A stretch of 64,000 bases of DNA from Oculina patagonica (taxonomy: Eukaryota). The translations under genes and the position numbers were made by a program. Positions 1 through 64,000 of the stretch are shown here, piece after piece (within the stretch, counting starts at the first letter, position 1; every line of letters begins with the position of its first letter). The notes beneath the pieces were generated by a model. That model searched no databases, was not told the DNA's origin, and saw only the letters and a list, made by a program, of their open reading frames with translations. The DNA is taken from positions 620,001 through 684,000 of the forward strand of contig NC_135765.1 in the NCBI RefSeq assembly GCF_052425735.1. Reading direction: 5' to 3'.

Positions 1-54
1 AGAAGGATTTAAGAAAAATTGTATTGAAATTTCTTTATTCGATTTCTTTTTAGC

Positions 55-3000
55 AATCCAGACCTTGCAAACCAAGATCATGAAGATGGGCTTGAACGAA
101 GAGTTTCAAAGAAAACGTAAACCCTGTTAAATGTTTCTGTTACAGTACTGTAATCACTGTTGATTAATTTAATTATTACTTAATGTAATGCTTTGAATTT
201 TATTTATTTTCTGTCCTAAGACTGTGTTCACATTCTCTTTACCTGTTTAAAGGAAGAAGCTCAAGAAATTCTTTGGCAAAAAAGTAAAGAAGCCAGAAAA
301 ATCTGTAAAAGGTTGGTTTTTAAAACATTTTTTAGCATAAATGTACATTTTATACCTAGTGTAAAAATACCGTTTTTAGAGCACTTGTGAACTAAGTCTT
401 TTCATGTTGAGAGGCACATAGAGCTCAAGGTCTAAACAAGAAGGAGCAAAGGCATGCATGTATTTTGGTATTTCCGCATGTATTCGGGGACAACTCAACA
501 TCATACATCTTTGAATAATGGCTTTGTTTCTAGGGTATAGATCCTACATGTATTTGCAAGCAAGGTAACTAGTTTTTTACAGGCAGGTGTGAAATTGACT
601 ATAAGAAGAATGTATTCAAACCTCTCTGGAAAAGATTTTTATTCATGCTTGATGGGTTTTACCAAATTTATTTCAGTGCGTAAAGATGACAGTTCTTCAA
701 GTGATGAAGAAGCTCCTCAAGACTCTCCTACTCCTCTTATCAAGGTCAGTCCCAATGTCTCTCATTAATGAGCTACCATACAGTCATGTACACTCACTTG
801 TTTAGACATTAGCACTGTGAATTTTGGTGGCATACACTGTATTATAAATCATCATCATTTTTCCGTTCTCCAAGTGGAGAATTGGGCCGTAAGCTCTCTG
901 CCTCAGGCTGTTCTGTCCTCCGCAGCCGATGCTGCTGCTGCCCATGTTCTTAAACCTTTCTTTTCCAGCTCCCTTTCGACAGTTCTTCTCTAAGTCTCGC
1001 GTGGTCGACCCTGTTTCCGTTTGCCTTCAGGTACCCATGTGAGAGCAATTCGTGGATGTGAGTGGTGATCCATTCTGAGGACGTGACCCAGCCACGTCCA
1101 TCTCCTCCTTGCCACTTGCTTGCTTATTGTCTCCATTCCTGCTCTTGCTCTAATCTCCTCGTTTGATCTCCTTGTTTATTATAAATCATGGTGTCTCCTT
1201 ATTGAAAGTTTCACTTACCTGTACTGCAGTCCACAAGAAATGCCTATTTAATACTGACCATTAAGTCTTGGGTCTCCTTCCAGGGCCTCATCTAGATTAG
1301 CACTTCTTGATGTATTCCTTTTTTTGTTCTTCTTCATACATTTATTGTTTTCATCTTGTTTGTTCTCAGATTAAGTCTGGTCACGGAAAAGGTCCAGCTG
1401 AGTTTGAGAAGCTGAGAATATTACAGGATCTTAGTGGAGAACATGTGGTATGTACATTTGGCAAGATTCAGAAAAACATGTAAACTTAACAAGAAACCAG
1501 ATCCTAGCAATAAGTGGCAGTTAGCCTCTCTTCCACTTTTGGGTTATAGGTAGCACAACAGTCTAATAGAAAGCCTGCAGAGTCCTGATTAAAACAAACT
1601 TAACACTGGCCCCAGATACGCCAAGTTCATCTGCAATATTTGGCAATTGAGAACCTGTTTCAAGCAGCTAGGAGTCACTTCTTTTCTAAGTCTTGTTTAA
1701 AAAGAATTGACTTTGCTTACCACATCCCCACACCCCAACTTGGCCAGCACTGAATTCACCATCCAACCCAGGAAGTCCAGGCACAGCTGCCCAAAACAGT
1801 TCCCTCACTAACAAGGTGAATCTAGATCTTTTGTAATCTTTTTTTTCTGTTTTTGCTTAGGGAGCTGTTTGGACAATAAAATTTACCCTTTGTGGCAGGC
1901 TCATGGTGAGTGTACTACTCCATTAGTTAAGTTGTATCTTTCTATCTTTGAACTTTTTGTGTATTTCTCTTCTTTTCAACTTTTGTTGAATTTTCTTCCT
2001 TTCCCTGCAGGCTACAGCTGGTCAGGATCACATGGTGGTAGGTGGAATGGAGTTTTGTTTATCATCAAGATTTCTTGTAACAAATGACTTGAAATAAGTT
2101 AATTTCATGTCAAACTATACTGTATTGTGGTCACAGAGTATAATGTAAGACAATGTTAAATGCAATGTGTATACATTTTGAATTTCACACCTGTGCCAGT
2201 CTGCCAGACTACAAACAGTGAATGCTTTCAGCTGTTACACTGTTATATATATTTTGCTTGACTTAAAATTAAACAAATGTTGAACACATTCTTTATGATA
2301 AGTGAAATGCATGCATTTGCAACCTCTCAGCAGAATGCTTGTATCTACTTGCAAGCCCTACTAATAAATATGTTCTCTGTTAAATTGTGTTGATTTGCAG
2401 AGAGTTTGGGTTCTCAAAGAATCCCAGGGTTATTTTGAAGAAATGAGAGCAAAATATTCTAAAACAGGTGAGATACCAATGCCATGATACAGTTAGTTAT
2501 TGTTAGAAAGCACCTTGAGAATGGTAGTTGATAGTTTAGATAAATACACTTTCTGAATGGGGCATTGATATGGGACCAAAAGGACTAGGACTTATAATTT
2601 TGTTGTGCTCTCTGTTACAGACTATCTCTTTTAGTTCGTTATTATTTCTATTTCTAGTTACATGTATTCAACATGTACACATGCTTGTTTTTGTCCAATA
2701 GAACTCTCAAATACAAGGGGTGGTGAATGGTCCCATCGTCTCAAATTTTTCTTTGTTGCCTTCTCGAAGTCCCGATTTCTTTTGCAAGGCTAAAAAAAGA
2801 TATCAGTCTCGCAAAGTCTTGCATTTACAATTCAGCACCCCTAATACAGTGGCTTTTTTTTTTTAAATGAAATTAACAGTGTTTCTTTTAAGGTGACAAT
2901 TCATCATCAGAGCATGAGGAAAAATCAGATGAATATACAGAAATGGAAGAAACATTAAAATCAAATGAAGAAAGCACTGGAGATACAGTTGAAGGAAAAA

Positions 3001-5790
3001 CAGAAAACAGTGAAGAAAGCGAGGTCAGTTGTGGTGCTTAATTGCTTGCTTGCTACATATGGTCTGTGGAAGTGGACCACCAAATGTGACCTTTAGATAA
3101 ACGTTGAGAATTTTTGACCTTGTCACATGTACTTGTGTTTTAGGAGCCTGCTGCAGAGGCCCCTGCTGAGGAGGATTTAGGCCCTTACATGAAAACACCT
3201 CTGTGTACGTACTGTGGGCACACTGGGGACGTGCTCGACTTGTCTTGGTCCAAGGTATGAAGACAAAAATTTGTCTGTAGTTATAATTGGTGAACAGATA
3301 CAAAATTCTCATTATTTTTTATTTTATTTTTATTATTATTTTTTTTTTTGCAGAATTACTTCCTTTTGTCTTCCTCAATGGATAAGACTGTCAGGTATTC
3401 TACTCGAATTTTAATTTTTTAAAAAACTCTTTCTTTGGTGAAGTTTATGTTGGAAATTTTGGATTTATAAATATTTACTTTTGCTGCAGGTTATGGCACA
3501 TCTCCAGATCTGAATGTCTGTGCTGTTTTCAGCATATAGACTTTGTTACAGCTATTTGTTTCCACCCCAGGGTAAGAGATTGCTTGAACTTACAGTTGTT
3601 ACAATGAGGCAAAAGAGAGAATTACGCATTCAGTGCAATTTTCTTACACCTTACATCAGTTTAAGTTTGTTATTCTTTGTCACAATGCTATAAGGAAGTG
3701 ACATTTACCGCTCATTAAAAGTCCAGCTGTTTCAACCCATTTTCAACAATATCTTGTCGTTTGCTCTGCAGGATGATCGTTACTTCTTAAGTGGCTCACT
3801 GGATGGTAAAATCCGTTTGTGGAACATACCAGACAAGAAGGTAGCACTGTGGAATGAAGTTGAAGGAACTGGTAAATATGTTCGATATGTACTGGTTGTT
3901 TCCTTTCTGGGGTGTATGATTACATTTTTCACAAGCAGTAACGATTAGCTAGCAATTGTCATTTTGGCGAGTCTTCATGATTTCTGAGAAACTGCAAGGT
4001 GCATGTAGGAATCCAGTTGCAATGTCTATCCTCTGGTAACGCACTCTTTAGTTGTCTCATGTTCTTTTACTTTTCTTATTTTTATTAATAGGAAGTAACC
4101 TCATTACTGCAGCTAATTTCTGTTTGAATGGCAAGTTTGCTGTAGTTGGCACTTATGATGGGCGGTGCATCTTTTACGAGACAGAGGTGAGACCAGTGTT
4201 TCTTGCATATCAGAATTCATAAAATAAGCCTGGATGACATATTTCTGTGTACACCTTATTAAATGATTATTTCTGTTTTGCTTTGTTAGCGACTCAAGTA
4301 TCATACCCAATGGCAAGTGCGGGCTGGAAGAAATAAGAAGGCCCGCGGTCGCAAGATCAGCGGTATTGAGCCAATGCCTGGAGAAGATAAGGTTACTTGA
4401 GTTGAATTTTGTTTCTGTGAGATTGAGTTCTGCCTTCAGTTAATTTTCGATATCTTAGTTCTGTTTGCCTCTTCCTTGGGTTAGCTTTTTCTTTTGGATA
4501 TTTTTACAAAGTAACATGCCGTGTTTTCTTTGTTTCCTGTTTAGGTTCTTATCACATCAAACGACTCTCGAATAAGACTTTATGACCTAAAGGACAATTC
4601 ACTTAACTGCAAGTACAAGGGTTGTGTTAACACCAGCAGTCAAATCAAAGCCGGCTTTAGGTGAGTAACACCAAAACTACGGCTTCTGCCTTTCCGGACG
4701 TAAGCCGTTTCGAGGCAAATGTAAGAGTAGACTTTTGGTCAACAGAATAAAGCAAAATCACTTGCTAGTATAACAAGGGATGTGTAGCCTGATCAGTAAG
4801 GATAGTTAACATTTCCAAGCATGTTGGGGACAGAAATCTAACATACCAAGGGCTCTTTCCATTTGTCAGAACTGGCCGGCCGGTCCGGTGGTTTTGAATG
4901 TTCAGTAAATGGGCCTTTTCCACGAGATTTTCCCACAAATCCACCATATAATATTTATGTATTGACTGATTTGGCAGGGCAAATCTGACTAACAATGGAA
5001 TTCTGTTCTCAAGTATACCGGTCTGGCCGGCCAGTTCTTACAAATGCAGAGCCAGCGCTAAGTTAATGTGTTGTTTTTACAGCCATGACGGTCAATATGT
5101 TATCTGTGGCTCAGAGGATCATTTTGTGTACATTTGGAGAACTCAACACGGATTTCCTTCCTCAAGGAGAGACAAGAACGAGTTTTACGAGAGCTTTTCA
5201 GGTAAAACAAGAAACTGGAGTAATTTCTTGTCATAAGAAATGTGTAAAGACCGTTCAGGGAGAGAATGTCTAATTTATAATGCATCTTCACATATTTATC
5301 ATCCAGCCAGGCGCAATAAGCGCAAAAACAAAAACAATGAACCAGTCAGAACTTAAAACAAGACGCTGCTGTTACCAACCGCGGGAAAAGTACGCGCAGC
5401 AAAGATTCGCCTGAGTTGACAGTTGGTTTCTTTTTGGCTTCCAATTGGTTAGCCAAAAAACGTTTGTTGGCTCTATTAGACAGTTACAGCGCTCGACAGC
5501 AAACGCATATTATAATTATTAAGAGGAAATTTTAAACTACTTTGTCAACGCGATGAAATAATTAAATTAGCCACCGCTTTAGTTTCGAGCGTTAGTTCTT
5601 AGTCAGACCTGGATTGAATCGAAATGCTTTTCTTCTCTCCCAAGCCCACGCGGTTGTGGTGACGGCAGCAATGTTCGCCCCAGTCCCCTGGTTAATTATT
5701 CCGCCAGACACGAGCTGTCAGCCATTCACTACCGAGGTACTGGTAACCGCTGACTGGAGCGGCGCCATTAAGTTATTCGTCAACAGATGA
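55..5790 (+). CDS. WDR44: WD repeat-containing protein 44 (rabphilin-11), 3' portion; about 17 exons, 5' end outside the window
   Basis: GT-AG exons at about 55-116, 252-310, 677-743, 1370-1447, 1861-1905, 2011-2036, 2401-2467, 2893-3023, 3143-3254, 3354-3394, 3491-3571, 3772-3871, 4092-4186, 4290-4391, 4545-4660, 5083-5201 and 5645-5790 (TGA). They translate to WDR44-typical segments such as [90 protein letters not shown] and VLITSNDSRIRLYDL. Confidence 0.93.
853..1176 (-). mobile_element. 5'-truncated RTE-clade LINE 3' end in a WDR44 intron
   Basis: The minus strand translates SNEEIRARAG...RRRWTWLGHVLRM...RIALTWVPEGKRKQGRPRET*RRTVE, an RTE C-terminus with stops, followed by a (TGA)n tail. 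It is flanked by a 13-bp direct repeat TATTATAAATCAT (840-852, 1177-1189). Confidence 0.85.
4848..5060. mobile_element. MITE (Harbinger-like)
   Basis: Imperfect terminal inverted repeats (TIRs): ccatttgtcagaactggccggcc ... ggccggccagttcttacaaatg. Confidence 0.55.
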
Positions 5791-6175
5791 CACGCGCATG
5801 TCTGATTGGCATCACCATGGCAACTCTTGCAGAGGAATCGCATCCAACCAGCCGCCATCTTGGATTAAACAGCCACTCCAGAACTGGGATCGATATTTAA
5901 CTGTTACGCGGTAAAGATCTTCAATACAGCTGCGTGGCTTGACGCAATACAGAACCACTGGGATCTACTTCATTTAAAAGTGTTAGAACGCTTTGTAGAA
6001 CAAGCATAACACAATCTGTTATAAAATATGATGCTGATAGGTCTTGTTTATTCATTTACTGAGCTGAAAGCAAAAAAAAACGTAAACTTAGAGACGTTGT
6101 ATTAGTATACCACCAAATTCTCAAAACTAACTTCAAGGGAAGTTAGTTTTGTATGGTGACAAATAAGGAGGATTA

Positions 6176-6344
6176 CAGCAAGGCGCCCAAAAGTGTGACC
6201 ACTTTTAATTTATTCACATTCTTTCGTGCAGATTTAATCCAATCACAAGTCAACTGCAAGCTATCCACGGCTTTTGATTGGATTAAATCTGCACGAAAGA
6301 ATGTGAATAAATTAAAAGTGGTCACACTTTTGGGCGCCTTACTG
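6176..6344. mobile_element. Palindromic MITE, Tc1/mariner type
   Basis: About 70-bp near-perfect TIRs (cagcaaggcgcccaaaagtgtgaccac ... gtggtcacacttttgggcgccttactg) with TA on both flanks. Confidence 0.85.
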
Positions 6345-7090
6345 TAATACCTCGAGCTAAGGACTGTTAGAGGTTTAGAGGGTACAGAAACTGACTCGTC
6401 TTCAGTCGTCTTTTGAGTGACTTTGAGTCCGTCCTTCGTGAGTTTAGGAAGACTGGATGAAACTAAACAGGGACGGACGCATAAGAGACGACTTGGGACG
6501 AGTCAGGTGCATAAAGACTATACTAGTGATGTAGGTACAGAACGGAGATATTTCCTCAAACTTCTACATGTAGGCCAGCGTTCAGTTGAATAATCATAGG
6601 AATGTTAAAGGATTTTGTATGTGCAGGGAAGTGTAAAAATGCCGCAAAGCCGTGACTAGTGTTTTAGAGTGCAAAAGTGCCTCGTGTTAGCTGTGGTGAG
6701 GTTTTCTATTGTCCTGAAATTTGCAATGAAAATTTAAATTTTGTCTGCTCGACCGAGTAATTCGGCGGGAAAATCTTTAGGTGGACGGTTAATCTTTTCC
6801 AGGAGAATTCACAGAATCGATTATAGAGTTGGCAACATTATTTAAAATTCCAGCTAAAATTCTAAAGAGGATTAATTATTAAAAAATATTAAGGTAGTCA
6901 CAAACTGCAATACTGAATACAGTGGACAGTTTAATAATATATTTAACAATGAATTTCTGCAGGTCGGCGTCGCTCGCTTGAGTTTTTGTGAATGTATGAA
7001 ATGAACCGAGTGATCCTGCTGTAGGCTATTGGAATTAAAAGTTTTTAAACAGCAATGTTTCTTAGTTGTCATTTAGTTGTACAAGTTTTA

Positions 7091-7703
7091 TACGGTGAAA
7101 TCCCAATTTCTCAAACCCTCGAGTTGTCGAACCTCCCGATAACTCGAACCAAATGTCTTTTCCCTTCCCACTTTCCACTGAAATTACCCACGAATTACCT
7201 TATTCTTACTAATTTTCGCGCGTACTTAATTTCGCGAAAATTCGAGAGGCGAATTTCGCGATTGCAAGAACAATTTGAGAAAAAGTGTATTAAATCTCGC
7301 GATTTTGTCAGTGTTTTATGGATCAGTCATCAAGGACAGGAACCACCAAAGTTCTAGCTCAATGTAACTACAAGGAGCCAGCAAATGGAAACTTTAGTGA
7401 CTGTACTAAAGAGATTTTGAACCAATTTACAGGCTCGAAACAGTAGTCAGAGGAAGGGTGCTAGTCAAAACCAAGACGGAAAGATATTTTTAAAGGTAGA
7501 TAGTTGCGGTTCCAAACATTAAAAATTTCTACTGTTTTGATATATAATTATGGTATTAATTTTCGCGTGTTTAAATTTCGCGCATTTTTTTTTTCGCGCG
7601 TGCTAAATTTCGCGATTATTTTGAAATCGCGAAAATTAGTAAGAATAAGGTCTCAAACCAATTTTCGTTTCCATTGAAGGTTCGAAAAATTGGGATTCCA
7701 CTT
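7091..7703. mobile_element. MITE with a second MITE (7198-7650) nested inside
   Basis: Inner TIRs ccttattcttactaattttcgcg / cgcgaaaattagtaagaataagg. Outer ends gtgaaatcccaatttctc / gaaaaattgggattccac. Confidence 0.65.
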
Positions 7704-8293
7704 TATTTGATTGATTCAATATTTACACAAGACTATTTTAGTATAACATCTTTGACGAATGAAGTATGAACGGATTATATTTTTTATCACGAACTGCAGG
7801 TAAATGAGTGTAAATTTAAGACGTATTTACAACTACTTTTGACATTGCAAACAACAGCTGGGATCATTTCTTTAGGTGACGTCATTTTGTTGGTTTTCCG
7901 GCCTTGGCTAATCAAAAAGGCAAGTTATTTATAATAAAGCAGTTCATCAGTTAAAGTGCCAATAAAGTGCTTAGTTTATTATCGTGCGACAGGGATTAAT
8001 CAGACTGCGAGAAGTTATCTTTTCTTTACTAGGTAGGCGATCATCAACCAAAGGAAATCGCGCCGACACTAAAAAAGATTTTCATGTCTCGATATAATGT
8101 CATGTTATCTAGCCCCAAGCCCCTTGCAATTGGGCTCGGCCGAGAGCGAGCTGTTCCCTTACCAACGTTCCTAAGGAATACCGGGGGGGAATACCGCAGG
8201 TGTTCCGTGGGCTTGGTCAGATAACCCCGCAGATATGCATAAGTACTACTGATACTACTCAACGTGCGAGTTACGAAGTATGTAAGTAGCTAT

Positions 8294-8696
8294 GGAGTAT
8301 GAACGGAGTGTATAAATGGACTGATGGATCACTCTATGGAGTTACTAGCTAACAGGGACATTCATAGCTATAACACAAGGAATAAAGACATGCTTAGGCT
8401 ACCTCATGTAACCAAAAATTGGGGAAAGCAGAGAGTGTGTTATCACTCTCTGAAAGACTGGAATAACCTAGACAGAGACACCAGAAATGCACTTGATTTT
8501 GTAAATTTTAAGCGTAGCGTTCTAAGTAGGTTTTTTAGTTAATTCTTTCTTTTGTATTCAAGTTAGTTTTTAATAATAGTTTTTAATTCTTAGGTATTTT
8601 TCGTTTTATTGTATATAGTCTTATTCAGTATTTTTAATCTTAGTTAGGACCTTTCTGAAAACCACTGTATAGTGAATGAAGGCTTCCTAATAAAAG

Positions 8697-8731
<35 letters not shown>
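8294..8731 (+). mobile_element. LINE (CR1/L2 group) 3' fragment with (TTA)n tail, present only in channel copy A
   Basis: The ORF HSYNTRNKDMLRLPHV...WNNL is a typical CR1/L2-group RT C-terminus, followed by AATAAA and (TTA)n. It is flanked by TAGCTA repeats and absent at the equivalent site of copy B (about 23505). Confidence 0.8.
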
Positions 8732-8733
<2 letters not shown>

Positions 8734-8769
8734 GCTAACGCATCTACTTTTACATGCATATGTTCTGTG

Positions 8770-11700
8770 TTAGGTCAAACCCGCGGAAACTGGAGTCAGT
8801 TCCTTGGTTTTCACTCCTACTGTTCCTAGTCCGATGTCCAATACTCCCATCTCGATATCAACATTGTTACCTGAAAAATAAAGATGACAACTTTATTATT
8901 TCCCATGTAGATGTACTGTAGTAGCGAATGGTTATTTAACATCAGCCTCTAGGTCATATTCAGTTTTATTATAAAAGAACGCCGCCAATTTTAAATACAT
9001 TTTGCAGTGTTCATTATAAAAGCGATCTGATGATAAAAATCTTGACTGTTAATTGTAAGGTAAGAGCCACAGATAAACGAGTTCAATCTGGCTTAGACGA
9101 AGAAAATGTGGCTACGCAATGACTTCGGCCATCTTCTTCTCCACAAAAGCCGAGTGCCTTGTGCCTTGAATACTAGTAAGGTTCTAGTAACTGACAGTCA
9201 ATTATTTATACGGGAAATTCTGGATCTAAGAACATAGGAGATTTGTGTGGTATACATCGAGCCGGATGACAGCAAAAGCAGTAAAATATATCGGAGATAA
9301 ACAAGATAACTGTACAAACCAGCTGTTTTTTCCATGTGTCTGACTCTTGCGCTAATATTCCACAGGGTTCCTATCGTCATGAGAATGATTGTGAGACAAC
9401 CACAGGCCAGCAGAATGTAATCCATAAATGTCAGATGCGTCTCTGATGAAGCCGGCTTTATACGCTGGCGTTGCTTTCCACGACTGTATTGTTTAAAGCA
9501 GCTTACCTAAAAATTGAGAAAAAGCCTTCAATTATTTTTGATAATTTGTATCCAGTGCTGGTGACGCAGAAAAAGTGCTCAATGACGGTGCAGTTTTAAA
9601 ATACTTGTTCATTGTAACCAGTTGTTCGGGGTTCGCGGTCCGTGTTTGCATAGCACAATGAATCATGACATCAACGAGTGTTTTTTGAGAGTTTAAATTT
9701 GTGAGGACCAACTGAAACAAAGACAGGCAAATACCTAACAACTAACGATTTTTTATGGGCACTGCTGGTGCTTATCTCACTTTCAGAAGTATTGCTACTC
9801 CCCCTAGTTGAGGTGCTTGTCCACCCCAAGTTAGCTCTCAACCTTTAGTCAGATTGCAGATAACCATTTTTACTCACGGGTAGGGAGAAACAAAAGAGAA
9901 CAACACAGTGGGATTATGACCCCGGCCAGATTTGGAGCTCGAGTCCAGGCCGGCCTCTCGATCCAGCGCTGACCATGAGGCCACCGCGCGTCCGCCCCTC
10001 GCACAGAGGCTTTGTTTTGTTTTGTTGTTTGTTTGTTTGTTTTTTATTTGTTTTTATGGGAAAATGCGTGCGTGTGAACTGTATGCACAGTAAAGCTGAA
10101 AAACAAACTGCCGAGTTTTTGAACGATAACAAATTATTTAAGTTACTTGTTTTACTTGTGACCTTCCAAGCCTTAGACTTCGATACTGGGGGGAAGCATT
10201 GGGTGGCGATCCAATTATAGTCTGATCCAGTAAGATAAGTACACTATTAGAGTATGACATTGTAAGTCTAACTGATGAAAATGACAAATGTTTTCATAGT
10301 AGTGTAGTAGGCACCGGTTACCCCTGTTTTTTGGGCAGGAATCTCATTAGTGTGGGCAGAAATACATTAACGTGAATGACGTCATAGACTCATGAATAAA
10401 ATGCGTTGGATTTAATTAACCTGTGGGTGTTCTATTTTTATCCTGGTTGGTATAACCAGACTACCGCCACCACCACCACCACCGCCACCACAATTCTATT
10501 GTTTAACTCAATCACCAACACCACCGGTGGTGAAGTTAAACAATAGATTGTGGTGGCGGTGGTGGAGTTAAACAATAGAGTTGTGGCGGCGGTGGCGGAG
10601 TTAAACAATAGAATTGTGGTGGTGGTGGAGTTAAACAATAGAATTGTGGTGGTGGTGGTGGTGGTGGTGGAGTTAAACAATAGAATTGTGGCGGTGGTGG
10701 AGTTAAACAATAGAATTGTGGTGGTGGTGGAGTTAAACAATAGAATTGTGGCGGCGGTGGTGGAGTTAAACAATAGAATTGTGGCGGCAGTGGTGGAGTT
10801 AAACAATAGAATTGTGGCGGCGGTGGTGGTGGCGGTAGTCGGGTTACACCAACCAGGATAAAAATAGAACACCCAGAGGTTAATTAAATCCAACGCATTT
10901 TATTCATGGGACTATGACGTTATTCACGTTAATTTATTCCTGCCCATACTAATGAGATTCCTACCCAAAAAGAGCGGCTTATTCTGTGCCTACTATACTG
11001 CTTTTCTTACATCCGGCATGTCCGTTTCATTGATATCTTCTAATCCATCGTCTTCTACTCCCGATTTCAATCCATCGTCTGCCATTCCTGATGTCAATCC
11101 ATCGTCTGTCATTCCCGATCCCGAATACCAGTTCATTTCCCATTTCAACTGTATTTTCTGCCTCCAATATTCCATACAATAGGTAAAGTTTTCATCTGTT
11201 TTGCTCCTGTTAGTCAACTGAATTCCGACTCCGATGCTAGGTGACGAGGAGTATTCTTCAAGAACGTCGACAATCATGAAATCGAAGTGGCTCTTAGCCT
11301 TGCAGTCAAACAGCCATATTTTGTCCAGGGTCCCATTCTGCAGGCCGTCAAGGAGTTCATGTTCTGTAGAATACGCTGCAAACAACAAATGACCAGGAGC
11401 CCATTACCTGGAGTGACTAACAATACAATACAATACAATACAATGTTTAATGTGGTCATTACACTTAGCTATGGTTTCGATGCGTCCCGCAGATATGGTT
11501 AGCAAAATCTGCGGGAACGCACCAGCTAGTTTACAGGTAAGCCACAATGAAAATAAAACAAAAATAAAATAAAGTGAATAAAATTCTTCAAAGCTTTAAA
11601 GCTTTAAATATGTGCGACGCATTTCCTGATTAAAAATTTCTAGCTTAAAAATTAGTTAAAAAAAAAAGAGTGAGCTAAAAGTTATAAAATATATACAATT

Positions 11701-14700
11701 ATTTAATTAAAAATTAAAAATGACGACTAATACCTACAGCATTTAACGCCTTTCTAAAGGTTTTATAGCATATTGAAGTTCTGGCAGTGTCTGAGAGGCT
11801 ATTCCATAATTTGGGGGCGAAATATCGCCAAGATTTGAGTCCGTGCTTGGTAGTTTGCACTTTAGGTAGATTGAGAATATTTTGTCCTCTTAAGTTGTAG
11901 GAAGAGTTTCTAGGTTGTATCAGCTCACGCAAGCAGAGAGGGCTAGGACCGTTTATTGTTTTGAAAATCGAGCTAGCAATTTTGTATACTCGTTGTTCGG
12001 CCAAGGTTGGCAGGCCAAGGGCTTGTAGAAGGTCCCTGTAAGGGGTGTTCTTGTCCTTGAAAACAAAGCGAATGGCCCTTTCGTTAACCTTCTCTAGCTT
12101 TGTTGCAGAGGTTTTGCTGCAGAAGTGCCATGTCTCTGCGCAGTAATTAAAATGCGGAGCAATAAAAGACGTATTCGTATCACAGTGTTTATACTTTTAT
12201 TCTACATGTTGCAGCAGGGCCGTAACCAGACCTTTGCAATAGACGAGGCAAGATCTTGCTAGGGGGTTCTGGGGGCATGCCCTCCAGAAAATTTTGAAAT
12301 CTAGAAGCTCTGAAACTCTTTCAGAGACATTTTTCATGAGGTATTTCTTGAGCAAAATCAATCTTGTTCAACTGGGGATTATCCCCCCCCCCCCCCCAAA
12401 AAAAATGTTTTTAATTTTGGGTAAAAATCTAGACGAGGCAAGTGCCTCGTCTTGCCTCTTGCTAGTTACAGCCCTGTGCAGGTCTATTTTTGGATTGGCA
12501 CTTCCCGTACTGATTCGGAAAAACTGTGCGATTGAAATTGAGGAATACGGGAATTGGAAAAGGGCCTGAATAAGGGTGTCTCATGGGATAACACCTTGAC
12601 ACCAACATCCTTAGTTATTTTTCATTCCGTGTATCATATATGTAGTACATGCTGCAGGTCCATTTTAGATTGGACACATGCGGACCGGAGAACAAAATTT
12701 TTCGGGAGAATGGGAGCCTAAAAAAACCTAGTCTGTGAAAATGCCTTGACTTTGACGTAGTATATGGGAGATGCTCGCTTCGGTTAATGAAAGGCTAACA
12801 AAGGCTACAAAAATTAGGCTACAGGGGAAGGGGGAAACAGGACACCGTTTAAAAACAAGAAGATACCTTTGACTGATTCGGCTCCATAACAGTATCTCAT
12901 AAAGAAATTTCTGCTTCCCAAAGGAACACCAATCTGCAACAAATTCATGGTACATAAATAAAGTGACAAATACCCTGTATAGCTTTGTAACATTTTTTAG
13001 TACAGCACAAGAGAAGTTGTAACGAGTGACTGAAAAATATTAGGCTTCGTCAACATTCGAACCCATGATCTTCAATTAATTGATTAGAACATTGTCAAAA
13101 TAGTTTTTTGTCTGTCGAAAATTTTCATTATCTGTTAATTAATTTTTTTAATGAATACTTTTTTATCTTTCAACTGGTTAAGCGCTCCTGAAATTAATTT
13201 GGATGACCAGAATGTTGTTGTCCGAAGGTCGTACGAGTATTTCCGAACATTTCCGAAGATTACCGCAGATTGCAGAGGAAGATCTGAAGATGTTTCGACT
13301 TAATATCGATAAACTTTGGCTCATTGAGCATTGAAACATGGCAAACGCTGCGAGCTGATTGGTCAAAAATGATATCACACACGTGTGGATATCATTTGTA
13401 TCCACACATGTGTGATACCATTTTTTATCAATTTGCTACCACTCGCTATACCACTGCAATTTATATAGTAATGCTCAATGTGTACCACGTGATATAAACA
13501 TTAATACATCACGAAAACATGCCATACCTTGCTTCCAAATATTTCATTCAAAGGGCTCAGTCCATCGGCCGTGATGGAAGAGGAGATCTGGGCCGTAAAG
13601 GTTGACATCAACAACATTCCAATGATCATCCACAGTGACGCGTACGCTCGCCCCAGGAACGATTTCGGTGTCTTGTCACCATAGCTACAAAAACCAGTTA
13701 AACAAATATGCAAATTTTAAAGCGGAAAATGTAGAAATTGGAGCATCTTCAAACAATTCAACAAGTCAGACAACTCTAATTATAATATACGTGAGTAAGT
13801 TTGCCAGCTGAAGCCATTTCGACAACAAAATGCAAATAATGAAAAAACGTTTAGCGTTGCCGTAAACACTTTTCGTCAGTCGAATAATGTTCTTGTCTTA
13901 GACGAGAAAGAAAAATTCTTGGGTACTCAGAAGGAAAAATACTACTTCCGCAAGGAAGATAAAACACCCTGCTTGATTATTAAAACCACCTATTCAATTT
14001 TTTTCCTTTTGACAGATGCAATAAAAAGTCTAACTAATATACGTCACACGACGTCACACTTACCCTACTGTTGTCATGGTAACGATTGCCCACCACAAAC
14101 CTTCTCGTATGCCACTCCAAAATGAGTTTGGAAAGTGCCCAGAGTTTGCTTTGTGATCCTGTTTAAAAACGCGTACAGACAGACTATTTAGCATTCAAGG
14201 ACGAAAAAGACACTTTACGGTCAATAACATAACGATTAGCCCGCGAGAGCATCCGGATTTTTCGGCTCTTGTTTAAGTGTCACTGAAGTGTGTTGTTTTC
14301 AGAGGCAGGTGGCGATGAAAATAGTCTCAAGTATAAGAGTATGACATTAAAATAAAACTTTTCACCTATTAGGTTTTTAGTATTTATTTAAAACTTTTTT
14401 TGTCTAAAAACTTAGAGTTTCCGTGTAGTTTTGTAGTTTTCACTGGCTAACCTTCATCTGTTTTTGTTTTTCTTTTTTTTTACATGAATTGCGAATGCAC
14501 CCCTACAATGGCTTACGATCGCGAGCAGTTCTATATTTTCACTAGCTACAATGGCGGTTCGTTCTACGTCCTGTTGTCTTAACTGTTCACTGGGTCAGAA
14601 AACAGTCATAAAAGACTTAATAAATTTGTCAACTGTGAAACATATGGTCAATACGCCCCAAGAACATAACGGATATTTACTCATCGATCACGTATTTTCT

Positions 14701-15555
14701 TTGTTTTTATATTCAACCCAAGGAAGTCCATGTAGTCATTTCTTTTCTCGTATAAGCACCTTTGTTTTTCCCATTGCATATTGCTACCTGTATTTTATTC
14801 ATGCTTATATGTTACAAAAACTAGGCAATAATTCTTTGTGTTGCATTGCAAGCCGCACACAAAACTTCCCGGTGTTGTTTCAACAGCACACCTTGAAGTA
14901 AACATGGCTCGTGACGCTTTCGTTGCAGCAAGCGCGCGTTGCACGAAGTGGAAACGAGTTCTACTTTTCGCAACGATCACGGTAACGCTGCAACAAAAAT
15001 TTTACGCGTTGTTTAGGCCTGTTACACTAAGCCACGATTCCTGTAACTTTTTTTCGCAATTAACAAAGGCACAGCAAAATTGCGCGACAAGTTGCACGGA
15101 ACATTTCCAAGTAATCTTTACAATTTACTTACAAAAAACCAGATCAGAATTCCTGATAAGATCGCCGCCATTAGGCAAAGAACACACAATTGCCATATCT
15201 CCTCCAATGCGCGCATAATCTGCGCGGCAGTACCAGCAGATGCATCTTTCGCAGCTAAGACAGGCCTGTGTAGCATTTCCAATGTTATATTTGGCTTTCC
15301 AGAGATCAAGGGAAAAGTAATATCTACGACCGGACTCTTGCATCTTCTTGTCTCATTTGCCAAATGATAATTTTGAAGGCAATAGTTTGTAAAATTAACA
15401 ACGTCGCCTTCCAACTTCCTTAAACTAGGACTGTCGTTCGGGAAAAAATGAAAATTGAACGTATGATTCCAATCAAGCTTCACGCAATTTTCCAAAGGAC
15501 AAACGACATCGACGTTTAAAATTATAAAGAGGAATCGAAAAGCCTTGAACGGCAT
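8770..15555 (-). CDS. GluR0-like / iGluR-related ion channel with K+-type selectivity filter, copy A (7 coding exons)
   Basis: Phase-consistent GT-AG exons 15555-15133, 14158-14064, 13684-13528, 12933-12867, 11375-11011, 9506-9320 and 8870-8770 (TAA). The product has an N-terminal hydrophobic segment, a TM (WQLCVLCLMAAILSGILIWFF), a pore loop (GLWWAIVTMTTVGYGDKTP), a TM (AYASLWMIIGMLLMSTFTAQISSSIT), an S2-like region (IGVPLGS...YSTEHELLDGLQNGTLDKIWLFD) and a final TM (YILLACGCLTIILMTIGTLW). Confidence 0.82.
9760..10000 (-). mobile_element. Degenerate tRNA-derived SINE; paralogous copy at about 24520-24770
   Basis: Similar to the intact copy at 61515-61782 (tRNA-like head with A/B boxes and the ctactccccct...accatttttact core). 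Confidence 0.55.
10298..11002. mobile_element. Non-autonomous element with Polinton/Maverick-type termini and an internal minisatellite
   Basis: About 210-bp TIRs run from AGTAGTGTAGTAGGCAC to GTGCCTACTATACTGCT, with 6-bp flanks TTTCAT/TTTCTT. The empty site in copy B has a single TTTCTT (24902-24907). The core is about 10 units of GGAGTTAAACAATAGAATT(GTG/GCG)n. Confidence 0.75.
11420..12170 (-). mobile_element. LINE (CR1/L2 group) 3' fragment with (ATTGT)n tail, only in copy A
   Basis: The minus strand translates HFNYCAETWHFCS...KLEKVNERAIRFVF and YNLRGQNILNLPKVQTTKHGLKSWRYFAPKLWNSL. There is a CAATA repeat at 11421-11444, and the segment is absent from the copy B intron. Confidence 0.82.
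12215..12476. mobile_element. MITE with CAGGGCCGTAAC termini; second copy at 40079-40829
   Basis: TIRs cagggccgtaac / gttacagccctg, TGCAG on both flanks, and sequence near-identical to the copy in the SLC5 intron. Confidence 0.8.
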
Positions 15556-16099
15556 TTCTATGCCGCAATTTCCGTCTTCCTACAAGTATTGATAACTTTA
15601 AGGACCATTTACAGCCAACAATAATATCAGTATTAAATTTTAAGCCAATGTACGATAAAGCTGTTAATACTCTCGTCGCTTATTTAACACAACCAACAGA
15701 TGTTTTAGCGCCAAACAAGCTGCATGTAATTTTGTAGAATGGAGACAAAACGTCGATATGGGGTCCTCATGCTGACAGTTTGACACAGAAGGCTAGTGGT
15801 AGTTAATTAAATAGCAGTTTCTTAGAACTTTAAAATAAATAAAGAATTTTGTCACATGTCAATCATAAGAGTGCTTATGGTTATGTTTCTAGACGTTCCG
15901 GCCCACTATGGCATAAGTAAGATAACGGCGTTATGTTCGAGCTTATGATTGTCAGTGATCATTATGTCGCTTGTGGGAACTAGCCAATCACAACGAACAC
16001 AAGAGCTCGGAGCAAAAACATACCGCTGGCCAGTGCCAAGCGCGGGAAAACACGCCTGGGGGTAGTCTGAATTCCTTAGGCCACGAAGCAGGCCACTGT

Positions 16100-16453
16100 T
16101 TCACTTCACAGAGGCCTGTTGCATTATCATCTCTGGGATAAACATAATCACAGTGCGGAAATGGTAGATCAGAATCTATGAACTGTTTCCAGCATTTTTT
16201 TAAAATGAATTTTAGTATTTAATAAAGAAATTTAGTTTTTTATGAACTTAAGTATTTTATAAAGAAATTTAATTTTTTTATGAACTTTAGTATTTTATAA
16301 TGAATTTTAGTATTATAATGAATTTAGTATTTTATCATCCTATTGTAATTTTAAATATTTTATTTACTTCCTTTAATTAATATTGTTTTCGTTAATATAG
16401 ATATATTAGTTGTAAGAGCATTGAGATTTTTTAATATAATGCGCTAGAAATAA

Positions 16454-16506
<53 letters not shown>
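16100..16506 (+). repeat. Probable retroposon 3' end with AT-rich tandem repeats and a (TTA)n tail, at the edge of the duplicated block
   Basis: Short tandem units such as tttagtattttataa, then AATAAA followed by about 17 TTA units. Confidence 0.5.
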
Positions 16507-17994
16507 CACTATTTCTTGTTGATTGTATCGCAGGGTGATTTGCAGGGTATATATTTCACACTTGGCCGGTTTGGATAGCATGGTGTAAACTGTGTGTAGC
16601 AGATAAACTTTTCCATTTCCTTTGAACAGTTGCTGTTGATTTTTCCCTTTGAATAAAGTATCTTCTGCAGTTTGTAAACTTGGTGGAATTAACACGATAA
16701 GCATATAAAAAAATAGTTTGCATTTCGAAAAAAATGTTTGCAGAGGTGCATAAACAAAAAAAAAAAGTTTGCAGAGGAGAATTTGACATACCCCGCCCCT
16801 CCTTCAAGAAAATAATGGTCCATCCCTAATTCCCTGTTATACTTATTGTTTTGTATTTTACATTGTTAGAGAATGCTGAAGGCGGCTGTAGGACTTGCTT
16901 TGAGTTTCATATTTGTTATCAGGGTTTAGGGAAATTTACTATATATGGTATTCTTTTTTTCAGAACTTTTCAGTAAATATTATGTTAAAGGTTTTCATAA
17001 CATTGAGAAAATCCCTGAAAATTAAGTAATTATATGTCCACGGGCACCTGTTTTGTGACTTAGAACATTGTTTGTTTTATATTACCCCGTCCCCTAAAAT
17101 TTCAGTTTCAATTGAATAAATCCGGAATTGGAATGATTTATTTGTGTCAATAAACTCGAGAAGAAGAAAACAGAAATGTTTTGTGTTGATGTTAAAATTG
17201 TAACAAGATTCCTTTCAGACAAGTGAATATTTGAACAAACCGTCACTGATTTCTTTTGTGTGGTTCTACAAGGTTCAACAAATATACCAAGCACCGCCAA
17301 AACAAAAGTGAATGTTGTTTGAGCAGTGTCTGTGATTTGACAAAATGTCTTGATTGGTTTTACGAAAATTTACCCTGGAAAGGATGTAGGCACTCCTATT
17401 ACCGGAAACTTATACGATTTGCAATGCATTCTCGCTGTTAAATTGAATACACAATGAGAACGTGGACGAAATTATTTTTGAGTGAAAAAATAGAGGTTAA
17501 GCAAGAATCCCAGAGGAATCACCATGCGGAAACTACAGGATATGAAAACTTTACAAAAGGTAACTTTTTCTTTCTTTAGCTTAGGTTCCCTTTGAACGCC
17601 GCTTCTATGTACAAACCTTGTATACTTAAGTTTAAATTTGCCCAGAACGACGGCTGATTCCACGGCGTACTTGATTCGTGTTAAATTTCAGTTCGGCACA
17701 TTGGAATCTTCTCGTATAAACCAATCGCAGTTTTAACGTTTCACCGACAGCCCTCGTTGAATGAACAGTTGCGACTGTCGAACTAAATTATACGTTTTTC
17801 AGCGCATGAGTGGAGCGGCGTTTAAACCTGTCATCCTAATACTGATGCCTGTTTGAAGGTTGGAAAGTCACTCTTGCCAGACATTAGTGACCTTCACCAC
17901 ACTGAGTTAATTCGTCAATGCGAATCAAGTAATTAAGCAATAAACGGCACATTGATCCTAGATGGCAAGTAAAAAAAAGTGAAGTCTTGCGTTC

Positions 17995-18218
17995 GGGCCT
18001 TGTGGCCCCCCTGATCAGGCCGGAGCTTATCCATCGCGGTTTTCGTGGCGAGAAGCGACTAGGACCATTAATACTCCTCCCTGGATGGGATGCTAGTCCA
18101 TCGCAAGGTTACCCCCAGCATTAAATTCGCCAGTACCCATTTCTACACCTGGGTGGAGAGAAGCATTGTGGCCACCGCGCAATTCAGAGTCCAGCGCACT
18201 AACCATTAAGCCACCGCT
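17995..18218 (-). mobile_element. tRNA-derived SINE, internally deleted
   Basis: Shares ctggatgggatgctagtccatcgc...tacccattt.tacacctgggt.gagaga...gcactaaccatta with 61515-61782. Confidence 0.75.
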
Positions 18219-18421
18219 CATCCCATGGGGGGAGGGGAGGTGCTACATAGGATTGAAAGAAAGTTTTGGTAAGATTAAAATAGCGTTTACACGGTATTTC
18301 CTTCAGGTTAATTGACAATGCGAATAAAATTAGGGTACTCACGCATAACTCATATACTATTTGCGAGACATCGATAAACATCCAAACGTTGCTCGCCTTT
18401 CCGCATTTCCGGAACATGTAA

Positions 18422-19061
18422 AGCCCCGATCAAACGGTCATGATAGTTGATGATAGTTGATGAGAGTTCCAACTATCACGCGCGTTTGAACACGAACTAT
18501 CATGCACTATCATCAACTATCACCAACTATCATGCAGTTTGGACGTGTTCAAATTCGACATGATAGTTGATGATAGTTTTTACCGTTTGATCGCGGGGAT
18601 GATAGTGCATGATAGTTTATCGGTCAGTGGTTCAGTCAAAGACGGGCTCAATCCAAGATTCATGGCTGCCGCAAAGGAAATTCTATCGTTCGGTGAAGAA
18701 GATAACCGAAATTTAGATTAATATTTGGACTATAGTGAAGCTGAAAGCGAGCAAGTGAGTGGGAAGAAGAAGAGTAAAAACAACGTCGAGAAAGCACTGA
18801 AAATATCACTGCCAGAAGCAAGAGATAATGTGAAAGTATCGAAAACAAGGAAAAAACATGAAAACATTTTGCACCGAGTGATAGTGGAGTTGAGAACCGG
18901 AAAAGCAAAAAATTAAATGCGCGAGCACATTTCGTGATTTCGACAAACTATCGTCAACTATCATGGAGCGTTTGATCGCAAACGTGATAGTCAATATGAT
19001 AGTGAATGATAGTTGGAAGCAGCGAACTATCATCAACTATCATGACCGTTTGATCGAGGCT
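18422..19061. mobile_element. PIF/Harbinger-like MITE
   Basis: TIRs agccccgatcaaacggtcatgatagttgatgatagtt / aactatcatcaactatcatgaccgtttgatcgaggct, TAA on both flanks, and internal tgatagt repeats. Confidence 0.8.
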
Positions 19062-19178
19062 TAAGGTATGATTTAAATGTTGTAAATTCTGGTTAACTTT
19101 GATAGTTTCCAGTGGCTAGTATATTGTGTGCACTGCAGGTCATGTGGTCATTCCTATTGCTTGAATGAGACACCGGAG

Positions 19179-21914
19179 ATGTTATCGTATTTGGAATTCA
19201 TTTTACTCCAGTTTCTCAGCCTTTATGTTAAGAACTCCGCTGGCTATAGCGACTGCCGCACCAGTGTAAGATTTACAGATCATGTCCTCACTGGTCACGT
19301 GATGCGGACTCTAAATCACAAGACTTTTGAGAGCTGCACATTTTCCTGTGAACTGGAGCCGCAATGCTTCAGTGTCAACTACATTTCGTTGCACAAAACG
19401 TGCCAACTGAACAATGCAACCAAGGAATACTTTCCTGGTGACTTGGTGCAACAGAAGGGAACATTTTACATGGGTATGGTGGTTCGCAGTTATAATCCCT
19501 GTGAGAGCATGCGCTGTGAAAACGGAGGCACGTGTGTCAGCAGTCCTAGCTTGACTGAGTGCAAATGTGTTGATGGATTCACTGGACTTCACTGTGAGAG
19601 TAAGGATATTTTTATCTTGTACTACCTTTTATAAACGTCGTATAAACAAAAGGTTGCAGCTACTTTGCCGAAAAATTCTTTAATAGTAATAATTTTGTTA
19701 AACGCATGCGTGTACGTTTATGTTGCTTACGACTTAGTTGCCCAGCTCCAGGTTCCCATATGGTGAGGGAACTTACCTGTTTTTTTAAATAATTTCATCA
19801 TTTTTGTGTGCCCTCAATTCCCTTGTTTTCTCCACAATTTGGAGCCTCCACAATTTGGAACCTGAAATCTGCTAATAGCTATAAAGAAATTGCGACAGTG
19901 TCCCCACGAATATATAACTCGAAGCAGCAAAAGTAATTCGTGAACTAGTGACAATGTTTTTCTTTCAGATCTTCAAGCCTTTGGTATGGAAAGTGGAGCG
20001 ATTCCTGATGGAAGCATTCAAGCTTCCTCGACAAAGCCTGGGTACGATGCATGGAAGGGTCGCCTGAATGGACAATCCTGTTGGATGCCTGCACAAAATG
20101 ACAATACCGAGTACATCAAGGTGACCTTTGTAACCAGGGTAACCATCGTTGCCATAGCTACGCAAGGCGCCCCAGTGGACGGCTGCTGGGTGAAGACTTA
20201 CAAAATTAAATATGGCCATGGAAATTTCATAGCAGATGTCGTCCAGGTAATTTTACATCAAACACTGAACTTTCTTAAATATTCTTGGACATTCCGGGAA
20301 CAAAATCCATCAATTTTCGAACAATTGTTGGAGGAAACTAACGATGAACTTACATCCCATCCAGGGCAAGTAGTAGGGTACTTGACAGGACGGACTATCC
20401 CCTATAAAAAAGACAGGGGTGCTCGCGTGAGACACCACTAAAAGGGCACCGGAATCTTATTTCATGGACGTTGACCAAATTCATTTTCACCCCTTTGATT
20501 GGAAATTTCATGACTGGATGACTGTTTTCAAATAAATAATTCAAAAATAAAAGTTATTTGCGTAACAAATACAGTTACCGTTCCGGTCCCGTCATTTTTC
20601 AGATTAATAACCTGTAAGACCCTAGGTACCATGAGAACTCTAGCGGTGGTTTTAGCACTAAGTGGTACCAGTCCACAAATTTTACCCCGTAAAAGATATG
20701 ACGAGCATCCCCGTCATTTTAGGGGAGCCAAATCATTTTTTTTGCGTCTTCNNNNNNNNNNNNNNNNNNNNNNNNNNNNNNNNNNNNNNNNNNNNNNNNN
20801 NNNNNNNNNNNNNNNNNNNNNNNNNNNNNNNNNNNNNNNNNNNNNNNNNNNNNNNNNNNNNNNNNNNNNNNNNNNNNNNNCTGTTTTAAAGCAAATACAT
20901 GCTTGAGGGGTCGTGTGTACGTGTGACTAACTACCTACCTAAGAAAAATTAATATTACATTGTAAAAAACTAAAATAAACGATATTATATTTTAATAAAA
21001 TTAATATTTAAAATTGAAAATCACACAAGTGTTTTGGAGTTGTCTGGATCGACAAACTGCCAAAGTTAAGTTTTTTAAATATGGGGTCCATTCTCGCTTT
21101 TTTTGCAAAACTGCTTGTGGTAGGTAGCGTTATTAAAGTAGCTTGACACAAAATTTCATAAGACTGCACCTCTGTGTTGGATTGAGTTCTTTAAAAAGGA
21201 CGTTGAAAATCGTGGGACAACCGCTTTTTTGTGTCCTCTTAGGTTGTAGGGTCCGTGTCTCCACGTTACTAAATCTGAAATCGTTTTAGGAATCTTTTCG
21301 ATTACAATATTGTAAAACAGCTTAATAAGACTAAGTTTGTATAAATAGAGTATTGAGTCCCACTTAGTGATTTCCATCAACGTATCCGATGGTGTGTCCC
21401 ATGACAAGTTGAAGATAATTCTCGCTGCCCTGCGATGCAATGTTTCAAGTGCTTGTATGTGGTCAGAGTTGTTACACCCCCCCCCCCGACAATGATGCCA
21501 TACGTAACAGACGGCAGCATGACTTTGAAATAAAGGTCGAGAAGAGCTCTTCTTTTCAGAAATGAACATTTTTTCAGCAGGTTTAACCTCTCCTGTAAGA
21601 CACCTTCATCATGTGTAATACAATGGCCTAGTGGAATGTTGTGAACAGTTCACCTGCTCCCAGAAAAAAACAACAAAATGCATCTAAACTATACCTCCAT
21701 GATACGGACACCTCCAATTTATAGACACTCAGTTCTGCCCCTTTGGTGTTTGACTGTACTTTAATTATTTGTGCAGGCGTACCAGGCGAACTCAGACAAG
21801 AATACAGTGGTGACAAACAAGTTCCCTTCTCCTCGTAATGCCGAATGGATCAGCATCTATCCAGAAAGTTGGGCTTCGTGTATTGCATTGAGACTTGAAG
21901 TGTACGGATACTAA
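19179..21914 (+). CDS. Secreted PAN/Apple - EGF - F5/8 type C (discoidin) protein, lactadherin/EDIL3-like
   Basis: Exon 19179-19599 encodes a signal peptide, PAN (CTFSCELEPQCFSVNY...TCQLN) and EGF (CENGGTC...CKCVDGFTGLHCE). Exon 19969-20246 encodes GMESGAIPDGSIQASS...GRLNG...AIATQG...WVKTYKIKY. Exon 21777-21914 encodes ANSDKNTVVTN...IYPESWASCIALRLEVYGY*. The second intron spans the N-gap. Confidence 0.85.
20752..20880. other. Assembly gap (N run)
   Basis: Run of N characters. Confidence 0.99.
20940..21620 (-). mobile_element. Decayed LINE (CR1/L2 group) RT C-terminal fragment
   Basis: ORF 21156-21569 contains LETLHRRAARIIFNL...YNLRG...VPRFSTSFLKNSIQHRGAVL*, followed by an AT-rich tail. Confidence 0.75.
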
Positions 21915-23541
21915 ATAGCTACAAACAGGCACTTGCTTATGGGACTCACTACCACATCCCTGTCGGCATGTGTGAGCATGTGCGTGTTCAACTTTACTAT
22001 CTTTCACAAACACTTCAAACCGACCGACAACCACTTTAATTTAGACCTGTGTAATCACAAAGATTTCTTACAAAACCCTGAAATGTCAGTCGTACAAGGA
22101 GATAATTGATATTTCAGACTATCCTTCCAACAGCACGAACTGATTACCTAAGCTGAAGTTTCTCTTTGAGTTTTTTGTTTACATTTGTTGAAAGCTGAAA
22201 CAATAACTATGATCCTCTTTTTACACGGATAAAGGGACGGCAGTTTAAAAACATATGTACTTTTCAAAATCAGCAGTGCCTAAAAAAAATTCTAATCTTT
22301 GGTAGTCATGAGTCGTATGTAACATTAAATAAAAACCTCAGTGACGTACTTTAGGAAGTTTGAGGATGTTTTGGCAAAAATTTAATGGCCGAATCACGAA
22401 AACCAAGGGTGTGTTCGTTTGACCCTATTTGGGAATAACAATATATCTCAAATTGTTTGAGAATAGACATTCCGTCTGTACTGTGCAATAAAACGATTAT
22501 TTCGTTTGTGGAATAATCCGTGGATTCTCGTGCGTTTAGCTATACTACCCTTCTCTTTATTTACATCGTTTGCATCCCCAGCAGTTCCAGGGCGCCGAAT
22601 GTTGAGTCACCACGGTCGTGGTGTACCTCCGCTTTTCTTTTACATCCCAACAGCAATGGTTTCTCGCGCGCCGAAGGCGCACGCCATACCTAAGAAAATT
22701 TGATGAACCCATCGAGCTGAAGATTGTCACGTAATGCTCAATAAACTTCTGTGAGACGCGCCTGCAGGGAATCATGGTAGTTGTATTCAACAAAACATGT
22801 CATTGACTTGGCAACGCTGAATACAACAACCATGATTCCCGGATTCCGAAGTCTCCGAACGTAACTACGTACGCGTGTACGTCCCTATGCCACCCTCATG
22901 CACGAGCTGACCTTAACTTCGTACCTTAAAAAAAACAATAACAAATAGGGTAGAATTGAGTAAGGAAATATACAAGTGAAATATACGTTTATACGTTTTT
23001 TTGTCACTATTAGGCTTATTAGGTTTAAGATTTTTAAAGATTTTTTTTTCTCATTTCTATTTTGTAAATTTTAATTAACCGCAGGTCCACATTCTTTAGG
23101 TGACGTCATTTTGTTGGTTTTCCATCTCTTGGCTAATCAAAAAGGCAAGTTATTTATAAAGCAATTCATCAGTTAAAGTGCCGATAAAGTGCTTAGTTTA
23201 TTATCGTGCGCACAAGGATTAATCAGACTGCGAGAAGTTATCTTTTCTTTACTAGGTAAGCGACATCGACCAAAGGAAATCGCGCCGGCACTGAAAAAAG
23301 ATTTTCATGTCTCGATATAATGTCATGTTATTTAGCCCCAAGCCCCTTGCAATTGGGCTCGGCCGAGAGCGAGCTGTTCCCTTTACCAACGTTCCTAAGG
23401 AATACTGCGGGCGTACCGTGGGCTTGGTCAGATAACCTCGCAGAGATGTATGTGTACTACTGATATACTCAACGAGTAACATGCAAGTTACAAAGTATGT
23501 AAGTGGCTAGCGCATCTACTTTTACATGCATATGTTCTGTG

Positions 23542-26500
23542 TTAGGTCAAACCCGCGGAAACTGGAGTCAGTTCCTTGGTTTTCACTCCTATTGCTCCAA
23601 GTCCGATGTCCAATACTCCCATCTCGATATCAACATTGTTACCTGAAAAATAAAGATAACAACTTTATGATTTTCCATGTAGATGTACTGTAGTAGCGAA
23701 TGGTTGTATAATATCAGCCTCTAGGCCATATTCAGTTTTTTTTTTATAAAAGAACGCCGCCAATTTTAAATATATTTTGCAGTGTTCATCAGCGATCTGA
23801 TGACAAAAATCTTAACTGTTAATTGTAAGAGAAGCCTACAGATAAACGAGTTCAATCTGGCTACAAAATGGCTTCAAAATTTGGCTACAAAATGGCTTCG
23901 GTCATTTTCTTGTCCACGAAAGTGCCTTGTGCCTTGTTTACAAGTAATGACAGTCAATTATTTATACGGGAAATGTCTTGATCTAGGAACATAGGAGGAG
24001 ATTTGTGTGGCATCGAGCCGTGCAGGATGACAGCAAAAGCAGTTAAATATATCGGAGATTATCAAGATAACTGTACGAACCAGCTCTTTTTTCCATGTGT
24101 CTGACTCTTGCGCTAATATTCCACAGGGTTCCTATCGTCAAGAGAATGATAATGAGACAACCACAGGCCAGCAGAATGTAATCCATAAATGTCAGATGTG
24201 TCTCTGATGAAGCCGGCTTTATATACTGGCGGTTCTTCCCACGACTGTATTTTTTAAAACAGTTTTCCTGAAATTAAGAAAAAGAAAAACAAGAAATTTA
24301 AAATATTTTTAATAGTTCTATCCAGTACAGGCTAACCAAGCAGAAAAGTGCTTACGGTGCAGTTCAAAAATTCTTTTTTATTGTTACCAGTTGTTCGGAG
24401 TTCGTGGTCCTTTTTCACATATCACAATGGACCCATGACAAGTAGCGTGTGTGTTTTGGGAGTGGAAATTTGTGTGGAACAAAGACAGGTAAACAGCTAA
24501 CAACTAACGAATTTCAATGGACACTGCTGGAGCCTATCCCAGTTGCCGTTCCGTGAAGCGACTTGGGGTATTTCTACTCCCCCTGAATGGGTTGCTTGTT
24601 CATCACAAGTTAATCAGCATTTTGTAAGATCGCAGATACCCATTTTTACTGCCGGGTAGGGAGAGCCACAATATAAGAGAGCAACACAATCACGTGCGTG
24701 ATTTTGAGCTCGAATCCAGGCCACAAGATCCGGCGTCCAGCACGCAAACCATTAGGCCACCGAGTTTCCCACAAAAGCCTTTTTTATTTGTTTGTCTGTT
24801 TATCTGTTTGTTTTTCCTTGTTTCTATGTGTAAATGCGTGCGTGTGAATTGTAAAGTTAGAAAACAAACTGCAGAGTGCTATGGATGAAAATGACAAATG
24901 GTTTCTTACATCCGGTTCATCCATTCCCAATCCCGAATCCCTGTTCAACCATTCCGATTCCATTTCATCCATCCAATCTTCCATACACTTTGTAAAGTTG
25001 TCATACGTGCTGCTCTTGTTAGTCAACTGAATTCCGACTCCGATGTTGGGTAGCCAGGAGTATTCTTCAAGAACGTCGACAATCATGAAATCAAAGTGTG
25101 CCTTGGCCTTGCAGTCAAACAGCCATATTTTGTTCACAGTCCCCTTCTGCAGGCTGTCAAGCAGTTCATGCTCTGTAGAATTTTCTGCAAACAACAAATT
25201 TAGGAGCCTATAACGTCTATTATCTGAAGCGACTGGCGTATCGTATTCGTATCACGGGGTCTCAACAGGCTGGTCTATTTTTTCAAATGATACGTGTTAC
25301 ATGTTACGTCATAAAATTCTGAAATCAAAATTCACTAGCTATAGGCCTGCTAAATTTTCGTTGTCATTAGGCATAAGATAAACTAAAAATATATCTTTTT
25401 GCAAATTTCCAGATCGAAAGTGTTTTTCGCTTTTAAAACAGAGCATTTGAAATATTTGAGTTTTCCGTCGTATGTGACATCAAGCTAAGTGCCGTGACAA
25501 AGCTGTTTTGTTTGAAAAAAGGCCTTTCCTTTCCATTTTCAGAAGATTGAACATGTGATACACCTCCTACCTTATCATAATGTCGTGCTGTTAATGATTC
25601 AAATTTATCCTCATTTTTGTTTGCTTTTTATGAATTAAGTGAAGAACATTACCGTCATTCATCTAAACAAAACACCGTTTATAAGCAAAAATATACCTGT
25701 GACTGATTCGGCTCCATAACAGTATTTCATAAAGTAATTTCTGCTTCCCAAAGGAACACCAATCTGCAATAAATTCACGGAACATCTATGAGTTGACAAA
25801 TATTGTGTATAACTTTGTAAGATTTTTTTCTACAGCACGAGAGCAGTTGCGACAAGCGCCTGAAAATTTTTGGCTTTACTTCATCGAGATTCGAACCCAT
25901 GGTCGCCAGTGAACTTATTAGGAAGGACATTGTCATTCAAAATAGTTTACTTTGTATGTCGAAAATTTCTCATTATCTGTTAATTAATTTTTCAAATGAA
26001 TACTTTTTTGGTTTTTTATTTAGTTCAGAACACCTAAAAGTATTTTCGATCACCAGTTAGCAGTTTTGATAATTTTGCATTTTTTAGTTCTGAATATTGT
26101 AAATAAATATAGAAATTCACAGTAAAAAGAAACCGTTGTTGTTGTTGTCGTGCTAGTTCTTCGGGAAAACGGCGTTCATAAGCCTCTATGCTGAAGCTGT
26201 TATTGCTCAATGTGTACCATGTGATAATAGTACTTTGCTAATCACCTGCGAGTTAACCAATCAGCGCGCGCGTAAAGCACTATTCTCTTGTGTGGTATAT
26301 ACTAAATCAAGATAACATCTCATACCCTGCTTCCAAATATTTCATTCAACGGGCTCAGTCCATCGGCCGTAATGGAAGAGGAGATCTGGGCCGTGAATGT
26401 TGACATTAACAACATTCCGATGATCATCCACAGTGACGCGTACGCTCGCCCCAGGAATGATCTTGGCGTCTTGTCGCCATAGCTACAAAACCAGTTAAAC

Positions 26501-28332
26501 AAATATGCAAATTTTAAAGCGGAAAATGTAGAAATTGGAGCATCTTCAAACAAATCAACAAGTCGGACAAATCTAATTACAATATTCGTGGGTAAGTTTG
26601 CCAGCTGTAGCCATTTCGACAGCAAAATGCAAAATAGTGAAAAACCTTTTGTGGTAAAACACTTTTCGCCAGTGAAATAATGTTCTTGTCGGTTTCATAG
26701 ACAAGAAAATAAATTCTGGGATACACAAGGAAAAATACTACTGCCAAAAGGAGAATAAAACGCTCTACTTGACTATTCTTGCTATAATTAAAACTACCTT
26801 TTCAATTTTTTGACAGATGCAATAAATTTCTAACTAATATACGTCACGTGACGTCACGCTTACCCTACAGTTGTCATGGTAACGATGGCCCACCACAAAC
26901 CTTCACGTATGCCACTCCAAAATGAGTTTGGAAAATGTCCGGAGTTTGCTTTGTGATCCTGTTGAAAAACGCGTACAGCCAGACTATTAAGCTTTCTTAT
27001 TATTCAGCTTATTGGCCCACGAGAGCATCCGGTTTTTTTGGCTCTTGTTCAAGTGTCACTGAAGTGTGTTGTTTTTAGCGCCAGGTGGCGATGAAAATGG
27101 TCTTAAGTATAAGAGTATGAATTTAAAATAATTTTTCAGCTATAAGGTTTTTAGAATTTATTTAAAACTTTTTTTGTCAAAAAACTTAGAGTTTCCGTCT
27201 ATTTTTGTTTCTCTTTAAATGGAATTTCTTTTAATATTATACATAGCTTTCACTGACAAACCTTCATCTGTTTTTGTTTTCTTTTTTTTTTACATGAATT
27301 GCGAATGCACCTTTACAATGGCTTACGAGTAGTTCTATAGTTTCACTAGCTACAATGGCGATTTGTTCTACGTCCCGTTGTCTTACTCGTTCACTGGTTC
27401 GGAAAACAATTGAAAAGAGCTTTATAAATTTGAGATGTGTGAAACACATGGTCAATACGCTGCCAGAAACATAACGGATATTTACCCATCGAACGCGTAA
27501 TTTCTTTGTTTTCATATTCAACCCAAGGAAGTCCATTAAGTCACGTTTTTTCTATAAGCACCTTGTTTGCTACATGTATTTTATCTATGCTCATATGTTA
27601 AGTTAGGGCGCCGTTACACTAGCTTGGCAATTCTTTGTGTTGCATTGCAAACCGCACGAGAAACATTTTTATATTTCAACAGCACACCGTGAAGAAAACA
27701 TGCCTCGTGACGTTCTCGCTGCAGCAAGCGTGCGTTGCACGAAGTAGAAACGAGTTCTACACGGTAACGCTGCAACAAAAAATTTTACGCGTTGCCTAGG
27801 GCTGTTACACTAGCCACGATTCCTGCAACTTTTTTTCGCAACGGCACAACAACATTGTGAGACAAGTTGACGGAACATTTCCGAGTAATCTTTTCAATAA
27901 ACTACTTACAAAAAACCAGATCAGAATTCCTGATAAGATAGCCGCCATTAGGCAAAGAACAAACAGTTGCCATATCTCCTCCAATGCGCGCAAAATCTGC
28001 CCGGCAGTACCAGCAGATGCATCTTTCGCAGCTAAGACAGGCCTGTGTAGCATTTTCAATGTTATATTTGGCTCTCCAGAGATCAAGGGAAAAGTAACAT
28101 CTACGACCGGACTCTTGCATCTTCTTGTCCCATTTGCCAAATGATAATTTTGAAGGCAATAGTTTGTAAAATTAACAACTTCACCTTTCAACTTCCTGAA
28201 ATAAGGACTGTCGCTCGGGAAAAAACTAAAATTGAACTCGTGTTTCCAACTTAGCTTCACGCAATTTTCCAAAGGACAAACGACATCGACGTTTAAAATT
28301 ATAAAGAGAAGTCGAAAAGCCTGGAACGACAT
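23542..28332 (-). CDS. GluR0-like / iGluR-related ion channel with K+-type selectivity filter, copy B
   Basis: Same exon structure as copy A: 28332-27910, 26958-26864, 26482-26326, about 25763-25697, about 25184-24910, about 24267-24081 and about 23642-23542. The WWAIVTMTTVGYGDKTP pore and STFTAQISSSIT helix are identical to copy A. Confidence 0.82.
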
Positions 28333-28688
28333 TTCTATGTAAAAGTTTCCGTCTTCCTTCAAAAATTGATAACTTTTAGGATAATTTAACGCCAACAACA
28401 GTATCAGCATAAATTTTTATGCCATTGTACGATAAAGCTGTTAATACTCTCGTCGCTTATCTAACACAACCAACAGATGTTTTAGCACCAAACAAGCTGC
28501 ATGTTTTTTTGTAGAATAGAGACAAAACGTCGATATGGGGTCCTCAAGTTGACAGTATGACATGAAAGGTTAGTGGTACTGAGTAGCAGTTTTTGAATAA
28601 AGAGCGACATAATCATAGTCAGATGATTATGATCATGTGGATCATAAGAGTGCTTATGATTATATTTCTAGACGTCACGGCCCACTAT

Positions 28689-28927
28689 AGCCTGGTTTTC
28701 ACTAGCAACGCAAGCACAAGCACAAGGATAACAGCTCTTATTTCACCGTGAAAACAGCTTTGACTCAAACAAAAGCACAAGCGCATTGCATTTTGATGCT
28801 TGTGCTTGCCGCAAACACAGGCACTCAGGATCAAAATTTGTCCTTTTTGCGTGCTTGCGTTTGTGCTTGCGCTTGTGCTTGCGCTTGTGCTTGCGCTTGT
28901 GCTTGCGTCGCTAGTGAAAACCAGAGT
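28689..28927. mobile_element. Harbinger-like MITE with (GCACAA)n-type repeats, only upstream of copy B
   Basis: TIRs ctggttttcactagcaacgcaagcacaagc / gcttgtgcttgcgtcgctagtgaaaaccag. Absent at the equivalent position (about 15908) in copy A. Confidence 0.75.
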
Positions 28928-29571
28928 TATAAGACATAAGCGGCATATTAAACCACCCTGCGTAATAACGGCCTTATGTTCGAGGTTATGATTTTCAGTG
29001 ATCATTATGTCACTTAAAGGAACTAGCCAATCACAACAAACGCAAGGGAATGAACCAATCAGAGCTCGAAGCAAAAACATACCGCTGGCCAGTGCCAAGC
29101 ACGGGAAAACACGTCTGGAGCAAGTACATAATACGATGCCCAGGAGCTTTACGCTGCTTGGTGCTCAAGATGTCTCTCACTCGACAAAAATCTGAGATTT
29201 GACCAGAAAAACTGATAATGATGATGATGATGATGATGATGTCTGCAGACATCTGTATGGTTTCTCTGATTGGGTGATGCTCGGCAGGGGCTTGGTTTGA
29301 ACTTTCGCGCACAAATAACAAGCAATCAAAGACACAACATTGGTCTCGGCAAATTACTTCATTTTCGAAACACATCTTAGACTTCTTTTCGATTCTTTTA
29401 ACTCGCCCTAGCACCCTTCCCTTCCCCTTGGCAGGCGCGCGCGGTCCTGTTAAAACAGGACTATTCGGAGTGTTGTACATGACGTATAAACCGCTAAGAG
29501 AAAATCGTCCAAGCGATTTGGACCATCCAGCCGAGGTCAGCAGATAGTGAGCGCTTGTAGGGACTTGCAAT

Positions 29572-32500
29572 ATGGAGGGAAAAGTGCAGTTTGGAACGGT
29601 AGATTTTGCCGTGTTTGGAGTTATGTTGCTCCTATCTACTTTCATTGGAATATACCATGCCTTTACTGGAGGAAAACAGCGAACAACGAAGGAATTTCTG
29701 TTTGCTAACCGCGGGATGATGGCTATACCTGTGGCCTTGTCTTTGCTTGCATCATTCATGTCAGCAATTACAATTCTTGGTGTACCTTCAGAGATTTACA
29801 TTTTTGGAACACAGTACTGGCTTATTATTGCGTCTTATGTGATTCTTTTCCCATCGGTGGCACTGATATTTGTCCCTGTGTTTCGTGCAGTGGATATTTC
29901 GAGTTCGTATGAGGTAAGTACAAAGCTTAAATTCAAAACAAAAAAACTCGTGATTTTTGTTTATATCAATAGTGTTATGAACGATCCTTGCAACTCAATC
30001 GGTATGTTTTTCTCTATTTGATCGACACATACACCTTACATTTTGTAAACATCGTGATGTTTTTAATGATTTTGACAGCTTGCTTTATCTGTTTTACTCG
30101 CTAATTTATTAATCCACGTGGTGTATTAATCATTGACCAAAGTCCACTTTGAGTTAGCAAAGTCATATATCGGCAGAGAACTATGATCAAGTTACAAAAG
30201 CAAAAATTTTAAACAACTTTCAATTTAAAATTCTTCCTTGTAATTTTTTTATTATTGTTTGTGCAATGTCAAGAATCATCACAAAATCAAATCAAATCAA
30301 ATCAAATATTTTTATGCACGTAAAATATATATCAAAAATATATCAACAAGGTTGTTCAAAATAAGCCGGCAATCGGCGCATTTCACCGGGTTGTCCTAAA
30401 ACCCGGAATGCCGGAAATCCGGATAAGAAAGCCCGGAATCCTAAAACCCGGAATGACCTTTTTTGTGTACGCCTTTTTCAATAAAATACGTGGAAATATC
30501 TTATTTTATTTTTTTTTTTGGGGGGGGGGGATTTGGAAGTTTGTTACGAGTTTCCAATTACGTTGCGAGTTAGCGAATCAAATTGTCAATTTCGATACAA
30601 AGTTTCCAACTTCGGCCTGACTGAACTTCGCAATTTAGCTAGTTGAGGAGAAACAAAACATGTTGTTTCAAAGTCATGGCGATATCTGAACTCAATGATT
30701 TTAAAGGAAACAAGTTACGGCGGGAATATTCCAGCGATTATTGCGGCTCAAGTTGCAAAACATTTGTTTGACCAAATAGTCGACGTCAATAAAAACCTTA
30801 CATTGTGTTAACTTGTGCAGATTAAAACCTTCTGTAGTTATGTTATCAACAAGGGCTTTGCTACGCTTAATCGTTGGGAAAAAGCCATAAAAAAGTATAA
30901 AAGGCTCACAAACTTTAAATTAATGTTCAGCGAGCCATAAACATGTTGGTGTGACAAATATGTCTTCCCTGTCGCCTCGCTTCGGCTTCGATTAAAATCA
31001 ACTTTATGTAAAGATCCTGATGGGTAAACCATGTATCCAGTTTCATCCGGCTTACAAACGCAAAAGACTTGAAAATTAAGATTATACCTCACACAAAGCG
31101 TAAAAAAAAAAATTTTTTACAAAAAGGAAAATTTGACCAAATTTCTGCCTGCATAAAATTCATTTATCGTCAAATTACTTGCGTGATCGCTGGTGTGAAA
31201 CGTTGTCTGACACTTCAACTGAATTATCGCTTCCATCATCAAGCGACGAATATATATCGACAGCGTTTGATTGATACCCATTTTTGAAAGGACATGTTCA
31301 TGACGGTATATGAATGTAATGCTTCTACTCACTATCAGTCAGAACATTGATCAGAAGGTTGTTATTGCCGTTCTGCTTGTTCGGACAACAAGCAACAAGG
31401 ACAACCCCATTTCACCGGCTATTCCGAATACTGCGTCGGCTACTCGGAATATTAGTAGGTCAGTTCTGAGTGTGTGTTATCAAGTTCTGAGTGTTTTGTA
31501 GCCCCCTACTTTTTGGATGGAACCTGCTACTCAAAAACCCACTGACAACCCTGATCAAATATTTTTTATGCACATTTTATTTTATTTTAATTTTTATACG
31601 TAACCTAGGAGTACAAAAAGTTTTTGTTTGAACGTGCACCTGTGTCTATAAGTTAAAAAATCTATTAAAAATAGAAAAAAGAAGTTCTATTTAAAAATCT
31701 AGAAATATGTTAAAAATTATTGTTGATATTTACAATCAATATTTCCAAGTAAAAATTTAAAATATATAATAGCGACCTTAAGATTTGACTACAAGTACGA
31801 GATCGAGTACTAGTACGACTTTGGAATGATAATATTTTCGAGACAATTGTATCCCCCAAACTATAACTCTTTCTTGTGGCTGACTTACACATAAATAAAC
31901 ATTAGGGATAAGATTGGCGTAATAAGTGATTAGAGGAGGCACACGAATTGGGTTTGAAAACTCATACTCATACTCAATCTGGTACTCGTAGTCCAATCTA
32001 ATATAATATAAATGTGGCAAAGAGATCACAATTTATCCTTATTAATAATAATATTTATTAATAGGAAGCCTTCCTGGGCTTGTTGAAGAGATTAATTTCT
32101 TTCATAGAAACAATATATATTACTTGATGGCTAGTTTATTGGGATAGTTACATGTAGATTTATTTTATACATGCATGCATATCAAGTGGTTTCCACTCCC
32201 CTCTCCCCCGGCCCCCTGCTGTGACTGTAGGGGATTCTCAATTCCTAGGCCTAGTGTATGGTGGCCCAGCATTATCATAGTAAAATATGTTAGGTCTTGC
32301 AAACAAAAGCGTAAGAAATGTGAAAAAACGAAAAATAAAAGCAATCAAAATAGAAAAAAAAATGAAAAAAGTATAATTAATATAAGTATAATTAATATGA
32401 TTAAAAAAAAATAAAAAAAATAATTTAAGCACAAAAAATATTTTAAAAAAAATTGATTACAAAAAATAAAATAAAAATAATTTAAGCACAAAAAATATTT

Positions 32501-35500
32501 TAAAAAAATTTACAATCGAAAAAAAAAGAAAAAGAGGAAAAAAACATTTAAAATCATTGTTAAAAACAACATTGAAAATCAACATTAAAAATTGACATTG
32601 GAAATCAACATTAAAAATAGACATTGAAAATACAACATTGAAAATCAACATTGGAAATCAACATAGGAATTGAAAAAACGTTATTTCCACGTGGCCCATC
32701 GTTATCATAGACCAGGATGCTTTGCATGCATATAAAACATATTTCATCCATAAGAGAGCCCCAGAAGTCATTAGAAGCTCCTGATACACCAGGGTTTTCT
32801 GGACGGTACTTGATATGTGCAGTAGGTGATAACTAAAGTGTACATATTGTGAGCACCAGAGAGGAAAACGCAAAGGAAACAATTCATTGTTCATAAACCA
32901 AAGCAGTGGCCCATCGTTCTCGTAGCCCGTGATGACTTTAATCAGCGGACTTCAGCCAGCCCGCTTCAGCGGAGCTTGAGATCCTTGAGACCTGCCATAT
33001 CGAAGAGAAATCGCCTGAGAAATCCAAAGACTACGTGCGGCGTCCAAAATGAGTAGAATTCGACACCAGCACATCACACGAGCTTACCGGATAGCCAAAG
33101 TGTTCCACGCAAGCAATCTTCAGGTTTTCAAGGGTTAAATCATCCCTGGAAAACTTGACGAATTCTCTCGGTTGTACCGGGCGAAATGTTTGCTTGTTTT
33201 CAGGTTCTGCTGTCAACCTTTGCACAATGATGTCGCTTGGTGCCGTAACCCTTTAGGGTTGTTAGTAATCGGAGTAACGGCGGAACACGGAACGGCGGAA
33301 CGGCGTAACGAGAATCGGCGTAACGAATTTTTTTTCTTTTACATAACTTAATTAATTTGTTGCTATGAAGAAAATTAAATTAATAAATTCTCACTTTGCA
33401 GACCTGCAGACAGCAGTACCTGGACCCATTTTTTTTCTTTTTTCACACACAATAGGCCGCAATGTCGGTAAATGGCTTATTTGATCTCTAGACTTAATTA
33501 CGTAAAACTAGGCAAAGAAACAAAGAAGCAAACCAACAGTAAATAGTATCCCACAAAAAAGGGCACCCACATTTTCTTACTCCTTTGAGGTCGATCTAGA
33601 GCCAGGATTTCGAGTTTATTTCGAGTGAGAATTTCAAGGAGAAGCCGGCGACTGCCCTTCGGACTTCCTCGCCCCAATCAAGATAATGAAACGTACAAAA
33701 CCGAAGCATGTCAACAAAGCTGTTGAAAAAAAAAATAGAAGGGCCTGAAAAGTTACTGGTTTCGTAAGAAAAAGAAAGAAAGAAAATGACAAGCCCACAA
33801 CAAGGGGTATTTCAGTTGGTCACCGATCCAAGTACTAACCCTGCCCAACAGGGCTTAACTTCAGCGATCAGACGAAAACCAATGCTTTCCTTGTGGTATC
33901 AGTGTCAAACGAGACAAAGGGTTATAAGAGTCATGCAAATAGAGAAAAAGAAATACCTGGTTTAAATGGATCTTTTGGAAAATTCGGTACTTTCCTACTA
34001 AAACTGGTCTTAACTTTTATGAGCTGATTTACATCTTACTGATACCACATGGAAGGCAACGGTTCTTGTCCGATCGCCGAAGTTAAGCCCCGTTGGACGG
34101 GGTTAGTACTTGGATGGGTGACCAACTGAAAATACCCCTTGTTGTGGGCTTTTCATTTTCTTTCTTTCTTTTTCTTGTGAAACCAGTAACTTTTCAGGCC
34201 TTTCTATTTTTTTTTCAACAGCTTCGTTGACATGCTTCGGTTTTGTACGTACGTTTCGTTTTTGTACGGTTTTGCGCGGAACACTTTGACTATCCGGTAA
34301 GCTCGTGCGATGTGCTGGTGTCGAATTCTACTCATTTTGGACGCCGCACGTAGTCTTTGGATTTCTCAGGCGATTTCTCTTCGATATGGCAGGTCTCAAG
34401 GATCTCAAGCTCCGCTGAAGCGGGCTGGCTGAAGTCCGCTGATTAAAGTCATCACGGGCTACAAGAACGATGGGCCACTGCTTTGGCTTATGAACAATGA
34501 ATTGTTTCCTTTGCGTTTTCCTCTCTGGTGCTCACAATATGTACACTTTAGTTATCACCTACTGCACATATCAAGTACCGTCCAGAAAACCCTGGTGTAT
34601 CAGGAGCTTCTAATGACTTCTGGGGCTCTCTTATGGATGAAATATGTTTTATATGCATGCAAAGCATCCTGGTCTATGATAACGATGGGCCACGTGGAAA
34701 TAACGTTTTTTCAATTCCTATGTTGATTTCCAATGTTGATTTTCAATGTTGTATTTTCAATGTCTATTTTTAATGTTGATTTCCAATGTCGATTTTTAAT
34801 GTTGATTTTCAATGTTGTTTTTAACAATGATTTTAAATGTTTTTTTCCTCTTTTTCTTTTTTTTTCGATTGTAAATTTTTTTAAAATATTTTTTGTGCTT
34901 AAATTATTTTTATTTTATTTTTTGTAATCAATTTTTTTTAAAATATTTTTTGTGCTTAAATTATTTTTTTAATTTTTTTTAATCATATCAATTATACTTA
35001 TATTAATTATACTTTTTTTCATTTTTTTTTCTATTTTGATTGCTTTTATTTTTCGTTTTTTCACATTTCTTACGCTTTTCTTTGCAAGACCTAACATATT
35101 TTACTATGATAATGCTGGGCCACCATACTAGTGTCATTTTTCCTGTAATATCCTAGCAACTGCCATTCCAAATGTTAAAATCTTACAAATTAATCTGTCA
35201 GAATAGCAGACCATGGCCCACAGAAAAAAGCAGATTGTATGTGTCACAGCTGATATAAAAATTATTCATGAACCATGCACATCCCCTTCCAGACCCTGTT
35301 ATAGCTGCCAAAAACCTTTAACTAAAATTTCCACCTACCCACAGGCAGAGATAACAGTTAAGACATACTTTCACATAACATACAGGTTTGTTTTTGTGGG
35401 CAGAGATGATTGGTCCCAAGTTGCACCCCCAACCTGGAGAGCCATGGGGTGGTCCTTTGTAGGACTACCCCCCTTCCTCTTTTCCATTATCCAATCCAGC

Positions 35501-38500
35501 ATGGCTTAACCCACCCTCCCTGGGCTAAGATACCGGCCAGACTAGCTCTTGGGGTCTTTAAGACATGCAAGAGATGCAGGTTTCACCAGTGCCACAACAA
35601 GGCAACATCCCCAGGTTGTAGAAGTCATACTAACAAGTTTTCTGTTTTAGTATTTAGAAAAGAGGTTTTCTACTGGAGTTCGTAACATTGGAAGTGTGTG
35701 TTTTTTAATCCAGACGGTGGGTTTCACATGCATTTGTTATTTTGAATTTTCTGTCAAGTAAAAATACCAATCTACCTATACATATTAATTACTTTAATAA
35801 ATAAATGACATATTTCAATTTTGATTTAGTATGATTTTCTTTTTTGTAGTCTCTGTATATGGCCATTGTGGTTTACGGCCCAGCCATAGCTTTGGAAGCA
35901 GGTAAGTTGTGTAACATTTTTACGAGGACCTTTATTTAATTTGAATAGACTCATTCAACTGTAATTTAGCGGAATATCTGTAAACTGAGGTCATGAAATA
36001 TCTGTAAATTAGCCGTAAAGCTATGCATATTTCACGGAAATAAAGTATCTAAAGTATATCTATCTATATATCTAAGGTCATAGGTCATCCTATGCATCTA
36101 GTTGACGTGAACTTGTTTCTTGTTTTAACACAGTGACTGGATTTCCAGTGTGGGCCTCCATTACTTCCATTGGTGTTGTCTGTACATTTTATACCACCAT
36201 TGTAAGTAAAGCATCAGAAGCCATTACCTATTACAGATTTCTTTCTTTTTGGTCCAAGTTTTGTCATGGAATATCTTAAAATATTCTTAGATGAATTGTC
36301 ATTCTTGCAAAAAAGGGAAGAGCATAAACATAGGTGGCAGAAAAATTTGAGGGCCCCCCCCCCCACATTTCAGTGCCGAAAGTATTGTTAACAATACAGG
36401 GAAATTTCACATGTTACTTGGTTGAAACTTGTTTAATCAGGCTTGTCTAACCTTCCATCCAGTGACCTGTAAAAGTTTATGAGACCTGTACAACCATTCA
36501 ATATATTTCTATTGTCTTTGGCTACTTTCCAGGGAGGTATGAAAGCTGTTATTTGGAATGATGTATTTCAAGCCATAGTCATGCTTGGAGGCCTGGTGGC
36601 AGTGCTCATTGTCGGCACATACAAAGTTGGAGGGTTTGGAAAAGTGTTTGATCGTCTAGAGAAAGGACAAAGACTGAAGTTTTTTGAGTAAGTTAATGGA
36701 ACAATTAAATAATGAAAGTTTAGGAGCTTGATGCCTCAACAGTAACAGCACTTACAGTGTAACTCCAGTTACTGTTCCATGAAACTTTAAGAGTATCAGT
36801 GCTGCTGTATTTTATTCTCCACCCCCCCCCCCTCCCCCCACCACCACCTGGCCTTGACATTATTTTGTTGTTGTGTTTGTTCACTGGTATCCATTTTATA
36901 TCATCGTCATCTGAATCCTAAATCTCCTCTGGGAGAATAGGGCCTTATATACTCCTGGGACTAAAGAGAGCAGCACTACAAGTGTAAGGTTTCTAATTGC
37001 CACCACACCCACCCCACAAATAAAACAGGACCCTCCTCGCCAGCATGAATGTGTGTGAACTTTGAGTAGGGTCACACAAAGTAGACTGTCTTAATAACCT
37101 AAAATGTTGGGTGTGTAATTAATAATAACTAATATTAACAGAGGATTTACAGGTGCTTTGTAACTGAGACAAGCTGTTTTGTACATTCAGTTTTAACCCA
37201 GATCCTACCCAGCGACTGTCCATATGGAGTCTGGTCATCGGTGGAGCATTTGGTTTGTTTCCTCTTTGGGCTGTCAATCAAACCGCTGTTCAGCGCTTCT
37301 TGTCAGTGAGGTCAAACAAAGAAGCAAAACGGTGAGTCCTCACTAATCTGAATCTAGCCTGGATTCAAAAAAGTAAAAGAGTTGATTTCAAATTCTCTTG
37401 ACATTTTATAATTTATCTCTTAGCTTTTGGTACCTGTTAATAAACCCATACATGTAGCCACACTGCAAAAGTTCTCTTTAATGTATATATTTATTACTCA
37501 TGGGAATTTAATCTTCTCATTCTTGTTCTTTCCACAGTGCTGTTTGGATCAACTTGCCTTTAAGTATTTTTGCTGTTTCCCTTTGTGCTCTGTGTGGATG
37601 TGTGATTTATGCATTTTACGCTGACTGTGATCCCATATCAGATAAACGCATCAAAAAGGGCGATCAGGTAAAATATTTAATTCTGAAAACAAATTGCTTT
37701 TTCTACTTATTTGTACTAAATCTACATCTGTCCAGTAAAACAGTGTACAACTGTAGTAGTCCAGCAGTGAAACCAACTTCTTTAGTAGTTCTGGACTATC
37801 AGACAATAATTCTGCTCCTCGCTGAACACAGACATAACATGGTTAATTGTTGTTCCACAGATCCTGCCATATTTTGTGATGCATGTGTTAGGATCATTGT
37901 ACGGAGTACCAGGTTTATTTATGGCATGTCTTTTCAGTGGAACGCTCAGGTACATTATCCTTATCCACTGTTTACTTGGCAATGCACTAACATTGGTGTT
38001 GCTTGTGTTCAATATTCTCAGTCTAATATAATTTACCTGTACCTTTGTTTTTTGTTCCAGTACTGTGTCTTCAGGACTGAATTCATTAGCAGCTGTTGTT
38101 TTGGAAGACTTCATCAAGCCTTTTTGCAGAAGCAGACAAATGCAACTCACAGAGATGCGTGCTACGTTGTACTCCAAACTTCTTGGTGAGTAAATTTATG
38201 TTCACTGAGAACTTCACAGGATTAAAAAGATAATCATTTATGATTCCCAATGTTGTTTCCTTGGCATACAAACATTTGGGAAAGCAAAATGTTTTTAAAA
38301 TAATTCAGAAACATTTTCATTTTTTTGTGTTTCTCAGAAATGAAGTTTGTGTGTGCACACAAATGGGGAAATATCTTGGGAAAGAATGTGTTAGCAACAG
38401 TGTTTCCTCATCTATGCCCTTTAGCCTTAAGTGTCTTTGAGCACACTAGTCAGTCCCAATCTCTTCATTGCCGTATGGTAGTTCTGCAAAATAATCTTGG

Positions 38501-41500
38501 AATGATACGACAGTATCTCGATTCCTCCTTTTTTGTGAGTTTCTTTCTTTTCCAAGGATAAGAAATTCCCTCTAGATAATAATCAATCTGGGTGTATGCT
38601 GTGACTAATTTACCTTGGTCATATTTTGTTTACAGCTCTGGGATTTGGAGCTTTAACTATTGGCCTGTCCTTTCTTGCCACCAAGCTGGGTGCCATTCTA
38701 CAGGTTTGTCTCTCATGTGAGCTGTGGATCACGCTCGCATAAAATATGATTGCATGAACTTAGGTCTTGGTTCATTTGGTAGTTATTTCTGAAGGTTCCT
38801 GTGGAATGTCCAATCTGTTTTTGTTTTGTTTGGACACTCCTTGTTTCTTACAAGCAACAGAAAGAACTGCAACCACACTAGTCCTAAAAGTCTAAATGAC
38901 AGTCTTACACCCTACAAAACTGATATAAATGACTGCATTACCAATGTTACTCCGACATCTTGTCCACTTCTTTCACTTCCCAACTGTACCTGGTTCTTCT
39001 TACTGTATTGCAGCTCATTTAACTGTGGTGTCTTGGAGTTAAACACTAGTTATGCAATGTGTTCCAGTGGTATACTATAGAAAGTGTTGTGTAACTATTT
39101 TATACCATACCGTAGAAAATACGCCTACTAAATTTCGTCGAAAATAGATTGGAGCGCACGATGGGAAGGTTGGGTTGAATACCATGGAATATAAAACGGC
39201 TTTGCTGTATCCTGATTCGCTGTTTTTTTATGGCATGGTATAAAATGGGGTATCAAAACATTTGATAACTTAGTTGTTTTGTTTTTCAGACATTTTACAG
39301 TGTGTTTGGTGTGGTGGGAGGACCTGTCGTTGGGGCATTTTGTCTTGGAATGTTCACTCGACGAGCTCATTCAAGGGTAATGAATTAAGATTTGCCTTTT
39401 GATTTCTTTGTTGCTCTTTTGCTATCATAACCAGCAATTACTGCAGAGTATTAATTAAAACGACTGTTTTGTATTCATTTCATCAGGGTGTCTACATTGG
39501 GCTGTTGCTTGGCTTTGCCATAGGTCTGTGGATAGGTGTTGGTGCCAAAGTATACCCTCCACCAGTTACAAAAGCCCCTGTCTCGACCGAGGGGTGTAAA
39601 GCTGATGTTCCGTTCAGAAACAGCACAATTAATTCAACAAGGTATTCTCACAAGAGTACGTAGTCAGCATTTATTTTCCCTTTACAATGGTATACAATGT
39701 CACGTGCAATGCACATTGACAAGCATACTGGCGATGAGGTTAAAGACATTACAATTATCAGCCAGGGAGTATTTTCTATTCTCAGAAAGATATGACAGTA
39801 ATTAAGTAGAATAAGAACTGGAAATGCTTTTACAAAGTTTAAGCCAAAAAAAATGACCCGTCAACTATCATCAACTAGAAGCGCTTAACCTGTTCCAGGC
39901 GTTCAAATGGTTGGAGAGCAGCACGACAAAACGGCGACATAGAAAAAAGACCAGTGTTAGTCAGAGGTACGCGCCTCATGCCTCGCTTTTTTTTTGACTC
40001 GCCATCCTTCATACTGCTCAGACCCAACTAAACGATTGAGCTTGGGAAATCTTAAAGGGACCGTGTCACGGATTTTAGCAGGGCCGTAACCAGACCTTTG
40101 CCATAGACGAGGCAAGATCTTTTATAGGGGGTTCTAGGGGCATGCTTCCAGAAAATTTTGAATTCTAGACGCTCTGAAACTCTCAGAGACATTTTTCATG
40201 ACGTACCATAATGATTCGATTTAGCGCCCGGGGCGCTTATTTTCTTTTGGCACTTCAAGGGAGGGCGCTTATTCGAGACAGGGCGCTTATTCGGGACAGG
40301 GCGCTTATTTAATTTTTTGAGAAACAACCAAATGTTCAAAACAAAACTTTAATAAATATTAAAATTACTAACCATAACAGAAACTGTAACAGTAACAAAT
40401 TGTTGAAAGTTCAGTTACTTTTAAAAGAATTGTTCATTTTAGCAGTAAATATATACATGTACGGTACGGTGAATGTTCATGAGTTTATCTATTCGACGTC
40501 GATGACTTCAGTAGGGGCAGTTATCCTCAATAGGGGCGCTTATTAGAATAGGGGAGCTTCTAAGAATGGGGGCGCTTATTAGAATGGGGGCGCTTATTGG
40601 AATAGGGGCGCTTATTGACAAAAACACATTTGAAAGGGGGCGCTTATTCGAAAGGGGGCGCTTATTGGAAGGAGGGCGCTAAATCGAATCATTAAGGTAT
40701 TTCTTAAGAAAAATCAGTCTTGTTCAACTGGGGACTATTTTCCTAACAAAACATATTTTGGTTTTAATTTTGGGTAAAAATCTAGACGAGGCAAGTGCCT
40801 CGTCTTGCCTCTTGCTAGTTACGGCCCTGATTTTAGCCAAACTTACGCATAGGAAATGACCGTCAAATTTGTTTAAATATATAAAATAACTTATTAAAAC
40901 AGTGAAAGAATATTTAAATAACACACCAAATGCAAAAGAAGGTACAGATGGCGAAAAGTGTCCAGATTGAAACGGATTGCGTTATGGATTTTTGAAATAT
41001 GGTCCGGCGGAACCGTTTTCAAAGTTAATCTTGTCTGCTTGTAACTTTAAATTATAACGCCAAGGAGACATTTGGCTGCAATGATGCTATGGTTTTGTCA
41101 TTAAGAAACATAGATTTAATTTCTTTGCAAATATTTAGTTTCATAGCGAATATAGGACAAAATTTAATAACATAAAATTAACTAAGCCTTGACACAGTCC
41201 CTTTAACGTCAAATGTTTGCCGTCCCAGACAGTGCATCACTCATACGTGTTTTATTGTTATTTGTTTTCCTCAGTAGCGCCCCGCCACCAAAGGAGTATG
41301 AAGGTCTTGTATTGTACAGAATATCCTGGTTATGGTACAGCTTCGTGTGCTTTACAGTGACGTATTTTACAGGACTTGTTGTTAGCGTCTTATGGCCTGG
41401 TAAGTCATGCCATACTCAGTCTGTTACTTCCCTTACTTGTGAACAGGCTTGCGTGTAAAATCGGAAGAAGCAAGCATAATAAGTTTATTTTGTGAATTGG

Positions 41501-42693
41501 TATAACACTTGAAGACATAGATGAGGTCATAGAAGAGTATGGGTAGTGAAAATTGTGCAAGATTGTATGAAATGAATTGCAAAAATGAAAATTGATATGT
41601 GGTAAGTTTTTCCCAGGTGACATCAAGGCTTGGCGATCGTGGACGAAGATCAAGGCATTTCTAGGACACCACTTAAATCTAACATATGCCTTGTCACTGG
41701 TTGCTGACGAGGCATATCCGGGACACCATTAAATTTAGCAATTTAATAAAGTCCCGGATATGCCTTGTCAGCCATCAGCGAGAAGGCCTATCCGTGATTT
41801 GTAGTTTTTGCTTATTTTTAAACTTCTATTCTCGTTTCTAATAACTGTACTTGTGGTGTTGTTTAAACAAGAAGGACGATTGTCGCTATTGTTCAAGCGA
41901 GTTTTGCTCAAACACTTCCTACTGGTGTTGTCCAAAGGCGTTTGACCATCGTTGCTGAATCATGTTATTGGTCAAACAAGGACGTTTTACCATTGATTGA
42001 CTAGTGTTGCTTGTGTTCAAGGTGATCATGAGGGTGCTAAGGTGGACTCACGGCTGCTGTTCAAACTGGGCTACTGTTTACCAGATTGTGCGCTGAAAAG
42101 TTCTCAAGAAGAACACGACGAAGAGCAACAGCTTGACAATGTGAGTCACAGATGCAAATATCAATTCTCTTTATCGATCGGTATATACCCTTGTTTTGAT
42201 GTCAGTTTTGAGAACTTGTTGGTCCATCAAGACTATATCCTTTAATTGATGATTTTCTTTGTTCTCATCGCCTATGACATGCCTATCTGCTATACGAAGT
42301 TAACCCGGCGTAAATTGCAATAGTTAGAGAGGAAGCCACATCAGCGCTAGCTGGTGTTTGTGCAAGTTATCTATCCAGATCGTTTTGGAATTTGACAAAG
42401 TTGTTTTTTGTGGACGGAGGAAAAACTGGAGAACCCGGAGAAAAACCCTCAACCCACACATATGGCACCGGCTGGAATTGAACCCGAGTCAGATTGGTCT
42501 GCGCCATCCTTGCTCCCCAAGTATTGACACCGTTAGGGGAAGATTTTTATTACTTAGAATCTTCCTTTTCTTTTTGATACAGGTTGAAAGCGAACAGAAC
42601 AAAGAGAGTGGCAAGGCCTCAAAATCAGGATTACAAAGTGAAGAGGACCAGGGAGACCCAGAGGGTCCCTTGCTCATGACGACAACAATGTGA
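29572..42693 (+). CDS. Sodium:solute symporter, SLC5A5/6/8/12 subfamily (SMVT/SMCT-like)
   Basis: About 15 exons: 29572-29913, 35651-35716, 35850-35901, 36134-36201, 36533-36687, 37191-37331, 37538-37667, 37861-37949, 38061-38185, 38635-38703, 39291-39376, 39487-39655, 41275-41398, 42022-42140 and 42583-42693. Motifs include PVALSLLASFMSAITILGVPSE, YEYLEKRF, GGMKAVIWNDVFQ, NQTAVQRFLS and LSTVSSGLNSLAAV. Confidence 0.92.
30388..31551. mobile_element. Possible non-autonomous DNA transposon or chimera with GGGTTGTC ends
   Basis: Short inverted ends gggttgtc / gacaaccc and subterminal ccggaat repeats. No clear TSD. Confidence 0.4.
33792..33910 (-). pseudogene. 5S rRNA-derived sequence, copy 1
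   Basis: The reverse complement reads ataccac...gaagttaagc...gttagtacttggatcggtgacc...aatacc...tgttgtgggct, colinear with eukaryotic 5S rRNA including boxes A and C. Confidence 0.8.
34032..34150 (+). pseudogene. 5S rRNA-derived sequence, copy 2
   Basis: ataccac...cggttcttgtccgatcgccgaagttaagc...gttagtacttggatgggtgacc...aatacc...tgttgtgggc, followed by TTTT (Pol III terminator-like). Confidence 0.82.
40056..41202. mobile_element. Three nested MITEs: TTAA-flanked (Kolobok-like) > CAGGG element (40079-40829) > TA-flanked Tc1/pogo-like element (40206-40697)
   Basis: Outer TTAA|agggaccgtgtca...tgacacagtccct|TTAA. Middle cagggccgtaac...gttacggccctg with ATTTTAG on both flanks. Inner TA|ccataatgattcgatttagcgccc...gggcgctaaatcgaatcattaagg|TA, whose empty site is visible in the 12215 copy. 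Confidence 0.85.
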
Positions 42694-45600
42694 TGAGGTC
42701 ATAATACAATCACAGCATATCTGAAGAGTTGCCTTTGGCGGGAAATGAGTTACAGTTCGTGACGGTAATTTATACAGGAGTTGCTTGACAGTTGTTTGAG
42801 AGGGGAACGCCGTGACGCGACGGAGGTGAACGTGAGGCTGTGTTGCAATGAAAAAGACTTTTACAAGAATCTGTGCTCACATTGGGTTGGTAAATCGCGC
42901 AAATCTTGATATCACGTAATTTTCGTTACAAATTCGTGAAAAATATTGACTATATTATACGCATTATTCCATTTAAATGCCATGTTAAAATACGTTTCAC
43001 AGCACCAACGTCGTTCATACGTGCACAGATCGTGATCATGTTAGATCTCAGAATTTAATGAAATTGTCGTGCGCTAAATTTATGTTAGAGGTCTTTTACA
43101 ATTTAATTTTAGTCAGCCTCAAAACGGGTCCTGGTTCAATTTCACTTATGTTTATTCTCAACGACTCATGCAGATGTAAAATTCGTTTCACATATGATTT
43201 GTTCGCTATATCGGGAAGCTGGTTTTGTGCCAGTAGTAATTAATGGGTAAATAAACGAGTAAACCAGGAAACAAGATGGCTGACAATAGCAAGCCGAGCG
43301 CATGACGAAACTGACGGAGTTCCGCTGACCGTCGTACAAGCGTTGTGCTGTTTGAATTACTGAGAGCTCTCCATTAGATATGTGGTTGCCCTCTTGTACT
43401 GTTAATAGTGTTCACAAGAAAGAAATACATCATTGCTCAAGGACGAACAATCTTGGACAGGGGTGTATCCTAAACTGAAAACGGCAGATGTTTGTGGGTA
43501 GCTTCATAATTATTGTATTGCACAATTATTGTATTTAAACTTCAGAGATTTTGAAATTGTAAACTGAAGAGTTGTATAAGATTGTTAGTTAGTAACGATA
43601 TCGCTCATAAATCTGAAACTTGTTAAATTATAATTTACATATCATAATATTGGCTTTGTTATCCGCATTCTCAATAAAAGCGTTGTTGCACAAAATGGCT
43701 GCGTGTGTACTGAAGGTAATTTCTTTTTGGTTCATGTACAAAAATCAGTCCACGAGTCGATAACATTTCTTCAGAATTCCGTTTTGTGTGAAAGTACTTG
43801 GCTAATGCCATCATCTCTCCGAGTTTTGGTGGTGCTGGCGGGGGGAGGAGTGGGGTGAGCTCGATTTCTCGTGCTGAGGCCCTGTCGGTATTAAGAATCG
43901 AGCGACCTGGGGACAAGAATGACGCTTGAGCGGATCACATTGGGTTTGAATTTAGAATCAGGTTACACTTTCAATCGTTCGACATTCTTTCCCATTTCCT
44001 TTTATTTTTAAGATAAACCCTTTATGAGTTTTAAAAACCCTTTTAGGCGTGAAAACAAATAACAATTTCACGGATAGTTCTTTTTATATATATATTTTTT
44101 CCTTGTCCAAAAATTCCCCGGCAATTGTGTAAATATTGAGTCAGTATTGTTTTTCGTCGTTATTTTATTTTTCATCTTCGAATTCATAAAGTAAAAGCTG
44201 CTTTATATGTCGGTTTGGCCTATTGATACAGCTGTTGTAAGGAAAAAAAAACTTGACATGACTCGACATCGGTGTAAATACTTTTATTCTCTGTACAATC
44301 TTGCGAAAAAACATTTTAAAACAACCATGAAAATACCCTCTTGCCCAGACATTGAAAACGCTTTTTACCGTCAAATTCACTACATTATCTATCTGATAAA
44401 GTTCTGGACTATTTACATTAATTCTCCTCGAGCGAAAAGTTATATTGGTGAGCTGCGATAATATTCTGCTATGTCATGAGTTTATGCAGAGGAAAAGATT
44501 GCTTTCCCCGCTAAGATAACATCGCCATTTAATTTACAGGCAACTGCTTTTGCAACATGCATTGCATTTTTACATTATATTCTCAAAGAGAGCTCTGTCT
44601 TAACTAAGAATATATATTTACATTATAAATGCCCTCTAAAACTGAGTCCATCGATCTAGCCATTTCGAGGCGTTGAAAGGCGACACTTAACGGTAACATT
44701 CCAAGTTCTACATTTACGGACACTCTTTTTCGACACCTAGGAATAGTTTTGTTTCAATAAAGAGTCCCTTTTATATAGTGTTTTTTTTTTCTTTTACAAC
44801 TTGGTTAACATTTTGTGTCGTTCTTGTTTGCCTTAAAAAATTATGTAAGATGCCACGGTGCCAGCGGAAGTGTCAGAAATTTCCATTAATTGACAAGAAA
44901 GATAAAGATTTTTTATCATGAAAAATCTCCCTCGAAGGAAAGCGAATTGAGCTGTCTATTAAAACAAAGCATTAACAAGAAAAATTCAATCAGGCAAGGT
45001 TTATTCGCTGTAAAGTAAGCGCCTCTTCAAGCTTTTTATCTTTATTAACTATAAGCTTTTAAAAATGACTATTTGCTTTAGACACGATGCAAACAGCACA
45101 GAACAAAACGTGGAGACATTTCGCAAACAAGCGTCACAATAAAACAAACTTGCCGTGGAAAATTCAGAAGAATTAAATATTTTCTTAGTGCTTTCTCTTG
45201 TGTTTGCTATTGTACACGTTCTTTTTCAATTAACAAGGGAAAAGAAAAGCGATCTTTTATTTTGAAGAACTTCTTTATTAATTAAAAAAGTAGTTCAAGG
45301 AAGAAATTAGCGGCAAAATTGGTACTGTTCTACGAGTTGTCAATTTTGATAATGGCATAACACTAGCTCCCTCTAGCTCTGTTTTGTATGTTTCGCCACT
45401 GGGGTTCCGGCAAACGGCCGGAAAACACATAAAATTAACATTAGATCCGTAACATAATCACACCTTTACAGCGTAAACAAGCCATTTTTCATCACCCAAA
45501 GGGAAAACATGTTTTATCTTTGTACAATGACACCGGAATTAACTACCGTAGCGATTGTAAACTTTGCGAAATGAATTTACTTCAGTTTTTACGACTCTAT

Positions 45601-46478
45601 CTGATATAACTCTTGTATTCGACTCCAAAAAAAATCGTAAACATCCAAACAGTTCTTCATACCCATAACCTCATATAATTTAAAGAATTTTAATAAATGT
45701 TGATTTCTTGGTGATTTTACTTTTCAACACTGAAAGCGGATAGAAATTTACACCTGCGGATTGTGTAGGTTTTTATATTTTGCTCAAATGTACCTTCACT
45801 GAGTGAAAACAAAAACACTCGGCGTGAAGCAGACATCCTACTATTCTTGAGGATGAATGTTTTGTCGCTGTGATAAAAAAACACTCCGTTATATTAAATG
45901 ACTATGGTTTCTTTTTTTTCTGTCCATTTTGGGCGGCAAAAAAGCTGGATTGCGCTTTCCAATTGAGCTAGTCGTCAAACCGATTGCATTTCATTAGTCC
46001 AAACTAAACGACATGGCCATGTTTTTGAGGTTACGCTATCAACCGTTTGTCTTTTCGGTGGTTTTAGTTTTCTGTACGTGAGCTGGCATTGCAAGCCAAA
46101 GCGAGCCGATTAATTTCCGCATGTTTTTCTAAACCTTTACTCGTCGCCCGTCCGCCCACAATAAACCACAAAGCCAAAACTTGTTTGTTACACTTTGCAA
46201 AACAATCCCTTTCTTCTCTGAAGGTTTCTCAAGGTGACTTTGCTCAGTTTTGCTCGTGTTCAGTTGTTTTCTATCTTCTCCCATCTCTCGTCTGTCTCCA
46301 CTTTTATTTCCCAACTCGTCTTACAGTTGGTGTTGTGCATGTTATTAATCTTCTGGATAGAAATCTTTCAACAAATCTCTTTTGAAATCGTCTTGTTTGC
46401 TCGTTGGCGACCACCCAATTGATGGCAGCCCGCGAGAGTCGAGACTACGCTAGCTAACAACACCCCATGGCAGTGCTT

Positions 46479-47555
46479 CTAATCTCTGTACATCTCTGAA
46501 GATCTCGACAGTGAGAAGTTCATGGTGATTGTGCGAAAGCGCGAGACATTAGAAATCGATGTAGACATCTCGCCGGGCTGTACGCCATCTCTTCTGAAGA
46601 AAGATCTGAGCGCTCTGGAAAAATCGCGCTTGAGAAACGCGTACAAAATCGGATTCACAAACGCCACAGCAAAGCGAATAAAATCAAATGACATAAACGC
46701 TTCGTGTGGAAATGACGACATGTCCACTGGGAAGAGTAAAGTAAAGCTGGTCACGTAAAACGACAGCCAACAAATGATGAAGATCGCCAGCATCAGAGCG
46801 AAGATGAACAGCGCGCGCGCTTCTGTTGCGATCGGAGCTCGCTGATTCGAGGTGGCCGTTCCCCCGCGATTGTTGTAAAGACCTCGGATCTCTTTAACTT
46901 GTCGGTGGATCACCATAAACATTCGAACGTAGCTGATGGCCATGAAGACGGCTGGAAGGAAGAAGCAGAATACAATACCGAAGATTTGGTATCCAAGCGC
47001 GAAGATGCGCGAGGCATCGTCGCGTTGTTGGAAGAATCTCGTGGTATCTTCCCACGCGAGTTGGATAAGCGAGACGAAAAGTGAGAAGAGCCATAGACCA
47101 GCTATAGCTTTAAATAACCGAGGCCCCGTCACGATGTTAATGTACTTCATTGGGTACATAACATAGATGTACCTCTCCAGAGTCACTACAAGAATGTGGT
47201 ACATTGTGGACACTGCAATGAAGCGGTAGATGAGAGCCGCTGCGATACATACTCCTTGCTCAAGAACAGCGTTGCAGGCGATGTTTAGTGGAATCCCCAG
47301 CAATCCAACCATGAGATCGGACACGGCCAAACTGATCAGCAGACTGTTGGTTTTTGTCTGCAGATATTCTCGGTAAAAGAAAAGTGAAATCACTAGTAGA
47401 TTGACTCCGACCACCAACAGGCTAAGCACAATCAACAGTCCATCAAATACAGGGTTGAAATACGATAAATCTCCACCACTGCTATCAGACGCGGACGGAG
47501 GGGTAGCTGTTGTGTTAGGGAAGTAAGTTGCGTTGTTTTCCAATTCCAAGCTCAT
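46479..47555 (-). CDS. Intronless class A (rhodopsin-like) GPCR, amine/adenosine receptor-like orphan
   Basis: 358-aa ORF with seven hydrophobic segments, N-terminal N-glycosylation sites, and motifs SLAVSDL (TM2), LERY (TM3), CWLSF (TM6) and NPILY (TM7). Confidence 0.93.
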   Translation of the reverse strand: MSLELENNATYFPNTTATPPSASDSSGGDLSYFNPVFDGLLIVLSLLVVGVNLLVISLFFYREYLQTKTNSLLISLAVSDLMVGLLGIPLNIACNAVLEQGVCIAAALIYRFIAVSTMYHILVVTLERYIYVMYPMKYINIVTGPRLFKAIAGLWLFSLFVSLIQLAWEDTTRFFQQRDDASRIFALGYQIFGIVFCFFLPAVFMAISYVRMFMVIHRQVKEIRGLYNNRGGTATSNQRAPIATEARALFIFALMLAIFIICWLSFYVTSFTLLFPVDMSSFPHEAFMSFDFIRFAVAFVNPILYAFLKRDFSRALRSFFRRDGVQPGEMSTSISNVSRFRTITMNFSLSRSSEMYRD

Positions 47556-50500
47556 CGTTATTTTGTCGCGGCGTACTGCAACGTGATTTGAATAAAGTGT
47601 CTTTTAACTGCGGCTTCGATTAGAGCGATTGCGATCGCAGTTTTTCCGTTGATTTTAGTTATCTTGACTCCAATGATAACTCACCTCACATCAACTGAGC
47701 CGCCTGTGTTCACGATACAATGTTTGAAACTGCTAAAGACGATGATTTGCTTCCGATTTACCAAGCAGTTCAAGCAAAACTTTCACTTTTGACGTCGCAA
47801 AAACCGTTTCAGTTTCAGAAATGAGTTGTTTTAAACCAGCGCTGGTTTAGCGGCGCCGAATAATTGGAAAAGTTCAATTTCTTGTGTGACACTTGTGCTG
47901 GTTTCCAGATGACTTAGTATACTCAAGAAAACAGGAACTTGATCCGCTCAGTGACAGAATACTAAATTCTTTCACGAAGTACTTTTTAAGCATCTGTTGA
48001 CGGGAAGGCTTTCCTTTCACTAGTTCAACCTCTTGCTAGTGTGCTCGTAACCTTGTGCGCTGGCTTTTAGCCTCTCGGCTAAATTGCGGTTCCTTCTCTC
48101 GTTTAGTGTCGCAATTAAGTGAATTAAAAAAACGAGATTTGACTAATGCAAGGTAGACAAAACGTTATTTTGTTTCACCTCCAACAGAGCTTGGCGTAAA
48201 ACGCCTACATCAGCCACTAAAACAAAAATAAACACTCGTTGCAATCCTTCAAAATGAACAATGGTGCTACCTTAAGTTTTTTTCGTCTGGTGGTGCCGTT
48301 GAAAGTAAAAACCCAGCGGCGAGATTAAAGCAAACTTGAAGAGTTTTAGCTCCAAAGTGCTTGCTGTTTTAGGCATTCATTAGCGAGGTACCTCTTAAAA
48401 ACAACTCTCCCACGCATTCTGGGAAGAAGCCATCGTAAGGTGCTGAAATCGGCGAAGGTCGGCCAATGCCTGTGACTTGTTTATTAACTCCAAAGGAAAC
48501 TTGTGGGTTTTTTTATGTGTAAATTGAGTTGATTTGACCTCACAAGGGCGTACAATCCCCTGAATATAAAAAATTTGTCCTCGCAAATGAGCTGCTAATA
48601 TCCTCGAAGCATTCACTTTTTTTTCTGGCTGATCAAACAAAGAAACCGTCTTTTTGTACCAATTGTGTATATTATCGTGTTACCATTGTGATTCGTCGGT
48701 GAAATGTTTGAAGTACAGCTGTTTGACAACGAGTTTATAATGGTTTCAACAGATAAGCCATTTGCTTCTCGTTCATTTCCCGTTCAGCGCTCTCCAGGGT
48801 TCGGACTTGCTTTAGGAAAATCAAAAACTAAACGCGCTAATTAACCCTGCTGGACTTGCATTATTTAAGCAATGAAAGTGTAAAAAGGGGATTGGCGCTT
48901 CAGAAATGAGTGCTTCTAGTGTAAACAAGCATCACTGGGGTTGTTTGGTTAGTCCCGACTTATTGTGACGTGTTTTTGATCACCGGAAAGTTGGTCTTAT
49001 GAACATGTCTAGTGGGAAACCCTTTTAATGCAGCAGCTTTCCGCGATAACCATAGCAACAGTGACAGCGATACTTTCCCGGGAAATGGTTGCGGCGACGA
49101 AAAAAATTCCACTAAAAAATACACGTGCCGGCAAAGTTTGATCTTTGTTTTTTAGGGAACGTGGCGAACATCTCGTGTTCTAAAATTTTTGTTTATTCTG
49201 TTTCATTCTTAATTGGTCTCGCGCGTATATTTTGGAAAAATGAAGCAAAAAGTTTTAAAATTTACTCTTTATAGGGCACGCGAATTTGCATTTGACAAAG
49301 TTTCAAATAAAAGAATACACAATTGTTTCAAATGTGTGAATTGCTTTCGAGCACGTGTGAAATAATAAACAATACTTTCCTCTTCATATTTCGTTTTGTT
49401 CCCGAGAAGAGCTTTCTTTCTGTTTATTTTAATTCGTCGAAAACAAGGATGGAGATTGTTGGGTTATGAATTTTATAAAGTGATTTAAAATTTCCCCGGA
49501 AACATACGCCTCCGTAAAACACACAATTTGTTCACTTTCCATTGCAGAACTGGTTACGTGCACATAAAAGCAAGGTAATTAGAATAGATACATGCTGAAA
49601 TGCGGGAGGAAGGCAAAACATTTTTTTCCTGAAGAGTTATATAATAGCACGAACTTTCACAACAGAAAATATAATATTCTGAAAAAGAGCTATTCTAGTG
49701 ATTTAGTCAAACAACCCGACAGCCCACTTATTAAAATTTACAAAGCTTTTGTGAACTGTCAGGGACAAAGTTAATTTTGATTTTCTCGCTTTTCCATATT
49801 GTTTTTCTTGTCAGAGACGATTTGTTGAACCAAGTTGCCTTGACGCATACGCACGAAATAAATTTATGAGCGTGCAAATTGTCATGATACAAGGATCTCT
49901 AGATTTCAACTTCGCGTGCGTGTGGGGTTTTGTTGTGTTTTATTGCGATAGGTCAGGTCAAGTAATAGAATTCCAATTAGTTATTTTAGGCTTACGGTAA
50001 AAATCAGTAAGTGGAATCTTATGAATAAGGTTATTTTCGAGGCCTTCAAAATATCCCGAACGGTAATTATTCAAAAGCTTCATAATGTTTGATGCATTAG
50101 TTGTAGGTTATTGTCTTTTTTATTGTTCAATATTGCAACAGTACTTCAACACAATTTTTGTCCCTTTCTCTGTTGATGTGCCCATAGCTACAATTTTTCA
50201 AAGCCAAGACAATTAAACTCTTACACTAAAGAGTAACAATTTACGTTCAGCACGAAAACCTACCAAAAAACAGAGGATGAGAAATGACTTGCTCGAGCTT
50301 TGCTCGATATGTTTAAATTGAACACTGTTAAAAGCTCATTAAAATGCAACATTGGGCTAAAAGAATACAAGGAAATTAAAACGTTGCTCTATAACGAATT
50401 TACGGTGTTCGTTCAGTTTAATATCTCCTAAGCGATATAGAAACTACAGAATTGGTTCCAAAACGAAATTAAAGGTTTTTAAAGAAATTTCTTGAAGGTA

Positions 50501-53500
50501 GATCAGATCATCGAAGTGAAGGTTTTTTGATATTTTGCTTTCGTAAATTGTTCATTATTTGTATCCGGAAGGAATAGGCTTTTTGGAAATAAAAGAAAAC
50601 TTATAATTTATTTTGAGAACGTAATCTTTTTTCGCAGTCATGTCGGCATAAACCAATATCTGGCAGATTTAAACTAGAAAAGAAGTCAATTTCCTTTTAG
50701 TGATTAACTCGCAGTTGGCGCGTCAAATTTATGACAAAATGACAAAAAAATTCAGATTATAAAGGGAAAATAATTACCGGATAAGGAACTATTTCCTTGA
50801 CATACTTCAGCTGAGCGATTAATAGAATCTACGAGAAACGAGTTTCAACGAATCCAAAAGTTAACCTGACTTAGGCAGAACTGTCACTGAGATTAAATAA
50901 TACACTAAATTCTTTTAAGGCAAAGTAAAGCTTTTAGCTGAACCATGGAAAAGGTTAAGTTCTAGATGTTATTTTTTTCCTGAACAAACAATTTACCAGG
51001 ACCTCGCCTTGAGTTTAGAGTGACAAGCCTTAAAATTTAATGACTGTTTTCCATTCTTTTTTGAGTGGACGTTCTTTTGTGAGATGATAAGGTCTTTCAT
51101 CCTAGATCTTAGATCTGCCTTCTTGAAGCTTGTTACAAAAAGGTAAAAAAGATATATTTAGTATTTTCCTTGACCAGTTTTTATCACTGTTCCGTGTGTT
51201 ATGCTCCTGAATAGAGTTGTTTATTTTATTTTACAAAAAAAGCTTAGGGTTTCAGGGTTAATTCAAAATTTAAATTCAGTTCTATCATTTTTGCATCGAA
51301 TCTTAACAAGCTTTTTTCAAAGCCAACACTACAGTAGTTTGACGTAGCTTTCGAATATTTTGACATTTATAAATAGGGATTAAGGTAGCATATGCTCTAA
51401 AGTGACATTTCTAAGGGCTGACAAGAACAAGCAATAAGCTTACGAAATGATAATCTGTGATAGTTTGACAACGTTCTTAAAATTAAAATCTCATTATTTT
51501 GGCTTTGAAGATGTCAATTTCAGGAAAAAACGTTTTGAGTTCAAATGAAAGAGACACGAAAATCAACTTGTAAATAAAACCGTCTGGATTCTGGATTCTG
51601 TGTGTGTTAATCTCTCTCTTGTTTGCCTATATCCTTTGTTTTTGAACTGATATATATGGACCGACATGATTAGCTGACAAACGTATTTTACTGGTCCCGA
51701 TTGCATGCCATTTTCAGGATTGATTCTTCATTTGATCCCATTGAAGCACACTCACAGTTTTTCTACTGTGCGGATAAATCATGTAAAGCCCGGTTGAATT
51801 GACTTTATAAAATAAATCTGCATGAACGAAATCGCCGATTCCTGAGCCAGTAAAGGACCTTTAGTGACCTAGTAACGATCATTATACAGATGTTTGACGG
51901 TTTTTGTGATGAAATAAAATAAATAAAATAAAAATAATTTTTTTCAAAAAATCCGTGTTATCTTGGTGAAATTTAAAACTGAGTATGTATAACTAAAACT
52001 GTAGCTAACTCCAGCACAGAGCAGGCCTGAGCACAGAGGAAAAGGGATGAATGGAAACATCGAGACGTATCTATTTAGCGGCTTTAATTGCAAGGTTTTG
52101 TTTTTATTTCTTTTATTTCAACACGCTTTAATTAGCTGGTAATGGTAAAAGTAATGTGGAATTTCACGGTATAGAGTTAAGAGTAGGCGTGTTCGGTCCC
52201 TTTGTTGCGAAATGGATATATTGACTGATACGTGACGAGAATACTTTATCCTGCTTGTAACTGTGGAGCAGTGTTAGAAGCAAGTAGCACAATCGGCATC
52301 TGTTTCTATTCAACTCGTGAAGGGAGGCAAAAGCTACTCATGGAGTGATAAGCTTGGAAAAGAAATAATCTCAGCAAAGCACAAATTCTCTAAAGAAGAA
52401 ATGAAACTTAGAAATTACTAAGAAATGGATTGCAGGTGTAATTGGCAACCTTGTTACTTATCGAAGCCATGCAGAACACAATTTTTTGACTGAAATCGAA
52501 GTCAATCCTAGTCAAGTGAATACCAAAATGATATTTAATTAATGTCATCCGGGTACTGATATAAGCAAAAACGTAAATATAACGAACTGAAGTGAAGATT
52601 AGTGCCTGCGGGTGAGCTGCGGATCACGTAGCTTTGAAGTGTGGAAAGTTATTGTTTTTCGTGATTAGTTTGTTATTTTGATTCCTCCGGCATAAAGTTA
52701 CTTTAGGGCTTTTTCACAAGGAAGGTTATATATGCAACCTAATTCTCACTCCCTACCAGATTACTTAGAGCTCAATGACTTGCTACGAATTTTCGGTTAA
52801 ACAAGGCTTTACTACTTTTTCTAACATATCCTATATACGAGAATCTAACTACTGCCCATGCGCATCATTGTTTGGAGTGTGACCTGCAATAAGGGTAATT
52901 TTTTCGCGCTCTCACATTCCCTTTACGAGCACGGAAAAAATGATCTCGATCTCGAAAAATCTCGAATAAACAACGCTATCCTGTTCATATGTTACCTCGG
53001 GAATTTTTTATCAATCGAAGAAATAAATCTTCCATACTAAGCTTTGAAGTCAACATTTTCTTGTCCTGTATTTTTTATTTTAGAATCTGTTCTTCATCTT
53101 AGCCTGCGTAGCAGGCTAAAAACGGGTCTTCATCTCGGCTCTCGGGAGTTTTTAGCCCCCCTCCCCCCTTCCCACCCCCACTCTGAAACTCCCAATCAAA
53201 ATACAGAAAGGCCAAGATGACAATGCACTAATAAAAAAAAAATAGCGCAAAACACTGTTCAAACAATACAATATTCGGAAAAGTTGACCCAAAAATACAG
53301 CTCATATGGCAGGACGCTCCGACTGATGAGCTCTTGGGGGATAAATATTCAAACAGTATTCGTGCACTGACTTAATTGCTTCCTGCAGGCAATGTAATTA
53401 AAACGATATATTATTTATTTATTTTGTTTGTAATAAAATTAATTGAAGTGCAGCAGGAAATACATGGCGATGATTTTTTTCTGTTCATTGTAAAACATAT

Positions 53501-56060
53501 CACGTCCTTTGAATAAGAAAACTGAATAGATAGCGACCTATGCAAGGGACATGACAAGACGCCTGATTAAAAATTTATAAAGTTTTTCTTAACTGTCTAT
53601 CGCAAATTGAAATTCTTCATTATCCGTTGTCCCTGTCATAGGAAAGTTAGTATGACTTGCTTGTCAAAGTAACTTCTTTAATGGATAGTTTAGTTGTGTG
53701 TAAGTCTGAATATGGGCCTTAATCAAACCAAGAAGCACCAAAAATATTCGGTTACTTCCCGCATCGGTCATAATACTTCAGGGGCAAAAGAGGCATTGTA
53801 AGATTAGAGTATCTTTCCCAGAAACACAACATAAACAACACTAGGGCACTGATTTAAATCGAGCACAGTCAATTTTATGTCGGTTGCAGAACAATCTCAA
53901 GAGATCTATATTTCGTTGAAACTTTATCCTTCGCGTGTGTGTGGGGAGATGTTGTTCCACTAAAATGGATAAGGTCGGGTTATTTTTGACCCCTAAAAAT
54001 CATGAAAGGTAATTATCCAAAACATCATGTTTGATACATTAGTTGCAAATTGTTGTCATTGTGATTAATGTATCATAACAGGATTGGAACAAAGGTTTTG
54101 TCCCTTATGTTTTTTTGCCATCTTTATGTACTCGAAGAGAATGTTTGTAGTATCCTGGAACATAAACTCGACCAAACTTGTCAGAAAGGAACACAACCAG
54201 AAAAGGCTTCCATAGCCTTTTTAGCACTATAAATTGGGCACTTGCACTGTTAAAAGGTCATTCTGGATCCACATTGAAGAAGTGAAAAATAAAAATTAAA
54301 TTTCGCATTAGCCAGTCCTGGAGAGAGTTGCAGGTGGCACGCGCGAGAAAAATACGTGCCATGGTTTGACAGTGGATCCTCGCGCGTACTCCTCGCATGC
54401 ATCGTAAATCCTTGCCAAGGCCGTGATCTACTTTAAAGTTGTGCTTTGTTCCTTGCCCCCGGGTGGGGGATAGGGCCGGACTTTAAAGTTATACTTACGT
54501 TTATATCAAACAGTGGGCGACGCTGGTTCTTTTTTCAGAAAAAAAAAGAGAAGTCATGTTCCGTTCTGTAGGATGGTAACTTAAAAATGAAAAAAAAAGA
54601 GAACATTTAAAAGAATATTGTTTAGTTTCCTAATATCAAGAAGGGATTTTAAATTATCCAAAACCAAGTTTCGTAATATTTCTTTAATTGCGGGATTACG
54701 TCGGCTCTTGATCACGTAGTATCCGGAATGAATGATGGAACAAGTTATAACTGAATTCATCCCAAGGACATAATCGGCTTTTCTTATTCCTGTGGGGGCT
54801 AAGCTGCGAATTTGTTAAAATCAGATCAAAGATCATACACGATTCGATTCCAATCATTTATTGTACATACTCGGTTTCTCACTGGAAACTTACGGCTTAC
54901 ACCTATGTACGATGTCAAAGAAACACAATAAAGTCGATCTTAGTTTCAAAAGCTGACCTTTTTCTGGTGAAATTGGTTGACGCGGATGATTTTATCTCCA
55001 CGAAGCCTCGAGGTATTAACAAGAGATATAAGCCGGTTTTTGGCGAAAAACAGGTGGTATAACCAGAAAAACTTGCCAGCTTCCTAGAAGTGTTGCTCTA
55101 TTGTTTGTCTTGCTTTTCAATCGAAAATTCGAGTCGTGCGTGCCAATTAAGAAGTGGGGAGGGGTACAGTTGAATAGCGTCAGATTTATTAAAAGACTGA
55201 AAAGACATCGCATCTGAAACGGTTTAAATTTATTTTCCGAGATAATACGTATTAAACTAAAACAGCTTACTTGTTACGACTACAGGTTACAGCGCGTTAA
55301 ACCTGATCAATGGTGAAACTTTAGGAAGGATTACTCTCTGTATGCAATCACTGAATTGCAGTCGACGGCCAGGACATTCTCGTCCCAACCGTGCGCCCAT
55401 CCATACACACATTTTACTCCTATAGTTTGTTAACCTCCCACAACGGCCAGGGTCTAATCAGCCAATGAGGTGTAAAAGCAAAACCCAAGCGCGATTTGGC
55501 TCACGCTATTTTTCCGCGCTTACCAGAACCGCCTCTGCTCATAAGGAGTTCTGATTGGCTTAAAGAGCTGGGTTATTATTGTTTATTGCATAGTAGACCA
55601 ATTTTTGCAAACAAAAAAGAGAAAAGAAAAAGGGTAACGTGTTTTACTGGCAACGAAAGGTTTGGGATATGTGTAGAGCTTTCCAGATTGGCTTATAAGA
55701 TTGAAAAACAAACAGAGTGTTTCCTGGAAAATTTGCCAAAACAGAGAGTGAGGTAGCAGTTCTCGCTAGGTCGAACATGAATGGCTTGCACATGAATGGC
55801 TTGTTCACCTTCGAGAGAACAATAGAACAAACAACAAGAACAATGCCCCTAGCCCCCAAAACAATACAGTATCAACTGCTACACTAGAGGACCAGTAGAA
55901 CTACAAGCTTACGAGAGCTGTACACACGAGGGAAGATTAGCACGCCAGAAATGGGAACACCCTCCAGAAGAGAGAGAGCCTCTGCCGTTAATAAGAATTT
56001 AAAGACGTTCTGACTTTTCTGTGCAAAGAGAACATTCTGCCTAATCTAAGAGTCCAGTTG

Positions 56061-59000
56061 TTATTTCTTTCCTTCGATCATGATAATGTGATAACCAAAC
56101 TTTGTTTTGACTGGTGGGTCGGTGTATACTGGTTTATCCACTGTGCTGGGGGAAAGAGCAAAAGCGGCATCTTGAAATGCACCAACCTGTATATGGAGAA
56201 ATTTATTTCACAAAATTAAGTTTTGGACAGGAATGAAAGGGCTAAGCTTGTGCTCACTTGCGTAGCAGTCAATTTCTTTCCAAGCATGCAGAGGAAACGA
56301 ACGAACATGCGAGCGAATGAGCGAAAAAATGTGGAGAAGAGGGGAGGGGGTGGGAGTGGGAGTGGGAAAAGAAAATGAGCTGCCTGTAACTGATCCCAGA
56401 TGAAATGCCCTGAAAAATGCTGCAATCGACCCTCCAAGTTTATTTTTTCCTTAGTGGCCTTTTGGTCCGCTCTCGGTTTTGGTCCCGTGAAAATTTTTTT
56501 CGTAAATTAATCCCCCCTTTCTTTTTTTTTTCTTTTTTTTCGGCCTTTTCTTTTTCCCCCCCCAATTTTCCCCAAGGCAATGCCCACCTTCCCTTGGGAA
56601 ATCAACTGTCACATGAGAACCACAGTTACAGTTACAGAGACCATCAAAGGTGACAGTGACAGGGACAGTGACAGTGACCGGTAACAGATCACAGTGACAG
56701 TGAGATGACAGTGACAGAAGGTAAAGGATCATTGCTTTTAATTCAATTTGTTGCTTACCATTGATCCTCTTGTCATCCATCCCAGATCACCCTGATAGCC
56801 AATCAAAAGGAGATGAATTAAAAATCAGTTAACAATAAAAACAAGCGAAAATAATGAACGACGTTTCGGTGACATCCTGGCACCATTTTCAAGTTAAAAT
56901 TCATATGCGAAAGAAAGTTATTAAAGGTGTGATAATGAATAAATTAAGATAAAAATAAATGTTCAATGTTCATGTTCATTAATGAGAACAATGTCCGTTC
57001 AAGTCTAAACAAATACCTTCGCGCGAATTGAGTCCGACTGAGTGTTAAGGCTCGGTTTCTTCATGCGAATCCACAACATTTCGTGTATTAAGCAATCGAA
57101 CTTTCCCTGACATTTCTTTAAGATCTTAAAATTGTTGGTCAGGTCGCCAACTTTATCAATTCGGTGTTCATTTTGAAGGTGTTTTCCAATGGCTGAAAAT
57201 CGGTGTTCCTCAATGCGCTTATAAAGGTGACGGCTGGTGTAACCGACGTATTCTGCATCGCACAGATCACATACATAGTTATAAACAACGCACTGTTGAT
57301 TTATTACAGGTGGTTTTGACTCCTGTAATTTGAGATCATCGCCAACTTTTCGGCTTCTAAAAACTGGTTGCAGTTTGTGGTCAAGTTTGTTACTCAAGTC
57401 CGAGAGGTGTTTCTTTACTATGTCCGCTGATTTCTGGTCCTTGAACGGCAGGACAATGCGGTAGATATTCTCTGTTTGAGGCGTCGATCGTGTGTCTTGT
57501 GACATCACTGAATTAACGAAATGGGTGATGGTGGAGTTGACAAGAGAATCTGGGTACTTGAGATTAGAAAACATCAGTTTAAGGCGTTCGCATTCTGTTG
57601 TGAATAGTTCCCATGTTGATGACAGGCGGTAAGCACGGTTTAGCATGGTTTTAACTAAAGATCTTTTGTAGCGGTTGTCGACGTGACTTTGGTAGTGTAA
57701 GAGCAGACCAGTGTTTGTTGGTTTACGGTAAACACTTGTTATCAGCTTGCAGCCCTTCTTGCATATCTCAATGCCCACAAATGGCAGCTTACCATTTGAC
57801 GCGATCTCCATGGTGAAGGATATAGATGGATGACAGTTGTTCAAAGTCTTCAGAAAGGCTTCTGCGGTTGGTATGTCTTTCACTGTGGCTAGTGTATCAT
57901 CTACGTAGCGTCTGTAGAAGTCTGGCAACTTGTTCTCGTTCTGTAGCTTTTCTTCGATGGAACAAAGAAAAGTATTGGCCATAAGGGGACCCAGAGGAGA
58001 CCCCATCGCTACTCCGTCAATTTGTTGGTAGAGTTGACCGTTAAATTGGAATAACTGTTCCTTTGTTGCTACTGACAACAGTTCAATTAAATCCCACTTG
58101 CTGATGTTTAGGTTGTGTGTGTTGTTGAACCAGTTATCAACAAAAGCTTTTTCAGCAAGGATCTCGATGGTTTCTTGTAGTGGGACGTTCGTAAATAGAG
58201 AAGAGACATCATAAGATACAAGGATGTCAGTTTCATTGAAGCTCAGATTGCGAATCTCGTCAGCGAAGGAAAATGTGTCAGATATTGTGTAGCTGTTGAT
58301 TGACAGGGGCTTGAGTTTATCGTCGAGCCATCTCGCGAGGGCGAAGTTGTAAGTACTTGTGGCTGATAGAATGGGCCTCATCGCTAGCTTTTCTTTATGG
58401 GTCTTGGGAAGACCATAGAGATGGGCGAGTCGTGATCCTTTCGGGCAAACTGAATCGGCAATCTGTTTTGGGAGAATTTTTCTAACGACGGATTCGAGGT
58501 GTTTCTCTTTCTGTAGTAAAGGGTGGTAGTTTTTGGGCTTTCGTCCACGCGTCTTGGGTCTCTCCAAACTAACGGTGGTAAATTTAGCTGTATCATTGAT
58601 GGAAGATTCACTCAAAAGGCGAACATACTCTGCCTTATCCATAACAACCACTCCTGTACCGTTATCTGGTTTCGTGATTACAATGTCATCTCTTCGTTTT
58701 AGTTGTTCAATAGCTCTTTGTAGCGCTTTCGGTGGTTTTGGGGCTTTACACTCGATGTAGTTGAGCGCGATCGATCGAAGGGTCGCCGCAGCTAATTCCT
58801 TCTTATCATCAGATAATGAGGGCTCCAGTTGCCAAAAAGCTTTCTCGAAGCTAGCTTGGATGTCCATTGGAGAGATACGTTGCGGTAAGGAGAACTTCAA
58901 ACCTCGACACAGAACGAGCTTTTGAAAGAATGAAAGCTTGTAGGAGGAAATGTTCTGGATGTGCTTGTCTACATCTTGATCGTTGTGTAGCAGTTTCATA

Positions 59001-62000
59001 ACTTTGTTGATCAACAAAGTTATGAAACTGCTACACAACGATCAAGATGTAGACAAGCACATCCAGAACATTTCCTCCTACAAGCTTTCATTCTTTCAAA
59101 AGCTCGTTCTGTGTCGAGGTTTGAAGTTCTCCTTACCGCAACGTATCTCTCCAATGGACATCCAAGCTAGCTTCGAGAAAGCTTTTTGGCAACTGGAGCC
59201 CTCATTATCTGATGATAAGAAGGAATTAGCTGCGGCGACCCTTCGATCGATCGCGCTCAACTACATCGAGTGTAAAGCCCCAAAACCACCGAAAGCGCTA
59301 CAAAGAGCTATTGAACAACTAAAACGAAGAGATGACATTGTAATCACGAAACCAGATAAAGGTACAGGAGTGGTTGTTATGGATAAGGCAGAGTATGTTC
59401 GCCTTTTGAGTGAATCTTCCATCAATGATACAGCTAAATTTACCACCGTTAGTTTGGAGAGACCCAAGACGCGTGGACGAAAGCCCAAAAACTACCACCC
59501 TTTACTACAGAAAGAGAAACACCTCGAATCCGTCGTTAGAAAAATTCTCCCAAAACAGATTGCCGATTCAGTTTGCCCGAAAGGATCACGACTCGCCCAT
59601 CTCTATGGTCTTCCCAAGACCCATAAAGAAAAGCTAGCGATGAGGCCCATTCTATCAGCCACAAGTACTTACAACTTCGCCCTCGCGAGATGGCTCGACG
59701 ATAAACTCAAGCCCCTGTCAATCAACAGCTACACAATATCTGACACATTTTCCTTCGCTGACGAGATTCGCAATCTGAGCTTCAATGAAACTGACATCCT
59801 TGTATCTTATGATGTCTCTTCTCTATTTACGAACGTCCCACTACAAGAAACCATCGAGATCCTTGCTGAAAAAGCTTTTGTTGATAACTGGTTCAACAAC
59901 ACACACAACCTAAACATCAGCAAGTGGGATTTAATTGAACTGTTGTCAGTAGCAACAAAGGAACAGTTATTCCAATTTAACGGTCAACTCTACCAACAAA
60001 TTGACGGAGTAGCGATGGGGTCTCCTCTGGGTCCCCTTATGGCCAATACTTTTCTTTGTTCCATCGAAGAAAAGCTACAGAACGAGAACAAGTTGCCAGA
60101 CTTCTACAGACGCTACGTAGATGATACACTAGCCACAGTGAAAGACATACCAACCGCAGAAGCCTTTCTGAAGACTTTGAACAACTGTCATCCATCTATA
60201 TCCTTCACCATGGAGATCGCGTCAAATGGTAAGCTGCCATTTGTGGGCATTGAGATATGCAAGAAGGGCTGCAAGCTGATAACAAGTGTTTACCGTAAAC
60301 CAACAAACACTGGTCTGCTCTTACACTACCAAAGTCACGTCGACAACCGCTACAAAAGATCTTTAGTTAAAACCATGCTAAACCGTGCTTACCGCCTGTC
60401 ATCAACATGGGAACTATTCACAACAGAATGCGAACGCCTTAAACTGATGTTTTCTAATCTCAAGTACCCAGATTCTCTTGTCAACTCCACCATCACCCAT
60501 TTCGTTAATTCAGTGATGTCACAAGACACACGATCGACGCCTCAAACAGAGAATATCTACCGCATTGTCCTGCCGTTCAAGGACCAGAAATCAGCGGACA
60601 TAGTAAAGAAACACCTCTCGGACTTGAGTAACAAACTTGACCACAAACTGCAACCAGTTTTTAGAAGCCGAAAAGTTGGCGATGATCTCAAATTACAGGA
60701 GTCAAAACCACCTGTAATAAATCAACAGTGCGTTGTTTATAACTATGTATGTGATCTGTGCGATGCAGAATACGTCGGTTACACCAGCCGTCACCTTTAT
60801 AAGCGCATTGAGGAACACCGATTTTCAGCCATTGGAAAACACCTTCAAAATGAACACCGAATTGATAAAGTTGGCGACCTGACCAACAATTTTAAGATCT
60901 TAAAGAAATGTCAGGGAAAGTTCGATTGCTTAATACACGAAATGTTGTGGATTCGCATGAAGAAACCGAGCCTTAACACTCAGTCGGACTCAATTCGCGC
61001 GAAGGTATTTGTTTAGACTTGAACGGACATTGTTCTCATTAATGAACATGAACATTGAACATTTATTTTTATCTTAATTTATTCATTATCACACCTTTAT
61101 CTTAGTATAAATAACTTTCTTTCGCATATGAATTTTAACTTGAAAATGGTGCCAGGATGTCACCGAAACGTCGTTCATTATTTTCGCTTGTATTTATTGT
61201 TAACTGTATTTCTAAATTTAATCTTATAAGAATTAAAAATCAACCACAAAATACATACAATCAACGGGCAATGTTTTCATTTTTAGCAATATTTTCAGAA
61301 GGGGAAGATATTACAGAAGGAGAGACCAAACAATAATGGTTGAACTCAACAAGTGACAGGAACCTACAGTGTATGAGGAAGTGGGAACACAGGGAGCCCA
61401 CAAAAGCAGTGTGACTGTATGTTTGAAATATGAAGAAATATATGAGAATATTTAAAGGGTCTTAGTGCAGTAGCAGCCAATCCAGGCAGGTAGGTAAAGT
61501 CTGCATAGGAGCCTAGTGACCCATCAGGCAGAGGTTATCCCTGTTTTGGTAACATGAAGCGAATTAAAGTATTTCTATTCCCCCTGGATGAGATGCTAGT
61601 CCATTGCAGAGTTACCCCCTGCATTAATTTTGCCGGTACCCATTTATACACCTGGGTAGAGAGAGGCACTGTGAGAGTAAAGTGTTTTGCCCAAGAACAC
61701 AACACAAGGACTCTGGCAGGGCTCGAACCCGGACCGCTCGATCTGGAGTCCGGCGCACTAACCATTAGGCCACTACACCTCCCAGCAGCCAATCCAAGAC
61801 TTTTCAAATCGCACAAATTTGCCATTTAGAGCCACAGAGATGACAAAACACAACAACTGATGCACATTTAAATTTATTTTAGGCTTAACAGAGACTTAAC
61901 TTGCAATACTTTGGCAGTAAAAAGACCCTTTCGATATTCCCATCCATTTCGAATATACAAACAGTCAAACCACTTGTTTGCGTCCCCTGTGCTTGGAATG

Positions 62001-63025
62001 GTGAAAATGGAAATGGATTACACAACACTCTTGTACATACCCCTTGCCTTGCTTTATCTTCACTGTATGCTGAGGCAACTTCATTAAACTTCTGACCATC
62101 CTTTATCTTGGCCATGGCTTCCATTACTTTGGAGTGTTTTTCACATAAAATATGTCGCACCTGTGTGTCAATGAAAAGCAGCTCAGGAAAGAAAATATAC
62201 ATTTTTAACTACAACCTGAACATTTTGAAAACTTTGTAAACTAATGGATGATCATATAATCATGTACCCTTACACTTTAAATTTCCAAGCTCAAGGTACA
62301 TTGCTCATTGTTGGCTTGTTAGTTTTTTTTTCTTAGTTTCTCATTTGGAGGTACTGTTTCTTGTTAATGATGAGAACTTAGGCCTGGTTCATACTAGCGA
62401 CATAACGACATGGACATAATGACATAAAGAAAAGTTCAGTTCTTTCCTTATGTTGTTATGCTTATGCCATTATGTTCCAACTATGTCATTATGTCATGTT
62501 GTTCACACTGGGGACATAAAACATCAGCGTGAGGTGTTTTTAGCATTTGCGTGACCTTGCCGTTATGTTGCTAGGGTGAACCAGGCCTTACAATGCTCAA
62601 ATGGGCTCCTGGCTCCATTACTTGATAAATTTCTTAAATTTTGCCTGACAATATATTGATATGGTATTAAAAGAGAAATAATATACTGATCACACCGGGG
62701 GTGAGGGGGTCAGTTGCCATACCTTTACTGCAGTTCCACCTTTCTTTGCCTTCCCTCCACTGGCACCCTCATCCTCACCACCCCCTCCCCCTGAAATTCA
62801 AAATAAACGCAGCTCAGCGGAATATTTGTAACAGCATTTGAGTGGCCACTGGAAAAGATGGACAGCTATTTATCTGTTTCTTGTTTTGAGTCCACTTTCT
62901 TCTGGGTGTACTCTGTTTACTGTTTGGGGCTTTTGCTCCAGCTCCAGCGATAACACAGACTTGCCTTTTGCTGCTCCTTTTCCTTTCTCTTGTTTTCCAC
63001 CACTCTTTCCTTTTTTAGGCGGCAT
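56061..63025 (-). CDS. PIN4: Peptidyl-prolyl cis-trans isomerase NIMA-interacting 4 (parvulin-14)
   Basis: Exons 63025-62965 (MPPKKGK..., GC donor), 62790-62723 (...KKGGTAVK), 62160-62041 ([16 protein letters not shown]...[10 protein letters not shown]), 56791-56759 ([11 protein letters not shown]) and about 56186-56061 ([41 protein letters not shown]). The frame is consistent throughout. Confidence 0.95.
56857..56895 (-). ncRNA. Minimal type I hammerhead ribozyme (U3-A8 variant), left arm
   Basis: Reverse complement of the 61137-61175 motif; it is in the sense orientation of the PIN4 pre-mRNA. Confidence 0.7.
57005..58999 (-). CDS. Penelope-type RT + GIY-YIG endonuclease, left arm (DKG motif changed to DNG), probably 5'-truncated
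   Basis: Motifs [36 protein letters not shown] and [27 protein letters not shown]. The first ATG is at 58999. Confidence 0.9.
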   Translation of the reverse strand: MKLLHNDQDVDKHIQNISSYKLSFFQKLVLCRGLKFSLPQRISPMDIQASFEKAFWQLEPSLSDDKKELAAATLRSIALNYIECKAPKPPKALQRAIEQLKRRDDIVITKPDNGTGVVVMDKAEYVRLLSESSINDTAKFTTVSLERPKTRGRKPKNYHPLLQKEKHLESVVRKILPKQIADSVCPKGSRLAHLYGLPKTHKEKLAMRPILSATSTYNFALARWLDDKLKPLSINSYTISDTFSFADEIRNLSFNETDILVSYDVSSLFTNVPLQETIEILAEKAFVDNWFNNTHNLNISKWDLIELLSVATKEQLFQFNGQLYQQIDGVAMGSPLGPLMANTFLCSIEEKLQNENKLPDFYRRYVDDTLATVKDIPTAEAFLKTLNNCHPSISFTMEIASNGKLPFVGIEICKKGCKLITSVYRKPTNTGLLLHYQSHVDNRYKRSLVKTMLNRAYRLSSTWELFTTECERLKLMFSNLKYPDSLVNSTITHFVNSVMSQDTRSTPQTENIYRIVLPFKDQKSADIVKKHLSDLSNKLDHKLQPVFRSRKVGDDLKLQESKPPVINQQCVVYNYVCDLCDAEYVGYTSRHLYKRIEEHRFSAIGKHLQNEHRIDKVGDLTNNFKILKKCQGKFDCLIHEMLWIRMKKPSLNTQSDSIRAKVFV
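59022..61016 (+). CDS. Penelope-type RT + GIY-YIG endonuclease, right arm (DKG intact), probably 5'-truncated
   Basis: Uninterrupted ORF with the same motifs. It lacks a Cys-rich linker between RT and EN, consistent with Penelope/Poseidon rather than Neptune. Confidence 0.92.
   Translation: MKLLHNDQDVDKHIQNISSYKLSFFQKLVLCRGLKFSLPQRISPMDIQASFEKAFWQLEPSLSDDKKELAAATLRSIALNYIECKAPKPPKALQRAIEQLKRRDDIVITKPDKGTGVVVMDKAEYVRLLSESSINDTAKFTTVSLERPKTRGRKPKNYHPLLQKEKHLESVVRKILPKQIADSVCPKGSRLAHLYGLPKTHKEKLAMRPILSATSTYNFALARWLDDKLKPLSINSYTISDTFSFADEIRNLSFNETDILVSYDVSSLFTNVPLQETIEILAEKAFVDNWFNNTHNLNISKWDLIELLSVATKEQLFQFNGQLYQQIDGVAMGSPLGPLMANTFLCSIEEKLQNENKLPDFYRRYVDDTLATVKDIPTAEAFLKTLNNCHPSISFTMEIASNGKLPFVGIEICKKGCKLITSVYRKPTNTGLLLHYQSHVDNRYKRSLVKTMLNRAYRLSSTWELFTTECERLKLMFSNLKYPDSLVNSTITHFVNSVMSQDTRSTPQTENIYRIVLPFKDQKSADIVKKHLSDLSNKLDHKLQPVFRSRKVGDDLKLQESKPPVINQQCVVYNYVCDLCDAEYVGYTSRHLYKRIEEHRFSAIGKHLQNEHRIDKVGDLTNNFKILKKCQGKFDCLIHEMLWIRMKKPSLNTQSDSIRAKVFV
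61137..61175 (+). ncRNA. Minimal type I hammerhead ribozyme (U3-A8 variant), right arm
   Basis: AAC-UUGAAAA-U-GGUG(ccaggaugu)CACC-GAA-ACGU-C-GUU: stem I AAC/GUU, core UUGAAAA, stem II GGUG/CACC, palindromic stem III ACGU and a GUC cleavage triplet. It lies in the element's 3' UTR, where PLE hammerheads are known to occur. Confidence 0.72.
61515..61782 (-). mobile_element. tRNA-derived SINE, near full length
   Basis: The minus-strand head ggtgtagtggcctaatggttagtgcgccggactccagatcgagcggtccgggttcgagccc has Pol III A and B boxes, followed by a core shared with other copies in the window. Confidence 0.85.
62381..62587. mobile_element. PIF/Harbinger-like MITE in PIN4 intron 2
   Basis: TTA|ggcctggttcatactagcgacataacg ... 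cgttatgttgctagggtgaaccaggcc|TTA. Confidence 0.8.
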
Positions 63026-63323
63026 TTTACAGCTGATTTTGAGATACGATCGACTGTTTCAGTGCTCTTATCCTTTGTTCGAAGAAGATCAATGGGTCAG
63101 TCAGGCCGCCATCTTGGAATATGTGGACAAGAGAGGAACTGGAAACAAATTTGAGCATTTTTCTTGTCAGCGGTTGTAAAGTAAACAAATGTTTCTTCAT
63201 GTAGGAGGAAACATACTATCCTTTCAAGCTACTCTCAAAAATATGGCGGCCAAAGTGTTTGTTTTGCGTGTTGTATGAACGGAAAACAGTCCCGAGAATT
63301 GAAGGAAAACACACAACTTGGCC
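63026..63323. promoter_or_regulatory. Bidirectional promoter shared by PIN4 and GPALPP1
   Basis: About 300 bp separate the divergent start codons. There are two oppositely oriented YY1-like motifs: GCCGCCATCTTG (about 63105) and AAAATATGGCGGC (about 63238). Confidence 0.7.
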
Positions 63324-63594
63324 ATGGAGATTGGTCCAGCTCTGCCACCACATCTGGCCAAAAAACTGAATGCAGATAACAAAGAAAAGAGTGAAAATGA
63401 AGATAAACAAAGTCGCACAAAACAGAGAGAGAATGAACCTGAAGACAATTCAGACAGCAGTGATGAATGCGAGAGTTATGGACCAGCTTTACCGCCTGGA
63501 TTTCAGAAGAAAGAAGGAAATGTTTCTAGCGCCAGAGTCATCGGACCCATGAGACCGCCACAGCTCAATCATCCAAGTACACTGACATCAAGTG
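63324..63594 (+). CDS. GPALPP1: GPALPP motifs-containing protein 1, first coding exon
   Basis: MEIGPALPPHL...SYGPALPPGF...RVIGPMRPP with an acidic linker. GT donor at 63595; the gene continues beyond the window. Confidence 0.8.
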
Positions 63595-64000
63595 GTATGT
63601 ATGTGCTGTTGTGGTTCAATCTTTTGGTTGAAAATTTTTCAAAAACCAGTTTATCATATCGAATATGAGACAATGGAAAATAGAAATTAAACTGGTTTGA
63701 TAGCTTTAAACCACAACATATGCACTGGAATTAACTAAAATGGCATGTGGGGTTAAGATTGGCATGGGCTAATACCTGTAGATCAGGATAGAAAATGCTA
63801 GTGAAAGTTATTGCAACTTTATTCATTATCTAACTTATCACATAATTTGTTGTATAAACTCAATGTGGATTTGATTACAAGTTACTTCATAGTTATTTTG
63901 CAAATAATATTAATAACAATTAGTTTGGTCTAGTAACAACATGCTCAAAGTTAGGTGTGTCCCAATTAGTTTTCTTTTGCAAGTTGATGTGACTGGAGTC

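Follow-up and report, generated by a model that had tools for sequence, protein, structure and literature searches.

Here we report that a 64-kb stretch of the Oculina patagonica genome (the window) holds two minus-strand paralogs, reconstructed with seven exons apiece, each of which encodes what we read as a subunit of a tetrameric channel of the iGluR superfamily. It would be a minimal, GluR0-like form with an extracellular bipartite binding-type domain and an intact TTVGYGD filter; we put the probability of this reading at about 70%. In the proposed subunit a binding-protein-type domain in two parts, S1 before M1 and S2 between M3 and M4, would sit atop an inverted K+-channel pore. A signal peptide of eukaryotic type and, as the fourth membrane helix, M4 would complete the subunit, which would have no amino-terminal domain. 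S1 and S2 would both be extracellular and would together form a clamshell, whose closing on an extracellular ligand would, as in iGluRs, pull M3 open. Once open, the pore would be selective for K+, and activation would therefore hyperpolarise the cell. Both the ligand gating and the K+ selectivity we infer.

Two seven-exon genes with a split filter codon

Gene A (8770-15555, minus strand) runs from an ATG at 15555 to a TAA at 8770 in a single open frame of 464 aa, and gene B (23542-28332, minus strand) from an ATG at 28332 to a TAA at 23542 in one of 434 aa. All six introns of either gene are GT-AG. Exon 1 of gene A (15133..15555) contains the start codon, a signal-like N-terminus, S1 with five N-glycosylation sequons and Cys24, Cys59 and Cys72, a pre-M1 helix and M1, and is followed by a donor GT at 15132; exon 1 of gene B (27910..28332), with its start codon, signal-like N-terminus, S1 and M1, is 87% identical to it. 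Exon 2 of gene A (14064..14158), between an AG acceptor and a GTAAGT donor, encodes the M1-pore linker, the pore helix and the first half of the filter (…WWAIVTMTTVG), while its counterpart in gene B (26864..26958; pore helix and TTVG) has 100% amino-acid identity. In both genes exon 2 ends in ...ACA GTA GG and exon 3 begins with C TAT GGT GAC, so that the filter Gly codon of TTVG/YGD is split GG/C, as the sequence-only reading had proposed. Exon 3 (gene A, 13528..13684; gene B, 26326..26482) thus supplies the C that finishes the Gly, followed by YGDKTP and M3, which in gene A reads STFTAQISSSIT and leads into the start of the M3-S2 linker.

S2 begins in exon 4 (gene A, 12867..12933; gene B, 25697..25763), which in gene A holds its first strand and helix (IGVPLGSRNFF…), aligned with the G-S/T strand of bacterial S2. 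The remainder of S2 lies in exon 5, together with an acidic DDGL-repeat linker in gene A (11011..11375; ELLDGLQNGTLDKIWLFDC…) and a short acidic linker in gene B (24910..25184); a 27-bp in-frame repeat at 11042-11119 in this exon makes gene A 30 aa longer. Exon 6 of gene A (9320..9506) comprises a conserved Cys-x-K-x-YSRGK pre-M4 segment, M4 (hydropathy 2.2) and the start of the tail, with the same junction in NCBI model P0026; that of gene B (24081..24267; pre-M4 segment and M4) is in accord with NCBI model P0011. Exon 7 ends the frames with the tail, predicted to be cytoplasmic, and the TAA stop (gene A, 8770..8870; gene B, 23542..23642). The deposited NCBI models ACROYT_G026913 and ACROYT_G026915 are the exact C-terminal 371 and 341 residues of our models; their start is the internal Met94, so that residues 1-93, with the signal peptide and most of S1, are missing from them.

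Joining of these exons in transcripts, which the sequence-only reading had presupposed, is seen in transcript-like contigs of related corals. The intronless contigs L001 (from a JGI metatranscriptome) and L002 (from a Logan run) have uninterrupted frames of 439 and 492 aa, and their alignment blocks on the window stop at the modelled exon borders. Sequencing runs containing 0.24-0.27 of the query words were considered as transcripts and rejected, being DNA contigs, 95-99% alike, that span introns; no splice joints were seen in run contigs aligned to 23500-28400. When exon 1 was queried against sequencing runs, the matches listed were runs guessed to be RNA, with 0.05-0.28 of the words.

Could the two copies instead be recent duplicates, non-functional or mis-assembled, whose open frames are unexpressed leftovers? 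No spliced form was found in the runs compared for Oculina patagonica, introns 1, 2 and 6 are 87-89% alike between the genes, which makes the duplication young, and an assembly gap lies between them. We nevertheless regard this as very improbable, since in both copies the frame is complete and each of the 12 splice sites intact, related corals have orthologous full-length transcripts, and the assembly contains three more paralogs on a different contig, which brings this coral genome to five subfamily copies. The gap, at 20752-20880, is the sole N run in the window; it is 5.2 kb past the start codon of gene A and 2.7 kb past the stop of gene B, and falls outside every exon and intron of both. 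What depends on the scaffold join is only how far apart the genes lie and whether they are neighbours. A plus-strand PAN/EGF/F5-8C gene adjoins the same N run.

Divergence between the copies also argues against leftovers. Exon by exon they are 70-100% identical, and in the pore 17 synonymous differences stand against 4 non-synonymous ones (dN/dS 0.06), by which measure the pore is under strong purifying selection. Over S1 the ratio is 1.3 and over S2 plus the rest 0.68, both from small counts; by dN/dS the ectodomain is weakly constrained, and a decaying ectodomain would look alike. Taken with the Pfam scores given below, the pattern of conservation between the two genes exceeds chance.

A K+-channel pore with a binding-protein half inserted

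The product of either gene reads, in order, signal-like N-terminus, glycosylation-rich S1 (~100 aa), M1, K+ pore loop, M3, S2 (~120 aa), acidic linker, M4 and a tail of 46 aa. It has three hydrophobic helices plus the pore loop; M4 spans residues 400-418 (gene A) or 370-388 (gene B). With only ~100 residues ahead of M1, there is no amino-terminal domain. The elements listed in the sequence-only reading were all found where it had placed them, and its motifs WWAIVTMTTVGYGDKTP, STFTAQISSSIT, IGVPLGS and ELLDGLQNGTLDKIWLFD can be read in the sequence. Its larger proposal, a GluR0-like layout with an M4 and without an amino-terminal domain, is borne out by the Pfam pore matches, the homology of S2, the Foldseek matches to iGluRs and the hydropathy.

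The HMM searches that it had suggested gave a divided answer: Ion_trans_2 and Lig_chan pass their cut-offs, and SBP_bac_3 has no match. Ion_trans_2 was found at E 1.1e-13 (51.3 bits against a cut-off of 22.5) and Lig_chan at 38.7 bits (gathering cut-off 30.8) over profile positions 2-98 of 146. When exons were searched singly, exon 3 was the only one to match (Ion_trans_2 6e-6, Lig_chan 1.6e-5). The coral pore aligns with bacterial GluR0-like pores at hhalign E 1e-42, and when the full-length profile was compared with PDB sequences, K+ channels made up all of the best 60 of 253 matches. Superposed by VIA-align, the modelled pore matches MloK1, SthK, Kv and KCNQ channels with Z 12-13.7 and rmsd 1.9-2.7 Å over ~100 residues. 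By these profile comparisons it is a genuine K+-channel pore, homologous to those of K+ channels and of bacterial GluR0-like proteins.

S2 compares equally clearly with binding proteins. Coral S2 aligns with bacterial S2 over 81 columns at hhalign E 6e-8, a score that reversed controls (E>0.1) and column shuffles (0/30) did not reach. A profile of coral S2 alone matched nothing in the PDB other than periplasmic amino-acid-binding proteins, over their C-terminal half, the top example being 4zv1 (E 1.2e-3, residues 107-220 of 233). S2, which is inserted between M3 and the helix that follows, is on this evidence a homologue of the second half of type-II periplasmic amino-acid-binding proteins.

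The orientation of the protein is a separate question. If it were an ordinary two-helix K+ channel, oriented as such channels usually are, with its N- and C-terminal domains in the cytoplasm and an additional, unrelated helix, its likeness to iGluRs would be superficial; K+ channels are indeed its best PDB matches by sequence and by rigid-body structure, and the Ion_trans_2 score is above that of Lig_chan. Such a topology would contradict the sequence-only reading, and we find it hard to credit. The N-terminus is hydrophobic and signal-like, nine N-glycosylation sequons (5+4) lie within the two loops, and the six family-invariant cysteines occur only in S1, S2 and the pre-M4 segment; taken together, the signal peptide and the placing of sequons and cysteines in either loop favour the inverted topology of iGluRs. 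A half homologous to periplasmic binding proteins is inserted exactly as in GluR0 and iGluRs, the closest relatives outside Cnidaria are of GluR0 type, not plain K+ channels, and iGluRs fill the top matches in Foldseek.

Those matches come from an AlphaFold2 model built on a deep alignment (pLDDT 78, pTM 0.65; 76-93 over most of S1 and S2), for which iGluRs are the top 50 PDB and the top 30 Swiss-Prot matches over 340-470 alignment columns, many of the Swiss-Prot alignments extending to the M4 helix and the C-terminus at residues 430-439. A model from a shallow, cnidarian-only alignment (pLDDT 60) recovers the same families, as iGluR LBD-TMD chains. VIA-align gives Z 10.1 against an AMPA receptor LBD-TMD over model residues 28-326; its match lists are filled by the pore domain and have little bearing on the ectodomain. 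The deep-alignment model may be biased, as true binding-domain channels in the alignment could impose their fold on S1.

A divergent S1 and its putative ligand

S1 is not recognisable by sequence, and the caution of the sequence-only reading about it was well placed. Against bacterial S1, hhalign returned E 0.28, equalled by 26/60 column shuffles, and hence no significant homology; against S1 of the wider cnidarian family the match is marginal (E 0.024, 2/60 shuffles as good), and an S1 profile search of the PDB returned nothing meaningful. P0011, P0027 and P0040 have no Pfam match to SBP_bac_3 or Lig_chan-Glu_bd, unlike the bacterial protein P0043 (1.5e-26), and no family member alone passes either Pfam cut-off. 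Only AlphaFold and Foldseek would place S1 in an iGluR-like ligand-binding domain. The model gives it strand-helix-strand-strand elements at pLDDT 76-89 from an input alignment that includes true binding-domain channels and may bias the fold, and a few structural alignments, open to the same bias, begin within S1 at model residues 28-29.

The residues that hold an amino acid in classical receptors are not conserved as a set in the coral subfamily, namely the S1 Arg for the alpha-carboxylate, the S2 Ser/Thr and the S2 Asp/Glu for the alpha-amino group. With S1 columns taken from an uncertain alignment, the Arg is present in 9/18 coral sequences, the G-S in 12-13 of 13 and the S2 Asp in 5/10; the Arg, with the same uncertainty, is found in 40/50 bacterial proteins and in 12/74 of the wider cnidarian family. 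Given this variation of the S1 Arg and the S2 Asp among subfamily members, the ligand, if any, is probably not bound in the manner of an alpha-amino acid in classical iGluRs.

These features are also what one would expect of a K+ channel with GluR0-like ancestry whose S1 has decayed into part of a vestigial ligand-binding domain. Such a channel would bind no small ligand and would be a leak channel or one regulated otherwise, through assembly, a partner protein, a glycan or a mechanical cue. The absence of detectable S1 homology to any binding-protein half, the variable Arg and Asp, and the contrast in dN/dS between S1 (1.3) and pore (0.06) are consistent with decay, as is the narrow reach of the exon-1 profile, which matched only 25 proteins among 1.84 billion representatives. 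Yet the six cysteines and the motifs TFPLIS, GVPxGS and WLFxC are near-invariant across genera, so the ectodomain is still constrained, and a full binding-protein half is retained in S2. The classical residues are gone from insect IRs too, which bind ligands all the same, and diversifying specificity explains the raised dN/dS equally well. We therefore consider the vestigial domain unlikely, while taking it more seriously than the other alternatives, and keep to a ligand-binding clamshell as the preferred reading.

Relatives and meaning of the family

Members of the family were found in Rhopilema, Clytia, Hydractinia, Nematostella, Acropora, Montipora, Porites, Pocillopora, Stylophora and Oculina, under database names such as 'uncharacterized protein' or 'Potassium channel domain-containing protein'. 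The nearest non-cnidarian matches in protein searches are bacterial SBP_bac_3+Lig_chan+Ion_trans_2 (GluR0-type) proteins, and as far as these searches reach the family is cnidarian-wide and cnidarian-restricted. Language-model features in the ESM Atlas agree, the nearest clusters being Cnidaria-only with Ion_trans_2+Lig_chan, ~300 members in total, and the next nearest being algal, plant, viral, arthropod and bacterial iGluR-type clusters. In the literature searched, with limited coverage of subscription journals, we found no published description of a cnidarian Ion_trans_2+Lig_chan family. A tree of bacterial and cnidarian proteins separates the bacterial proteins from all cnidarian ones (SH-aLRT 99) and places the stony-coral subfamily on one side of its own branch (SH-aLRT 82); covering these two groups alone, it does not decide between vertical descent and bacterial transfer.

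GluR0 of Synechocystis is described as a prokaryotic K+-selective glutamate receptor (Chen et al. 1999, as cited in PMC12332018 and PMC12226733). Like it and its bacterial relatives, the coral proteins have no amino-terminal domain, and their sequence runs likewise from a putative S1 through M1, a TxVGYGD pore loop and M3 to S2; over the filter stretch, WWAIVTMTTVGYGDKTP, bacterial P0043 does not differ by a single letter. Unlike them, the coral genes have six introns and encode a signal peptide, a fourth membrane helix and a cytoplasmic tail, and the coral S1 is unrecognisable by sequence, with SBP_bac_3 undetected and the binding-site Arg not conserved. The rotifer receptor AvGluR1, according to the same sources, has a K+-channel signature in its pore loop, resembles bacterial iGluRs, prefers K+ over Na+ and has full eukaryotic iGluR architecture (PMC12332018, PMC12226733). 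Compared by description only, the coral subunit is likewise a eukaryotic iGluR-type subunit with a K+ signature and an M4, but has no amino-terminal domain and ~100 residues before M1.

With animal and plant iGluRs (AMPA, kainate, NMDA, delta, epsilon, GLR) the modelled coral proteins would share membrane topology and the domain order from S1 to M4, at 10-17% identity in structural alignments; they differ in lacking an amino-terminal domain and in that a K+ filter stands where those receptors have the Q/R/N-site pore loop. M3, read directly, is STFTAQISS and shares at most two or three positions with the SYTANLAAF gate motif. Within the wider cnidarian family the coral subfamily has the same architecture, TVGYGD, M4 and nearest Atlas clusters, with S2 matching at hhalign E 6e-8. 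The wider cnidarian S1 aligns with bacterial S1 (E 5e-6, 73 columns, the PPY strand included), whereas that of the stony-coral subfamily does not.

The family has probably been overlooked because its binding domain is invisible to Pfam and because its M3 fails the filter of iGluR surveys: a metazoan iGluR phylogeny admitted sequences by a four-of-nine rule on SYTANLAAF (PMC6307864), which the coral STFTAQISS would fail. Arguments on how a binding protein and a K+ channel gave rise to glutamate receptors have so far rested on two separate cases, GluR0 in bacteria and AvGluR1 in a rotifer. A cnidarian-wide GluR0 layout with an added M4 offers a third case for comparison, rich in species and found in animals with nervous systems.

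More tentatively, and at rather less than even odds, we propose a large cnidarian receptor-channel family lying between GluR0 and animal iGluRs, in which clamshell, inverted K+-selective pore and M4 would make a ligand-opened K+ conductance for fast inhibitory chemoreception or transmission, with the stony-coral S1 remodelled for a non-amino-acid ligand. Such a family could be an early iGluR branch or an old bacterial transfer, which would then have gained introns, signal peptide and M4. To our knowledge, no fast inhibitory mechanism acting through a ligand-gated K+ conductance is known in animals. If they are ligand-gated and K+-selective, these channels would provide such a conductance in an animal, and would be candidate chemoreceptors of reef corals.

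Two seven-exon paralogs on the minus strand

The minus strand of 8770-28332 carries two paralogous genes of seven exons each, gene A (8770-15555) and gene B (23542-28332), modelled by combining ORF lists with direct reading of the sequence and tblastn searches of the exon peptides, with products of 464 and 434 amino acids respectively. Exons 1 to 7 lie at 15555-15133, 14158-14064, 13684-13528, 12933-12867, 11375-11011, 9506-9320 and 8870-8770 in gene A, and at 28332-27910, 26958-26864, 26482-26326, 25763-25697, 25184-24910, 24267-24081 and 23642-23542 in gene B; GT-AG borders are present at 12/12 introns. In both genes exon 2 ends in GTA GG and exon 3 starts with C TAT GGT GAC, and therefore the Gly codon of TTVG-YGD is split GG|C, as the sequence-only reading had claimed.

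Both deposited models, ACROYT_G026913 and ACROYT_G026915, begin at an internal Met94, from which they agree with the present models at every residue to the C-terminus (371 and 341 residues). They leave out the signal peptide and most of the ectodomain half before M1, called S1 (first 94 codons, 15274-15555 and 28051-28332). Because the frame upstream of Met94 is open to Met1 in both copies (87% conserved between them) and related corals carry the full N-terminus, transcript-like contigs included, the deposited models are probably short by 93 residues.

For Oculina patagonica itself, the runs sharing about a quarter of the query words proved to be DNA contigs, 95-99% alike and covering introns, and showed no joined exons; a further search gave runs that are only presumed to be RNA. 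That transcripts join these exons is supported from related corals: the coral homologues P0027 (439 amino acids, 66% identity to gene B) and P0028 (492 amino acids) are encoded uninterrupted on a 2,235-base JGI metatranscriptome contig and a 1,828-base Logan contig, both of which align to the window in blocks ending at modelled exon borders. On the JGI contig, L001, positions 33-457, 457-561, 553-708, 707-770, 778-996, 1166-1263 and 1261-1326 correspond to gene A exons 1 to 7.

Exon 1 occurs five times in the genome, always in members of one subfamily: twice in the window and three times in a 16-kb stretch of a different contig (G000 contig C4, about 52,630,467-52,646,561). Identity is 47%, 47% and 32% for the three distant copies, of which two stand head to head; they probably correspond to ACROYT_G016595 and G016596, whose location according to database proteins is likewise not the window's contig. 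The sole N run of the window (20752-20880) lies between genes A and B and interrupts neither, and only their spacing depends on the scaffold join there. Also between them, on the plus strand at 19128-20441, are exons of another gene with PAN_1 (4.8e-7), EGF (5e-7) and F5/8 type C (8.5e-8) domains; the N gap follows closely after the last of these exons and may cut that gene.

Intron 5 of gene A contains a foldback or MITE-like insertion (10328-10971), starting 40 bases past the exon 5 donor, with 156-nt terminal inverted repeats (10328-10483 and 10816-10971, 92% complementary) on either side of a 33-bp minisatellite of about 9 copies (10525-10829). This intron is 1,504 bases long in gene A versus 642 in gene B, and the insertion, absent from gene B, probably explains part of the greater length. 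Minus-strand open frames at 11714-12004 (96 aa, gene A intron 4) and 21156-21569 (137 aa, between the genes) had no Pfam match; by impression, we take them to be candidates resembling retrotransposon protein tails. A near-identical minus-strand open frame of 72-76 aa occurs at 8044-8262 and 23252-23482, a few hundred bases downstream of each gene's stop, so either the duplication took in sequence past the coding part or this frame belongs to a repeat present at both places.

Product layout and pore homology

The product (gene A residue numbers) consists of a hydrophobic, signal-like N-terminus (1-21), S1 (about 22-105; five N-x-S/T sequons; Cys24, 59 and 72), a pre-M1 helix and M1 (123-141), a pore helix and the TTVGYGD filter (from residue 168), M3 (186-206, STFTAQISSSIT), S2 (about 213-330; three sequons, with a fourth in the linker; Cys272 and 314), an acidic linker, a pre-M4 segment with a conserved Cys-x-K-x-YSRGK, M4 (400-418) and a 46-aa tail. 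The linker of gene A exceeds that of gene B by 30 residues because of a 27-bp in-frame tandem repeat in exon 5 (2.9 copies, 11042-11119), which encodes DDGL-x-SG repeats. Cysteines 24, 59, 72, 272, 314 and 372 are invariant or almost so within the coral subfamily, the stony-coral group to which both genes belong. Sequons and cysteines sit in two loops and none in the M1-M3 core, a placement that, with the signal-like start, argues that the S1 and S2 loops are both extracellular. The pore loop would enter from the cytoplasm, the orientation of iGluRs and GluR0.

Pfam searches with the spliced product matched Ion_trans_2 (1.1e-13), Ion_trans (2e-11) and Lig_chan (1.1e-9; 38.7 bits, cut-off 30.8) and gave no match to SBP_bac_3 or Lig_chan-Glu_bd; of the domains named in the sequence-only reading, Ion_trans_2 and Lig_chan were thus recovered and SBP_bac_3 was not. 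The nearest matches of the spliced protein came from the stony corals Stylophora, Pocillopora, Porites, Orbicella and Desmophyllum, followed by one jellyfish protein and then by about 100 bacterial SBP_bac_3+Lig_chan+Ion_trans_2 (GluR0 type) proteins (E 1e-21 to 1e-12). Searching with the jellyfish protein revealed a large family of Ion_trans_2+Lig_chan proteins in Scyphozoa, Hydrozoa and Anthozoa, including Nematostella and Acropora, with bacterial GluR0-like proteins coming after; database names in this wider cnidarian family are “uncharacterized” or “Potassium channel domain-containing”. The three nearest ESM Atlas clusters (76, 85 and 154 members) are Cnidaria-only so far as taxa are known, and further out are algal, plant, diatom, giant-virus, arthropod IR and bacterial Lig_chan/SBP_bac_3 clusters. 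An exon-1 (S1 and M1) profile found 25 proteins only among 1.84 billion cluster representatives, and the N-terminal half of the product is lineage-restricted.

When regions were compared separately by profile-profile alignment, the coral and bacterial pores matched at E 1e-42. In a quick maximum-likelihood tree built on the pore and S2 together, the bacterial proteins (SH-aLRT 99), the wider cnidarian family (94) and the coral subfamily (82) fall apart; with these as the only groups covered, the tree is unrooted and offers no basis for judging transfer. Genes A and B and the bacterial GluR0-like protein P0043 share a filter stretch of 17 residues without a single difference (WWAIVTMTTVGYGDKTP), and the following 30 residues are about 60% alike; constraint or a bacterial-cnidarian transfer might account for this.

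The two ectodomain halves

By sequence, the proposal of iGluR-type binding halves is supported for S2 and gains no significant support for S1. In the profile-profile tests, whose reversed controls gave E > 0.1, coral S2 matched its bacterial counterpart at E 6e-8 (81 columns, probability 95%; 0/30 column shuffles reached the score) and the wider cnidarian S2 at E 6e-8. Against PDB sequences the coral S2 profile found periplasmic amino-acid-binding proteins only, among them AncQR (4zv1, E 1.2e-3), a deoxyfructosyl-amino-acid binding protein and an arginine-binding protein, and aligned to their C-terminal half, the place expected of S2. For S1, the wider cnidarian and bacterial profiles are related (E 5e-6, 73 columns, PPY strand included), and coral versus wider cnidarian is weak (E 0.024; 2/60 shuffles as good), the alignment being collinear with three cysteines lined up. 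Coral versus bacterial S1 showed no significant homology (E 0.28; 26/60 shuffles as good), and the coral S1 profile found nothing meaningful among PDB sequences.

AlphaFold2 gave pLDDT 60 with a 30-row cnidarian alignment, and pLDDT 78 and pTM 0.65 with 149 coral, wider cnidarian and bacterial rows; in the latter model pLDDT was 76-89 in S1 (30-100), 86-93 in S2 (220-270) and > 90 in the pore and M4. This deep alignment, containing true binding domains, may force their fold onto S1. The best 50 Foldseek matches in the PDB were all AMPA and NMDA receptor LBD-TMD chains (E about 1e-7, 340-410 columns), the shallow-alignment model found the same receptor families, and the best 30 among Swiss-Prot AlphaFold models were plant, NMDA and AMPA receptors only, with alignments extending to residues 430-439. 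TM-scores were low (about 0.3) and rmsd high; we attribute both to free domain orientation in the monomer model. With VIA-align, the pore alone aligned to K+ channels (Z 12-13.7, rmsd about 2 Å, about 100 residues) and the AMPA receptor LBD-TMD reached Z 10.1 over residues 28-326; a conventional K+-channel topology, to which the pore comparison might point, is unlikely.

The S1 Arg for the alpha-carboxylate is present in 40/50 bacterial sequences and only 12/74 of the wider cnidarian family in the deep alignment. Within the coral subfamily a candidate Arg occurs in 9/18, in keeping with the earlier remark that S1 has no obvious carboxylate-binding Arg motif, the S2 Gly-Ser in 12-13/13 and the S2 Asp in 5/10; judged from these Arg and Asp counts, a classical amino-acid site is not conserved. 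Taken over their whole length, genes A and B differ with a dN/dS of 0.48; by region the value is 0.06 for the pore, from 17 synonymous and 4 non-synonymous changes, 1.3 for S1, from 4 synonymous and 20 non-synonymous ones, and 0.68 for the rest, so that, on small counts, the pore is tightly held and the ectodomain free or diversifying. With such a pore, dead duplicates are unlikely. The main rival, a binding domain that is vestigial in the coral subfamily, would suit the S1 values, and the S2 homology speaks for the other side; we consider this rival clearly less likely than the main reading, though likelier than the other alternatives.

Probable cnidarian channels of GluR0 layout

Genes A and B encode iGluR-superfamily subunits in which the GluR0 layout, recognized in the sequence-only reading, is combined with eukaryotic additions, having an M4 and no amino-terminal domain. 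We give this architecture together with a working ectodomain a probability of about 0.7. The pore is probably K+-selective, and for gating by a small ligand specifically the odds are even. The most likely mechanism would be a tetramer of channel subunits in which a two-lobed extracellular domain gates an inverted, K+-selective pore, gating being passed through the M3-S2 linker.

Published reference points are the bacterial GluR0, with two helices and K+ selectivity, and the rotifer AvGluR1, with a K+ signature in a full iGluR architecture (PMC12332018, PMC12226733). The coral and wider cnidarian proteins differ from GluR0 in their introns, signal peptide and M4, and from AvGluR1 (by its description) and all animal iGluRs in being without an amino-terminal domain; compared with all of these, the coral subfamily alone has an S1 unrecognisable by sequence. 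The literature searched yielded no description of a cnidarian K+-filter GluR0-like family. A metazoan iGluR survey admitted a sequence only if it kept at least four of the SYTANLAAF residues (PMC6307864), a rule that this cnidarian family would fail.

Follow-up and report, generated by a model that had tools for sequence, protein, structure and literature searches.

A 4.4-kb spacerless palindrome in a PIN4 intron is a single insertion of two head-to-head Penelope-like retrotransposon copies

The 4.4-kb palindrome described in the present paper consists of two near-identical copies of a Penelope-like retrotransposon (PLE), which stand head-to-head and result from a single, young integration event. 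In the 64-kb stretch of DNA analysed (the window), the core of the inverted repeat pairs positions 56922–59010 with 59011–61099, i.e. 2089 nt on each side with a spacer of 0 nt, and a base-by-base comparison of the two found only one mismatch (G at 58661 versus T at 59360). Outward of this core the arms extend to 56828 on the left and to 61206 on the right. The left arm (56828–59010, minus strand) is a PLE copy of 2183 nt, running from unit position 1 to about 2196 without a tail and sharing a 2-nt overlap (CA) with the adjoining TSD, and the right arm (59011–61206, plus strand) is a copy of 2196 nt that is followed by a 23-nt tail (61207–61229, plus strand) present on this side only. The axis of symmetry falls at 59010/59011, and the whole unit is enclosed by two copies of a 13-bp TSD, GAATTAAAAATCA, at 56815–56827 and 61230–61242. 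In total, three differences separate the arms, namely one substitution in the ORF, one substitution in the 3′ UTR and one 11-nt indel, tcttagtataa, which is found at 61100–61110 (plus strand) in the right arm and in all other family copies examined, and is missing from the left arm. At 3/3 of these sites the right arm agrees with other family copies, so that the derived state lies in the left arm each time. These data bear out the layout given by a first-pass annotation, which had described spacerless RT and GIY-YIG arms within one 13-bp TSD, three arm differences, a tail on the right only and an overlap of the left arm with the TSD. No further long spacerless inverted repeat was found in the window.

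Judged by its sequence, the element is an endonuclease-bearing (EN+) PLE, with a predicted RT and a predicted C-terminal GIY-YIG domain in one ORF. Each arm holds an ORF of 664 codons plus stop (59022–61016 on the plus strand and 57005–58999 on the minus strand), the ATG of which lies 11 nt from the axis. Within the right-arm ORF, the RT domain was placed at about 59634–60188 and the GIY-YIG domain at about 60765–60968 (both plus strand), on the basis of Pfam matches to RVT_1 (E value 3.3e-11; 43.7 bits, cut-off 29.6) and, in the last 121 residues, to GIY-YIG (E value 1.7e-5; 25.5 bits, cut-off 22.6). A PDB sequence search with the element protein returned RT matches, all of them weak. In addition, the N-terminal region of the right arm contains a DKG motif (59355–59363, plus strand), which is used as diagnostic for EN+ PLEs in PMC8557442, and the first-pass identification of a Penelope-like element is upheld. 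It is this motif that the ORF substitution alters, from DKG in the right arm to DNG in the left, within a 14-nt stretch at 58653–58666; PDKGTG is found in the right arm and in the other family copies covering the site. A direct pLTR or partial tandem is absent from the window copy, and in a related family (73% identity) two loci, L018 and L043, hold a full unit of 2541 nt preceded by a truncated one, i.e. partial tandems that form a pLTR. A search for the canonical Rfam hammerhead gave no match on the window element (E values up to 5) or at three related loci (E values up to 1). By eye, a candidate GAAAC–GUC core was noticed in the 3′ UTR near 61160.

That the whole palindrome entered as one insertion, as had been proposed at first pass, was assessed from its empty site. 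In Logan contigs of four public coral runs, which carry four organism labels, position 56814 is joined directly to 61230; these contigs lack 4415 nt and have 13 letters in common at the joint, leaving one 13-mer, whereas an empty allele with both 13-mers had been named at first pass as refuting. An empty allele with a single 13-mer clearly indicates that the insertion is real, polymorphic and single. The insertion lies within an intron of PIN4 (parvulin-14-like), a gene on the minus strand whose continuity across the element was confirmed from ORF translations. In the sense of the gene, the exon downstream of the insertion encodes 11 residues (56759–56791, minus strand), its splice acceptor CAG (56792–56794, minus strand) being 36 nt from the insertion, and the upstream exon (...EDKARQG) has its last base at 62041 (minus strand), after which comes the donor GTATGT. 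The intron measures 5249 nt filled versus 834 nt empty. A Pfam Rotamase_3 search of the genome gave no PIN4 match, the exons being too short. As the filled allele would place a 2.2-kb perfect hairpin in the PIN4 pre-mRNA this close to the splice acceptor, the insertion may be a harmful rare allele of PIN4.

Head-to-head pairs of the same family are present at at least 14 other places in the same genome, each within one TSD of 9–15 bp and each with one tailed and one untailed end, and their arms are mostly unequal. The untailed outer ends fall at unit 2189–2200 and the tailed outer ends at unit 2206–2219. Among pairs with readable outer ends, to which this count is limited, one tailed and one untailed end were found in 14/14 pairs of the family, and likewise in L043 of the related family; if the ends were independent, the chance of such a one-tailed pattern would be about 6e-5. 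Pairs without any tail numbered 0/14. Single copies of the family end at either site and are commonly untailed, and an inverted tail on the 5′ side of these untailed copies was looked for and none was found; the tail is therefore not universal. The 23-nt tail matches the start of the following unit where copies of the related family stand in tandem, and GAA(T/A) nearly always opens the adjoining target, which in this resembles the RNA beyond the tail. The head-to-head arrangement within a single TSD, with a tail on one side, is thus the normal form of this Penelope family, and inverted PLE copies of this kind have been described previously (PMC8557442 and PMC3846280), so that the product is not an unusual one.

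The arms and centres of these pairs are informative in themselves. Arm endpoints lie ≤5 nt apart in 3/16 pairs (shuffle P about 4e-4) and only 26–88 nt apart in additional pairs, and at two loci, L015 and L025, the second arm extends further 5′ than the first. The centre measures 0 nt in the window, 0–1 nt in L052, 1 nt in L044, and 1 and 2 nt at two junctions of run X5. Two other junctions are of a different kind, L006 combining a mirrored 7-nt duplication and a centre of 8 nt, and L005 a loop of 10 nt and a 32-nt inverted stretch, which suggests that self-copying at the cDNA tip also happens in the family. Among the symmetric pairs the axes differ, lying at unit 1, 411, about 1730 and about 1860.

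In the window, both arms terminate at unit position 1, and a loose contig end of run X5 also lies at 59010. Comparison with other family copies puts this axis mid-ORF, inside the N-terminal coding region and about 385 nt short of full length. Upstream of unit position 1, conserved coding sequence continues in L003, in a C4 copy and in the related family, and for this reason we rejected the idea that the element or its RNA naturally begins at the axis; the apparent ‘start’ of L003 at unit position 1 is the end of the query and not a shared 5′ end. A shared 5′ end generated by hammerhead cleavage was also rejected, given the lack of an Rfam hammerhead match, and microRNA matches at the axis merely reflect the hairpin. 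In the longer copies the native sequence across the axis reads ...GGCCATA/TCAACAAAG..., where the stroke marks the axis, and as position −1 is also A, the native palindrome considered in the first-pass annotation shrinks to the central AT.

We infer that the insertion arose by priming from both nicks in vivo, with one RNA serving both polymerases, both cDNAs ending at one template position and a template switch joining them, and we prefer this model while putting its probability a little below even. The element nuclease would cut both strands of the AT-rich site in the PIN4 intron 13 bp apart, giving rise to the TSD, and each 3′-OH would prime reverse transcription. The bottom-strand end would start at the distal start site and copy the tail first, yielding the right arm, and the top-strand end would start about 23 nt further in, by a 2-nt microhomology, yielding the untailed left arm. 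Both minus-strand cDNAs would stop at one and the same nucleotide of the template, within the N-terminal coding region, the likeliest reason being that one 5′-truncated RNA was copied by both and that the trailing polymerase displaced the cDNA of the leading one. One cDNA would then switch onto the 3′ end of the other via the AT, and each would be copied to the opposite flank, leaving a loopless palindrome.

In favour of the both-nick model we count the single event, the family-wide pattern of pairs, the one-tailed outer ends, the nature of the tail and the in vitro behaviour of a purified PLE protein (see below), together with the following observations. A second arm that is longer at its 5′ side, as in L015 and L025, can be yielded only by an independent cDNA. 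The end of the left arm at unit 2189–2200, as in untailed copies, is better accounted for by a second site of priming than by a copy-back stopping 23 nt early. The correlated arm endpoints fit two polymerases on one RNA, and the recurrent loopless centres are more readily explained if one strand end switched to another than by a hairpin, which requires a loop. Against the both-nick model, the left arm has the derived state at each of the three differences, for which P is 0.125–0.25 under two independent cDNAs, L006 and L005 point to self-copying at the cDNA tip, the in vitro data stem from a different family, and the axis is seen in the assembly only. It is conceivable, although we think it rather doubtful, that the family-wide pattern of one tailed and one untailed end, correlated 5′ endpoints and loopless centres records the normal Penelope cycle. 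In such a cycle a dimeric particle would copy one RNA twice, with the two starts lying at neighbouring sites and each cut strand priming one of them, and the trailing polymerase would switch to the displaced leading cDNA; if so, symmetric palindromes like that of the window would be run-off products of truncated RNA.

The first-pass annotation had interpreted the palindrome as a fold-back product of retrotransposition. On this model, reverse transcription would begin once, at the right flank and tail first, and run to unit position 1; the 3′ end of the cDNA would then snap back and copy the entire cDNA, and the new strand would meet the left flank 23 nt short of the template end. We rank this single-primed route second and regard it as unlikely. 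In its favour, exact symmetry of the arms is automatic, the three differences all fall in what would be the copy (provided that the right arm was made first), and the mirrored non-native sequence and 8–10-nt loops at the L006 and L005 junctions are accounted for. Self-priming has, moreover, already been proposed for inverted PLE junctions by Arkhipova et al. 2013 (PMC3846280), who inferred it from palindromes at those junctions. However, the window axis is loopless with a native palindrome of AT only, whereas a hairpin needs about three or more unpaired bases, and a loop could leave no trace only if these bases happened to be self-complementary. It would also be necessary for the copy to halt in the 2189–2200 zone where untailed single copies end, and wholly untailed pairs would be predicted, as untailed single copies are common, yet 0/14 were seen. 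In addition, most pairs have unequal arms, the inverted stretches most simply explained by self-copying are 18 and 32 nt, compared with the 2.2 kb needed here, and neither L015 nor L025 can be produced in this way. What stands of the fold-back claim is the single event, together with the derived state of the left arm; the loopless axis, the canonical untailed end and L015 and L025 speak against the fold-back itself.

It is very unlikely, in our view, that the insertion is real and its symmetric interior wrong, an unequal pair or a single copy having been mirrored in the assembly by fold-back reads or by consensus collapse. The axis is seen in the assembly only, and a 100-nt query across it recovered at most two of five sampled words in any indexed public run, probably words from the arms alone. 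The filled allele was not found in public data, the four runs compared over the locus showing the empty allele only; in run X1 the depth of that allele (about 36) nearly equals that of one adjoining flank contig (35.6), the other being shallower (16.8). Tandem and inverted PLE structures are, furthermore, known to trouble assemblies (PMC8557442). Nevertheless, three arm differences including an 11-nt indel are not the result of simple mirroring, and the real insertions of the family have the same kinds of end, tailed and untailed, and of TSD. The symmetric junction of L006 is independently present in a short-read contig of run X1, and the window is otherwise free of long spacerless inverted repeats. 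The differing flanks and continuous PIN4, which the first-pass annotation had raised against a typical assembly fold-back, continue to count in the same direction.

Equally little weight attaches to a template that was already double-stranded or palindromic, either a hairpin transcript of an older palindrome or a sense–antisense duplex, in which the polymerase would cross strands at the blunt end; this we consider highly improbable. A blunt duplex end would indeed give a loopless turn, and Arkhipova et al. 2013 (PMC3846280) note pLTR promoter motifs in both orientations and consider antisense templates. However, the axis is found at one place only in the genome, the few axis words in public runs are those probable arm words, the differing axes of the symmetric pairs leave no inherited master palindrome, and the left arm stops at the site canonical for untailed copies rather than in foreign flank. 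A later or composite origin, through two adjacent separate insertions or through inverted duplication of a single copy by replication or repair error, has a negligible probability: fold-back repair of breaks can make long palindromes, with no specific evidence for it found here, but a single 13-bp TSD, present once in the empty allele, surrounds the unit, no inversion-duplication after insertion would bring the left TSD next to an untailed 3′ end of canonical type, and the same layout recurs at at least 14 loci, each with its own TSD.

The tandem and inverted copies of PLEs and their tail have been described and only partly accounted for. In this context, the locus offers an unusually clean natural product, i.e. 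young, bounded by a TSD, with its empty site still segregating and two almost full ORF copies, and together with about 15 sister insertions in the same genome it constrains the mechanism in three ways: each event has a tailed and an untailed end, the lengths of the arms are correlated and the joins are loopless. Among known systems, the twin priming of human L1, reportedly described by Ostertag and Kazazian in 2001, is similar in that both 3′ ends of a staggered break prime in one event and leave an inverted structure in one TSD. For L1, annealing of the second primer takes place at an internal site of the same RNA, and the inverted segments are different, non-overlapping parts of it, whereas in the window both arms span one and the same stretch of 2.2 kb, starting from the 3′ region and running inward. 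In self-primed hairpin second-strand synthesis and viral copy-back, the nascent strand is its own template, and the resulting inverted duplication keeps an unpaired central loop. The looped junctions of L005 and L006 resemble such products; in contrast, the window axis is loopless and the copied arm stops at a canonical start site, not at the template end.

The closest known counterparts are the canonical EN+ PLEs, including Pen2a of Adineta vaga (PMC3846280), with which the window element shares an RT followed by a C-terminal GIY-YIG, the DKG motif, frequent 5′ truncation, a head-to-head inverted copy in one short TSD, a short extension (23 nt here) at one end only and an AT-rich target. An inverted 5′-truncated copy with a one-sided tail is attributed to canonical EN+ PLEs in the passage of PMC8557442 that cites Evgen'ev & Arkhipova 2005 and Arkhipova 2006. 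Published examples mostly have a short inverted pLTR beside a pLTR–ORF–pLTR unit, whereas the window element has equal, near-complete ORF arms, no spacer, no direct pLTR and no Rfam hammerhead. The purified protein of Poseidon PAc from the lizard Anolis carolinensis, an element of a different family, provides an in vitro precedent for priming from both nicks: it is a predicted dimer, cleaves and extends both target strands, and begins cDNA synthesis at two neighbouring internal positions, and what lies between these positions is the tail (Frangieh et al. 2024, PMC11167929). The 3′ ends of the window family, at about 2193 and 2219, match such a pair of start sites, and AT-rich target cleavage is common to both. 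Differences lie in the host and possibly the clade, in that complete or inverted insertions were not reconstituted with Poseidon PAc, and in primer–RNA homology, none being reported there (PMC11167929), whereas the GAA(T/A) target of the window family resembles the RNA past the tail. Taken together, these comparisons show the window insertion to be not a new class of element or product, but a clean and extreme example of a known PLE architecture.

The structure at 56815-61242 was examined by an inverted-repeat search and by matching the arms position by position from the axis at 59010/59011 toward their outer ends, and all of the structural details listed in the first-pass annotation proved correct. 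The core arms (56922-59010 and 59011-61099, 2089 nt each) meet with a spacer of 0 nt and differ at one position, 58661 G versus 59360 T, a substitution in the ORF that gives DNG in the left arm where the right arm has DKG. An 11-nt stretch is present in the right arm only (61100-61110), past which the arms extend to 56828 and 61206 with one further substitution, in the UTR. The plus-strand right arm carries a tail of 23 extra bases (61207-61229), whereas the minus-strand left arm is untailed and overlaps the adjacent 13-mer by two bases. This 13-mer, GAATTAAAAATCA, is the TSD (target-site duplication) and lies at 56815-56827 and 61230-61242. Each arm is one copy of a PLE (Penelope-like element), with an ORF of 664 codons whose ATG lies 11 nt from the axis. 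A second inverted repeat, with 709-nt arms of 99% identity at 32404-33112 and 34272-34980 and a spacer of 1159 nt, was also observed in the window.

The right arm with its tail (59011-61229, 2219 nt) was taken as the unit and searched against the window's own genome (529 Mb). One copy, on C2 (L003/L031), reaches beyond unit position 1 on its upstream side by at least 76-85 nt; this upstream stretch is also found on C4 (90% identity) and in a related PLE family (76%), with which its in-frame translation shows protein-level conservation. The full unit of that related family is 2541 nt, and its position 386 matches unit position 3. The arms in the window are therefore 5′-truncated by approximately 385 nt, and the axis falls within N-terminal coding sequence. 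In the longer copies A is the native base at −1, as it is in the loose end at 59010 of X5, a public coral sequencing run, and the dinucleotide AT is the sole palindrome already present at the axis.

We also aligned Logan contigs from four public coral runs (four organism labels, four studies) to 56400-61600. In every run a contig joined 56814 to 61230, skipping 4415 nt with 13 letters common at the joint; such contigs represent the empty site, which has the 13-mer once, as had been anticipated for an unfilled allele. In run X1 the empty joint had a depth of 36, much like the 35.6 of one adjoining flank contig, the deeper; the other stood at 16.8. The filled allele was not visible in any of the four runs, and at most two of five sampled axis words occurred in any indexed run, probably words lying in the arms only. 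The insertion is therefore polymorphic and young; its axis is seen only in the genome assembly.

The head-to-head layout is the norm in this family: among the best 40 of 442 candidate places, at least 14 other insertions consist of two head-to-head copies whose 3′ ends point outward, every one bounded by its own TSD of 9-15 bp. Most of these pairs have unequal arms (5′ endpoints of, for example, 57/1722, 734/1435, 1041/2040 and 1167/2082), joined with an overlap of 0-3 nt. At loci L015 and L025 the 5′ reach of the second arm exceeds that of the first, so that the second arm cannot have been copied from the first. In all 14 pairs with readable ends, one end lies at unit position 2189-2200 and the opposite end continues into tail sequence (2206-2219), an arrangement with P ~6e-5 if the ends were chosen independently; it is also present at L043, a locus of the related family. 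Single copies end at either site.

The endpoints lie no more than 5 nt apart in three of 16 pairs, these being the window, L006 (411/411) and L029 (1734/1729), and shuffling of all endpoints shows that near-equal endpoints are enriched (P ~4e-4); several additional pairs differ by only 26-88 nt. Loopless centres were found in the window (0 nt), at the related-family locus L044 (1 nt), at a pair of run X5 junctions (1 and 2 nt) and at L052, with a turn at 1861/1860 and, after 16-18 nt, a jump to 1993. Looped or stuttered centres occur at L006, where 8 nt are flanked by a mirrored 7-nt duplication, at L005, where a 10-nt loop leads to 32 nt of inverted sequence and then a jump to the tail, and at L029, which is complex. 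At L007 (~3110-3779; G000:C9, near 27782950-27783615) a 670-nt insert splits one arm of the 411/411 palindrome; its terminal inverted repeats of ~20 nt, formed by CATTAGAGTGAATTCGTGTA and a near reverse complement of it, resemble those of a small DNA transposon.

The palindrome is an inverted duplication that arose in one event, in the course of target-primed reverse transcription. To this extent the initial interpretation is supported, but fold-back is not the route with the best support. We tentatively favour priming from both nicks, to which we give slightly less than an even chance. It accounts for the tail being present at one end of every event and absent from the other, for a left arm that stops, with 2 nt of microhomology, at the canonical untailed site, and for second arms that in some pairs outrun the first. 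For arms of equal length both cDNAs would need to end at one template nucleotide; we infer that both may have copied one truncated RNA, and that the trailing polymerase may have displaced the leading cDNA and switched onto its freed 3′ end, steps which would also account for the correlated endpoints and loopless centres. A single-primed cDNA snapping back on itself, as first proposed, is less likely, although arm symmetry then comes free and all three arm differences (DNG, the 11-nt deletion and the UTR change) are derived in the left arm, a split with P 0.125-0.25 under two independent cDNAs. However, snap-back requires a loopless hairpin at a site without a native palindrome and copying that halts 23 nt early, precisely at the other start site, and it predicts tail-less pairs, none of which was seen among the 14.

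That the palindrome is an assembly artefact is very improbable: there are three sites at which the arms differ, the left and right flanks are unlike each other, both ends are exactly like those of the family's other insertions, L006 provides a second symmetric junction found independently in a short-read contig of X1, and the 64-kb window holds no other long spacerless inverted repeat. The insertion is genuine and was made in one event. Copying of a double-stranded or palindromic template is most improbable, and a two-step origin is scarcely credible.

The insertion lies within an intron of the parvulin-14-like gene PIN4, on the minus strand. The exon encoding ...EDKARQG ends at 62041 with the donor GTATGT, and the following exon (56759-56791, minus strand) starts at 56791, with its acceptor CAG at 56792-56794. 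With the insertion the intron grows from 834 to 5249 nt. The inserted sequence lies 36 nt upstream of the acceptor and displaces the branch-point region of the intron, and the pre-mRNA of the filled allele would hold an antisense and then a sense copy, forming a 2.2-kb near-perfect hairpin. Just left of the insertion site, in the PIN4 intron/exon flank, units resembling (A/G)GTGACAGTGACAG form a short, imperfect array at 56648-56717.

In the related family (73% identity), L044 (G000:C4:62975500-62984500) is an 872-nt perfect palindrome (arms 3627-4498 and 4500-5371) with its 1-nt centre within an upstream pLTR piece, at related-unit position ~2445; both arms end abruptly at approximately 770-828, which is unusual among 5′-truncating elements. 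L043 (G000:C9:26601000-26610999) has two full 2541-nt units head-to-head at 99.5% identity (2229-4769 and 5156-7696), each with a truncated pLTR piece ahead of it, 65 nt in one case and 305 nt in the other, and with a tail on the minus arm only, a textbook PLE arrangement. In the 3′ UTR of the window element (61140-61175, mirrored at ~56857-56895), UUGAAAA and a GGUG...CACC stem precede a GAAAC-GUC core. This putative motif resembles the minimal PLE hammerhead with U3/A8 replacing C3/G8; Rfam reported no hammerhead in this 3′ UTR.

In PLE insertions described by Craig et al. (2021, PMC8557442), an inverted 5′-truncated copy lies alongside, and a tail of 30-40 bp is often confined to one end. 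Inverted pLTRs within a single TSD have been described, and self-priming has been inferred from head-to-head junction palindromes (Arkhipova et al. 2013, PMC3846280). A purified PLE protein, predicted to be a dimer, cleaves and extends both target strands and uses two adjacent internal start sites for reverse transcription, the tail being the sequence between them (Frangieh et al. 2024, PMC11167929). Where units of the related family stand in tandem, the tail consists of the first bases of the next unit and is followed by the G of GAATTTTG. The target adjoining the tail is nearly always GAA followed by T or A (L004, L005, L009-L013, L015, L023, L029 and L052; window 61230). This matches the RNA just past the tail, GAATTTTG, suggesting either that the nicked target pairs with the RNA at the distal start site or that cleavage favours this sequence. 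For PAc no primer-RNA homology was reported (Frangieh et al., PMC11167929), whereas the GAA(T/A) match is seen in the coral family. The palindrome takes to an extreme an architecture known from earlier work on Penelope-like elements.

Follow-up and report, generated by a model that had tools for sequence, protein, structure and literature searches.

A 64,000-nt window of the Oculina patagonica genome (GCF_052425735.1, contig NC_135765.1, positions 620,001 to 684,000) holds a long palindrome of Penelope-like sequence within an intron of the PIN4 gene. The locus raises the question of whether such an insertion turns its host intron into a source of small RNAs that silence the whole element family, as the initial annotation proposed, or is an ordinary product of retrotransposition. 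We favor the latter, with a probability of roughly 0.65: one recent retrotransposition of a Penelope-like element (PLE) left a product typical of its class, with an ordinary fate as intronic dsRNA and no evident selected function. The interpretation first offered is, as a whole, partly supported.

The palindrome and its host intron

The host gene, which we take to be PIN4 (parvulin-14) from motif matches to the human PIN4 sequence, lies on the minus strand, where the Par14 PPIase motifs, including KFGYHIIM, follow each other in order with GT-AG borders. Splice joints linking exons 3, 4 and 5 (56790>62040 and 56184>56757) were found in contigs of two coral RNA-type runs, X17 and X19, where PIN4 is transcribed and spliced; these runs sample the two organisms in whose DNA the site lacks the insertion. 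An unspliced PIN4 contig with the empty intron was also found in X19 at low depth. Exon order and splice joints bear out the placement of the palindrome in intron 3. The features are as follows, in the direction of PIN4 transcription:

near 63025 and 62790, minus strand: PIN4 exons 1 and 2, with which the numbering "intron 3" and "exon 4" stands
62160-62041, minus strand: PIN4 exon 3 (VRHILCEKH...ARQG)
56792-62040, minus strand: PIN4 intron 3, 5249 nt in the assembly and 834 nt in the empty-site allele
61230-61242: distal copy of the target site duplication (TSD), 13 nt, GAATTAAAAATCA
61207-61229, plus strand: one-sided 3' tail of the element, 23 nt, without counterpart in the left arm
59011-61206, plus strand: right arm, the same 5'-truncated element as the left arm, antisense in PIN4 pre-mRNA and transcribed first
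61140-61176, plus strand: mirror copy of the hammerhead-core-like motif, recognized by eye
58983-61016, plus strand: right-arm ORF, 677 aa, RVT_1 at residues 218-402 and GIY-YIG near the C-terminus
59009-59012: center of symmetry (...TTGA/TCAA...), the 4-nt loop of the predicted hairpin
56828-59010, minus strand: left arm, 5'-truncated Penelope-like element, sense in PIN4 pre-mRNA
57005-59038, minus strand: left-arm ORF, 677 aa, open
56856-56892, minus strand: hammerhead-core-like motif UUGAAAA...GAAAC, recognized by eye, sense in PIN4 pre-mRNA
56815-56827: proximal TSD copy, 13 nt, GAATTAAAAATCA
56791-56759, minus strand: PIN4 exon 4, 33 nt, with cag/.../gtaagc borders
56186-56061, minus strand: PIN4 exon 5, the last coding exon

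The insert (56828-61229) is a 4.4-kb spacerless inverted duplication centered between 59010 and 59011. The arms of its core inverted repeat (56922-59010 and 59011-61099) are separated by 0 nt, and their identity, which prints as 100% by rounding, includes one non-complementary internal pair (58661 G and 59360 A). A gapped alignment of the arms extends from 56828 to about 61206 with 2180/2182 identities plus one 11-nt indel (61100-61110, with the extra letters in the right arm only), which makes three differences between the arms over 2.2 kb. The center contains a TGATCA site. Beyond its two copies the TSD sequence is found nowhere else in the window, where chance alone would give 0.01 copies, and the edges of the insert are uncertain by 2-4 nt because of microhomology. 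Loose ends of other copies of the family, in contigs of other samples, fall at about 61202-61206 or about 61233. Further copies of the element were not found elsewhere in the window.

The boundary of the palindrome is separated from exon 4 by 36 nt (56792-56827), exactly the distance that had been noted. Read on the minus strand, the proximal TSD is UGAUUUUUAAUUC and occupies positions -36 to -24 from the exon-4 acceptor; the UUAAU inside it, about 27 nt from that acceptor, may be the branch point of exon 4. ARAGORN and Tandem Repeats Finder, applied to the intron, found nothing beyond a (GTGACA)n microsatellite that lies in intron 4, about 100 nt away from the insert, and a reading of this repeat as the target of insertion was not adopted.

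A Penelope-like insertion and its empty site

Each arm contains an open ORF of 677 aa combining a reverse transcriptase and a GIY-YIG endonuclease. The RT domain corresponds to Pfam RVT_1 (E = 3.3e-11, 43.7 bits against a cut-off of 29.6, in a single ORF), and the Pfam GIY-YIG endonuclease (25.6 bits against a cut-off of 22.6) lies C-terminal to it in the last 117 residues. The closest Atlas clusters comprise eukaryotic proteins of 726-826 aa with RVT_1, HTH_animal and GIY-YIG, and a PDB sequence search gave weak prokaryotic RT matches only, which are uninformative on the PLE subtype. The layout is also that of canonical PLE insertions, with head-to-head arms, 5' truncation, one TSD and an empty site elsewhere. 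PLEs typically show inverted copies truncated at the 5' end, tails of 30-40 bp on one side, and head-to-head junctions that have been attributed to self-priming (PMC8557442, PMC3846280); the one-sided tail is present here, although its 23 nt are somewhat below the quoted length. By their RT, their GIY-YIG domain and their insertion structure, the arms are assigned from sequence to a Penelope-like element of the canonical EN+ type, in agreement with the Penelope identity proposed at the outset.

A longer copy of the family in another coral (DNA run X9) continues 5' of position 59010 with unrelated in-frame letters, and the center of the palindrome is therefore the 5'-truncation point. The hammerhead-core-like motifs seen by eye near the outer ends of both arms had no match to a hammerhead in Rfam, either at E <= 1 over 7 kb or at E <= 10 over 231 nt, and the MFE structure of the region is not a hammerhead, with a z-score that is not significant. 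Rfam matches to miRNA precursors at the center are mirrored on both strands and below the gathering score; we discarded them as spurious because any perfect hairpin would score alike.

The filled allele is known from the assembly alone. All compared public runs are contigs, the best-matching of which contains 0.65 of the sampled sequence words, and the insertion was not found in any of them. Both DNA runs X1 and X9 carry the empty site, as a joint (56815>61231) that skips 4415 nt and is ambiguous over 12 nt, corresponding to the TSD. Its depth is 36.2 in X1 (flanks 28-36) and 72.3 in X9 (flanks 61-66), and the same joint is present in X19. Since two other coral samples have the site in its exact empty form, at the depth of a single-copy sequence, we take the insertion to be genuine and recent. 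The insertion is judged to be young from its two open ORFs, from the presence of just three differences between its arms, and from a flank divergence of 1.5-2.7% between the window and the other samples.

Most copies of the family in other corals share 95-99% identity with the arms, and in those genomes we found junctions symmetric about the same center, namely 57335>60685 (+1 nt), 57894>60131 (+2 nt) and 58600>59421 (+22 nt). Fold-back of this head-to-head kind, with break points that vary, is therefore routine for this Penelope family. We suggest that a single PLE event placed two 5'-truncated copies head-to-head, at the same truncation point, in PIN4 intron 3, giving a product that is enclosed by one TSD and has a short tail on a single side. 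During target-primed reverse transcription the growing cDNA could have folded back, or primed its own copying, to give the junction. Simple snap-back of a single cDNA would not easily produce a junction with no spacer at all, since any hairpin requires a loop.

The predicted hairpin and its fate

Transcription of PIN4 would read through the insert, with the antisense arm first and the sense arm after it, and the two arms of the intron RNA would then tend to pair along about 2.2 kb, closed by a 4-nt loop. For the PIN4-sense RNA (61400->56792) the MFE is -4301.2 kcal/mol, with 2203 arm-to-arm pairs, while the arms folded separately reach -617 and -491 kcal/mol (sum -1108). In this model the pre-mRNA would have an overwhelming thermodynamic potential to form the near-perfect duplex, in agreement with the initial annotation. 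The related claim that the TSD preserved the branch point stands at the level of sequence but not at that of the predicted fold, where the MFE stem continues, weakly paired, into the 36-nt stretch next to the acceptor and takes up the proximal TSD copy together with its UUAAU. The 3' tail is, at the RNA level, partly complementary to the same 36 nt (tail/flank duplex of -9.2 kcal/mol). On the PIN4-sense strand, the insert contains six AATAAA/ATTAAA signals (61222, 61198, 61083, 61067, 59935 and 57305), one GTAAGT at 59672 and one polypyrimidine tract followed by AG at about 59519. The hairpin could be blocked or shortened by local co-transcriptional folding of the first arm, by helicases, by the intronic poly(A) signals or by the hammerhead-like motif. 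ADAR editing and Dicer processing of one duplex tend to antagonize each other rather than add up, and nuclear editing usually competes with dicing. In X17, differences in the element (A>G 2 and T>C 3 against C>T 4 and G>A 3) have no excess of A>G/T>C, these being family contigs and not this locus.

Could the palindrome be an artefact, produced by a long-read mis-join or by an over-polished collapse of an ordinary Penelope insertion? Chimeric long reads formed by fold-back classically appear as near-perfect palindromes without a spacer, assemblies are known to have difficulty with PLE structures (PMC8557442), and neither the filled junctions nor the center was found in any compared run. However, the flanks do not mirror each other but are distinct parts of a single gene in the right order; the 13-nt TSD exactly matches the empty site in independent short-read contigs; the one-sided tail, the 11-nt indel and two substitutions indicate that the arms were resolved separately; and short-read contigs of other corals hold analogous spacerless head-to-head junctions of the same family. 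We consider an artefact very improbable. Damage to the PIN4 allele is also unlikely, though it has some features in its favor. The base of the stem could hide the branch point and the polypyrimidine tract, causing an in-frame skipping of exon 4 that would remove the core of the isomerase domain, or transcripts could end early at the poly(A) signals or the sense hammerhead-like motif of the insert. The predicted pairing of the proximal TSD copy and of parts of the last 36 nt fits this possibility, as do the tail/flank duplex and the poly(A) and splice-like signals, and absence from other samples is expected of a rare, mildly harmful allele. On the other hand, pairing with the flank is AT-rich and weak, no letter has changed in the 36 nt that hold all the 3' splice signals, no hammerhead is recognized by Rfam, and introns bearing long inverted repeats are commonly spliced normally.

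The proposal of silencing in trans deserves the same weighing. It holds that the PIN4-driven hairpin is an effective trigger of the hpRNA type, whose siRNAs silence the Penelope family, while folding brings the effective intron back to a short length and leaves PIN4 unharmed. The duplex potential is indeed very large, the hairpin spans nearly the entire RT-EN ORF, and many 21-mers would match other family members, given their 95-99% identity. In D. melanogaster transformants, moreover, rearranged inverted Penelope copies yielded siRNAs that map exactly to the inverted regions (reviewed in PMC3681739). Those siRNAs, the sole experimental precedent found, did not silence Penelope efficiently, however (PMC3681739), and the hairpin would be wholly intronic and nuclear in an animal group, corals, where ADAR editing is extensive (PMC5625713). 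The family ORFs also remain open here, which is not suggestive of effective silencing by such loci. We regard this proposal as rather improbable, and we would give very little credence to its strongest form, in which one fold-back insertion created a working hairpin small-RNA locus and siRNAs from the PIN4 intron repress a still-active family in carriers. If that were true, carriers and non-carriers, the latter with a documented empty site, would differ in Penelope activity, and the locus would represent the natural birth of a TE-silencing locus outside Bilateria.

Returning to the ordinary insertion that we prefer, the likeliest fate of the duplex would be nuclear ADAR hyper-editing and turnover with the excised intron, with a minor siRNA yield at most. 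The allele is best read as young and neutral or mildly harmful, with no sign of a selected function. The locus is real and tidy, its layout and small-RNA consequences are already known as a kind, and its novelty is low; as it stands, it is one more normal inverted PLE insertion product, with predicted consequences. A carrier colony would nevertheless offer a clean natural test in a coral, combining a 2.2-kb hairpin, a broadly expressed driver and a defined empty allele. It could show whether long endogenous dsRNA in cnidarians is handled by ADAR editing, by Dicer or by plain turnover of introns, and whether splicing suffers when a duplex ends in the branch-point region.

Comparison with known systems

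Long perfect hairpins are Dicer substrates in the hpRNA loci of Drosophila and in intron-spliced hairpin RNAi transgenes, where the arms belong to the mature transcript and an intron, if any, forms only the loop. The PIN4 insert resembles an hpRNA locus as a long inverted repeat predicted to form an intramolecular duplex, but the whole hairpin is intronic and would leave with the lariat. Its likeness to the Drosophila Penelope case (PMC3681739) is closer, with long inverted Penelope repeats and a proposed transcription to dsRNA followed by dicing; there, however, siRNAs were observed, whereas here the host is a cnidarian, a host-gene intron would be the driver, and the evidence is sequence.

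With canonical EN+ PLE insertions (Evgen'ev & Arkhipova; Arkhipova et al. 2013, PMC3846280; Craig et al. 2021, PMC8557442), the insert has in common an ORF with RT and C-terminal GIY-YIG, 5' truncation, inverted copies placed head-to-head inside a single TSD, junctions with microhomology, and the short one-ended tail that such insertions may carry. It differs in having neither a full-length unit nor a direct pLTR between the inverted copies, and Rfam does not recognize in it the hammerhead that PLEs usually carry in their terminal repeat, a variant core-like motif alone being visible. Its arms are of equal length and spacerless, making it an extreme symmetric form.

A metazoan survey that includes coral documents hyper-editing by ADAR of dsRNA derived from repeats (PMC5625713). 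Like known intronic ADAR substrates, such as human inverted Alu pairs and the editing-enriched intronic hairpins of C. elegans, the PIN4 insert brings two inverted repeat copies into one pre-mRNA, where they would form a long intramolecular intronic duplex. Unlike typical edited repeat pairs, this duplex would be far longer and more perfect (about 2.2 kb with 3 differences), and it abuts a 3' splice site.

The PIN4 gene and the empty site

A parvulin-14/PIN4 gene is encoded on the minus strand of the window, with GT-AG exon borders:

near 63025, minus strand, exon 1 (protein motif)
near 62790, minus strand, exon 2 (protein motif)
62160-62041, minus strand, exon 3 (VRHILCEKH...DKARQG)
56791-56759, minus strand, exon 4 (33 nt, 11-residue protein motif)
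56186-56061, minus strand, exon 5 (VGAFQDAAF...)

The joints 62041>56791 and 56759>56186 are exact in contigs of two RNA-type runs from two organisms (X17 and X19). The initial annotation had placed a Penelope-like element (PLE) palindrome, with its boundary at 56828, in intron 3, 36 nt from the acceptor of exon 4; the distance is correct, and so is the numbering, given the exon order, borders and joints. Intron 3 has 5249 nt here and would have 834 nt if the insert were removed.

The sequence GAATTAAAAATCA is found at 61230-61242 and is repeated immediately left of the left arm, at 56815-56827. This 13-mer occurs exactly twice in the 64 kb, against 0.01 copies expected. Microhomology leaves the edges between the element and the target-site duplication (TSD) uncertain by 2-4 nt: the left junction has TG, and some copies of the family reach ~61233. 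Contigs of four public runs were placed on the window for comparison. The joint 56815>61231 skips 4415 nt, of which 4402 are the insert (56828-61229) and 13 one copy of the TSD; its position is ambiguous over 12 nt. It was found in the DNA runs X1 (organism A; depth 36.2, equal to the single-copy flanks at 28-36) and X9 (organism D; depth 72.3 against flanks of 61-66), in the latter inside a single contig of 361 nt whose letters 98 and 99 meet at the joint, and also in X19. It is the exact pre-insertion site, which proves the TSD as well as both limits of the insert; these samples lack the insertion. Compared with the window, their flanks diverge by 1.5-2.7%, against ~0.14% between the two arms of the palindrome, so the insertion is much more recent than the flank divergence.

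Other repeats are found in these introns. At 61485-61783 of intron 3 (minus strand, sense to PIN4) there is a ~300-nt insertion with a tRNA-like head, containing an A-box and the B-box-like GGTTCGAGCCC on the minus strand and flanked by the 13-nt direct repeat AGCAGCCAATCCA (61472-61484 and 61784-61796). Its word depth is ~4e5 in the DNA runs, against ~30 in single-copy flanks, and ARAGORN called no tRNA at 61485-61783. It is probably a tRNA-derived SINE. Intron 4 holds another very high-copy repeat at 56350-56549 (word depth 1.3e4-2.8e4 in the DNA runs) and, at 56650-56717, a (GTGACA)n microsatellite of ~11 units, at ~100 nt from where the Penelope element inserted. A preference of PLEs for microsatellites has been reported; the present insertion is not inside this one.

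A palindromic Penelope-like element

The repeat search returned inverted arms at 56922-59010 and 59011-61099 with 0 nt between them, the central letters being ...TTGTTGA|TCAACAA.... The printed identity of 100% is rounded, since the base-by-base check found one internal non-complementary pair. In a gapped alignment the arms reach outward to 56828 and ~61206, with 2180/2182 identities and one 11-nt segment present in the right arm only; because of this indel, the outer 138 nt scored 86% with the ungapped tool. The differences between the arms are three:

58661/59360, G in the left arm and A in the right arm
56840/61192, substitution
61100-61110, 11-nt indel

The first one, the only internal difference, alters codon 126 (K in the right arm, N in the left arm) within the conserved ...KPDKGTG.... 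Beyond the right arm there is a 23-nt tail (61207-61229) that the left side lacks.

Each arm has an open frame of 677 codons running outward from the centre (58983-61016, plus strand; 57005-59038, minus strand), with an RVT_1 domain (Pfam, E = 3.3e-11) and, near the C-terminus, a GIY-YIG nuclease domain (25.6 bits against the Pfam cut-off of 22.6). Canonical PLEs are defined by RT followed by GIY-YIG (PMC8557442). The initial observation of a near-perfect palindrome of Penelope ORF sequence is confirmed. In the closest ESM-Atlas clusters, which are eukaryotic, the proteins have 726-826 aa and carry RVT_1, HTH_animal and GIY-YIG; the copy therefore lacks ~50-150 N-terminal residues. Record 27 of X9, a 1225-nt contig of another coral, aligns to the right arm from position 59010 towards its outer end and has, on the 5' side, 75 further letters that are unrelated but keep the frame; the centre is therefore a 5'-truncation point common to both arms. 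No Rfam hammerhead match was found in the element, and for a variant motif near each outer end there was none even at E <= 10; the MFE of the motif's region is not a hammerhead fold, and its z-score is not significant. This hammerhead-core-like motif consists of UUGAAAA, a GGUG/CACC stem and GAAAC and is non-canonical, with an additional U separating helix II from the core:

61140-61176, plus strand, hammerhead-core-like motif (by sequence)
56856-56892, minus strand, hammerhead-core-like motif (by sequence)

Authenticity and origin of the insertion

Contigs of X9 and X1 contain further head-to-head joints (57335>60685, +1 nt; 57894>60131, +2; 58600>59421, +22), symmetric about the same axis with other break points. 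They represent separate insertions of this family in the head-to-head layout, truncated at different points.

An assembly artefact, in the interior of the insert or in the whole palindrome, is very improbable. The best public run contains 0.65 of the sampled words, the filled junctions and the palindrome centre were not found in the contigs of the four runs compared (X1, X9, X17 and X19), and the filled allele is known from the assembly. Against an artefact, the two flanks are different parts of one gene in the correct order, the TSD agrees with the independently seen empty site, the arms have three private differences and a one-sided tail, and the short-read contigs of other corals hold the head-to-head junctions of the same family.

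The layout is a known product of PLE retrotransposition. Among inverted PLE arrangements head-to-head is the commonest, and self-priming has been given as its cause (PMC3846280). Compared with usual PLE insertions, this locus is a symmetric extreme, in that its two arms are equal and meet without a spacer, and a full-length unit is missing. Such a spacerless junction is not easily obtained by simple snap-back of one cDNA, because snap-back needs a loop. The tail is similar to the reverse-complemented target sequence at 56806-56827, just left of the insert, which would fit an annealing of the template 3' end to the target during priming.

Predicted hairpin in the PIN4 pre-mRNA

PIN4 transcription proceeds towards lower coordinates; in the pre-mRNA the antisense arm (61229->59011) would come first and the sense arm (59010->56828) second. 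The proposal that the pre-mRNA could form a 2.2-kb duplex is borne out as folding potential by ViennaRNA, which predicts for 61400->56792 a structure of -4301.2 kcal/mol, in which 2203 pairs join the two arms and the loop has 4 nt, against -617.2 and -491.0 kcal/mol for the arms folded separately. Formation of the hairpin would trap the sense copy of the hammerhead-like motif in the duplex.

The TSD had also been proposed to preserve the branch point. The sequence is kept, with UUAAU having its A at ~-27, and the element end adds UUAAC at ~-38; in the MFE structure, however, the proximal TSD copy is paired. The resemblance between tail and target would allow the RNA stem to run on into the 3' splice region, and the predicted stem runs weakly into the 36 nt (-9.2 kcal/mol). 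Because of this weak extension, the hairpin might hinder recognition of the 3' splice region rather than leave it untouched. On the PIN4-sense strand, the insert contains six AATAAA/ATTAAA signals, one GTAAGT and one polypyrimidine tract with AG, which might cause transcripts to end prematurely. PIN4 is expressed in X17 and X19, which come from the two organisms whose DNA runs show the empty site. The unspliced empty intron, found at low depth in X19, indicates only detectable intron RNA, or some DNA in that run.

The initial reading as a whole is partly supported, in its anatomy and folding potential. Silencing of the family in trans by the PIN4 hairpin seems unlikely in view of the only precedent, in Drosophila, where siRNAs from inverted Penelope copies did not silence the element efficiently (PMC3681739), and we give very little credence to the idea that a hairpin locus able to silence TEs arose here, in a cnidarian, in one step. 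That inverted Penelope copies may give dsRNA and siRNAs was previously described (PMC3681739), the small RNAs from rotifer Penelope copies are piRNA-like and mainly antisense (PMC3846280), and dsRNA derived from repeats is widely hyper-edited in Metazoa, with 127,069 sites in a coral (PMC5625713). Both the structure of the locus and its predicted RNA biology match known kinds; what sets it apart is how long and perfect the duplex is, that it lies at a 3' splice site in a gene of broad expression, and that an empty allele is defined.
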